Shown here piece by piece: positions 1 to 38,278 of a stretch of DNA of 38,278 nucleotides; within the stretch, counting starts at the first letter, position 1; each line of letters opens with the position of its first letter. Position numbers and translations under genes: made by a program. This DNA is from a virus (lineage: Duplodnaviria; Caudoviricetes). The notes beneath the pieces were generated by a model. The model did not search any database. It was not told the origin of the DNA and worked only from the letters and a program-made list of their open reading frames with translations. The stretch spans positions 1 through 38,278 of the IMG/VR virus record IMGVR_UViG_3300042210_000077. One strand, written 5' to 3'.

Positions 1-387
1 TCAGTGATTTTCTTGATATTTTTTTTGAGCCGAAATCTCTTTCTGCAATCTGTTGACCTTTTCTGTCAATTCTTCTATTAACATCTTCTGGGTGGTTATT
101 AATAAGTCTTTATCTGATCCATAACTCGATTTAGTTTCATTAACGTCATTTGTGTAATTTTTGTAGGCGTTTTTTAACATTTCTCCTTCTCCGGTCATCA
201 ACCACTCCGGGTTGATATCTCTATAAGCAGATAGAAGTTTCTCTATCGTTTCACTATTCAAGCCTTTATTGTTTTTGATGGCTTTACCGATAAGTCCGTT
301 GGAAAGCGAAGCATCAACAGTAATATTATTAGCGTTCAAACCCTTGAAATTCATGTACATTACAAGCCTGTCTATAATTGTTTTCAT
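1..387 (-). CDS. Phage repressor (CI-like, N-terminal XRE-type HTH)
   Basis: MKTIIDRL...LSNGLIGK...INPEWLMTGEGEM is typical of Bacteroidota phage repressors; divergent from the early operon; ATG at 387 preferred over the longer ORF call. Confidence 0.85.
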   Translation of the reverse strand: MKTIIDRLVMYMNFKGLNANNITVDASLSNGLIGKAIKNNKGLNSETIEKLLSAYRDINPEWLMTGEGEMLKNAYKNYTNDVNETKSSYGSDKDLLITTQKMLIEELTEKVNRLQKEISAQKKYQENH

Positions 388-449
388 AAAAACAGAAAAA
401 AATCTATATTTTTGTTTTTTATATAGAAACAAGTCTATATATTTGTTTC
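230..449. promoter_or_regulatory. Lysis/lysogeny switch: ATAGA-N6-TCTAT operators and early promoter
   Basis: Perfect palindromes GATAGA-agtttc-TCTATC (230-247) and ATATAGA-aacaag-TCTATAT (421-440), degenerate copies near 359-376 and 391-409, and TATATTTG (438-445) matching the Bacteroidota -7 box. Confidence 0.65.
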
Positions 450-462
450 AAATAATAATCAA

Positions 463-663
463 ATGTATATAAAAAATCCATACTTCACAGAAAACGAGTT
501 TTCACTACTAAAAAACAACTTCAAAAAAATAGGCGAAGCGCATGGAGTGTCAGGTCAATATGTAGGTGCCATCGCGTCAGGCCATAGGGCTGTAAACAGC
601 GAGAAAGCAAGGACGATACTTGCGTCTCTTCAAAAACTATTAAAATCAATAAAGTCATTGTAA
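463..663 (+). CDS. Ner/Cro-like HTH regulator
   Basis: 66 aa with HTH-like KKIGEAHGVSGQYVGAIASG; located between repressor and transposase as in Mu. Confidence 0.8.
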   Translation: MYIKNPYFTENEFSLLKNNFKKIGEAHGVSGQYVGAIASGHRAVNSEKARTILASLQKLLKSIKSL

Positions 664-794
664 TGATAACAATCCGCGCGTTAACGCGAAAGTGGAGATA
701 AACAATATCTCAAACGCTCGCACGATGAGTCAGGGCAAAAAAATCGTGACAGCCGGGAAAGACCGGCTTTTATCAAACAAATAAAATAATTCTG

Positions 795-2777
795 ATGTAT
801 CAATACCACCAAAACACGATCGCGATAGAAGCAAGGCTCTTATATGAGGACTTGGCTGTCATGACAGAGAGCAACTATAAGAAGATGTGTTACAAAGGCA
901 GGCTTGACAAGATACGCACAGGTGGCAACGGCAGGTCCGCGCTTATAAGATGGGAGTCGTTGGATGAGGATATCAAAGCGAAGGTTGTGGATATATACGG
1001 CGACCCGTACGCACAAGACAGCTTGCGGACGTTTATCAGCAAGTTGGAGCCGGATGAGGCGGCGGCTGACTTCTATAAGAATGCCAATCTTACCGAAGAG
1101 CGGGAGCGGCAATACTACGCCGAGGCGCAGATACTGAACGCCTACGGCAAGCTGCTCGCCGAGATGGCCGTCAAGAAGAGACGCAATCCCGGCTTCAAAG
1201 TTACCGACGCTAAACGAAAGCTCTCCAAGATTGTCAGCGAGCTGAAATCAATGAGATACCCCAACTCAGACATGCTTAGATACCCGCACAGGCTGCCAAG
1301 CAACCCGCGCTCGCTTGAGCGTAAGTACGAAGAGTACAAAGCCGGAAGCTACCAGGCGCTCATCCACGGGAACGAAGGCAACGACAACAGCAAGAAAATC
1401 AAAGACGCTATCGCCGACTGGCTGCTTGCTACCTACTGCCTGCCGAACAAGCCCAACACGACTATACTGCATCGCGAATATCGAAAGGAAGCAGCCAAAC
1501 ACGGTTGGCCGGGACTTACCGAGGCTGCTATTTACACATGGCTTCAGAAAACCGAACAACGCAAGGTGTGGGTGCTTGCCCGCCACGGCAAGGACGAATA
1601 CATCAGGCAGTTTGGCCACAAGATCGTGCGCGACCGCAGCGATTGGTTTCCGTACTGCTACCTCGCCATTGACGGCAGTAAGCTCGATTGGATTCACTAC
1701 AAAGAAGGCGGGCCTTACGGCATGGGTGCCGACATCAAGATTAACTTGGTATTTGATGTTTTTTCCGAAAAGATCATCGGGTGGGACTTCACGGATACGG
1801 AAGACCATCAGTCGCACTTCCGCACTTGGAAGATGGCGATACAGGAGTGCGGTGTGAAGCCGACGCTTATCACCTACGACAATCAATCAGGCCACAAAAT
1901 GGAAACGATGCAAGCCTTATATGACCGGCTTGTGACTCCGGAAGGCGGGCAACACTATCCGCACCGGGCAAATGAACACGGCTCACCGATTGAGCAATTG
2001 TTCGCACGATTCCAAAAGCAAGTACTAAACACGATGTGGTTCTCGGACAAGCAGGCCATCACGGTAAGGACAGCAGACAGCCGCCCGAACATGGACTTCG
2101 TGCGCCGATTCGCGCATAAGTTGAAGCCTGTAGAAGCCTTGCGTGAAGACTTCGCCTACTGTGTAGAGAAGTGGAACGCGATGCCACATCCGAAGCACGA
2201 AGCCGCGCGAAACTACGTGGCCACTTACCCGCAGACGTACAAGCTTGAAGCTGTCAATGAAATTGAAATGATGGAGCTTTTCTGGGTGACAACCAAAAAG
2301 CCATCCACCTACGAACGCGACGGCATCAGAGCTACTATTGCCAAACAAGACTATCACTTTGAAGTGTACGACATTGACGGACGTGTAGATATCGACTTCC
2401 GGGACCGGTACACAGGATCGAAATTCTTCCTTCAGTACGACCCCGATCAACTCGACAACTACGTGCGCCTATACGTGCAACTGCCGAACGGCACACGGAA
2501 GTTCGTGACCAATGCCGAGCCTGTGAAGGTCATCAAGAGCATCCCCGCGCTGATGGATGAACACGACAAGGGCAGAATGCACAAGATGACCGCCGTGAGG
2601 GACGAAGAGTTGAAGCGTGTTGAGGCCCGGTTGGAAGCCCTGCGCCACCGCACGAACATCACAGAGGAGAAGATGGTGGAGGATCAGGAGTTGGAACTGA
2701 AATTCAAAGGCAAAATACCGAAAGAAGCCCGATCGCTTGTGGAAGCAAGCGCGGGGTCGTGGACATCGAAGCTTTGA
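795..2777 (+). CDS. Mu-like DDE transposase (MuA equivalent)
   Basis: 660 aa; catalytic candidates YLAIDGS, ITYDNQS and SPIEQLF; synteny. Confidence 0.92.
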   Translation: MYQYHQNTIAIEARLLYEDLAVMTESNYKKMCYKGRLDKIRTGGNGRSALIRWESLDEDIKAKVVDIYGDPYAQDSLRTFISKLEPDEAAADFYKNANLTEERERQYYAEAQILNAYGKLLAEMAVKKRRNPGFKVTDAKRKLSKIVSELKSMRYPNSDMLRYPHRLPSNPRSLERKYEEYKAGSYQALIHGNEGNDNSKKIKDAIADWLLATYCLPNKPNTTILHREYRKEAAKHGWPGLTEAAIYTWLQKTEQRKVWVLARHGKDEYIRQFGHKIVRDRSDWFPYCYLAIDGSKLDWIHYKEGGPYGMGADIKINLVFDVFSEKIIGWDFTDTEDHQSHFRTWKMAIQECGVKPTLITYDNQSGHKMETMQALYDRLVTPEGGQHYPHRANEHGSPIEQLFARFQKQVLNTMWFSDKQAITVRTADSRPNMDFVRRFAHKLKPVEALREDFAYCVEKWNAMPHPKHEAARNYVATYPQTYKLEAVNEIEMMELFWVTTKKPSTYERDGIRATIAKQDYHFEVYDIDGRVDIDFRDRYTGSKFFLQYDPDQLDNYVRLYVQLPNGTRKFVTNAEPVKVIKSIPALMDEHDKGRMHKMTAVRDEELKRVEARLEALRHRTNITEEKMVEDQELELKFKGKIPKEARSLVEASAGSWTSKL

Positions 2778-2779
2778 TA

Positions 2780-2803
2780 ATTGAAAGATTGAAGGATTGA
2801 AAG
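2780..2803. repeat. Three tandem copies of the 8-mer ATTGAARG
   Basis: attgaaag-attgaagg-attgaaag directly after the transposase stop. Confidence 0.7.
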
Positions 2804-2843
2804 ATTTAAAAATATTATAAACGTTAATTAAAACCCTTTTAAA

Positions 2844-3701
2844 ATGGACTTAGAAATCAAAAAAACGATTGCCGCCGAAGTGTTGTGGCTTTCAGACAAA
2901 ACGAGCCAACGCTATGTGGCATCGAAAGCACAGGTGTCAAGTGCTACTATCAGCCAGATGTTGGCTGCCAATTGGGACCAAATCAGCGAGGGCATGTGGC
3001 GCAAGATCCAAAGCAACCTGCGCTTAGACTTGAAGTGGAAAGTTGCCGAAACGAGCAACCTGAAGGAGATGTACCACTATTGCGAAAGTGCGCAAAAGCA
3101 TGCCCTTGCCATCTGCATCAGCGATAATGCCGGGAAGGGCAAGAGCAACGGCTTCAAGTTTTACGACCGGACGAACAAGAACGTTATCCACCTCGAGTGC
3201 AAGACTTCATGGAGCAAGAAGTCTTTTGTCAGCCAACTGCTCATCACTATGGGTGTAGTGCCTGTCGGTACTGCCGAGGAGATGCTTGAGCAGTTCAACG
3301 AACAAGTCAAGCGGATGCATTCGCCGCTGCTGATCCTTGACCAAGCGGACAAGCTGAAAGACCCGCAACTCGACCTGTTCATGGAATTCTACAACGATCA
3401 TGAAGGCCACTTGGGCATCATCCTGTCCGGGGTAAAAGCTTTGGAAAAACGCATAGAAAGAGGCCGCCAAAGAAGCAGGGTAGGCTATGACGAGCTGTAC
3501 AGCCGTATCGGCAGCCGGTTCATCTCATTAGACCCGGTCAGACAGGCAGATGTGTCTGCCATCTGCGAAGCCAACGGCGTGCATGATGACGATGACAAAC
3601 GAGCAATTTATCAAAGTTGTGTCGGAGACCTACGACGAGTGCGCAGAGAAATACAAAAGATACACATTGACAGAAGTGCCACCCGCAAAGTGAGCGCATG
3701 A
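2844..3701 (+). CDS. MuB-like AAA+ transposition ATPase with N-terminal HTH
   Basis: Walker A DNAGKGKS, Walker B LILDQAD, ELYSRIG and GDLRRV motifs; follows the transposase. Confidence 0.9.
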   Translation: MDLEIKKTIAAEVLWLSDKTSQRYVASKAQVSSATISQMLAANWDQISEGMWRKIQSNLRLDLKWKVAETSNLKEMYHYCESAQKHALAICISDNAGKGKSNGFKFYDRTNKNVIHLECKTSWSKKSFVSQLLITMGVVPVGTAEEMLEQFNEQVKRMHSPLLILDQADKLKDPQLDLFMEFYNDHEGHLGIILSGVKALEKRIERGRQRSRVGYDELYSRIGSRFISLDPVRQADVSAICEANGVHDDDDKRAIYQSCVGDLRRVRREIQKIHIDRSATRKVSA

Positions 3702-4333
3702 TGACCGAGACAAGAGCCGTATCAGTAGATCAGCTACTCAGGAAGAAGTTCATTGAATTGCCCGTTGAGGGCGCATGGAAAGAGTTGTTAGGTTCGCCGG
3801 AGCGTTCCGGAAGTTGGTTTATTTATGGCCTTAGCGGCCACGGGAAGACCACCTTCAACATGCAATTGGCGAAGTACCTGACTCGGTTTGGCAAGGTCGA
3901 ATATGACACCCTTGAGGAAGGCGCACGCAAGAGCATGCAGGAGGCGGTGAAGGAGAACCGGATGCAAGACTGCCGCAAAGGCAGCTTCAAGATCCTTGAC
4001 AAGGTGACGATAGAAGAGCTGAGAGCCCGGCTATCGCGCAAGCGAGCTGCAAAGATCATCTTCATCGATAGTGTGCAGTACACGTTCATCGAAAAGCGGG
4101 CCTATAAGCAACTCCTGAAGGACTTCCCGGACGTGCTGTTCATTTGGATATCGCACGCTCGGGGAAAGCAACCGTTAGGCGCGTTGGCGGAAGCCATCAT
4201 GTACGATGCGGACATTAAGATACACGTCATCGGCTTCAAAGCGTACTCGAAGAGCCGGATGAGCCGAGGCGTGAAGACAAAGCCTTACACCATTTGGGAC
4301 GAAGGCGCGAAAGATTATCATGAAATTATTTAA
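3698..4333 (+). CDS. Second P-loop ATPase (RecA/Sms-like fold)
   Basis: Walker A GLSGHGKT, Walker B IIFIDS; overlaps the previous stop. Confidence 0.85.
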   Translation: MMTETRAVSVDQLLRKKFIELPVEGAWKELLGSPERSGSWFIYGLSGHGKTTFNMQLAKYLTRFGKVEYDTLEEGARKSMQEAVKENRMQDCRKGSFKILDKVTIEELRARLSRKRAAKIIFIDSVQYTFIEKRAYKQLLKDFPDVLFIWISHARGKQPLGALAEAIMYDADIKIHVIGFKAYSKSRMSRGVKTKPYTIWDEGAKDYHEII

Positions 4334-4335
4334 TT

Positions 4336-4656
4336 ATGAAAACGCACGAAATTTTAAAAATCACCGAAGAAGCCTACGAGCAAAAGGTGTTTCACCTCTA
4401 CTTCAAATGGTGCAACATCAACTCCGTGAGCGATGAGGACTTCCAAAGCCTCATTGCCAACGCCTCGATGAACCGCTGGTTCTTGAGCAACCTCGAAAGG
4501 ATAGAGAAGGAGTTTTGTGAAGACGCAACTCCATACGCAGGGCTTGACAACGCCCACGAAATAAGCATGCTTTGGCTAAAGCACACGATGAAATTACTAT
4601 TGTATTACTCTAAACCACTGATCAATGAAAGACACCAATGTATTATTGGCCGATGA
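4336..4656 (+). CDS. Hypothetical early protein
   Basis: ATG start, tightly packed in the operon. Confidence 0.7.
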   Translation: MKTHEILKITEEAYEQKVFHLYFKWCNINSVSDEDFQSLIANASMNRWFLSNLERIEKEFCEDATPYAGLDNAHEISMLWLKHTMKLLLYYSKPLINERHQCIIGR

Positions 4657-4990
4657 CACGGCCGCCGTTTTAGCCAAGAGGCAACGTGAATCGTTCAGAA
4701 GGCGGGCGAACGACCGCTGTGCCTACCTCTTCGCCGCGTTGCAATATGCGAGCCACAAGACCGCGATGCTCAACGTGTATGACCGGATGCTTATCAACCA
4801 AGAGCGGGGCGCACTCCTCCACAAGATGGACTACTCGCAAGCAGAAGAGCGGCGGGTGCCGGAGAAGGTGGAGCTGAAGCTGAAAGAGATCCACAAGATG
4901 ATGGCAGTCACAAAGTGGTCGCCGATTGGGGAGGATGAACTCAGCCCCTCCCTTGCCCTCCCCGATGGGGAGGGGATAAAGCCAAAATGA
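4625..4990 (+). CDS. Hypothetical early protein; C-terminus encoded by a REP-like repeat
   Basis: Packed ORF; ends LSPSLALPDGEGIKPK across the repeat at 4943-4976. Confidence 0.65.
   Translation: MKDTNVLLADDTAAVLAKRQRESFRRRANDRCAYLFAALQYASHKTAMLNVYDRMLINQERGALLHKMDYSQAEERRVPEKVELKLKEIHKMMAVTKWSPIGEDELSPSLALPDGEGIKPK
4943..4976. repeat. REP-like C-rich/G-rich palindromic repeat, type A
   Basis: agcccctcccttgccctccccgatggggagggga; first 23 nt match 30486-30508 at 21/23. Confidence 0.75.
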
Positions 4991-5126
4991 AATGAAAGAG
5001 ATTGATTGGGAAGACGTATCTGTCAGCGTATGCGGTCGTACAATAGAAGGAGTGAAATCCACAACCGTTAAAGAGGTTACTCACAAGCAACACCAAAAAT
5101 ATTTTAATAACTTAATATTTAGAACA

Positions 5127-5744
5127 ATGAAAATCCAACAAAAACAATCCGACCCTGTGTGGATGGATGAGTCCGGGACTGAAATCCCAACCAACCGGCT
5201 GACCAAAGCCGAGAAGATCATGGAGAAGAACTCCTACAAACTGCTCAACGTTGCCAAGAAGATCAACGGCGAGCTCGTGAGCTTCAAAGAGTTGATTTCA
5301 GAGCTCAGCAACGAAGCATTCGAGGCCTTCATGGCCGAGAAGAATGCCAAACCGACGAAAGGCAATTTCACCTGGTACAACTTCAACCGCACGATCAAGA
5401 TTGAGGTCTCGATTAGCGAGCCTATCGTGTTTGACGACCTTACTTTGAAGGCGGCGAAAGACAAGTTTGATGAATTTTTGACCCAAAATTTGGACTCGAA
5501 AAACGACTTTGTCAAGCCGATGATCATCGAATCTTTTCAAGCCACTCGCGGGAAGATTGATGTTAAACAAGTGATGAAATTGGTAAGATGGGCTGACCGG
5601 ATTGCCGATCCGCTGTTCAAAGAAGGCGCGGCGTTGGTGAACCAAGCCATCCGCAGGCCAAGCTCAAGGACTTACTTCCGGGTTTGGTGCAAGGATGCAT
5701 CCGGGCAATATCAGAATGTTGACCTCAACCTTTCAAGCATCTGA
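5127..5744 (+). CDS. DUF3164-like protein of transposable phages
   Basis: KGNFTWYNFNRTIKIEV and SSRTYFRVW..D..G.Y motifs; ATG at 5127 has an AT-rich leader; frame is open upstream to 4992. Confidence 0.8.
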   Translation: MKIQQKQSDPVWMDESGTEIPTNRLTKAEKIMEKNSYKLLNVAKKINGELVSFKELISELSNEAFEAFMAEKNAKPTKGNFTWYNFNRTIKIEVSISEPIVFDDLTLKAAKDKFDEFLTQNLDSKNDFVKPMIIESFQATRGKIDVKQVMKLVRWADRIADPLFKEGAALVNQAIRRPSSRTYFRVWCKDASGQYQNVDLNLSSI

Positions 5745-5747
5745 GGC

Positions 5748-5912
5748 ATGTCGGTATCTATCAAAAAAGTGACCGAAGACAACTATATAGTTGGCAAGAA
5801 GCATGTCATCAAGGACATGAACGGCAATTGGATTGCCGCCACCGAGCTATCGCCTGCCGAGATTGAGGCCTTTCAGAACCTTTTGGATGCGCAAAACGAA
5901 ACCGATGAGTGA
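5748..5912 (+). CDS. Small hypothetical protein (54 aa, MSVSIKKVTEDNY...)
   Basis: Translated by hand (below ORF-track cutoff); fills the operon gap. Confidence 0.65.
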   Translation: MSVSIKKVTEDNYIVGKKHVIKDMNGNWIAATELSPAEIEAFQNLLDAQNETDE

Positions 5913-6069
5913 AGGGACGATAGCAGGCCATGAGCGCGAACGCGAGCTAATGGCTAAAGCGCACAAGGCACTTGCGAAGGCGAAAGCCTTAGAAAAAAAG
6001 AAGTTCAAAAACGGGTACAAATTTGTAAAAACCGAAGACAAAACATGGAGACTCCAAGCATCACAATAG
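5905..6069 (+). CDS. Small basic hypothetical protein (MSEGTIAGHER...)
   Basis: ATG overlaps the end of the previous ORF. Confidence 0.55.
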   Translation: MSEGTIAGHERERELMAKAHKALAKAKALEKKKFKNGYKFVKTEDKTWRLQASQ

Positions 6070-6482
6070 GCCAAAAAAAGCAACTCATGCGCCTGCTCAG
6101 ATATGACGAGCAGGCCAAAGAAGAAGTGGTGGTGTCGATCACCGGGCATCCCGACAGGCACAGCCTGAGCGACCTCTCTTTTGGCGACGCGAACACGCTG
6201 ATCGAGAAGTTGGGCGGCAAGCCTTCCGTTGACTACGAATGGGCGCACTTCGACAAGTTCAACAAGCAGCACAGCTACGTGTTGAGCCTCTGTGTGCAGG
6301 CGGGTTGGACAACTATGCATCCGCGCTACGGCTACGTGGCAGACCTACGGCGGCTGTCGGACTTCTTGAAATCTGAAAGAAGCCCGGTGCAGAAGCCCCT
6401 CCGCTCGATGACGAAGGCGGAAGTGAGCAGGATCATCTATGCCTTAGAGCGCGTCACGCTTCACAAAAACGCCAAGCCATGA
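6045..6482 (+). CDS. Hypothetical protein, possibly GemA/DUF1018-like
   Basis: SLSDLSFGDANTLIEKL and LRSMTKAEVSRIIYALE helical motifs; early-region position. Confidence 0.6.
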   Translation: METPSITIGQKKQLMRLLRYDEQAKEEVVVSITGHPDRHSLSDLSFGDANTLIEKLGGKPSVDYEWAHFDKFNKQHSYVLSLCVQAGWTTMHPRYGYVADLRRLSDFLKSERSPVQKPLRSMTKAEVSRIIYALERVTLHKNAKP

Positions 6483-6640
6483 CCATGATCATCACTTACG
6501 AAAACAGCAGGTGGCTTGTCAACGGCAAGCGGCTGCAAGACCTCAACCACGATGAAGCCAACTTTTTGGATGACTTCTTCAGGGAAATGAAAAGAGAATT
6601 TGAAATAATCGAAAAAAACGAAAAACATGAACAAAATTAA
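6479..6640 (+). CDS. Small hypothetical protein (53 aa)
   Basis: ATGA overlap with the previous stop; translated by hand. Confidence 0.6.
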   Translation: MTMIITYENSRWLVNGKRLQDLNHDEANFLDDFFREMKREFEIIEKNEKHEQN

Positions 6641-6752
6641 AAAGATAGCAGCGTACATCTTGATGGGATTGCTGACTGCTTTGGCTGTCGTAGGCATTGC
6701 GATAATGATATACAATGTCATTTTTAACACCGAAAATATCACTTGGCCATGA
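6627..6752 (+). CDS. Small single-TM membrane protein (41 aa)
   Basis: MNKIKKIAAYILMGLLTALAVVGIAIMIYNVIF; stop overlaps the next ATG. Confidence 0.6.
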   Translation: MNKIKKIAAYILMGLLTALAVVGIAIMIYNVIFNTENITWP

Positions 6753-7057
6753 GAGTATATATAGCCGGCAAGGTGACGGGCGAACCGTTAGCGCAATGCA
6801 CGATGAAGTTTGGGCAAGCCCAAAAAATAATTGAAGGTAAAGGTTACGAGGCGGTCAACCCGCTCGCGCTGATCTACGATTACAAGGCAGGCCTCGGCAG
6901 AGAGGTAGAATGGAACGAGGCGATGAAAATATGCCTTATCAACCTACTCGCATGTGATGCCGTCTATGTGCTGAAAGACTGGGATAAAAGCCCCGGCGCG
7001 ATGTTAGAAGTATCGATCGCCGAAAAGTTAAAAATACAAATCATCCACGAAAAATGA
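6749..7057 (+). CDS. DUF4406-like protein (nucleoside 2-deoxyribosyltransferase-like fold)
   Basis: VYIAGKVTG, AVNP and CDAVYVLKDWDKSPGAMLE motifs. Confidence 0.85.
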   Translation: MRVYIAGKVTGEPLAQCTMKFGQAQKIIEGKGYEAVNPLALIYDYKAGLGREVEWNEAMKICLINLLACDAVYVLKDWDKSPGAMLEVSIAEKLKIQIIHEK

Positions 7058-7410
7058 AAGAAATAATCAAACGCTGGCTTATCGCCGGCACAGTCATCAG
7101 TTGGCTCATCGCCTTCGCCATCGCCGCGTGGCTGACCTATTGCGGCGACCTCTTCGCTTGGGACGACAACCGTTTCACAGCCATGTTGTTCTTTGCCTTC
7201 TTCCCGCCACTCTGCTGGCTCATTGCATCCATCGTGACGGCAGGCAACGATTATGAACAATGGGACAGGCACATCGAGCGGATCAAATGCCCGGCCTGCC
7301 TCAAGAATTGCGAGGCGGAAGTCATAAGGAGCGAGCCGTGGTATGTCTATATTCACGAGTGCGAACACTGTGGCTATTTCATCACTGAGAGCGAATGGGA
7401 AAGTGTTTAG
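7054..7410 (+). CDS. Two-TM protein with C-terminal Zn ribbon
   Basis: Two hydrophobic segments; CPAC...CEHC. Confidence 0.7.
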   Translation: MKEIIKRWLIAGTVISWLIAFAIAAWLTYCGDLFAWDDNRFTAMLFFAFFPPLCWLIASIVTAGNDYEQWDRHIERIKCPACLKNCEAEVIRSEPWYVYIHECEHCGYFITESEWESV

Positions 7411-7411
7411 G

Positions 7412-7618
7412 ATGGAAAATCTGATCCTAAACGATGTCGCCCGGTGCTGCAACCACCGCTGTGAAGCACGCGGGCAATGCCTGCGGTACCGCCAAGTGCC
7501 GATAGACAGGCTGACAGGCAATGACAAGTCGCCTGTGGTTCGGTTTGGCGAGCCCGCGAGCAAAGAGTTTTCAAAAAAATGCGGGCATTTCATTGGAAAA
7601 CATAAAAGAAAATTCTGA
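7412..7618 (+). CDS. Small Cys-rich protein
   Basis: NDVARCCNHRCEARGQCLRY...CGHF. Confidence 0.65.
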   Translation: MENLILNDVARCCNHRCEARGQCLRYRQVPIDRLTGNDKSPVVRFGEPASKEFSKKCGHFIGKHKRKF

Positions 7619-7675
7619 AAAATGGATAGCGAAGATAAAGCTTTTGATGAGGATTAATAACTAAACTTAACAAAA

Positions 7676-8008
7676 ATGGAAACAAAATTGATTATAAACT
7701 GCCTTAAACAAACGTTAACCGAATTAAGGGATGAAAAATACCAACAAGAGAAAAACGGACTTTATAAAGCAGCAATTGACTTTGTAAATATGCTAGAAGA
7801 AGCATTAATTATAGATGGTGTTAGCAACTGTGAAACAAAGCCAAAACTTAACAGATTGGAAACCGAGTTAGGTAAACTGCAAAAGGTACATGGTGAGACT
7901 ACTAAACATTTTGAAGTGCATAGCGGTTGTGATAGCTTTAAGTTTAAAGATGGTGCAGTTTACCGTGTGAAAATAGAAAGAAACCAAACAAAGGCAACAC
8001 TTGATTAG
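7676..8008 (+). CDS. AT-rich hypothetical protein reading through a GTTAGC core site
   Basis: 110 aa; GTTAGCAAC at 7820-7828 lies inside the ORF (GVSN). Confidence 0.7.
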   Translation: METKLIINCLKQTLTELRDEKYQQEKNGLYKAAIDFVNMLEEALIIDGVSNCETKPKLNRLETELGKLQKVHGETTKHFEVHSGCDSFKFKDGAVYRVKIERNQTKATLD

Positions 8009-8015
8009 TTTTATT

Positions 8016-8156
8016 GTTGCTAACGTTTAGTGTATCATTCAGTAAGGGATTGCGCGGCAGTTCCTGTCGAAATACACCAACGTTTGAGCGGATTACAAAC
8101 TTTTAATTATGCACTGAAACCCTTATTGATGATACACTTTGTTAGCGTTTCGTGCT
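8016..8156. repeat. attC-like imperfect palindrome (GCTAAC...GTTAGC)
   Basis: Left arm gctaac-gttt-agtgtatcattcagtaaggg pairs with right arm cccttattgatgatacact-tt-gttagc, with an internal bubble and an unpaired base. Confidence 0.75.
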
Positions 8157-8186
8157 TTATTTCAGATTATTAACAACTTAATTTAT

Positions 8187-8402
8187 ATGAGAACAGTAAC
8201 ATTTTTTGAAGAAGGGGATAAAGTGAAAATCCTTGAAGATTGGAGATATTGGAGAAAAGGTGAAATTGCAATTGTAGATAAAACTTCATGGGAGCGTGGA
8301 TTCGGCTCTAATCAATTTTTAACCTTAAAATCAGAAACAAATACAAAGGCAATGAATGATGTTAGAACGGTGTATGCGTATCTATGTGAGTTTGTTTCTT
8401 AG
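8187..8402 (+). CDS. Cassette-borne hypothetical protein (71 aa, KOW/SH3-like start)
   Basis: FEEGDKVKIL...GEIAIV; AT-rich; bracketed by inverted repeats. Confidence 0.7.
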   Translation: MRTVTFFEEGDKVKILEDWRYWRKGEIAIVDKTSWERGFGSNQFLTLKSETNTKAMNDVRTVYAYLCEFVS

Positions 8403-8447
8403 CATGAACGCTAACTAGTAAATATCACCAAAAACATATAAGTTTTC

Positions 8448-8588
8448 ATGACCCTCGATCAGGCCTACTGCCCACACCCGGAAGAGTTGCAACACATCGT
8501 TGTTGTATGGTCATGCGTGACCTGTGAAGTGACAGAAGTTGTCTGCGGGAGTTGCCGGAAAGTAATGGAAAGAAACGAAAATTATTGA
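8448..8588 (+). CDS. Small Zn-finger-like protein (46 aa)
   Basis: YCPH...CVTC...CGSC; translated by hand. Confidence 0.55.
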   Translation: MTLDQAYCPHPEELQHIVVVWSCVTCEVTEVVCGSCRKVMERNENY

Positions 8589-8738
8589 AATATGCTTTGC
8601 AAAAAAAAATGTCCAAGAGGAACGAGCCGCGACAGATACAATGTTTGACCACGATGTCTATGATATGAAGAGCGTAACAAGTGTCATGACAGAAGCTCTC
8701 TTGATTGATGAATTGCGATCAAAAAATAAGAGTAATAT

Positions 8739-8897
8739 ATGGAAAAAATAAAATATTTCGCAGTCACAGGCACGTTTCACGGCATGCTGATTGACGCGTT
8801 TAGCGAAGGAGATGCCCGGCGAGCCTTCCACGATCAATACAACGGCGAGAGCATCATTCATCTCATTCAGCGTGCATTACCGTCTTTCATGTCATGA
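8739..8897 (+). CDS. Small hypothetical protein (52 aa, MEKIKYFAVTG...)
   Basis: Stop overlaps the next ATG (ATGA). Confidence 0.55.
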   Translation: MEKIKYFAVTGTFHGMLIDAFSEGDARRAFHDQYNGESIIHLIQRALPSFMS

Positions 8898-9328
8898 CAG
8901 CCGAACAAACATACCGCAACCCCAAAGCCACTAAGGCGCAACTCCGAGAAGCCCTTCGCGTGGCTTTGGGCTTGCCTGAAGAACCCGCCGCCGCTCAGCC
9001 GCCGAAGAATGCATTTAAAGAATGTTTGAACACCTTTCAAACCGCCTATAAAAAGCAAACAGGGCTGCACTATCAGATAGCCGCCAAGGACGCGGTGGCG
9101 ATGGCGGGCATTATTAAGAAGTTGCAAGCCCTGGCACCGGGTGCCGACGTGGTAGAGTTGTTCACTGCCTTGGCGGCAAAGCTGCCGGAGTGGTACGTGA
9201 AGAATGCATTTAGCCTACCTGTTATCAATGGAAAGTTTAACGAGATTGTCGCCGCGATTCGGCAGTCTAAAAATCAAATAAACAATGACTATAAAGAGAG
9301 AATTGCCCGAGACCTTACCCGCCCCTAA
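8894..9328 (+). CDS. Hypothetical protein
   Basis: 144 aa; C-terminal FSLPVINGKFNEIV helix; coupled to the next gene. Confidence 0.7.
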   Translation: MTAEQTYRNPKATKAQLREALRVALGLPEEPAAAQPPKNAFKECLNTFQTAYKKQTGLHYQIAAKDAVAMAGIIKKLQALAPGADVVELFTALAAKLPEWYVKNAFSLPVINGKFNEIVAAIRQSKNQINNDYKERIARDLTRP

Positions 9329-9947
9329 CCCCTTCAAGGAGGGGAACATTATGCCGGTGGAGCAACAGACGCAACTCGTCAGGAGTTATCTGCCAGAGAA
9401 TCATCTTCCCGAGGTCAGGAAGATGACCGCCGTGGCGCAAGTGCTTGCCAAGGGCGACACCTGCACGGCCTTGTTGGCAAAGCAGGTGGGGACCAAACGC
9501 ATCGAGGCGTTGGTGAAGCTTTACCTCGTGCGCCTAAACGAGCTGCTCGACCTGAAGCGGCCACTCAGCGAGATGGCCATAGACGAAATAGCCGCTACGC
9601 TGATGACCGGAGCATACCGCAACCTGAGCCTCACAGACATTGCCTTCGTTCTGCAACAAGCCGCCCGCGGCGTGTATGGCGAGATGTACGAGAGCTTAAA
9701 CGTTACCAAGGTGATGCGCTGGTTCGACGCCTACTTCGACGAGCGCATAGCCACCGCCGAGCGGATGAGCGAAGCCGAACGCAGCCGGCACAACAGCATG
9801 CTCAACCGCTACCGGAGTAGCGAGCAGGACGAACAAGACCCGGGCTTTGCTGCTTTTAAAAAAAGCTACGAAACAGCTCAATTAAAGCAACGAGCAACTC
9901 AACGTAAGGCGACAGCTTCAGCAGCCAAAAAGCAACGCGAGAAATGA
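9285..9947 (+). CDS. Hypothetical protein, DUF6633-like (possible helicase-loader-like)
   Basis: LSLTDIAFVLQQAARGVYGEMYESLNVTKVMRWFDAYFDER motif; start uncertain. Confidence 0.65.
   Translation: MTIKRELPETLPAPNPFKEGNIMPVEQQTQLVRSYLPENHLPEVRKMTAVAQVLAKGDTCTALLAKQVGTKRIEALVKLYLVRLNELLDLKRPLSEMAIDEIAATLMTGAYRNLSLTDIAFVLQQAARGVYGEMYESLNVTKVMRWFDAYFDERIATAERMSEAERSRHNSMLNRYRSSEQDEQDPGFAAFKKSYETAQLKQRATQRKATASAAKKQREK
9317..9345. repeat. REP-like repeat, type B
   Basis: acccgcccctaaccccttcaaggagggga; 25/29 identical to 30522-30550. Confidence 0.75.
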
Positions 9948-10037
9948 AATTTTTGAAATTCATTTTAATAAAATTTACCGCAAGCTAATACTGCTGCATT
10001 TCAAAAGCAGTGACATGAAAAATTTTAAAATTTTGAT

Positions 10038-10280
10038 ATGATATCCGAACAAAAACTGAAAGAATTAGGCTTCCAAAAGACCTTTGGAAACACCCTCGAA
10101 GATGGCGATTATTACCAATGCTATGAATTAGTAAAAGGTGAATTCACAATTTGCTGCACGAACACGCACAATGGACAGACGAGAGTAGTCTTTCACCAAT
10201 ACTTCGAGCTCAACGGAGAAACCCTTTCTGGTGATTTTATGACTGCGGCGCGCTTGAGATCGCTAATAAAATTACTGTGA
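10038..10280 (+). CDS. Hypothetical protein
   Basis: 80 aa; ISEQKLKELGF N-terminus; AT-rich leader. Confidence 0.65.
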   Translation: MISEQKLKELGFQKTFGNTLEDGDYYQCYELVKGEFTICCTNTHNGQTRVVFHQYFELNGETLSGDFMTAARLRSLIKLL

Positions 10281-10301
10281 AATGTTAAAATTTCAAAAAC
10301 A

Positions 10302-10333
10302 TTTGGCGGTGTCATAAATGATACATATCTTTG
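10302..10333 (+). promoter_or_regulatory. Bacteroidota consensus promoter with overlapping palindrome
   Basis: TTTG (10302-10305), 20-nt spacer, TATCTTTG (10326-10333); GTGTCAT-aa-ATGATAC in the spacer. Confidence 0.7.
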
Positions 10334-10395
10334 GGTATTGAAATTTATTAATCATTAGACGCTGGCGGCAACAGCACAATACGGCAAGAGAAATT

Positions 10396-10692
10396 ATGAA
10401 AACTTTAATTAAAACAGACGAGTTTGGAAAAGTGACAAAAGCATTTTACACAGACGAGCAAAGTGCCACCGACGCTGCTAATTCATTCTTGAGAGATTGC
10501 AGAGTTCATGGATTGCAAAGAGACAAAAGATCTACTGAAATTGTTGATTTTGATTACCAAAAATATGGATTTTCAAAGATGCCAATTTTCGCCCAATTTG
10601 AGGCAAACAATTTGGGACTGTTTGTAAAAGTAGTATTCAATGGTCTTGGCAATCAGAGATTCACGGTTACAAATCAAGTAAATGAGCTATGA
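10396..10692 (+). CDS. AT-rich hypothetical protein (moron)
   Basis: Has its own promoter; lower GC than neighbours. Confidence 0.7.
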   Translation: MKTLIKTDEFGKVTKAFYTDEQSATDAANSFLRDCRVHGLQRDKRSTEIVDFDYQKYGFSKMPIFAQFEANNLGLFVKVVFNGLGNQRFTVTNQVNEL

Positions 10693-11002
10693 GATGAACC
10701 AAACCATCCCACAAAACGAGCAACAATGGCAGTTGCTCGTTTTGCTTTTAAAAGAGATTGCCGAGCAGAAAGGGCTTACGCAACAGCAGATTGCAGACGC
10801 ATCCGGCCTGATGCGTTCAAATGTGAACAGGCTCTTTGCCTTGAAGTTTCCGCCCAACATCAAGACCTTCTTGTCGGTGGCGCAGGCTGTCGGTGTGAAC
10901 TTCTACTTTGAAGACAAGGAGTCAAAGATTGATCTGAACATCGCCTTTGAGCGCGCGATGGAGAGCCTCGGAAGAAGGCCGGGTAAATTGCATAAAAACT
11001 AA
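10682..11002 (+). CDS. XRE-family HTH regulator
   Basis: KGLTQQQIADASGLMRSNVNRLF...PNIKTFLSVAQAVG. Confidence 0.85.
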   Translation: MSYEMNQTIPQNEQQWQLLVLLLKEIAEQKGLTQQQIADASGLMRSNVNRLFALKFPPNIKTFLSVAQAVGVNFYFEDKESKIDLNIAFERAMESLGRRPGKLHKN

Positions 11003-11024
11003 AAAAAATAAATAACTTTGTCCT

Positions 11025-11216
11025 ATGGCACTCGATCAAGACAACACTGTTAGGAAGTACAAAGCCATCCGCGAGGCTTATCAGAAGTGGACGGCTAAGC
11101 GATACAAGGGTGTGCGCGTGTACACGGACGAGTACATCCTGCACAAGCTCGAAGATCAATTCTTCATCCGTCCGGCAACGCTCGAGGACATCGTGTTTTT
11201 TAGAACAAAATACTAA
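11025..11216 (+). CDS. Small putative late-gene regulator (Mor/C-like HTH)
   Basis: ILHKLEDQFFIRPATLEDIVF helix-turn-helix-like segment; TAACTTTG -7 box at 11013-11020; last regulator before the structural block. Confidence 0.55.
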   Translation: MALDQDNTVRKYKAIREAYQKWTAKRYKGVRVYTDEYILHKLEDQFFIRPATLEDIVFFRTKY

Positions 11217-11235
11217 TTTTAATCCACATTTAATC

Positions 11236-11517
11236 ATGAAAAAAGTACTTCTAATTTTTGCAGCTGCGCTGATGGTTGGCTGCCTGTCATCCACCGACAA
11301 AGCCGTCCAAAAAGAAATGGACAAAATCAACAACCAGGTCGCCCTCGATGCCGAAGCGCAGTACAAGATTGCGAAAGCTTCAGGCGAACCCATCGATGCT
11401 TATTCTGCAGCAAGCTACGTGGCGGCTGCTTATCTGCAGGCCAAAGACTCCTTGAATTACGCGAAGTGGAAAGCCATCGAGAAGGAGGAAGCCAAGGCGG
11501 CAGGCTTGCAAAACTGA
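11236..11517 (+). CDS. Lipoprotein (moron)
   Basis: MKKVLLIFAAALMVG-C lipobox. Confidence 0.75.
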   Translation: MKKVLLIFAAALMVGCLSSTDKAVQKEMDKINNQVALDAEAQYKIAKASGEPIDAYSAASYVAAAYLQAKDSLNYAKWKAIEKEEAKAAGLQN

Positions 11518-11519
11518 GT

Positions 11520-12065
11520 CTAAATCACAAACCCACCACTGTTCGGCACTGCACTTTGCGGTGCCGTTCCTTTTTCTGCCAACACCTCGCCCGGCGCAGC
11601 ACCTTCGCGCACTTCTGCCGCGCTGCCGTCCTGCACGTTCATCGTGAAAGACATCCTGTACAGGTTGCCCGCCGATCCGGTATCCACCGGAGCAAAACCA
11701 ACCCGCCTGCATTCGTTGAAAGTTTCGCCCGAAGTGCCGTGCAACAACGCGTGTATGTCCGTCAGCCTGTTGAGATAGGCGATGGCATCAACCTTGTTGA
11801 ACGCGCCTTGAAAGGTGTCTAAAAACGTTTCATAAAAGTAGTACAGATCCATCTGCACTTCGAGGTCTTGCACCTTGGCAGACAGGTCGTCTGCCTTCCC
11901 AATCCTGAATGCTAAAAAAACCGCAGGGGTTGGAAAGGGATGTTCGCTTTCCAAGAAGCCCACTTGGTTGTGCCAAAGGTCAACCCACTGCACGTCCGGC
12001 AGCTTAGTCGTTATCAGGTTGGCGATCTCTTCGTAAAGTTGCGCCCAAAGCTTTAATGGTTCCAT
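11520..12065 (-). CDS. Mu gp37-like tail terminator/completion protein
   Basis: VQWVDLWHNQV...HPFPTPAVFLAF motif; follows the gpG-like gene. Confidence 0.65.
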   Translation of the reverse strand: MEPLKLWAQLYEEIANLITTKLPDVQWVDLWHNQVGFLESEHPFPTPAVFLAFRIGKADDLSAKVQDLEVQMDLYYFYETFLDTFQGAFNKVDAIAYLNRLTDIHALLHGTSGETFNECRRVGFAPVDTGSAGNLYRMSFTMNVQDGSAAEVREGAAPGEVLAEKGTAPQSAVPNSGGFVI

Positions 12066-12068
12066 ATT

Positions 12069-12587
12069 TTAGGTTTTTGAAAATCTTTTGTTAATCTCGG
12101 CAGCTATCCAGCTATCCAAGTCGCCCATTAAAGTGGCACTTTCGCCAATGAACTGCCGCTTGGGGATCACTACCCGGAAGCTGTCCTTCTTAGTTAATGC
12201 CATCGCTTTAAACATGCTGTTGCCTGTGGCTTTGAACATCGCCCAAAAGAACTTCCGGCTTTTGGCCGTCACCTTTACGCTGATGGTACCGCCGTCGTTG
12301 TGGATGGGCGCATGCTCCTCGTCAGATCCGAACACGATGCGTTCGTTTGACTGCTCAAACACGCGGATGGAGTTGAGCAACGCCGAAGACTTCACAAGCA
12401 CTTTCCTACCCGGATCGAAGTCGTCTTTCCGTTTCGGCCACGGCTGAAAAGAAGTGTCGGTAAAGCCTTGGTTGAAAAATGCATCTTGAAAAAAGTTGAC
12501 GCCCGTCCGTGCGGCGAACCTCACGGCATCTGCTTTGAGCGTTTCAGCCATTCGGCTAAAGTCGGGGATTTCGTTTTTTCGTCTCAT
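12069..12587 (-). CDS. Phage virion morphogenesis protein (Mu gpG-like)
   Basis: WPKRK, L.KSSALLNSI, APIHNDGG and IPKRQFIG motifs. Confidence 0.88.
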   Translation of the reverse strand: MRRKNEIPDFSRMAETLKADAVRFAARTGVNFFQDAFFNQGFTDTSFQPWPKRKDDFDPGRKVLVKSSALLNSIRVFEQSNERIVFGSDEEHAPIHNDGGTISVKVTAKSRKFFWAMFKATGNSMFKAMALTKKDSFRVVIPKRQFIGESATLMGDLDSWIAAEINKRFSKT

Positions 12588-13432
12588 TTTTTCGTCTTCA
12601 AAATCAGTTCTTTCTGATGCTTCTTCAAAAGGCTGTCAACTGACTTCTTGAAGGCTTTGCTGTCGCCTTTCGGGATGGCGAAGTACGGATGCTCGGTCTC
12701 GCTGAAGAACTGCGCCGACTTGCCCACATTCATCTCGAAGCCTTTGTCCACCTTCGCGCCTTGCATCGAGCGGTTGTTCACCGCTTTCGTCGTTGGCTGT
12801 GCCGTGCATCGGCATCGGAAGCCGTTGGGCGGATAATACGTATCCCAAAAGCTGTCGTCAATTGGTTTGATGATACCGTCGAGCGGTTCATGTTCATCAC
12901 GGACACGGTCATCCCCGATTGTGCGATAGATAAGGTTTGGAAAGAGATCTTTATCGGCCTGAAATTCCTCCCACTGCCGTGCTGCCTGAGCAGAGCGTTT
13001 GGCGGTTTGGAACTCGGCTTGTAAGTGGGTGCGGTTGAAAAGTTGATGCGTCTTCTGCACTTCGTCTTTGAAGGCTTGGAACGTCCTGATCTTGCCATTT
13101 TCGTCCACCAAGTTGGCGTTCATCTCAGCCAACTCCTGATAGGTTTTGGCTGCTGAGAACCGGAACAAGTTCTCTTTGATCTTCGGAACGTTTGGCGAGT
13201 TCTCTGCATCGAATTTTACCCAATTTTCACCAAAGCCTGAACGCCCGGCTTTGTCGAGTTCAGAAAAGATTTTCAAAACCAAGCCTTCATCTAAAGCGGC
13301 AGGCGTGAGCGAGCCATTGAACAGCTTACGGGTAACTTTGTCGATGAGTTCCTTCCACGGCTTCAGGTCTATGGCCTCAACGCTCTCGGGTCCGTGGTTG
13401 TGCCCGCATCCTACTTCGTAGAGGGCAGACAC
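12584..13432 (-). CDS. Phage minor head protein (Mu gpF / SPP1 gp7 family)
   Basis: YRTIGDDRVRDEH and FWDTYYPPNGFRCRC; only a GTG start, so possibly expressed by frameshift from the portal. Confidence 0.9.
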   Translation of the reverse strand: MSALYEVGCGHNHGPESVEAIDLKPWKELIDKVTRKLFNGSLTPAALDEGLVLKIFSELDKAGRSGFGENWVKFDAENSPNVPKIKENLFRFSAAKTYQELAEMNANLVDENGKIRTFQAFKDEVQKTHQLFNRTHLQAEFQTAKRSAQAARQWEEFQADKDLFPNLIYRTIGDDRVRDEHEPLDGIIKPIDDSFWDTYYPPNGFRCRCTAQPTTKAVNNRSMQGAKVDKGFEMNVGKSAQFFSETEHPYFAIPKGDSKAFKKSVDSLLKKHQKELILKTKK

Positions 13433-13446
13433 TTGCGCTGAGGCAT

Positions 13447-14727
13447 TTACTTTTTTACCGGGGGCTTTTTTTTTTCGTCCGCTGGCGCAACTTCTATCGG
13501 CTGCCCTTTCGGTACAAAGCCTGTTATCGGAATGCCTGTCTTCAGAGCGATGCTCTCGAAGTCGAGGATGAACCCTGCGTTTGTCAGAGCGACTGTTTTG
13601 TCGAGCAGCACCTCGTTTGTCATCGTTTCGGATTCATCCCAATCGAGGCTGTGGCCTGCCAATCCGCTGTACGCGCTGCTGAGCTGTTGCAACTTTGGAA
13701 AGAGCAACGAGTTGACGATGTACTGCACAAAGAGCTTGTCGCTTTCGTGACGGTCGTTGGCCACGCCCTGAAGAACCTTGAGGCTTCCGAACGTGCCGTT
13801 GCTGTTCTTGTGGTCGGTGGTGCCATCTTGGCCGAGTATCAGCTTTGAAATTTCGGAGTTGATGGTTGAGATCAACTCTTTGAATACCATGTAGGTGTCG
13901 GTGTCGGGGGTGTCGCCGATGCTTACCGTCTCGCTGCCCCGTATGACGCCAACGTGGTTCGAGATCATGTTGATGCCCATGTCGAGTAGTTCGTCCCTGC
14001 GCTCTGTGGTCATGTTGTCGGTGGTGATCCACACAGGCGGGATGCCAAACTTTTCGATGTAGTCGAGCCAACTGCCCATCGCCAACTTCTTGGCAATGAT
14101 GAGCGGGGTGAGGTCTGTCAGCATGCCAATCTCATCGTCTGCGCCTACTTGCACGTAGAAGCGGGAGAGGCTGCCATCGCGGTAGCTGAAACCGTCCGAA
14201 TCGCCGGGCGATTTCAAGATCAGCCCTTTTTTGGCATTGATGTGCGCCAACGGGATGGAAGTGGCGCATTTCAACTCGAGGTTTTCATCTAAATCAAAAA
14301 GCTCAATGACTTTCACACCTTCAAACATTGACAGCAGGGCTTCTTCCATGAAGCGTTCAAAGAAGGGCTTGTCAAAGAGCTTCTTCAGGTCTTCGTTTTC
14401 CTCCCCATTTTCGTTCAAGATCTTAAACTTTGACCGCAGTACCCGATAGACACGCGTGCCTATGACGCTGTTTAGGTGGGCATCGAGCTTGAGGTTGTCG
14501 TACAATTCTGAAAGGAGCAGAAAACTCGGCTCGCCGCTATCGGTAGCGGTGGCGACTGCCGCTTTCCAATCGGCAAGGGTCTTGACGGTGAAAGCTTTCG
14601 GCTCACGTTTGAGTTGTGCGCTCACGGCCTTGCTGCCTTTGGAAGAGGTCAGCGCGGCGGCAACGCGGATTTTGTCCTCCGGGATGAACCGGATCAGGCG
14701 GTCTTGTAGCTTTTCGATGAAAGTCAT
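13447..14727 (-). CDS. Portal protein (DUF935 / Mu gp29-like)
   Basis: DAHLNSVIGTR, WLDYIEKFGIP and EISKLILGQDGTT motifs. Confidence 0.9.
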   Translation of the reverse strand: MTFIEKLQDRLIRFIPEDKIRVAAALTSSKGSKAVSAQLKREPKAFTVKTLADWKAAVATATDSGEPSFLLLSELYDNLKLDAHLNSVIGTRVYRVLRSKFKILNENGEENEDLKKLFDKPFFERFMEEALLSMFEGVKVIELFDLDENLELKCATSIPLAHINAKKGLILKSPGDSDGFSYRDGSLSRFYVQVGADDEIGMLTDLTPLIIAKKLAMGSWLDYIEKFGIPPVWITTDNMTTERRDELLDMGINMISNHVGVIRGSETVSIGDTPDTDTYMVFKELISTINSEISKLILGQDGTTDHKNSNGTFGSLKVLQGVANDRHESDKLFVQYIVNSLLFPKLQQLSSAYSGLAGHSLDWDESETMTNEVLLDKTVALTNAGFILDFESIALKTGIPITGFVPKGQPIEVAPADEKKKPPVKK

Positions 14728-15155
14728 ATATAGAAGTCTTTATTTGAACGGTTGACATAAATGGGTGCGGCCACTTCCACGCCTTGGGCATCGAGTGGTT
14801 TGGGCAGGCCGTCCGGGGTCTCTTTCCCGGCTTTAATGCTCTCAAGCATCTTCATGGCGTTGTCGTAGTCCTCTTTGTAGTCGGCAGGCACTTTGCGGGC
14901 GGCGTTACGCCTGACGAACTTGTATAACACCAAAGTGGTGAGCAGGCCAACGATGAGGTGGTGGCGTTCTGCTCCTACTGCGGCGAAGATGGCATTAGTG
15001 TCGTATCGGCCTTTCAGCTTTGTTTTGATGATCTCGATGCCTTGGGCTTCGAGCTCGTCAAGGATGGCTTGCAAGGCTTCTGCAGAGCGTTCATTGATGA
15101 ACTGCAAAAGCATCTGTGTTTCGAGGTCTTCTGTTGTTAAGAATTTGAATGCCAT
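14724..15155 (-). CDS. Mu gp36-like (DUF1320) head-tail adaptor
   Basis: LKGRYDTNAIF and DYDNAMKMLESIKAG motifs; synteny. Confidence 0.8.
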   Translation of the reverse strand: MAFKFLTTEDLETQMLLQFINERSAEALQAILDELEAQGIEIIKTKLKGRYDTNAIFAAVGAERHHLIVGLLTTLVLYKFVRRNAARKVPADYKEDYDNAMKMLESIKAGKETPDGLPKPLDAQGVEVAAPIYVNRSNKDFYI

Positions 15156-16672
15156 TAGAAGCGTGTTTTACGTTTATATTTTGCCATGGCAGGCTTGCTG
15201 CCTTCGCCCCCGGTGTGGATGTATTTTGACAACTCACTGATGCAGCTCTCGTCAGCATCGGGCGCATCGTCTTTTGATTTGTAGCCAGGCTCGATGCCGA
15301 AGAGTTGCGCCAAGCCTGTCTGCGTGTCGGCATGACTCTTCTTATCTTCGTTGTAGTAAATGCGGCCATTTTGATAGTATGCCTGAAGCTTCACGATGCG
15401 GTCGTACTTGTTGACTTTGGAGCTTGGGATTTGAGCGATGTTGAGCGAGAGGCGATACTCTGCCTCGGTCTCGGCAATCGTGCGTTTCACTTCGTCGTTC
15501 CAAAACTGAGATTCAAATCCCCAATGCACCACCACCGTATCCGGCAATGACCGTTGGAACTCGCACATCCAAGCTATGGCGGCTTTCATTTTAGATTGCC
15601 GGACGTAGCTATCGATGTAGTAGAAGTCCGTGCCTTTCAAGCCCCAAACTCGAACGGCGTTGAAGTCGGAGGTCGAAGTGCCCGCGTAGGCGACATCCCA
15701 CCGACCGATGATGATCTTCATGTGGTTGAGCTTTGGCAGTTTTGTCCATTGAATCTGCTCATCCGTGAAGATTTCGCCCTCCACGTGCGGCTCACCGTTG
15801 TACTCTGCCATGGCAGCCAGCACGCCGATTTCGCTTTCCACTTCCCGGTAGTAGTCCGGGCCGTATTTTGATTTCCAAGTGGGTTCGTAGGTCACAGGGT
15901 CGTAGGCTTTGACATGGTGGACTTTCCAATTGGGGTGGCGTTCCTGAAGGATGGTTTGTATCATCACCGGTGCAAAGCGGTTGTTGGCATAAATGAAGCG
16001 GCGAATCTTCCCGTCCATGGTGGGGATGAGGTCGCGTTCAATCCACTTTGCCAATTTCTTTTGACGCATCGGGTTGACCGATGTCTCTTTGGTTTCGAGG
16101 TCATCCACCACGATGTAGTCCGGCCGTTGGTCCCGGACCCGCAAGCCCCTTACGGATTGCCCCGCGCCCAATGCCTTGGCGATAAAGCCGCCTTTGGTGA
16201 TGAAGAAGCCTTTTTCCCACTGCCCGGGCATCACCTGTTCGCCGAAGTCGTTGATGATCCTTGGGTTGGCTTCAAACTCCGCCCGAAGGTCTTCGAGCAG
16301 TTCGGAAGCGCGGTCTTTGCTTACGGTCACCAACACCATATAGTGCGCTTGGCCGTTCGCCCAAAGCATCACCGGCTTGATGACATCGTCCCAAACAGAC
16401 TTTGCCAAGCCGCGTCCCCACTCATCGAACAGTTTGATGGTTTGGTTCTTAAGCGTCATCTTCGCAGACTCAATTTGGAACGGCGCGGACTTAGAAGTCG
16501 CATAGTGCGGAAAGTAGTAGTTGGCAAAGGCTTCGGGGTCTGCTTTCAGGGCGCGCATACGCTTCTCTTTGTCTGCAGGAGACTCGTGCGGGTCTATTTG
16601 ACCGCCCGAATCGCGTACCATCTTTAGTCGCTCTCTGTACCTCTGTAAGGCTTCTTTGTCTTCGCGCTTCAT
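15155..16672 (-). CDS. Terminase large subunit
   Basis: WGRGLAKS Walker A, RPDYIVVDDLE Walker B, C-terminal nuclease DDAPDA. Confidence 0.92.
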   Translation of the reverse strand: MKREDKEALQRYRERLKMVRDSGGQIDPHESPADKEKRMRALKADPEAFANYYFPHYATSKSAPFQIESAKMTLKNQTIKLFDEWGRGLAKSVWDDVIKPVMLWANGQAHYMVLVTVSKDRASELLEDLRAEFEANPRIINDFGEQVMPGQWEKGFFITKGGFIAKALGAGQSVRGLRVRDQRPDYIVVDDLETKETSVNPMRQKKLAKWIERDLIPTMDGKIRRFIYANNRFAPVMIQTILQERHPNWKVHHVKAYDPVTYEPTWKSKYGPDYYREVESEIGVLAAMAEYNGEPHVEGEIFTDEQIQWTKLPKLNHMKIIIGRWDVAYAGTSTSDFNAVRVWGLKGTDFYYIDSYVRQSKMKAAIAWMCEFQRSLPDTVVVHWGFESQFWNDEVKRTIAETEAEYRLSLNIAQIPSSKVNKYDRIVKLQAYYQNGRIYYNEDKKSHADTQTGLAQLFGIEPGYKSKDDAPDADESCISELSKYIHTGGEGSKPAMAKYKRKTRF

Positions 16673-16938
16673 TTTTTGACGAATTTTTCAGTCAATCCCT
16701 TGATAGGCAGCTTTGAGAAGGTGTGGTTTACCGTGTTGTGCTTGAAATCGTAAAACAAATTAGAGATGTACAACGTGCGCGCCGGTTGATGCTTATCAGC
16801 CGGGAGGCGCATCGGCTGCCCGACTTGGAAGCCTGTGCCACGTTTAATATAGTACGCGCCGAGCCTAAGCCTAAGCTTGCTCGCAGCGAACTTGTTGTAC
16901 GTAAATAGCAGTTGTATGTGGATCCACAGTATGGTCAT
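16669..16938 (-). CDS. Hypothetical protein between terminase subunits
   Basis: 4-bp overlaps with both neighbours. Confidence 0.65.
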   Translation of the reverse strand: MTILWIHIQLLFTYNKFAASKLRLRLGAYYIKRGTGFQVGQPMRLPADKHQPARTLYISNLFYDFKHNTVNHTFSKLPIKGLTEKFVKK

Positions 16939-17429
16939 GATAATTTGATTGAAATGTCCGATAAATGCTGCTCTTGGAAGTCGAGCAGCTTCAAATAGAT
17001 TTTGGCATCGTAGTTTTTGATGGCCTCAAAGAGTTGATCCATCACATCCACATAGGTTGAGAGTGTGATGCGGTTCTCCTTCTCCAAGTTCATCAATGCC
17101 TTGTTGTATTTACTGACTTCATCAGCAATCTTGGAGGCGCGTTCGTTGAGCGTCTGAAAGAGTTCGTTGTCCCGGTCGGCTTCTGCCTTCTCCATTTGGT
17201 CGATGAGCTTGATGCGCTCCTCGGTGAGTTGCCCGATGATCTTCTTTATGTTTTCCACCTGCGTTTTTGCGCCGTTTATGCGCGCATCGCGCTCCTCACG
17301 CCACGCGTACTTTTTGACCCATTCAGACAGGGTCTTTTCCTGCACATTGACGATTTGCGCAATCTCCTTCTGCGGCTTGCCACGCATGAAGAGTTCTTTG
17401 GATAAAATGCGTTCTGTTGCCTTGGCCAT
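16935..17429 (-). CDS. Terminase small subunit (N-terminal HTH)
   Basis: QKEIAQIVNVQEKTLSEWVKKYAW; first gene of the packaging operon. Confidence 0.8.
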   Translation of the reverse strand: MAKATERILSKELFMRGKPQKEIAQIVNVQEKTLSEWVKKYAWREERDARINGAKTQVENIKKIIGQLTEERIKLIDQMEKAEADRDNELFQTLNERASKIADEVSKYNKALMNLEKENRITLSTYVDVMDQLFEAIKNYDAKIYLKLLDFQEQHLSDISIKLS

Positions 17430-17586
17430 TTTGTTGTTTTAATGGTACAAAATTGTAGAAAACCGAGCCTAAAAGCGATTTGAAAAGCTGTAGCGGGCAG
17501 GCAGGCAAAGTATAAAATGTATTTATTGAAAGTATGACACCGAATAGATTTTAATTATGCAGATGATTTAATGAATTTTGTTGCCA
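17430..17586. promoter_or_regulatory. Divergent late promoter region
   Basis: Non-coding gap between divergent packaging and capsid/tail operons; near-consensus AATTTTG boxes on both strands just before each start. Confidence 0.5.
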
Positions 17587-18708
17587 ATGAAACGCACAAG
17601 ATTCCACATTTCGGCAGCCGCAATACCCAAAAGCACGCGCCCGCTCATCGTAGAGGTGACGGCAATGGGGCAAGAAGCGCACATCAAGATCAACGGCCCG
17701 ATGTTCCATTGGAATGAAAATAGTGCCGCCGAAGTTGCCCGCAAGATTGCAGAGGTGAAAGCCAAAGGCATCACCGATGCCGTTGTGTATCTCAATACCG
17801 AAGGAGGCTCGGTCTTTCAGGCCACCGAGATCAACAACCTGTTGGAAGACAACTTCGACAGCATAAAGATTGTAGCCGGGGCACTCGTTGCCAGTGCAGG
17901 CACTTACTTATTGGCCAAGCATACTTCCGAAGGCAAACGCAATTCGCTCTTCATGATTCATAAGCCAAAAGGCTTCTTTGAAGGCAATGAGGATGAGGTG
18001 GTCTCGCAGCTTGAGATGCTTAGGATCATAACCGCTGAATACCGCACGGTCTATGCCGAACGTTTCAGCCAAACGCCTGAAGAGATAGACTCGCTTTGGG
18101 CATCGGGCGACTTTTGGATGAGCGCGGCCAAAGCCAAAGAAATCGGGCTTATCAACAGCATCATCGACGAGGAGGTTGACATAGACGAACCGACAGCCAT
18201 GCTCATATCAGCCTGTGGCTGCCCGATTGAGCCAACAGTAACGAAAAAACCACAAAAATCAAATACAAAAATGGAACTATCAACATTGGCGGTCAGCTTA
18301 GGCTTGACTGCTACAGCCACGCAGGCAGAAGTAGATGCCAAGTTGCAGGAAGTGCAGGCGAAAGCCCAACGAGCCGACGCGCTTGAGCAAGCTGCACAGG
18401 CATCGCTTGACAATGATATCAAGTCGTTGTTAGATGAAGCCGAACGCGCAAAGAAAATCACGCCGAAAGGCCGTGCCTTCTACGAAGCGATGGGTAAAAG
18501 TAACCTTGAAGGTTTGAAAGCCGTTTTGGCTGAAATCCCTGAGCCTACTGCCGTAAGCCAAAGCATTGACAAATCGAAACCTGCCGGGGAAGACCGCAGC
18601 AAGTGGACGTTTGCCGACTATCAGGAGAAAGCACCGGAAGCATTCATTGAAATGCTTGAACAAGAACCCGCTAAAGCCAAGGCATTGGCCGACGCGCATT
18701 ACAAATAA
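17587..18708 (+). CDS. ClpP-like head maturation protease fused to scaffold domain
   Basis: YLNTEGGSV, VASAG (Ser), FMIHKP (His), FWMSAAKAKEIGLI; helical C-terminus. Confidence 0.9.
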   Translation: MKRTRFHISAAAIPKSTRPLIVEVTAMGQEAHIKINGPMFHWNENSAAEVARKIAEVKAKGITDAVVYLNTEGGSVFQATEINNLLEDNFDSIKIVAGALVASAGTYLLAKHTSEGKRNSLFMIHKPKGFFEGNEDEVVSQLEMLRIITAEYRTVYAERFSQTPEEIDSLWASGDFWMSAAKAKEIGLINSIIDEEVDIDEPTAMLISACGCPIEPTVTKKPQKSNTKMELSTLAVSLGLTATATQAEVDAKLQEVQAKAQRADALEQAAQASLDNDIKSLLDEAERAKKITPKGRAFYEAMGKSNLEGLKAVLAEIPEPTAVSQSIDKSKPAGEDRSKWTFADYQEKAPEAFIEMLEQEPAKAKALADAHYK

Positions 18709-18727
18709 TCAAAATCAAAAAAAAGAC

Positions 18728-19732
18728 ATGAAAACAATCACAAGACTATTGTTTGCGGCATTGGCGATTTTCGCCTTTGGATTTTTCAACACCTCACAAG
18801 AAGGGCAGGCGTTGTCGCAAGACCTCACGCATCCCGCGCCTCAAGTGCTAATGGCGGCAGTTGCTTTGAATGAGTTCGCCGAGCGCGAGCTTATCAAACA
18901 ATTCAGGCACGTTGGCAGCTGGCTTGGAAGGGTCACTTCTAGGAATCAATGGGTCAACAACAACGTCATTAGACTGACAGAGATCGGCGCAGATCCTGCC
19001 GTGCTTATCAATAACAACACCTATCCGATTGCCGTGTCCTCAAGAACGGACGACAGCGTTGCCGTTTCACTTTATAAATATGACACTGAGAATACCAAGG
19101 TATCTGAAGACGAAATCTACGCGCTCCCTTATGACAAGCCCGGAAGCGTGCAAGAACAGCACAGATTGACTTTGGAAGAAACTACTCAAAGACACGGCCT
19201 GCACTCTATCGCACCTATGGCCAACACAGCAAGCACTCCGGTCATCGTGACAACAGGAGCATTGGTAAATGGCCGCAGACGGTTGACTTATGACGATTTG
19301 GTCAACTTCAAACAGAAGTTAGACGTGTTGAAAGTGCCAAAAGTAGGCCGCGCCTTGGTGTTGTCTTCTCACCACATCTCCGATTTGCTTTTAGAGGACA
19401 AAGCTTTAGCTATTCAGTATCAGAACCACACCGCGGGGCAGATAGCTACCAACTATGTAGGCTTCCAACTCTTTGAAGACGTGGATGCGCCTGTGTATGA
19501 CGGTGCAACCAGGCAGAAGATTGCTTTCGGCAGCGTTACGCCTGGTCTTGCCGCCTCTGTGGCATTCCACTTTGGCAGCGTGGTAAAAGCACGTGGCACC
19601 GTTGCACGCTTTATGCGGGCAGCTGAGAACGACCCAGAGAACAGACAAACTGTCGTCGGTTTCCGATTGTGGCATTTAGTCATCCCGACCCGTACGTTGG
19701 GACAAGGCGCCATCATTGACGCGACCGTATAA
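18728..19732 (+). CDS. Major capsid protein with hydrophobic N-terminal leader
   Basis: Follows the protease; GADPAVLINNNTYPI and VPKVGRALVL motifs; ATG at 18728. Confidence 0.8.
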   Translation: MKTITRLLFAALAIFAFGFFNTSQEGQALSQDLTHPAPQVLMAAVALNEFAERELIKQFRHVGSWLGRVTSRNQWVNNNVIRLTEIGADPAVLINNNTYPIAVSSRTDDSVAVSLYKYDTENTKVSEDEIYALPYDKPGSVQEQHRLTLEETTQRHGLHSIAPMANTASTPVIVTTGALVNGRRRLTYDDLVNFKQKLDVLKVPKVGRALVLSSHHISDLLLEDKALAIQYQNHTAGQIATNYVGFQLFEDVDAPVYDGATRQKIAFGSVTPGLAASVAFHFGSVVKARGTVARFMRAAENDPENRQTVVGFRLWHLVIPTRTLGQGAIIDATV

Positions 19733-19806
19733 CGATCAGTTACAAAAGGGGCTGCCTCACTAATGCAGTGGGCGGCCTCCCCCAAGGGGGAAAACTAAAA
19801 TACGAC

Positions 19807-20295
19807 ATGAAACACGCACTCATCTTAGCGATTCTTTTGGCCGCATCCGGTTGCGCAAGCAAAAGGCCTTTGCCGCCAACTGTCATTGAGAAGGTGCGAA
19901 CCGTTACTGAGACAATCAGAGACACAGTCTTTGTGGTTGAACCTGAGAAAAGCACAGCCACCTTTGAGGTGAATTGCCCGGATCAGCAGCAACCAACCAT
20001 TAAACCGACAGGCAGCAAGCCTGCCAAGAACCTAAAGCCGCCGACCGCGGACTTGTCGGGTAACGTCCTGACAGTAGATTGCCAAACGCTCGCTCAGGAC
20101 ATGTTCTTTCGGTGGAAGGAGCAGTTTGTCTTGGAAACGCAAAATAATAAGGAGTTTGTCAACGTGCCTTTTGAGCCAAGTTGGTTTCAGAAGCTGTACA
20201 TGGCCGTGGGCAAGGTCACGCTCTTGGTCATCATCATCGGTTTAGGATTGCGGTTTTCGCCGTTGAATATCAATGTTTTGAAATTTCTAAAATAA
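19807..20295 (+). CDS. Lipoprotein with C-terminal TM helix; unimolecular spanin candidate
   Basis: MKHALILAILLAASG-C lipobox plus C-terminal VTLLVIIIGLGLRF. Confidence 0.7.
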   Translation: MKHALILAILLAASGCASKRPLPPTVIEKVRTVTETIRDTVFVVEPEKSTATFEVNCPDQQQPTIKPTGSKPAKNLKPPTADLSGNVLTVDCQTLAQDMFFRWKEQFVLETQNNKEFVNVPFEPSWFQKLYMAVGKVTLLVIIIGLGLRFSPLNINVLKFLK

Positions 20296-20300
20296 AAATC

Positions 20301-20648
20301 ATGACAAAAAATGAAAAAATAGCAGATGACATCTTCAAAGCCGATGAGGCCGTGAAAGAAGTCTTTGTCTGCGACGACGGCACCGCCTTCGTCAGCAAAA
20401 ACATGGCAGACCTGCACGCCAACACCAATGCTTCCGGCAAGAAGTTGAAAGTGGAAACTTTCACCCGCCCCGGCAAGGACGAGGCCGCCGCCGATGCCAA
20501 AGCAGCAGCTGAGGCTAAGATAGCGGAAGCCGCTGCTAAAAAGCAGGCAGAAGCCGAAGCCAAAAAACAAGCTGAAGCAGAGGCAAAAGCCAAAGCAGAA
20601 GCCATCAAAAAAACCAGCAAGTCGAATGGCTCGCCTGAAATCCGATAA
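20301..20648 (+). CDS. Hypothetical structural-region protein with Ala/Lys/Glu-rich tail
   Basis: VFVCDDGTAF..KNMA.LHA N-domain; AKKQAEAEAK repeats. Confidence 0.7.
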   Translation: MTKNEKIADDIFKADEAVKEVFVCDDGTAFVSKNMADLHANTNASGKKLKVETFTRPGKDEAAADAKAAAEAKIAEAAAKKQAEAEAKKQAEAEAKAKAEAIKKTSKSNGSPEIR

Positions 20649-20650
20649 TT

Positions 20651-21871
20651 ATGGGACTGACAGGAGTTAAGATAAACAGACTAAACGGCGGCTTGGGCAG
20701 GAAGAATCCTACCCTTGACGGCGTTGCCTTGATCATCGTGAAAGGTGCGGTCGCTGCCACAGGGATTGCCCTTAAAACAGCGGTTGAATTGCTTTCACTC
20801 AAGTCTGCTGAAGACTTGGGCATCAACGCTACCTATGACGACACCAACTCGGTGTTGGCGCACTACCATGTGGATGAGTTCTTCCGGGTTGCACCGGACG
20901 GCAAGCTGTTCCTCGTTTTAGACGATGGCACGCTGACCGATGCGGAGATCAAAACGATACTTAAGCAAAACGCGAGCATCAAATTTATGGGGATTGTCAC
21001 CAACGCGGCCACAGGCCCGGATGTGCTTCCTTCTACGTTTGTGCCCGGCTATCAGACCTTGGTCAACGACTTGCGCGCCGAGAGCCGCAACATCTCAGCC
21101 GTGCTTGTGGAAGGCGGCTACTTCAATAGTGCCACCACTATCGCCACTTATGAAGACTTGCGCACGCTTGCTTCCGGCAACGTGTCTGTGGTGATCTCGC
21201 AAGACCCGGTTATCGCCGCACTAAAACCTGCTTATGCCACGCATGCCGCTATCGGCACCGCGCTTGGCGCATTGTCGGTCAGAGGCGTGAACGAGAGCCT
21301 TGGTTCTGTTGACATCATAAACAAACCGTCTGCCTCTCGCGGCCAAAGGGACTACCCGCTCACCGACCTTGCAAGAGGCCGCTGGTTGGATGCCGCTTTG
21401 CAATCGGGTAAAGCATTCAGCACGCTTACGGCTGCTGAGTTGCAAGCTTTGAACGATAAAGGCTACATCTTTGTCGCAAGTTACAACGGCTATGCCGGCT
21501 TCTTCTTCAACGACAGCCACACGGCGACTGCATTGTCTGACGACTTTTCGAGAATCGAAAACAACCGTGTCTTCGATAAAGCTGCCGACCTGTTGCGCAA
21601 CGTCATGTTGCCGAAGGTCAAAGCCAATATTGCGAAGAACCCGACGACCGGAACAATCGCCGATGCCGCCGCTACCGAGTTGGAAGCTTTGGGCAACGGC
21701 GCGCTGCAACGTATGCAGGCTGCCGGGGAGATATCCGGTTTTGACACCTACATAGACAGGGCGCAGACGCTTGAGAATGATGTAGCGCTACGCGTGAAAG
21801 CACAAGTGGTTGTGAATGGTATCATCCACAGCATTGAGATTGACCTTGGATTAACGAATAAACTGCAATAA
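20651..21871 (+). CDS. Tail sheath protein (DUF2586-like)
   Basis: NGGLGR start; LNDKGYIF, FFFNDSHTA and IENNRVFDKA motifs. Confidence 0.88.
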   Translation: MGLTGVKINRLNGGLGRKNPTLDGVALIIVKGAVAATGIALKTAVELLSLKSAEDLGINATYDDTNSVLAHYHVDEFFRVAPDGKLFLVLDDGTLTDAEIKTILKQNASIKFMGIVTNAATGPDVLPSTFVPGYQTLVNDLRAESRNISAVLVEGGYFNSATTIATYEDLRTLASGNVSVVISQDPVIAALKPAYATHAAIGTALGALSVRGVNESLGSVDIINKPSASRGQRDYPLTDLARGRWLDAALQSGKAFSTLTAAELQALNDKGYIFVASYNGYAGFFFNDSHTATALSDDFSRIENNRVFDKAADLLRNVMLPKVKANIAKNPTTGTIADAAATELEALGNGALQRMQAAGEISGFDTYIDRAQTLENDVALRVKAQVVVNGIIHSIEIDLGLTNKLQ

Positions 21872-21872
21872 A

Positions 21873-22301
21873 ATGGGAACTGAAATCATCAACCACTTCG
21901 GCAAGGTCACAGGATGGAATCACGTATCTACACGCATCCTCGGACGCGACATCGTCGGGATCACCGAGGTGTCCTACGACGACAATGTTGACATTGAAGG
22001 CGTGAAAGGCGCGGGTCAGTACGACATCGGCGTAGGCGAGGGTAACTATACTGCCAAGGCAAGCATCGCGCTTACCCAAGAGGAAAGAGTCGGCATCTTG
22101 AACGCATTGCCTCCGGGCTTCCGCATCCAAGACATCGATGCCTTCCCAATCGTGGTGACGTACGACAACAACGGTGTCATCTATCGTGATGTCATTCAAG
22201 CGTGTCGCTTCAAAAACAACGGCGTAGAAGTCAAACAGGGTGACAAAAGCATCGCGTTTAAGTTTGAACTTTATACGCCAAAAATCGACTTCAACATCTA
22301 A
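21873..22301 (+). CDS. Tail tube protein
   Basis: Follows the sheath; GRDIVGITEVSY, GVGEGNY and VKQGDK motifs. Confidence 0.85.
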   Translation: MGTEIINHFGKVTGWNHVSTRILGRDIVGITEVSYDDNVDIEGVKGAGQYDIGVGEGNYTAKASIALTQEERVGILNALPPGFRIQDIDAFPIVVTYDNNGVIYRDVIQACRFKNNGVEVKQGDKSIAFKFELYTPKIDFNI

Positions 22302-22326
22302 AAAACATCAACTTCAAATATCATCT

Positions 22327-22363
22327 AAAGCCCATTTAAAACCATTTTAGATGGGCTTTTTTT
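22327..22363 (+). terminator. Intrinsic terminator after the tail tube gene
   Basis: aaagcccatttaaaa-cca-ttttagatgggcttt stem followed by a T run. Confidence 0.75.
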
Positions 22364-22378
22364 AAAAACAATCAAGTC

Positions 22379-22744
22379 ATGGCCAACGAGAAAAAAGCAC
22401 CAAAAAACAACGAAATCAGCGCGGAACAAATCGCTGAATGGAAAAAAACAAAATCCAACGTCAAGGAGATCTCTATTCAAGTTGACGAAGAAGACATGTC
22501 CGACAACGCAGAGGTGGCAAAGTTCATCATCTGTGCGCCTACGCGTAAGATTCAGGAAGCTATCAATAAGTACGCTGCCGACAAGAATATCGATGCCATC
22601 AACAAGCTGCTCGTCACCAACTGCGTGTTGGGCGGTGACATGGAATATCTGTCTGAAGATGGCGACTTGGGCATCTACCTTGCTGTATTGGAAGAGGTGG
22701 GAAAGTTGATGAAGAAGCAGCGCGTGACTTCAAGGCGTCTTTAG
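22379..22744 (+). CDS. Tail assembly chaperone (gpG-like)
   Basis: Between tube and tape measure; contains in-frame G GGA AAG at 22699-22705. Confidence 0.8.
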   Translation: MANEKKAPKNNEISAEQIAEWKKTKSNVKEISIQVDEEDMSDNAEVAKFIICAPTRKIQEAINKYAADKNIDAINKLLVTNCVLGGDMEYLSEDGDLGIYLAVLEEVGKLMKKQRVTSRRL

Positions 22745-22968
22745 ATGCCGGAAGCTTAGGCGAACCGGGCGAGGATGCCGAGCTGTGGATTTCACAAATA
22801 AACGCCATCCTGCGCAGGCATTACCAAGTTGACCCCGACGCGCTGAGCGACGCGGATTGGATGAAAATGTACAACGAATTCCTCTACACCGAAAAGCTGA
22901 GACGAAAATTGTTAAAAGAGACCTTTCAAGCGGCACTTGAAGAAGTGCTATCAAAAATCAAAATGTGA
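22699..22968 (+). CDS. -1 frameshift extension of the tail chaperone (gpGT-like)
   Basis: The -1 frame is open from GGGAAAG to TGA at 22968 (…INAILRRHYQVDPDALSDADW…). Confidence 0.8.
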   Translation, partial: GKVDEEAARDFKASLDAGSLGEPGEDAELWISQINAILRRHYQVDPDALSDADWMKMYNEFLYTEKLRRKLLKETFQAALEEVLSKIKM

Positions 22969-25091
22969 GCACGACCACGACATCTTGGGTACTCGAACTG
23001 ATCGATAAGATCAGCAAGCCGCTGCGCGACATAGAGCGTGCAGGAAGTGGTGTGAACGCTACTGTTGACGACATCAACGACCGTTTAAAAGTTCTTAAAA
23101 CTGAGACGTCCGATGTTACCGGACGGCTGAAAGGCCTCGCTATCGGTGCCGCCGCTTTCGGCGTTTTGGCCGCAGGGTCTATCCAATTTCAGGAGGGCAT
23201 GGCACGCGCCAACACGATGGCAGGCCTTTCCACCGAAGCATTTAAGCAAGTTGAAGATCAAGTACGCGGCATCGCCGAGGTGGTGCCGATTGCCAAAAAG
23301 CAGTTAGCGGAAGGGCTATTCGCCACGATCAGCGCGGGCGTGCCGAAGGACAATTGGATCAGCTTCCTGGAGAACAGTTCCAAGGCGGCTGTTGCCGGAA
23401 ATGCGGAGTTGGGCGTGGTGGTTGACTCCACCGCTTCCACTATCAAAGCTTACGGCTTGGCGTGGGACCAGGCAAACGCCGTGCAAGACCGCTTTCAAGA
23501 CACCGTTAGGCTTGGGCAGATTCCTTCGCTTCAGGCATTGACAGATGCCTTGCCACGTGTAACAGCCGTATCGGCTAAATTGCAGGTTTCACAAGAAGAA
23601 TTACTATCGGTCTTTGCCACTGCCTCCGGCGTGATGGGACAACCCGCCGAGGTTGCTACCCAATTGAACGCCGTGTTAGCGGCCTTATTGAAACCGACAT
23701 CGGAAGCCACAAAGGCGGCTGAGAAGTTAGGCATTGCCTTCAACGCATCGAGCGTGGCACGTTCGGGCGGTCTTCAGAACTTCATCAAAGAGCTGATTCC
23801 TCAGATTGAGGACTTGAGCCGCAGAACCGGGCAAAATCAAGAAGAAATTATAGGCCAACTTTTCGGCAGCCAAGAAGCTATCAAACTCATTATCGGGCTT
23901 GGCGGTGAATTGGCAGAAGGTTGGGCAAGCAATACAGAGAGCCTCAAGAACTCTGCCGGAGCGGTGAACACCGCTTTCGACATCATGTCTGAAACGACAT
24001 CGACAAAGCTTCAGCTCGTGCGGAACTCGTTTGGCAACGTCATGGACAGAATCGTCAACGAGCTTTCGCCTTTTATACAAATGCTAATTGACGGCGCATC
24101 GAAAGTACTGCAATTCACATCTGCTTTTATCGAAGCTAATCCGACAATTTCGCAATTCATCATCGTTGGCGGAGGCGCGGCTTTCGTGTTGACAGCTGTC
24201 TTAACGGCTATCACACTTGTAAGCTTGCGCCTCGAAACGATGAAGTTGAAGCTCATTCAAGCTTCACTTTCAAGCAACGTGTTTACGGCTGCAATTGGCC
24301 GTGGTGCCATATTCCTTTGGAACATGGTAGCGGCGGGAGCTTCACAGATTATCAGTCTCGCCGGACAGGCAACAGGATACGTGTTGGCGGGGGCTTTGCT
24401 CGTGGGCTCATTCCTTACCGGATTGGTGTCTGCGACTGCCGCTCAGTGGGGTCTCAATATTGCCATGAACGCCAACCCAATCGGGTTGATCGTACTTGGT
24501 TTGGCAGCCATCATCGGGGTGATTGTTTTGGTCATTAAATATTGGGATGAAATCAAAAACGCGATCATCAAATTCACGGTTTGGATTGTTGAACATTCGC
24601 CTTTTGCTTTCCTCATCGATCTGACAGACAGGGTGTTCCCCGGCTTCAAACAGAAGATCGCCGAGGTGTTCAACTTTGTCAAAGATCTTGCGCTTGCCGT
24701 TTGGGAGCGCGTCAAAAAAATATGGGAAGACATCAAAGCCTTCTTTGGCTTTGGTTCTGACAGCAAAGTAGAAGTTGAAGTCGGCGTGAAGCAAAAAGGA
24801 AAAGTAGAAGGCGCGAGCCCGAATACTGACCTCAACCTCAGTTCAGCAGCTACACAACCGGACGCGAACGCGACGAACACAGTTGTCACGCCGACGGATG
24901 GCAATGGCAAGGGCAACACCGTCACCGGAACAGGCGGCGGCAACGGCAAAACAATCAATATGACACTCAACATCACAAACAGCTTCAATATGGCAGCGGG
25001 TAAGTGGCGTGAACAAGTAGATGAGATTGCCAACCAAGTGGTTGGAAGGATAAACGACAGGCTGAGGGACAGCGTAATTGCATTAGAATAA
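22965..25091 (+). CDS. Tape measure protein
   Basis: 708 aa, TP901-like core, hydrophobic region and AMNANPIGLIV motif. Confidence 0.92.
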   Translation: MSTTTTSWVLELIDKISKPLRDIERAGSGVNATVDDINDRLKVLKTETSDVTGRLKGLAIGAAAFGVLAAGSIQFQEGMARANTMAGLSTEAFKQVEDQVRGIAEVVPIAKKQLAEGLFATISAGVPKDNWISFLENSSKAAVAGNAELGVVVDSTASTIKAYGLAWDQANAVQDRFQDTVRLGQIPSLQALTDALPRVTAVSAKLQVSQEELLSVFATASGVMGQPAEVATQLNAVLAALLKPTSEATKAAEKLGIAFNASSVARSGGLQNFIKELIPQIEDLSRRTGQNQEEIIGQLFGSQEAIKLIIGLGGELAEGWASNTESLKNSAGAVNTAFDIMSETTSTKLQLVRNSFGNVMDRIVNELSPFIQMLIDGASKVLQFTSAFIEANPTISQFIIVGGGAAFVLTAVLTAITLVSLRLETMKLKLIQASLSSNVFTAAIGRGAIFLWNMVAAGASQIISLAGQATGYVLAGALLVGSFLTGLVSATAAQWGLNIAMNANPIGLIVLGLAAIIGVIVLVIKYWDEIKNAIIKFTVWIVEHSPFAFLIDLTDRVFPGFKQKIAEVFNFVKDLALAVWERVKKIWEDIKAFFGFGSDSKVEVEVGVKQKGKVEGASPNTDLNLSSAATQPDANATNTVVTPTDGNGKGNTVTGTGGGNGKTINMTLNITNSFNMAAGKWREQVDEIANQVVGRINDRLRDSVIALE

Positions 25092-25729
25092 TGGTCAACG
25101 TAGATTTAGACATAAACGCGCTCTTTGAAATCGCCTTTGGAATTAAGGGCTTTGTTCGATATCAGGCATCGGTAGGGCAGGAAGAAGTGCGGGCAGACGC
25201 GGCGCGCTTTGACGGCATACCCGTCATCAGCGATCCTGTGGAGGCTTCAAGGATGAGTTTCATGGGAACGCCCATCATCTTCCCGGTTAAATTCCGTGGT
25301 GGCAATTACAACTTCTTCGACAGCCAAGGCGATGTGGTCGTGTTTCAAATGGATGACTTCGAGCTTCCGGCAGCCACTTTGGTGGACTTCCGCAGGCCTA
25401 AGATCATTACAACCAGCAGGGCAGTTGCCACCGAAGGCACAACCAAGGAGATTTACGGCTTTGACGATTGGCAGGTGGAGATCAGGGGCATCGCCTTGCG
25501 CGACCCTTCCCGCACAACAGACGTAACGGCCTACGAACAACACTTGCGGCTGCTCGAGTGGGAAAATGTGGTAGATGCCATCAGCGTAAGCGGCGACCTG
25601 TTCGTTGACAAGAACATCAGTCATTTGGTTATCAAAGAGGCTGAGTTTAGGGCTATCCAAGGCAAGCCCGGTATGATGCCATTTGTGTTTAAATGTGTGA
25701 GCGACAAGCCCGCCGAACTCTTCTTATGA
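25091..25729 (+). CDS. Tail/baseplate initiation protein (DUF6046-like)
   Basis: GTTKEIYGFDDWQVEIRG and C-terminal CVSDKP; follows the tape measure. Confidence 0.75.
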   Translation: MVNVDLDINALFEIAFGIKGFVRYQASVGQEEVRADAARFDGIPVISDPVEASRMSFMGTPIIFPVKFRGGNYNFFDSQGDVVVFQMDDFELPAATLVDFRRPKIITTSRAVATEGTTKEIYGFDDWQVEIRGIALRDPSRTTDVTAYEQHLRLLEWENVVDAISVSGDLFVDKNISHLVIKEAEFRAIQGKPGMMPFVFKCVSDKPAELFL

Positions 25730-26715
25730 TGGTGAAAGCGATGGTAGCACGGATAACGTTTGGAGCTTCAAGAGGACGGCAGCAGTTCGTACTGAAGAAG
25801 CCGACATCGGTGACGGTGGAGAGCAGTTGGAAGATGCTGACGGACACCGCCACGATCACCATGCCGCGCAACGTGTATATGGACGGGCAGAAAGGCTATG
25901 AAAAGATGCGCATCAAAGACATCTTGGTGGCAGGTGACCCGGTCAGCATCGAGTTGGGCTACAATGGTCAGTACGTGCATGAGTTCTCCGGCTATGTGAC
26001 CCGCGTCAGTGCGGATGTGCCGGTCGAGATACAATGCGAGGACGAGATGTTTATCTTGAAGTCTATCCCGGTCAATGCGAGCTTTCAAAAGGTTTCCCTT
26101 CAGAAGTTGCTCGAAACGATATTGCCGGGGCGCGACATCGATGCTTTAGAGGTCAACATTGGCACGGTGCGTTTTGTAAAGACTACTGTTGCGAAGGTGT
26201 TAGAATTCCTGAAGGACGAATACAGCCTGTTCAGTTATATGAAAGGCAAGCAGTTGGTAGTGGGCAAAGTCTATGCAGATGACATCGTTAAGAACGTTCA
26301 TCAAATCGTGTTGGAGAAAGACGTGGTTTCGCACAGCCTTAGCTATCGCAACCGGGACGACATCAAGATCAGGATCAAAGCCGTTTCCACCCTGCCGAAC
26401 GGCAGCAAGTTGGATGTGACCGTGGGCGATGAAGAAGGCGAAGAGCGGCAACTGAGCTATTACGGCATCGAGGTGAAAGCAGAGTTGGAGAAGTTGGCGT
26501 TGGAAGACCTGAAGAAGTACAAAGTAGATGGCTTCGACGGCACGGCGGATGTGTATGGCCTGCCTTTGATACAACACGGCGACATCGTTGACCTGACTTC
26601 GACACAATATCCGGAGCGGTCGGCTAACTACTTTGTAGAACGCACCAAGGTGACGTTTGACGATCAACCGCAGTACAGAAGGAATGTTCAATTAGGTGAC
26701 AAAGTGACGGCATGA
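25726..26715 (+). CDS. Baseplate hub protein (gpD/Mu gp44-like)
   Basis: SWKMLTDTATITMPR, IELGYNG...FSGYV and IQCEDEM motifs. Confidence 0.82.
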   Translation: MMVKAMVARITFGASRGRQQFVLKKPTSVTVESSWKMLTDTATITMPRNVYMDGQKGYEKMRIKDILVAGDPVSIELGYNGQYVHEFSGYVTRVSADVPVEIQCEDEMFILKSIPVNASFQKVSLQKLLETILPGRDIDALEVNIGTVRFVKTTVAKVLEFLKDEYSLFSYMKGKQLVVGKVYADDIVKNVHQIVLEKDVVSHSLSYRNRDDIKIRIKAVSTLPNGSKLDVTVGDEEGEERQLSYYGIEVKAELEKLALEDLKKYKVDGFDGTADVYGLPLIQHGDIVDLTSTQYPERSANYFVERTKVTFDDQPQYRRNVQLGDKVTA

Positions 26716-27188
26716 GCAAAGAGTTAGACGAATTTACCCGGCTGCTAAAGGACAGGCAGAAGGCATCGCAGAAGCCTCACATCGTGTGGGCAACAGTCAA
26801 GGAAGTAGATTGGGATGCCAAGCAGATGACCGCAACAGGCCTACTTGACGGCTTGGACTACTACGAAGTGCAGTTGGGCTTAGGCTCGTTTTACCGCAAG
26901 CCGGTGGTTGGCACTAAGTGCCTGCTCGGTGTGATTGAGAACCAATCGGCGGCCACTTTTCTGATAGAAGCCGAGGCATTTGAGGAAGGCGTTTGGACAT
27001 CGGAAAACACGCAGTTGGTCGTAAAGAAGGAGGGCATCGCGCTCAATCGGAACGGCGAAGAACTACTGACCATATTGAATGAGCTTATAGACGAGGTCAA
27101 CAAGATAAAAGTAATTTATGGTAATACAGTGAACATCGCCGCGGTTACAGCGATTAAAAACCGTTTAAACAACGTTCTAACGACGTAA
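26712..27188 (+). CDS. Baseplate spike-like protein (gpV/gp45 position)
   Basis: OB-fold-like N-terminus, KPVVGTKCLL; synteny. Confidence 0.65.
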   Translation: MSKELDEFTRLLKDRQKASQKPHIVWATVKEVDWDAKQMTATGLLDGLDYYEVQLGLGSFYRKPVVGTKCLLGVIENQSAATFLIEAEAFEEGVWTSENTQLVVKKEGIALNRNGEELLTILNELIDEVNKIKVIYGNTVNIAAVTAIKNRLNNVLTT

Positions 27189-27189
27189 A

Positions 27190-27402
27190 ATGGCAATAAC
27201 TGAACAACAATTATCGGCGCGCATCAAGGCCGCTTTGGATTTCAACAGCGACAATCCGGAGGTGGACATCCCCACCGCGAGGCAACAGTTAGCTGATGAC
27301 ATCGCTTCGGCGGTCAATGACTTTGTGGTAAGTAGGACGGTTGCCGTGACGGGCGTACAATCGGGAAGCGGCGCGGTAGAAGGAACAATTAACGCAGACT
27401 AA
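27190..27402 (+). CDS. Small baseplate-region protein
   Basis: Packed ORF; TGVQSGSG motif. Confidence 0.65.
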   Translation: MAITEQQLSARIKAALDFNSDNPEVDIPTARQQLADDIASAVNDFVVSRTVAVTGVQSGSGAVEGTINAD

Positions 27403-27690
27403 ATGGCACAGGACATCCTTATCGACACCCAAGACAACGACTTGCTCATCACAGCGGGCGACTTCGGCATTGATGAAAGTACAGACCAAGAGGTGGCGTT
27501 TATCTTGATGTCTGAGCAGGGCGAATGGAAGGAAGACCCGCTTGTGGGCGCAGGCCTGTTTAGGCTTGTGAACAGTAACGGCGATGAACGCGACCTGAAG
27601 CAATTGGTAAAGCTTCAGCTTGCCCGCGACAAGAAAAACTACGAACAATTAAAAAAACGAATCAACCTGAAGTTGAATGAAAACACATAA
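27403..27690 (+). CDS. Baseplate wedge protein (gp25/gp46-like)
   Basis: DLLITAGDF and GEWKEDPLVGAG motifs. Confidence 0.7.
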   Translation: MAQDILIDTQDNDLLITAGDFGIDESTDQEVAFILMSEQGEWKEDPLVGAGLFRLVNSNGDERDLKQLVKLQLARDKKNYEQLKKRINLKLNENT

Positions 27691-27973
27691 AACCATCGCG
27701 AATCAGTCCTTGCTTGACCTTTCCATCATGTCATACGGCACGTTGGAAGGCTTGTTTGCGCTGTCGCTGCTTAACAGATTGGCCGTTACCGACGATGTCG
27801 CAACAGGCTCATTGGTTGAGGTGGCCGATTTTGACGGTAAGCTGATTTCGGTGGTTGATTTTATCGAAAAAAATAACATACGTCCCGCGACAGGCTTCAC
27901 CGCCGTGCCAATTGTAGAACCGCTTAGTGGTATCGGCTATTGGGCGATTGGTGTTGATTTTGTTGTTCAATAA
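27677..27973 (+). CDS. LysM/tail-X-like baseplate protein
   Basis: QSLLDLSIMSYGTLEGLFALSLLN and GIGYWAIGVDFVV motifs. Confidence 0.72.
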   Translation: MKTHKTIANQSLLDLSIMSYGTLEGLFALSLLNRLAVTDDVATGSLVEVADFDGKLISVVDFIEKNNIRPATGFTAVPIVEPLSGIGYWAIGVDFVVQ

Positions 27974-27982
27974 AAATATAGT

Positions 27983-28375
27983 ATGAAAGACTTTGTATTT
28001 AACTACTTCGGGGAATTTCTAACGATGATTATCGGCGGGCTTGGCGGATGGATCTTCGGGCGAAAGAAGAATCTCGCGGAAGTCGAAGACGTGAAGGCGA
28101 GAACCGACACCGTACAGATAGACAACGAAATCAAACTGTCAAATTATTACAAGGACATGCTTGACGATTTGAAGCCACGCTATGAAAGGCAATTGAAGGA
28201 ATTCCAATCGGCATGTGCTGCCAAAGAGATGCTGATGCGCGAGAAGGAGAAGTTGATGCGCGAGAAGGTCGTCCTCCTGAAGCAGGAGAACGAGATATTA
28301 AGACAACATATTGCAGACCGCGACAAGCGGATAGCTGAATTAGAGAAAATCAAAATCAATGTCACGAAAAATTGA
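27983..28375 (+). CDS. Holin-like protein (N-terminal TM plus coiled coil)
   Basis: FLTMIIGGLGGWIFGRKK followed by a charged coiled coil. Confidence 0.55.
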   Translation: MKDFVFNYFGEFLTMIIGGLGGWIFGRKKNLAEVEDVKARTDTVQIDNEIKLSNYYKDMLDDLKPRYERQLKEFQSACAAKEMLMREKEKLMREKVVLLKQENEILRQHIADRDKRIAELEKIKINVTKN

Positions 28376-29198
28376 AGAAATCCGGGACGAAATTCTGAAC
28401 GCCAAAGCAGGCGAACCTGCCTTAGCCGCGTTGACTTCCACGAGCAAGGTGGCGGTGTGGCGTTTGGTCGTTTACATTGTCGCCGTGGCCATTTGGACGC
28501 TCGAAAAACTATTCGACATCCACAAAGCCGAGGTACAGGAGCTGATTGCTAACCTGCGACCCGGCACGCCGTTGTGGTATCGTAACAAAGCTTTGGATTT
28601 TCAATACGGTTTCGCTCTACTTCCGGACAGCGACCTGTTCGACAACGCGGGTGCCACGCAAGAGCAGATTGATGCCTCTAAGATCATCAAATTCTCGGCG
28701 GTGACAGAAGCCGAGACCGAGAGCCGGGTTATCATTAAGATTGCCACGGAAGAAGGCGGCAAGCTCGCTCCGATTGCTATCGACAGGCAAGCGGTGTTTG
28801 AGGCTTACATCGCCGAGATTAAGTACGCGGGCGTGGCCGTGACGGTCATCAACTTCCTGCCGGACATCCTGAAGCTTCAGATACGCATCTTCCGGGACCC
28901 GCTATTAATTGACGAGAATGGCACAGACAGGCTGTCGGGTGGTAAGCCCGTTGAAACAGCTTTGCTTGAATACATGCGCGAACTGCCGTTTAACGGCGAA
29001 TTGGTCATCCAAGACCTTGCCAACAAGCTCGAAGCCGTCAGCGGTGTAGAAATTGTGCAGGTTGACAGCATCGAAACGAAATGGATAGAGGTTGAAAGCG
29101 GAGGCTACGGTCCCTTCCAGCCGATAGATGTGCGGAAGATCCCCGTGTCCGGCTATTTTGAGATTGAAAATTTTGACAACATTACTTATGTGGTATAA
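28359..29198 (+). CDS. Baseplate J-like protein
   Basis: SKVAVWRL, WYRNKALDFQYG and LPFNGEL motifs; synteny. Confidence 0.75.
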   Translation: MSRKIEEIRDEILNAKAGEPALAALTSTSKVAVWRLVVYIVAVAIWTLEKLFDIHKAEVQELIANLRPGTPLWYRNKALDFQYGFALLPDSDLFDNAGATQEQIDASKIIKFSAVTEAETESRVIIKIATEEGGKLAPIAIDRQAVFEAYIAEIKYAGVAVTVINFLPDILKLQIRIFRDPLLIDENGTDRLSGGKPVETALLEYMRELPFNGELVIQDLANKLEAVSGVEIVQVDSIETKWIEVESGGYGPFQPIDVRKIPVSGYFEIENFDNITYVV

Positions 29199-29649
29199 GA
29201 TTGACTACGATCGGCTTGCTGTGATGCTCCTGCCTACCTTCTTGAGGCGCGAGCGGATGACGGCGTGGCTGCGTTCGTTGCTTACGCCTGTGTCGAGCCT
29301 GTACAACAATTGGTTTGGCTTCCGGCTTCGCAACATCTATCAGTTGGCGCACAACGGCCAAGTGGTGTATCTGCGTGCCGCACTGAATGACAGCTTTGAC
29401 CCGGTAGAACGGCGCATTCAGATTATTGATGGTAACCGCTTTAAGCGGAAGTTCATTTATACCAATCCCGAACAGAAGCCCCGGTTTTTAGGTACGATGT
29501 ACCTGAACCGCTCCTTCGACTTCGCCGATACGGGCGTTGACTTCATCGTGGCAGTTCCGGCAGGCCTTGTGTTCAATCCGATTGACATGACCGCGTTGGT
29601 CAACTTTTATAAAATCGCTTCAAAACGTTACAAAATCGACACATTATGA
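29188..29649 (+). CDS. Baseplate I-like protein
   Basis: LLPTFLR and QVVYLRAALND motifs; follows the J-like gene. Confidence 0.72.
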   Translation: MWYKIDYDRLAVMLLPTFLRRERMTAWLRSLLTPVSSLYNNWFGFRLRNIYQLAHNGQVVYLRAALNDSFDPVERRIQIIDGNRFKRKFIYTNPEQKPRFLGTMYLNRSFDFADTGVDFIVAVPAGLVFNPIDMTALVNFYKIASKRYKIDTL

Positions 29650-30485
29650 ATCTCATAAACATCCAACAAACGGGAGGCTTTCCGCTCGAAACCGATACCA
29701 TCGACCGCTTGCAGACGAACGTACTGCTCATGCAGACATTCGGCGAAGCATTTGGCAATCTTGGCATTGTGCAAGGTGCGACTACAGTAGGCACAACCGT
29801 GTCTGACGGCGTTGTCTATATCAACGGTGAGTTACTCGAGTTCCGCGGTGCGCAGGTAGGCCCGAACGTCATCATCTCGGAAGAAGTTGAGAACCGGGTG
29901 TTTGAGGACGGGACCAATAAAGGGGTCTTCAAAACCCGTTATGCCACCTTCGGGACGGCTACCACAAGCTATCCTTGGGCAGACTTCGTCCGCCCCAAGA
30001 ACCTCGCCGATTTGAGTAAGATGCAGCGCATTGTGGGTGAGATCATCGATTGGTTTGGCAACCCCGCAGCCGTGCCAAGCGGTTGGAAGATCTGCGACGG
30101 GACAAACGGCACACCCGACCTACGCGGACGCATGACGATCGGCTACGACTCGGCAGACCCGGACTATGATACCGTGGGAGAAGTCGGCGGTTTGAAAGAA
30201 GTAATCTTGATTGAAGCACAGATGCCTGCGCATACGCACACCGCGAGCTCAGGTTCTGCAGGAGCGCACACCCATAACATTCAGCTAAAAGGAGGCGAAA
30301 GCGACGTTGGCAACTCCGGGCGGGAATTGAGGCAGGTCACCGAGCAAGGGATCGCCAAGACGGTGGTGACGGACAGCGCGGGCAGCCACACGCATAGCAT
30401 CACTGTGAATAATGCCGGAGATGGGCAGGCGCATGAGAACAGGCCGCCGTATATGGTGATGTTGAAGTTGATGTGGGTGGGATAA
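29646..30485 (+). CDS. Tail fibre protein with collar domain
   Basis: GGFPLE start; VPSGWKICDGTNGTPDLRGR collar; repeated HTH metal-binding motifs; HENRPPY. Confidence 0.85.
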   Translation: MNLINIQQTGGFPLETDTIDRLQTNVLLMQTFGEAFGNLGIVQGATTVGTTVSDGVVYINGELLEFRGAQVGPNVIISEEVENRVFEDGTNKGVFKTRYATFGTATTSYPWADFVRPKNLADLSKMQRIVGEIIDWFGNPAAVPSGWKICDGTNGTPDLRGRMTIGYDSADPDYDTVGEVGGLKEVILIEAQMPAHTHTASSGSAGAHTHNIQLKGGESDVGNSGRELRQVTEQGIAKTVVTDSAGSHTHSITVNNAGDGQAHENRPPYMVMLKLMWVG

Positions 30486-30550
30486 AGCCCCTCCCTAACC
30501 CTCCCCGAGCGGGAGACAAGAACCCACCCCCGACCCCTCCAAGGAGGGGA
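30486..30550. repeat. Tandem pair of REP-like repeats (type A plus type B)
   Basis: Matches 4943-4976 and 9317-9345. Confidence 0.75.
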
Positions 30551-30582
30551 GATAAAAGAAATGAATTTTTAAGACAAAAAAA

Positions 30583-33500
30583 ATGGCAAAAGTAAGTTTA
30601 ACGACGATTAAAAATTGGTTTAAAACAGGTTTGAAGCCTACTCAGGCTCAGTTTTGGGATGTGTTCGACAGCTTCCGGCACAAAGACGATGCTGTGCCTG
30701 CGGCTGAGGTGAGCGGGTTGGACTCGTTGCTTGTGCAAAAAGTCGAAACGAGCCACTTGACCGATCCTAACGCTCACAATATTGATAACATCCCTGTCAC
30801 GTTCACCACCACTGCAACGGATAAAGATTCCTTAGCCGTTTGGCTAAACGCCCAAACCCCACCGATTGAAATAACCGCCAATCAGATACCTGAATGGGAG
30901 TTGATAGATGGAACAAGATACAGATTTGAAAACAAAGGAAAAGGCATTTATGGCGTTGGGCAAACGCAAGTTGTGGCTAAAGATTTCAAACTCGTTTTGG
31001 ATGGCGCAAAAACACTCGAAACCATAACCAGACCGGGGATTTACCCGCTTTGGAATGTCGTTTTAGACAACGTACAAAAGATAATCAACGGCGAAGAATC
31101 CGGATTCGTTACGAATGTAAATGAAGAATTGAAAGTTTCGAGCATCGAGATTCATAAAAAAAATAGAGAAATAGGTTACGGATTTGATTTGATTAATTCG
31201 GGGAATGTTGTGTTTTCTGTTGCAGAGCTAAACGCTTTTCCACATTCGGACGGGACTACCGTTTCGGTGAGTTTCGCATCCACTACCTATCTGTATGCAT
31301 CCGATACCGGTCAATGGATTTTGATTGGAATTTTTACGGCTATTTCCAACACATTTGCGGAAATAGTTCAGGAAGCAGAGTACGCGACCGTGCCAAAATC
31401 GACCAGTCCGGATTATGGACTGATTGCAGTCACTCTTGATAAAATTGTCACCACCACTAATGGAGAGTTGAGCGACGCGGATAACGTTCAGATTGATTTA
31501 ATAAAAAGTTTCTCGATATTTCCAACCTCTGTAATAGCGGTTAAGAATAGAGTTATCGGTAACGATGACATCGTTTTTTCTAAGAAAAAGCTGAACGACA
31601 TTTATGTGAAAGTCATAGCCAACGATGTTAACCATTTCGATTTCAACTTTGATTACAGATATTTCAGCTTTACCGGAAACACAATTTTGAAAGAACGCCG
31701 AACATTGATGCTGAACGAATTGGATTTACTCAAAGCAAACGAAACAGGTGGGCTTGTTTTGACAGCTATTTCCGGTAATCTTGAAGGCACAATCGAGGGA
31801 GTGACTGGCGAGGGTGATAAGTTTACCGAGCCTTTGCAAACAGTTTTTGACAACACAACCAATGAGATGATGGTTGTGAACGCCATCTTACAACGTGACG
31901 ACATCACACAGGTGACAATTACTGCTGTGGGTAATGATGCAACAGATAGGACTTCTTTTGCTACTGTCACAGGAAAAAAAGTTGTAATTTCAGATACTGT
32001 CGCCGCCCACACGGATAAGTTGCACCAATGGTTTAATTATGGCCACGATTTCGTCATGCCGTTTGAGGATACCTTCATCGATACGGTGACAGACATCGGG
32101 ACTGAATTGCAAGGAAACAACATATCATCCTACGTAAAAAGAAATGGCGGACACATGAGCCTATCCGCGATAGTAGGAAAAGAGATACAATCGACAGAAA
32201 ACATAGACGCGGATGTCATACACGTCACGGCTTCGGGGGCTAATTCACCAATCAGGATAGATTGGACAAGCGGTGACAAAGCCTTTCGTCCAAACCTCGT
32301 CATAGTAGGCGCTGGGCTTGAATCAGACTTAGACGCGAATTGGCAAACATCCTTTGGCTTCGGCATGGAATTTATCGAACCTACCTCGGTTAGTACAGTT
32401 CCAGACATCCCTTTAGGCGACACCGAACCTGATGTGCATCAGCAGTCCCCTGCTACGGCTATCGTTGCCGGTAAGTTGAGGGCAATAAAAGAATCTGTTC
32501 CGAATGCCACTTGGCAACAGGTAAGATTAGCGGCACGTGCGACAGCAACTCGAGCAAATCAATGGGACATGTATCGCGGATTCGGCGTCATCGACACAGC
32601 TGCCGCTATTGTCCAATTGAGATTAGACGTTGAAAGAGATTCGTTGGTCAAAGCCAATATTTATAACCGTAACAATAAAATTGCGAAAAGCATAGACTTT
32701 CTCAAAATCAGTGAAGATGCGCCGGTAGCTAAAAGGCACATCGCGTCTTTAGGCTTAGTCGTCGCTGATGACATGGTCAACAAAGCCGTTGCTATCATGA
32801 AGGATGACGGCGGTTTTATAGATTTGAAAGGCGATGTAGCGGGGTTTTATAAAACAAAATTTTTAAAGCAATCGATAAAAAGATTGCATGAAAACGAAGA
32901 ATTGGCAAACTTGACGGCCGTTTTTCTTCCGGAAGCGAGTAAGACAGGAGGCAAATTATACAACTTACTTAATGCCGCCATTCCAACTCATTTCTTTTTG
33001 ACGAGAAATAGCGTGAAATACGGTCATCGAGAGAGCTTGAAAATAGTAGAGTTTTCAGCTAACGAACCGGCTATTGACTATCTGAATGGGTTTCCAGAGC
33101 TGATAGTTGAGCCGCAACGGACAAATTTAGTTTTGAACAGCGAGCCAACAGCTAATGAAGCGGCAGCAAGTGCAGGAGTAACCTATCAAAGCGTTGCCAA
33201 TCCTTTCGGGTTCGCAAGTTTTGTAAAAATACCAAAAACGGCATCCTCAGAGTTCAGATATGGAGCAACAGCAGCCAATGACGGTTGGCACAAACAGCAA
33301 TTTTACTTTTTTGTCGAGGGCTATAATTTGCAGCTTGACCAAGGGAACACCACAGCTGATAAAGTCTATGATTTAGTCACAAGAGGCAACACCTCCTCGT
33401 CTAAATCAGCAAGACTTAACGCAAACAATCGGATAAATAGAAACTTTGTTTTTACCTCTGTAAATGCTGATTCGGAGGGTTCCACAAACACAGGCAACAA

Positions 33501-33882
33501 TGGTCTGATTGTTCGCAATACCTCAATCAACAATGATGGTGTAACGTATAGCGGTATTATGCTTGAAGCGTCAACAAAGACAAGTTTTGCAGGCAGTTAT
33601 ATACGCACAACGGGAGCGACAAAAACAGTCAACGCAGACGTGTTTACAATTAGCAACCTTTTAGCGGATGGGCTTATAAGTACAACGGAAGGCACTATAA
33701 TTGAACGTGGAAGCAATCAAGAGGTGAGGACTGTTTGGACAGGGGGTAATAGATTGAAATTCATTGATAATGCCTTAATTTCAACAGTAGCAGAAGTACC
33801 AAACGACAACCCTTTTACGCTTGACACATCGAGTTACAGGTTGAGTGAGATATTAATTTCTGATAAGGCAATTTTTCCATGA
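30583..33882 (+). CDS. Large mosaic tail/virion protein with central subtilisin-like domain
   Basis: N-terminal IKNWFKTGLKPTQAQFW anchor; S8-like motifs at about aa 460-675; C-terminal LIVEPQRTNL and SYIRTTGAT fibre motifs; more AT-rich than neighbours. Confidence 0.8.
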   Translation: MAKVSLTTIKNWFKTGLKPTQAQFWDVFDSFRHKDDAVPAAEVSGLDSLLVQKVETSHLTDPNAHNIDNIPVTFTTTATDKDSLAVWLNAQTPPIEITANQIPEWELIDGTRYRFENKGKGIYGVGQTQVVAKDFKLVLDGAKTLETITRPGIYPLWNVVLDNVQKIINGEESGFVTNVNEELKVSSIEIHKKNREIGYGFDLINSGNVVFSVAELNAFPHSDGTTVSVSFASTTYLYASDTGQWILIGIFTAISNTFAEIVQEAEYATVPKSTSPDYGLIAVTLDKIVTTTNGELSDADNVQIDLIKSFSIFPTSVIAVKNRVIGNDDIVFSKKKLNDIYVKVIANDVNHFDFNFDYRYFSFTGNTILKERRTLMLNELDLLKANETGGLVLTAISGNLEGTIEGVTGEGDKFTEPLQTVFDNTTNEMMVVNAILQRDDITQVTITAVGNDATDRTSFATVTGKKVVISDTVAAHTDKLHQWFNYGHDFVMPFEDTFIDTVTDIGTELQGNNISSYVKRNGGHMSLSAIVGKEIQSTENIDADVIHVTASGANSPIRIDWTSGDKAFRPNLVIVGAGLESDLDANWQTSFGFGMEFIEPTSVSTVPDIPLGDTEPDVHQQSPATAIVAGKLRAIKESVPNATWQQVRLAARATATRANQWDMYRGFGVIDTAAAIVQLRLDVERDSLVKANIYNRNNKIAKSIDFLKISEDAPVAKRHIASLGLVVADDMVNKAVAIMKDDGGFIDLKGDVAGFYKTKFLKQSIKRLHENEELANLTAVFLPEASKTGGKLYNLLNAAIPTHFFLTRNSVKYGHRESLKIVEFSANEPAIDYLNGFPELIVEPQRTNLVLNSEPTANEAAASAGVTYQSVANPFGFASFVKIPKTASSEFRYGATAANDGWHKQQFYFFVEGYNLQLDQGNTTADKVYDLVTRGNTSSSKSARLNANNRINRNFVFTSVNADSEGSTNTGNNGLIVRNTSINNDGVTYSGIMLEASTKTSFAGSYIRTTGATKTVNADVFTISNLLADGLISTTEGTIIERGSNQEVRTVWTGGNRLKFIDNALISTVAEVPNDNPFTLDTSSYRLSEILISDKAIFP

Positions 33883-34424
33883 CAAAGCTCACAGTCTTTC
33901 CCTCCGCCGGTCATAGCAACTCAGACCCCGGCGCAACAGCTAATGACTTCAAAGAATCATCTCTCACTCAAGAGCTTCGGAACTTGGTTGTGGAACGGCT
34001 TAAAGTTGCTGGCCATCGCTATATTACTGATAAGGACAGCGAGACGAATCGTCAATACCAAGGACGCATTAAGCCGGGCAATGGCAGCGTTTTGCTCGAT
34101 TTTCACTTTAATGCCGGTCCGCCAAGCGCAACCGGTACAGAGGTCATCGTCAGCAACGTAGCCAACGACAATAGCAGGCTATTTGCGCGTGAGCTTGTAG
34201 ATGGCGCATCGCGCATCTTGGGAATCAGAAACCGAGGCGTGAAAGGTGAGACGGGCTCGCAACATAGCCGCATTGGCATCTTGCATACTGAAGCAGGCAT
34301 CGCCGCGTTGGCGGAGGTTTGCTTCATTACTAATGAGCAAGATGTAGCTGCTTACCAAGTCAACAAAGAGCGATTGGCGGACTTCTACGCGAAGACGCTA
34401 ATAAAGTACGATAATGTAATTTAG
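33879..34424 (+). CDS. Endolysin, N-acetylmuramoyl-L-alanine amidase (Amidase_3)
   Basis: AGHS..DPGA, KES, DFHFNA and AEVCF Zn/catalytic motifs. Confidence 0.9.
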   Translation: MTKLTVFPSAGHSNSDPGATANDFKESSLTQELRNLVVERLKVAGHRYITDKDSETNRQYQGRIKPGNGSVLLDFHFNAGPPSATGTEVIVSNVANDNSRLFARELVDGASRILGIRNRGVKGETGSQHSRIGILHTEAGIAALAEVCFITNEQDVAAYQVNKERLADFYAKTLIKYDNVI

Positions 34425-34567
34425 GGGTAAAAGAACCCCCGACTTTGCCGCCTTCTAATCTCACTCGGAAGGCGAACAATAAAGGTGCACAAACACCAAG
34501 CCGAGGGCAATGCCTTTAGCTTTTGGTGTTTGTGCACCTATTTTTTTTGAGTGAGACGACAAATTTA
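34424..34567 (-). ncRNA. Putative structured antisense RNA / attenuator leader of the dam-TS operon
   Basis: 16-bp perfect stem 34483-34498/34524-34539; additional long-range pairings; minus-strand TAAATTTG -7 box at 34567-34560. Confidence 0.6.
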
Positions 34568-34582
34568 TTAAATAAAAACAAT

Positions 34583-35386
34583 ATGGAACTAAAACCAAGA
34601 ATGAAAACGCCTATCAGCTACTACGGCGGCAAGCAGATGCTTGCGAAGAAGATCATCAATGCCATCCCGGCGCATAACCTATATTGCGAGCCGTTTTTTG
34701 GCGGCGGCGCGGTGTTCTTTGCCAAGGAGCGCAGCAATGTGGAGGTGGTGAACGACACCAACAGCGAGCTAATCAACTTCTATCGTGTTGTGGTCACAGA
34801 CTTTGAGGCACTCAAAGCGATGACAGAAGTTACGCTGCACAGCAGGGATGCTTACAGGCAGGCCACGGTGATGTACAACCATCCGGACATGTTCAAGCCT
34901 GTGCAAAGAGCTTGGGCGGTTTGGGTATTAAGCAGCCAATCGTTTGCATCATCCTTGGAAAATAGTTGGGGCTTTTCGGTAGCAAGCTGCTCCACTCCAA
35001 AGAGGGTGATGAACAAGAAAGACAACTTCACAGACGAGCTGAAGCGCAGGCTTGACCTTTGCACTTTCGAGAATACCGATGCCATCGATGTCATTAAGCG
35101 TTTCGATCGTCCGGACAGCTTCTTTTATCTTGATCCGCCTTACTTCAACTCCGACTGCGGACATTATGATGGCTATAGCGCGCAGGACTTCACCAATCTA
35201 CTTGATGCCTTGGCGGGCATCAAAGGGAAGTTTCTGCTTAGCTCTTATCCGTCCAAACTTCTGAAGGAGTACATCGGCAGATACAATTGGCATTTTTGGA
35301 CTACTGAGAAGAAGGTCAGCGTAAACGCCAAAAGCGGCTATCTGAAGGCGAAAACAGAGTGTCTAACCTCAAACTATCAATTATGA
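34583..35386 (+). CDS. DNA adenine methyltransferase (Dam/D12 class)
   Basis: YYGGKQ, EPFFGGGAV, VVND and FYLDPPY motifs. Confidence 0.92.
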   Translation: MELKPRMKTPISYYGGKQMLAKKIINAIPAHNLYCEPFFGGGAVFFAKERSNVEVVNDTNSELINFYRVVVTDFEALKAMTEVTLHSRDAYRQATVMYNHPDMFKPVQRAWAVWVLSSQSFASSLENSWGFSVASCSTPKRVMNKKDNFTDELKRRLDLCTFENTDAIDVIKRFDRPDSFFYLDPPYFNSDCGHYDGYSAQDFTNLLDALAGIKGKFLLSSYPSKLLKEYIGRYNWHFWTTEKKVSVNAKSGYLKAKTECLTSNYQL

Positions 35387-36024
35387 ATAAGCATCATGAA
35401 ATTTTAAAGAAAATCATCGAAAAAGGCAAGATTCAACGCAACAAGAAAGGTTCAATCCGCTACCTGCTCAACCAAGTGATAAGCCTTAAGCCAATAGACC
35501 TGCTTGAGCTGTTTGAGGAACACGGTTTAGCCCGGAAGAAGCTGAAAGACGAGCTGAAGCTTTTCATGCTCGGAGAACGCTCCACGGAAGCCTATAGAGA
35601 GGTCGGCGTAACGTGGTGGGACTATTGCGGCCCTATTTTAGTGAACAGCTACCCAACCTACTTTGAACAGTTGCCAAAGCTGATAGAGAAGATCAATAAA
35701 GAGCGGCGTACTTCTAAGAACTACGTTCTCTTCCTTGGTGCCAACAATACCGAGACAAACCAACAGCCTTGCCTAAGCCTCATCCAATTCCAAATAGACA
35801 ACGGTAAGCTCGTTGTCACAGCCTATCAGCGTAGCTCTGATGCTAACTTGGGTTTGCCTTCCGACATCTACCACTTGTATCTCATTAGCAAGCAGATACA
35901 ACTACCCTTGAAGGGCATCACGCTGTTCATTGGCAACGTTCACATCTACGAGAACAACATTGAAGGAACTGAGGCGTTATTGAGTGGTGCGGAGGGGGTT
36001 AGATTCGCTTTAAACGTAGTCTAA
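35383..36024 (+). CDS. Thymidylate synthase-fold enzyme, short, with dCMP-type Asp
   Basis: QPC catalytic Cys, YQRSSDANLGLPSD and GNVHIYEN motifs; 213 aa; ATGA overlap with the methylase stop. Confidence 0.88.
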   Translation: MNKHHEILKKIIEKGKIQRNKKGSIRYLLNQVISLKPIDLLELFEEHGLARKKLKDELKLFMLGERSTEAYREVGVTWWDYCGPILVNSYPTYFEQLPKLIEKINKERRTSKNYVLFLGANNTETNQQPCLSLIQFQIDNGKLVVTAYQRSSDANLGLPSDIYHLYLISKQIQLPLKGITLFIGNVHIYENNIEGTEALLSGAEGVRFALNVV

Positions 36025-36025
36025 A

Positions 36026-36074
36026 TGTACAATTTGATTTTAGAAAGTGTATAATTTGATTTTTTGATTATACA
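36026..36074. repeat. Prophage right end: two transposase-binding repeats and terminal CA
   Basis: tgtacaatttgatttt (36026-36041) and tgtataatttgatttt (36048-36063), 22 bp apart, then ...attataCA. Confidence 0.75.
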
Positions 36075-38278
36075 GGCAAAATTTTATTTTTTTCTTCATC
36101 AATGTATGTGATTTCAAAATCGTGTCTGCCTAATAATTGAGTTGCAATATATAATCCAAGTCCTCTTCCTTGCATACCCTTAGTTGAGTAAAATGGTTCG
36201 AAAATATAAGGTTGGTCATCAGCCTTAATACCTGGGCCATTATCAGCAAAAATCACTTTTGAATTTTCTTTATCAATTTTTATTGCAATCTCCTTATTTT
36301 CAGTATCAATTGTTTTTAACCAATAAATTGAATTGTCCAAAAGGTTAATGAAGGTTTGAAGCAAAACTGCCTCTGTGCAATTGACTGTAAAATTTTTTCC
36401 AATTTCTTCAACAAGGAAAGCAATATTATTCTCCTCTATAACTCCCTCGTAATATCTCTTTACATCGTTAATCACCACAATGATTTTTAAATCTTTACTC
36501 TGTCTTTTTGAAGACCTGAATATCGGCTGTATACCTTCAATTTGACTTTCTATGTAATTAATTTGACTGTGCAGTTTTTTGAGATTAGCATTCAAAATTT
36601 TTGGGTCGTAATTTTTTGATTCTGTCAATTCAATTACAGAACCTAAAGTTGCGTTTGCTCTTTGCATCATCATCATTAAATCATGTGATGCTGCTTCAAC
36701 AGCAATACCAACTGCTGCCAAATCTTCCGTAATTTCCGCTCTGTCTTTAAGATACTTTTTTTCGCTGATGTAGTTTTTGTAAATAACATCAAAAACCTTC
36801 GCGCCTTTTGAATCTTTTCTTTCAGTTAAATATTCTCTGAAACTTTCAAATTGATTCTGTGTGACAGATTCTTTAATCAAAGTAATTTTATTTTTTGCCT
36901 CAACTCCAAATCTGTATTTCTTGAATTCGTTTAATAGTAACCCAAGTATTCCCTGAATGATTGATTTGAAATCTTCAAAAGCATTTCCTATTTCTAACAA
37001 TCCTTCTCTATTTGTTTTGTCTTTAAGATTTGGGTTGTTTTCTGTTGAAATACCAATGAAACCTACAGTCTGGTCATTACTCAAATAATCTCCGGCGCGT
37101 CCTGTACCTCTTAAAATATCAACTTCCAACCAATCATCAACTTTATCTCCATAAGGAAAAACTCTCAATCCATCCCTGTACAAATAAATTCTATTGTTCT
37201 TAATGATCCGTTTTTCGTCAGTAAGCAACTTATATTTTATCGGAGCCTGATTAGTTAAGTCGTAAATATGAAACTGAAAAGTGAACTCCCCACACTCAGG
37301 CAGTCGCTTCATGCTTCTTCTTCCAGTTGCACAAAATCTTTTTCTGAACTCTTTTATTTCTAACAACCTTTCAAGATTTAATTCAATTACTGAGCCGTTT
37401 ACTTTGTAAGAAATCTTATTTTGCCCATCATATTTCCCATCTGTAATCTTAACGGGGGCTTTTGTCTGAAGTATTGTTAGCTCATTAGTGTAATCTTTGT
37501 CGTCCTTAAATTGACTTTCACCATTAACCAAAATTTCACAAATAAAAGTGTCGGTTTTTTTTGTGGTTACAGGATTATTAAGTTTTGAAATATCTGAAAG
37601 AATTGTCTCAATTTTTTCAAATGACCATTCACCTCTTAGATTGGTTATTCTGATTAGCGTTCCATTTGACACTCTCTTTTCTAACTTGCCTTTTATTAAA
37701 ATATTCTTCTCTACTATATCAATCGGTTTTATTCTTTTTTCATACAAATATTCTATTTGGTCAAGGTATTTGGGTGTAGATTGTTTTTTATCATCCTGAA
37801 TTAGTTCATCATCAAAAGCAGAAAGATCATTGATAAGAAGTATTTCCTTTTCATTCTTCTCAACAGATTTTGTCGTGAGTTCAATCGTAGTTCCCAACTT
37901 GTAAACAGCAAACCGACCAATCCCTTTTTCACCTTGGATAATTCTTTTCTTCTTAGTTAAATTATCACCTTCTTGCTTCTGAATAAATTTGTTTGGAGTA
38001 GCTGGGTTTAACCAGACATTTTCAATTGTGTTAAATGACATCCCTATTCCGTCATCTTCAATTTCAATACAAGAGTTTTTGTTTTTGATAAGTGTATTTT
38101 CGTCCTTATCAACTGTGAAATTTTTGAACCTAATCTGCACCCAATTGGCATCTGCATCATAGGAATTCTTTATCAACTCAATTAGGGCAACTTTCTCATT
38201 TTTTATGAGTTGGTCTCCTATCATAGTTAGAAGCCGTGCATAAGCCCTCGGTTTTAATATTCCTTTATCGTCTGCCAT
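36068..38278 (-). CDS. Host GHKL (MORC/HSP90-like) ATPase fused to histidine kinase; C-terminus clipped by the prophage
   Basis: ELIKNSYDADA, DDGIGM and GEKGIGRF; then ASHDL, NLLDNS, DNGPGI and GRGLGL; the stop codon lies inside the prophage end. Confidence 0.85.
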   Translation of the reverse strand: MADDKGILKPRAYARLLTMIGDQLIKNEKVALIELIKNSYDADANWVQIRFKNFTVDKDENTLIKNKNSCIEIEDDGIGMSFNTIENVWLNPATPNKFIQKQEGDNLTKKKRIIQGEKGIGRFAVYKLGTTIELTTKSVEKNEKEILLINDLSAFDDELIQDDKKQSTPKYLDQIEYLYEKRIKPIDIVEKNILIKGKLEKRVSNGTLIRITNLRGEWSFEKIETILSDISKLNNPVTTKKTDTFICEILVNGESQFKDDKDYTNELTILQTKAPVKITDGKYDGQNKISYKVNGSVIELNLERLLEIKEFRKRFCATGRRSMKRLPECGEFTFQFHIYDLTNQAPIKYKLLTDEKRIIKNNRIYLYRDGLRVFPYGDKVDDWLEVDILRGTGRAGDYLSNDQTVGFIGISTENNPNLKDKTNREGLLEIGNAFEDFKSIIQGILGLLLNEFKKYRFGVEAKNKITLIKESVTQNQFESFREYLTERKDSKGAKVFDVIYKNYISEKKYLKDRAEITEDLAAVGIAVEAASHDLMMMMQRANATLGSVIELTESKNYDPKILNANLKKLHSQINYIESQIEGIQPIFRSSKRQSKDLKIIVVINDVKRYYEGVIEENNIAFLVEEIGKNFTVNCTEAVLLQTFINLLDNSIYWLKTIDTENKEIAIKIDKENSKVIFADNGPGIKADDQPYIFEPFYSTKGMQGRGLGLYIATQLLGRHDFEITYIDEEKNKILPV

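Follow-up and report, generated by a model that had tools for sequence, protein, structure and literature searches.

How do two small, AT-rich genes come to be bracketed by repeats like those of integron cassettes in a prophage without a tyrosine recombinase? We study this question in a stretch of 38,278 nucleotides (positions 1 to 38,278 of IMG/VR record IMGVR_UViG_3300042210_000077, hereafter the window), a provirus record with a CheckV completeness of 96%. A PHROG scan of the 52 ORFs in the window identifies a Mu-type transposase, a transposition protein, and head, contractile tail and lysis genes, and finds no tyrosine recombinase among them. PF00589 has 0 matches in the record, where 14 of 14 control genomes are positive, and the window holds no integron integrase in cis. 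The cassette locus sits amid small early genes of the prophage, with a GC content of 32-35% compared to 50-52% in the flanks, and we infer a Bacteroidota host from where its cassette ends occur.

An initial annotation of this DNA had read the locus as two cassettes captured with the help of an integrase supplied in trans. Mobile integron-like gene cassettes are indeed what we find, although two complete ones are not, since the first is truncated. An outside source of recombinase is still needed because the window encodes none; the IntI type is not what we find associated with such arrays, where the recombinase is Xer-like. The reading we favour, and consider probable while giving real weight to its rivals, is that the locus is the end of a small array, in which an intact cassette, flanked by an older, clipped one and by a likely docking site, would have been inserted by an Xer-type recombinase from the host or another phage. 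The features are collected in Table 1; we refer to the hairpin that opens a cassette as its head and to the part carrying the rest of the gene as its body.

Table 1. Features of the cassette locus, in positions of the window.
Feature	Position	Strand	Basis or remark
Truncated hairpin head: loop (with ORF1 start) and right arm	7651..7822	+	phage DNA replaces left arm
ORF1, 110 aa	7676..8008	+	loop-derived N-terminal 48 residues plus 62-aa cassette part
Cassette 1 body	7820..8023	+	complementary ends 7820-7839 / 8005-8024
attC-like hairpin, head of cassette 2	8019..8146	+	folding, detector, relatives' covariation
Cassette 2, intact mobile unit (hairpin, body and ORF2), 391 bp	8024..8414	+	identical copies in X12, X13
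Body 2 left end	8141..8156	+	end pair common to many unrelated genes
ORF2, 71 aa	8187..8402	+	4 homologs at 73-93%
Body 2 right end	8401..8415	+	complementary to 8141-8156; terminates at AA/C junction
Likely docking (attI-like) site, one mismatch	8412..8431	+	matrix search
Docking site plus ~20 bp, common to unrelated contigs	8415..8450	+	loose ends beyond 8441, 8446, 8450 in X7, X10

Elsewhere in the window, the right end of the prophage carries a Dam-type methyltransferase and a thymidylate-synthase-like gene (34523-36024) 3' of the endolysin gene, an ORF of 1099 aa (30583-33882), flanked by the tail fibre and endolysin genes, has no PHROG or Pfam family, and a 144-aa ORF contains a 16-bp inverted repeat (94%) around a 28-nt loop (8916-8975). 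An AT-rich histidine-kinase-like gene at 36068-38278 is probably host DNA flanking the prophage. Eight distant loci of Mu-like relatives show no convincing hairpin, with matches at noise level only, and no close relative in the metagenome scan spans the locus (L005 and L006 begin downstream of it).

The hairpin and its relatives

The letters and coordinates of the initial annotation are all correct, and the hairpin and both inverted repeats that it described are real. The first repeat is longer than had been noted, pairing 16 of 20 nt (7820-7839 with 8005-8024), and the second (8141-8156/8401-8415) pairs with one bulge. The + strand of 8010-8160 folds at -20.5 kcal/mol (z -3.27, with 2 of 200 shuffles as good) and the - strand at -18.8 kcal/mol (z -2.42), and the bubble has 5 unpaired nt on the AAC side against 3 on the GTT side. 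Our detector finds a single hairpin site in the window, with a score of 13.7 at a threshold of 11.5; this score is reached in 0 of 30 block shuffles (best 12.8), of which 9 gave a match at the threshold. An alignment of 25 related hairpins shows 98% pairing over the inner 18-bp stem, and 14 of its 18 pairs vary on both sides; the structure was taken from those same 25 sequences, for which slid controls are 30-45% paired. Each unit had been described as bracketed by its own inverted repeat; there is one complete hairpin, as 7820 lacks a left arm and 8415 lacks a right arm. IntegronFinder defines an integrase-less attC cluster (CALIN) by at least two attC sites (PMC9024848), so that one complete hairpin falls short of that number.

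Similar elements occur elsewhere. A two-arm pattern search returned 4 viral loci, one of them with several consecutive hairpins, and in L019 an 86% identical head is carried by another gene. The comparisons of heads and bodies below use 435 oriented hairpins in 125 loci, kept from 460 after hairpins in unoriented loci or with a non-oriented strand had been removed. A blastn search of the window hairpin against 50,697 GenBank phages returned just one 28-nt chance match. The same cassette end is found in chromosomes titled Bacteroidota in 52 of the 80 matches listed, counted by eye. Taken at the level of sequence, these occurrences support an integron-like system that is widespread in Bacteroidota chromosomes and phages, in keeping with the cassette route for this phylum that had been suggested.

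The family shares the core of an attC site, with AAC and GTT closing the folded strand and an excess of G:T pairs on one strand, and differs from it in its unpaired bases. Its bubble measures 5-6/2-3 nt and no bulge is conserved. The extrahelical base reported for the window is a T that is present, on the AAC arm, and is missing from 22 of 25 aligned relatives, so that it is not a conserved feature. Over the 435 hairpins, 248 need no bulge, 137 have one on the AAC arm and 48 on the opposite arm, with 2 ties; extrahelical bases conserved on the arm opposite AAC, as an integron site would have them, are not found in the family.

Could the hairpin instead act as RNA, serving small phage genes as a leader, a processing site or a terminator? 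G.U pairs and covariation would suit RNA equally well, and the strand that folds also carries the gene in phages: of 234 viral units, 229 have their longest ORF on the AAC-first strand (3 further viral units had no ORF, and the count leaves aside 172 hairpins elsewhere and the window's own, which have no matched end). Of 23 chromosomal units, however, 20 have the gene on the opposite strand, yet G.T pairs still outnumber A.C pairs by 136 to 10 on the AAC-first strand (a set picked with wobble credit). In 559 stems, detected without wobble credit, the numbers are 787 and 90. Since the excess sits on the AAC-first strand in both viral and chromosomal loci, the fold is tied to the DNA strand and not to the mRNA. 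An Rfam scan of 7000-11000 gave no family, with two sub-threshold matches elsewhere in that stretch, no terminator-like site was found, and an RNA role would leave both the pairing of body ends and the docking site unexplained. We give the RNA reading next to no credence. Because the strand of an attC site that recombines is the one with more G:T pairs (PMC5027507), the + strand is, by analogy, likely to be the folding and recombining strand of the window hairpin. Compared to classical integrons, the direction of the cassette gene is reversed in the viral loci and in the window and classical in the chromosomal loci. As to a promoter that would read into the array, like Pc of integrons, a sigma-70 scan gives 5 sites where 4.4 are expected, under a model that excludes Bacteroidota promoters.

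Unit boundaries and the exchange of heads

Where are the borders of the moving unit? The initial annotation placed insertion at G/TTAGC on the + strand, with units of 7821-8141 and 8142 onward, and head-body joins at GTT do exist; in one pair of loci (L207/L218) the upstream body and head are the same and the downstream body differs. To locate the borders we compare contigs of four sequencing runs with 6500-10500. A 446-nt contig in X12 contains 8021-8416 with 0 differences and 24-26 foreign letters on either side, a 397-nt contig in X13 contains 8021-8415 with 0 differences, and further X13 records have loose ends at 8021 and 8415. The unit is thus found unchanged with foreign flanks in 2 of the 4 runs, which are other metagenomes and come from two studies; the sequence beyond 8415 in this comparison resembles the starts of other hairpins. 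Identical copies with breaks at 8021 and at 8415/8416 mean that the moving unit consists of a hairpin and the gene downstream of it, bounded by AAC, so that the unit runs between AA/C junctions (8023/8024 and 8414/8415) with the hairpin before the gene.

The same association is seen in other loci. L001 and L004 have a hairpin and its downstream gene in common and differ in their neighbours. Among 18 hairpin pairs with a common downstream body, 9 have the same head, 1 a partly similar one and 8 unrelated ones, compared to 1, 2 and 17, respectively, among 20 pairs with a common upstream body end; the pairs are not independent. Of 282 cases, 212 show perfect pairing between the 5 nt 3' of GTT and the unit's own body end, whereas the hairpin's AAC side is their partner in just 8 of 435. 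Complementary ends of the cassette body, a property of integron cassettes, are therefore present here, and this is the difference expected if the body ends close a hairpin in a cassette circle. With heads that stay with the downstream body, identical copies that run from 8021 to 8415/8416, and no hairpin following 8415, the polarity that makes G/TT on the + strand the main crossover is largely refuted, and we regard it as very improbable. The main crossover would instead lie at AA/C on the + strand, which is G/TT on the minus strand. The position of the cut within the invariant AAC cannot be placed from sequence, and AA/C is adopted here from IntI (PMC5027507).

Cassette 2 shares its end pair with many other genes. 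We find this pair around 39 distinct bodies in other loci, in which the gene is sense in 12 of 12 viral cases and antisense in 25 of 27 chromosomal cases. ORF2 itself has no Pfam, NCBIfam or PHROG family, and its closest Atlas clusters are unnamed viral proteins. When 8141-8175 is compared with L012, L019, L021, L034 and L152, the common left end reaches ~30 nt into the AT-rich leader; a common leader of this length ahead of unrelated genes suggests gene replacement inside fixed ends. Six chromosomal loci (L043, L055, L057, L064, L102 and L106) hold cassettes with the ends of cassette 2 and bodies of 663-680 bp, and their ORFs of 114-115 aa are putative PemK/MazF-type toxins of toxin-antitoxin systems, as judged from the first 35 residues.

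Cassette 1 has lost part of its head. In intact heads of ~190 nt (L173, L204) the left arm is followed by GGATTAATAACTA and then by the start codon; the window retains GGATTAATAACTA from 7651 onward and has no left arm. No AAC that could pair with the right arm at 7820 is found at threshold in the 1.5 kb upstream (best 10.4 against 11.5), and the match to a related phage ends at 7652. Given the missing left arm and the end of this match, cassette 1 is likely locked in place. An unrelated viral contig (L246) confirms this anatomy in DNA: it holds a homolog with an intact long head of a different kind, the same body ends and a different neighbour.

The truncated head nevertheless encodes the start of a protein, raising the question of how ORF1 was assembled. 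ORF1 has no family in PHROG, NCBIfam, Pfam or Atlas. It has 23 homologs that share its C-terminal part, and in 22 of 24 ORF1-type proteins the junction is the Val of an in-frame GTT codon, upstream of which we count 19 unrelated N-terminal groups; the N-terminal part of ORF1 also occurs with other C-termini among 17 matches. At the DNA level, 8 pairs have the same body and an unrelated head with the break at GTT. Across the family, 92 of the 232 ORFs in sense orientation have their start codon within the head, and in 60 of these the GTT is in frame (the first-Met rule may overcall such starts). Nineteen unrelated N-termini joined to one body at a GTT codon point to a second, rarer exchange at G/TT, which would exchange heads less often than whole cassettes are exchanged. 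The proposal of G/TT as a + strand crossover thus fails for the main junction and survives for this second, less frequent one. We also considered a head swap by full double strand exchange, which predicts that the 3-nt spacer before GTT moves with the body; in the printed pairs it follows the head, as seen by eye, and we put this route aside.

The loop of many heads supplies a start codon and 10-70 residues, so that these exchanges might amount to a natural, site-specific protein-fusion machine common to Bacteroidota and their phages. An Xer-type recombinase without the I2 helix would act on folded single-stranded sites of either strand, with docking at AA/C and head swaps at G/TT, and the window phage would tap it through an orphan docking site. 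We put this forward as a tentative proposal, which we think may well be wrong.

The docking site and the array-linked recombinase

What would a cassette dock onto? The initial annotation paired 8401-8415 with 8141-8156 as the repeat around the second unit; no right arm or hairpin follows 8415, and this third site is better described as a likely docking site. Our evidence comes from other viral contigs, beginning with a recombinase found behind a six-hairpin array in L036. A scan with this protein confirmed 221 viral stretches, and docking sites were counted on 80 of these. In 69 loci the recombinase match is preceded, at a distance of at most 140 nt, by a motif that starts with TAAC, where the conservation also starts; in the other 11 of the 80 the pattern missed the motif, some of these being truncated or one base longer. 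The recombinase loci thus resemble integrons in where the docking site lies, by the recombinase 5' end and at the end of the array. Hairpins lie upstream in 49 of the 57 loci with at least 1 kb of upstream sequence (248 upstream versus 11 downstream), and 276 are on the same strand as the recombinase versus 7 on the opposite strand. Read from the other strand, the phage layout is the integron layout: a recombinase pointing away, a docking site, and cassettes. The link between recombinase and array is one of gene neighbourhood.

A matrix trained on 50 distinct recombinase-adjacent sites, from which the window was excluded, gives 8412-8431 the top score on both strands of the window, with 18.5 bits compared to 9.4 for the next. 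Where 95% of the training sites have T, the window has A. The matrix also scores 17.2 bits within a gene of the AT-rich phage P12002L, so that the score alone is no proof of a docking site. No recombinase lies behind the site in the window; an exact search of viral contigs with its 17-mer gave 5 loci, all judged to be chance and with hairpins absent, and a 23-mer search of metagenome contigs gave 0. In the three cases shown from X7/X10, the window's docking site is preceded by the identical body end with a different gene, an end that elsewhere occurs at 2 of 276 recombinase-locus hairpins. Free docking would vary that end, and its constancy in these cases counts against free docking. No cassette circle or empty docking site of this phage was seen. 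The present-day activity of the window's docking site is doubtful; it may be weak or dead.

These observations give substance to a rival reading, in which the locus is a frozen copy of a real system: 7651-8450 would have arrived ready-made by illegitimate recombination, with a dead docking site and genes that change through homology of the body ends. In its favour, the left joint at ~7652 cuts within a head and the right joint at ~8450 lies beyond the docking site, and the mismatch and the recurring body end ahead of the docking site fit as well. In two contigs these two ends enclose 206-207 different letters, and one end pair flanks dozens of unrelated genes. On the other hand, copies of cassette 2 with other flanks match it over 395-396 nt without a difference, hairpin included, and the match breaks off at the AAC triplet on each side, which marks a recent arrival with site-specific borders. 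We consider the frozen copy unlikely overall, and still the rival that deserves most attention.

Returning to insertion by an outside recombinase, we can outline the steps by analogy with IntI. The + strand would fold as single-stranded DNA, and in a cassette circle the two body ends would pair to close the hairpin. The recombinase would cut at AA/C and join the circle to the docking site, such that the newest cassette adjoins the dock. With the phage gene pointing away from its hairpin, the cassette could be read from the early operon. Occasional use of the other strand would lead to exchange at G/TT, by which old bodies would receive new heads together with the N-termini that the head loops encode; such use may be expected of hairpins that lack conserved extrahelical bases, as assays of IntI show that loss of these bases favours the other strand (PMC5027507).

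The array-linked recombinase is Xer-like and not an IntI. It is ~266 aa long (263-269 aa in most loci), scores 150 bits against TIGR02249 (cut-off 265) and 174 against the XerA model (cut-off 220), and its closest structures by sequence are XerA 4a8e (E 4.6e-35) and 5hxy (E 3.5e-29). At the place where VchIntIA has 88 residues it has 40, and the spacing of 54-56 residues between two motifs is constant in 73 of 73 relatives, such that the IntI-specific insertion (the I2 helix) is absent. This helix is described as the acquisition from which IntI derives its single-strand activity (PMC7790495; its role is also covered by PMC8138268). All 5 of 5 Bacteroidota-titled genomes with the same cassette end encode a relative at E<=1e-30, a set that may include ordinary Xer proteins. 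In 4 of these, opposite-strand hairpins lie at most ~1.2 kb downstream, two of them with a dock-like sequence. Host-genome relatives with nearby hairpins and dock-like sequences make supply in trans to the window phage plausible. In chromosomes L249, L250, L251 and L253, the related recombinase is often within a longer open frame, and the array lies past its 3' end on the opposite strand, unlike the phage layout.

Comparison with known systems

A rival account, taken from reports on other phages, is a normal attC cluster without integrase on which a true IntI acts. Qi et al. 2023 describe 17 such clusters in phages, including Polaribacter phage P12002L, from which two sites were chosen for assay and treated as IntI substrates (PMC9892861). 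The AAC/GTT core, the G:T-rich folded strand and the placing of the docking site by the recombinase 5' end all resemble integrons, and attC2 of P12002L was recombined by IntI1 (PMC9892861). Its attC1, however, a member of our family by the detector, is the single one among six sites that IntI1 failed to recombine (PMC9892861). Along with the bubble of 5-6/2-3 nt, the lack of a conserved bulge, and a recombinase that is below the TIGR02249 cut-off and has 40 residues in place of the 88 of VchIntIA, this makes service by a true IntI a very unlikely explanation. In P12002L, attC1 is one of 11 coding-strand detector matches, with 2 on the other strand; these 11 hairpins lie on the minus strand of 30055-45835 (L247, NC_028924), several of them ahead of DNA methyltransferase genes. 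The phage clusters of Qi et al. are like the window in having attC-like sites without an integrase in Bacteroidota phage, and differ in that the parts of that paper covered here describe no dedicated Xer-like recombinase, docking motif or head swapping (PMC9892861). Our search of full-text literature, with subscription papers mostly outside its scope, found no description of the family of recombinase, docking site and hairpin.

If the Xer-like recombinase recombines these hairpins, single-stranded cassette recombination would occur without the I2 helix that is thought to define IntI. In that case a large phylum with few recognised integrons (IntegronFinder 2.0 lists very few in Bacteroidetes; PMC9024848) would have its own cassette system, in common with its phages. 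One end pair that frames dozens of unrelated genes, in sense in phages and antisense in chromosomes, bears on the origin of cassettes, and in-frame head swaps would create new fusion proteins through site-specific recombination. The window locus is a small orphan example with two genes, and its special value lies in its clean boundaries and its head-swap fusion.

How close is this system to those already known? Xer proteins act on double-stranded sites. By sequence, simple Xer-type recombinases (XerA) are the closest structural relatives of the array-linked recombinase, whose neighbouring substrates would instead be folded hairpins and a docking site. With integrons, above all the sedentary chromosomal ones with their homogeneous attC sites, the system shares cassettes of one gene, a folded single-stranded site with an AAC/GTT core, a central bubble and a G:T excess on one strand, complementary cassette ends, one head type common to many genes, and a tyrosine recombinase that faces away from the array and has a simple docking site at its 5' end. 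It differs from integrons in the ~266 aa recombinase without the IntI insertion, in a bubble of 5-6/2-3 nt where aadA7 has ~6/5 (PMC9892861), in the missing conserved extrahelical bases opposite the AAC arm, and in phage genes whose direction is opposite to the classical one and whose start is often within the hairpin. The locus works like the end of an integron, and it stands apart from integrons proper in its lack of an integrase in cis, of the I2 insertion, and of the extrahelical bases.

Follow-up and report, generated by a model that had tools for sequence, protein, structure and literature searches.

A predicted cytosine-type thymidylate synthase homologue and a shared leader RNA at the mom position of transposable phages of Bacteroidota

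The right end of the prophage and its leader RNA

The stretch of DNA analysed here (the window) comprises positions 1 to 38,278 of the IMG/VR virus record IMGVR_UViG_3300042210_000077. Domain scans found in it the gene set of a Mu-like phage, including transposase, transposition ATPase, head, tail and amidase genes. Two genes of the plus strand lie near its right-hand side. The first (34583..35386) encodes a D12-class (Dam/DpnII-like) adenine DNA methyltransferase of 267 aa with an intact DPPY motif, which matches PF02086 above the cut-off (E 1.5e-25) and falls below the curated cut-off of TIGR00571 (Dam, GATC; 96.8 vs 114.85 bits). The second (35383..36024) encodes a short enzyme of the thymidylate synthase (TS) fold, which matches PF00303 above the cut-off (E 2.8e-18) and carries Asp161 at the position of Asn177 in E. 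coli ThyA; it is predicted to be a dCMP C5-(hydroxy)methylase. An earlier, sequence-only reading had described the ATGA overlap of the two genes (35383-35386), the GAC codon at 35863-35865 and a TS-like protein of 213 aa, and all three were found again. A longer start of this gene, at GTG 35359, was ruled out, as its relatives start at ATG.

Past the TS stop codon, 15-bp direct repeats at 36027 and 36049 (two matches were reached by 4 of 100 shuffles) are followed by GATTATACA. This segment (36027..36074, plus strand) is likely the right end of a transposable prophage, and its exact end is a prediction. In relatives, 48 of the 69 loci from genomes have the end motif GATTATA at most 300 nt from the cassette, against 92 of 1580 random windows with the motif. 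The repeats and the enrichment of the motif support the claim that the methylase and TS-like genes are the last two of the prophage. They occupy the mom position, as had also been proposed, and the slot can be seen directly: it holds the last gene or genes before a Mu-like right end, and sister phages have Mom or adenine methylases there, with true Mom genes behind the same leader RNA. Mom-position methylases of Mu-like phages are known in Hia5, Hin1523 and Nma1821, and their slot and that of Mu mom are likewise found at the right end, filled by unrelated DNA-modifying genes (PMC3299994). These enzymes are reported to act on adenine in DNA (PMC3299994), whereas the TS-like protein is predicted to be of cytosine type.

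A HATPase/histidine-kinase-like host gene lies at 36068-38278 on the minus strand, and its N-terminus matches a type II restriction endonuclease model. Its stop codon is inside the predicted phage end, and the insertion may have clipped the gene. Positions 1-36069 of the window are strongly depleted in CTAG (0.05 of expected) and CCAG/CTGG (0.19), and GGCC and GATC occur at about half of expected.

A structured RNA element precedes the methylase gene (34425..34567, minus strand) and is predicted to be a small antisense RNA. It opens with the promoter motif TAAATTTG (34560..34567, minus strand), which points away from the cassette start and matches TAnnTTTG, the Bacteroidetes -7 promoter consensus. 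The motif is followed by a long hairpin with an outer stem (34556-34549 with 34466-34459) and an inner 17-bp perfect repeat (34483-34499/34523-34539), and by a 3' tail (34445-34436) able to form base pairs with the apical segment (34507-34498); a U-rich run comes after the tail. The 160 nt upstream of the Dam start fold strongly (z -6.1). Relatives have a common minus-strand design consisting of TAnnTTTG, the outer stem, the inner stem, an apical purine/pyrimidine segment, the complementary tail and U's. Double-sided changes occur in all nine tail pairs (9/9). Compared with a partner-swapped control, for which 53 rows were picked from 73 and relatedness was ignored in the statistic, the mean helix length is 10.0 vs 5.2 for the outer stem and 10.2 vs 7.1 for the tail. 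The promoter motif opens 52 of the 53 aligned rows, a count partly due to construction, since rows were chosen with a related motif. No Rfam 15 family reached its gathering score on the leader in the window and 18 loci, where the sole Rfam matches were RT-3/RT-17 RNAs of diversity-generating retroelements (DGRs) outside the leader.

A model of the leader matches the window with E 2.4e-8, the window row being among the model's own rows. With a sequence-only model, the leader was found ahead of the TS cassette at 75 of the 80 loci from genomes (17 of the 75 are training rows), ahead of Dam at 30 of its 80 loci and ahead of Mom at 26 of its 35, the Mom loci being in many cases near-identical. A copy directly before a Mom gene was met unprompted in a random phylum sample. 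Since that sample gave 4 matches in 151, one of which (L175) looks like chance, the leader is patchy per species representative. Five genomes hold one to three copies each, and by coordinates all seven distinct sites are at TS cassettes. In loci L082-L161, L174 and L176-L290, the leader stands upstream of TS, two methylase types, Mom and an 80-aa HTH/Mor-like ORF. As the same RNA precedes them all, TS, methylases and Mom can be regarded as interchangeable occupants of the slot. Asp177 phage enzymes and mom-position methylases are both known already; the leader RNA common to TS, Dam and Mom slots is newly described here. A literature search, with subscription journals mostly outside it, found neither papers on the TS family or the leader RNA nor a TS-fold occupant of the mom slot without a kinase. 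We infer that antisense transcription starts in the leader and that it would repress or delay the cassette.

The active site of the TS-like protein

The structure of the TS-like protein was predicted with confidence (pLDDT 95) and has the ThyA fold. Among solved structures, E. coli ThyA is nearest (TM about 0.85; chains of ThyA type reach Z about 21), and matches were also obtained with dCMP monooxygenase 9iqc (Z 19.6), MilA (18.6) and T4 gp42 (17.5); a viral fold search with the model gave generic TS matches only. Superposed on ThyA, the model fits to about 2.3 A and shows no added DNA-binding part. In the residue mapping, C130 corresponds to C146 of ThyA, R150 to R166, S151 to S167, D153 to D169, D161 to N177 and L131 to H147, and S111-K112-N113 corresponds to S125-R126-R127. 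The equivalents of Cys146, Glu58, Arg166, Asp169, His207 and Tyr209 are kept, whereas N177D, H147L, R126K, R127N, L143Q, the loss of W83 and the deletion of about 40 C-terminal residues separate the protein from ThyA. The mapping agrees with what the sequence-only reading had seen (catalytic Cys kept, Asp at N177, His147 lost, DSRR clamp changed), and the alignment and modelling against ThyA and T4 gp42 that it had proposed returned the ThyA fold with Asp at the 177/179 position.

Ten residues are invariant in 240 distinct core sequences of the family: E57, W79, Y90, C130, R150, S151, D153, D161, H187 and Y189. Leu131 at the His147 position and Gln127 at the Leu143 position of ThyA are likewise found in 240/240; K22, K53 and N113 are, with Q127, invariant family features, and K112 (the Arg126' position) is present in 239/240. 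Asp161 occurs in 18/18 deeper relatives as well as in the whole core, so it is not due to chance. The automatic alignment of the 240 sequences misplaces T4 gp42 and ThyA around positions 82-129, and mappings there were drawn from other comparisons. The median dN/dS of 0.047 over 231 pairs indicates strong purifying selection; it was obtained from the first 198 codons, ungapped, with synonymous sites saturated against the window, and the range of 0 to 1.98 takes in misregistered pairs. A pseudogene or drift was ruled out by the residue invariance and dN/dS.

Asp177 and the loss of His147 are reported to be the pair of positions most closely associated with modified-cytosine contigs (PMC8670742), and 5mdCMP was made by five of seven tested Asp177 enzymes (bioRxiv 2024.12.05.627091). 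Judged from its residues, the active site is probably of cytosine type, for which this comparison offers support. The claim that the gene is not for dTMP supply also held, in the sense that the protein is an unlikely source of dTMP: Asn177 occurs in 0/240 sequences, and the hosts own ThyA. All NCBIfam ThyA cut-offs are missed (TIGR03284, 50.7 vs 108.35; TIGR03283, 53.4 vs 174.55). A 5-hydroxy-dCMP synthase of the RB69 type, which is marked by D169N (PMC13326640), was rejected, as D153 (equivalent to D169) is found in 240/240, and the kept residue excludes the flavin hydroxylases.

The sequence-only reading had proposed that the enzyme acts on dCMP or possibly on DNA. The cytosine-type active site stood, whereas the loss of the RR clamp proved to be no pointer to DNA, because MilA, an active CMP/dCMP hydroxymethylase, has Lys at Arg126' (PMC5175136) and the His/Tyr pair is invariant here. 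H207 and Y209 are reported to bind the free 3'-OH (PMC5175136). As this pair (H187/Y189) is intact and invariant in the family, a mononucleotide substrate is favoured, and on the sequence evidence the clamp would favour free dCMP over DNA.

Comparison with known enzymes places the protein close to several families. MilA shares with it the Asp specificity residue and the Lys at Arg126', but has Ala in place of Ser167 and an extra C-terminal domain, and serves antibiotic synthesis; S151 (equivalent to Ser167) is found in all 240 sequences. The A176S change shifts the preference of MilA towards dCMP (PMC5175136), and MilA A176S has the same Lys-plus-Ser pair as the window protein. T4 gp42 is alike in Asp179, the Cys, the His/Tyr clamp, the lack of Trp83 and the short length, yet is only 13% identical and has an acidic residue (Asp) at position 143, where the window protein has Gln; Asp or Glu at the Leu143 position is typical of dCMP hydroxymethylases of T4 type (PMC13326640). 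The dCMP methylase of Xp12 (MT664984, QNN97214) has the ThyA fold, Asp177 and the loss of His147 in common with the window protein. Both have a non-acidic amide at position 143 (Asn in Xp12, Gln here) and keep Asp169. The Xp12 enzyme differs in keeping the RR clamp and in its 289 aa, against K/N and 213 aa, and its gene adjoins those of a dCMP deaminase and DHFR, whereas the window family has neither partner. Xp12 replaces all C (bioRxiv 2024.12.05.627091). The present family, unlike Xp12, is found in temperate transposable phages. The protein thus resembles a dCMP (hydroxy)methylase in its predicted working, yet departs from each of the named families in a defining feature.

The choice between methyl and hydroxymethyl is not readable from position 143, since Gln stands there in this family, Asp in T4 and Asn in the Xp12 methylase. 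Descent from ThyA and the conserved C-terminal tail would favour a methyl product. Methylation is slightly the better bet, hydroxymethylation may account for a good third of the expectation, and any other product would be surprising.

Spread of the family and its partners in the slot

A search for homologues gave at least 7998 matches, not all of which are necessarily members of the family, and the best 120 of them are nearly all 79-94% identical to the window protein. The gene was confirmed by scans in 342 stretches of viral and 254 of genome DNA, and 80 of each kind were kept. Named genome loci belong almost all to Bacteroidota, and the family is spread over Mu-like prophages of this phylum, Hankyphage included; in the phylum sample it was present in the seed genome only (1/401). 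Among isolated phages, it is Hankyphage and its kin that carry a close orthologue (21 records at 72%). In a tree, the family and its deeper metagenomic relatives form one clade (100/99) among ThyA-derived Asp177 proteins. T4 gp42 and Xp12 are on long, unplaced branches, that of gp42 being very long and not joined to the family.

The protein of Hankyphage (Bacteroides phage p00, BK010646; DAC76694) is 72% identical to that of the window and has the same Asp, right-end slot and leader RNA. Its gene order is ORF80-TS-methylase, whereas in the window Dam precedes TS, and its methylase (DAC76695), of a different subfamily, shares about 20% identity with the Dam of the window. The available text of PMC12135933 examines no function of DAC76694.

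The sequence-only reading had proposed that the TS-like enzyme, paired with m6A, would form a two-base anti-restriction system. A fixed Dam-TS module was not borne out by the survey of dam-TS co-occurrence that it had suggested. The window's Dam type adjoins TS in 8 of 160 TS loci, always with TS first, which is the opposite order, and 79 of 80 Dam loci are without TS (1/80 has it). TS was found in 0/35 Mom loci and in 0/35 whole records chosen for Dam or Mom. When the TS loci flanked by 1 kb or more on each side are considered (104 in all), another D12 adenine methylase accompanies TS in 69, the Dam type of the window in 4 and no methylase in 31; a D12 methylase is present in 20 of 36 TS-carrying virus records. 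The common partner methylase shares 36% identity with the gene that lies at the right end of Haemophilus phage SuMu. From these partner counts, the ATGA coupling is a local arrangement of two independent modules. The Dam-type methylase is a separate slot occupant and likely adds m6A.

Other layouts and decayed copies were also met. In L028:4706-9206, a TS gene of the family has an N6_N4 methylase gene upstream and terminase genes downstream, and the leader RNA gave no match there. A decayed TS gene at L173:1672-1750 is cut after about 22 codons, and the leader upstream of it is intact; another decayed copy (G001:C1:1374744-1375157) has stop codons inside the matched region. In the Bacteroidales members L081, L036, L043, L052 and L057, the cassette follows a DGR with an RT-3 RNA.

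The fate of the product

There is about an even chance that the TS-like protein modifies free dCMP at C5 and that host kinases and the host replisome bring the product into progeny DNA, where it takes the place of some cytosines. The ThyA-fold enzyme would add a folate-derived carbon, as methyl or hydroxymethyl, to C5 of dCMP; host Cmk/Ndk would phosphorylate the modified dCMP; and the host replisome would copy it into phage DNA at some cytosines, so that substitution would be partial. The modified cytosine would then probably shield phage DNA from restriction, and the predicted upstream antisense RNA would hold the cassette down or delay it. Mu replicative transposition uses the host replisome. 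No kinase, dCTPase or polymerase was found among 37 scanned proteins (34 from the window), nor by eye in the early ORFs, as the sequence-only reading had stated for the window, and across the family dNMP kinase (PF21448) and dCMP deaminase (PF00383) were each found in 0/36 TS-carrying virus records, most of them rated incomplete. T4, in contrast, has its own kinase and polymerase, and it encodes its own dCTPase. As no phage dNMP kinase or deaminase was present in the 36 records, host enzymes would have to incorporate the product. Five of five host genomes have an Asn-type ThyA and Cmk.

Incorporation is probably the weak step of this dCMP route, judging from related enzymes: phage 5hodCMP synthases without their kinase are reported to give trace modified C in E. 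coli DNA (PMC13326640). This finding counts both for the route and against it, and trace incorporation may give little protection. Against a route through the nucleotide pool, the genes that otherwise fill the slot work post-replicatively on DNA, and an enzyme of the pool that is made late is left with less time to act. Also counting against the explanation as a whole, the phage still strongly under-uses CTAG and CCAG/CTGG.

A first alternative, which is unlikely, keeps the dCMP chemistry and lets a host dCMP deaminase take the product, giving a side route to dTMP or, through hm-dUMP, hmU in DNA. A ComEB-like deaminase, scoring under the curated cut-off (E 1e-24 to 1e-28), is present in four of five hosts, which lack a Dcd above the cut-off, and this deaminase could drain the product to dTMP or hm-dUMP. 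Phages of Xp12 type are reported to make T by deaminating 5mdC nucleotides (bioRxiv 2024.12.05.627091). A DUF4406 gene, nucleoside deoxyribosyltransferase-like, is also more frequent in TS records (14/36) than in Dam/Mom records (4/35; Fisher p 0.013, relatedness being ignored in the statistic); the window has this early gene at 6749-7057 on the plus strand. Nevertheless, the hosts already own ThyA, a supply gene is not expected to trade places with Mom and methylases, and host G005 has the TS gene with Dcd and without a ComEB-like match.

A role in the lysogen is rather less to be expected: low constitutive modified dCMP would mark host DNA or disturb the pool and so hamper invading phages. 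Expression data of Hankyphage bear on this reading (PMC12135933). After repressor silencing, its TS orthologue rises about 10-fold at 6 h in normalised reads, which counts in favour of the main dCMP route, and the log2FC of ThyA is 1.5-1.8 vs about 4-5.5 for structural genes at 2-6 h (PMC12135933). Uninduced lysogens at 6 h gave 152-204 reads for ThyA, about ten times as many as for the methylase (9-16) and the tail fibre (17-21), which counts against the main route; hp44 and ThyA have high basal reads and a damped induction compared with late genes (PMC12135933). Late control with a delay would explain the pattern, as would a role in the lysogen, and transcription of the gene without induction leaves room for a part in defence or in the nucleotide pool. 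TS is moreover the sole cassette gene in 31 of the 104 loci. However, there is no PADLOC match, the basal reads may stem from transcription running on out of the DGR operon, mRNA is not protein, and the slot and leader are common to Mom.

It is improbable that the enzyme modifies cytosine in DNA after replication, as other mom-slot genes do. The slot, its post-replicative partners, the order of genes in L028, the K/N in place of R126/R127, the invariant K22, K53, Q127 and N113 and the lack of a kinase in 36 records speak for it. On the other side are the invariant H187/Y189 clamp and R150/S151, the close fit of the model to ThyA with nothing added for binding DNA, the work of MilA on mononucleotides with Lys at 126' (PMC5175136) and the lack of an obligate methylase partner to flip the base. 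Just as improbable is the wider proposal of a TS-fold enzyme taken off free nucleotides to modify DNA cytosine as a Mom replacement, switched by a pseudoknotted antisense RNA that would control Mom, two methylase types and TS in transposable phages of Bacteroidota, including Hankyphage.

A divergent but ordinary dUMP-to-dTMP synthase is scarcely credible; the best sequence and structure matches are to ThyA and not T4 gp42, and public annotations read thymidylate synthase, but the absence of Asn177 from the family, the lost His147, the missed NCBIfam cut-offs and the ThyA of the hosts all argue against it. Least credible is a MilA-like enzyme preferring ribo-CMP and changing RNA or a nucleotide signal. 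Lys at Arg126', shared with MilA and BcmA (PMC5175136), speaks for it, but Ser167 is kept, A176S moves MilA towards dCMP, and the gene context is that of DNA modification.

Cytosine-modifying TS homologues in the cited papers are from lytic phages with their own kinase and polymerase. If modification of free dCMP is what the protein does, it would be a one-gene form in temperate, host-replicated phages, with base modification at the pool level on host kinases alone, and the DNA packaged by Hankyphage, a very common gut phage annotated with a plain "thyA", may be modified. The shared leader RNA offers a way into the timing of DNA-modifying genes in phages of Bacteroidota and a marker for finding further mom-slot enzymes. 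Two copies of the leader (L043:5528-5673 vs L118:7532-7673) are identical except that the 22-nt loop, enclosed by perfect inverted repeats of 19 bp, is flipped, which may be either a DNA switch or a hairpin micro-inversion.
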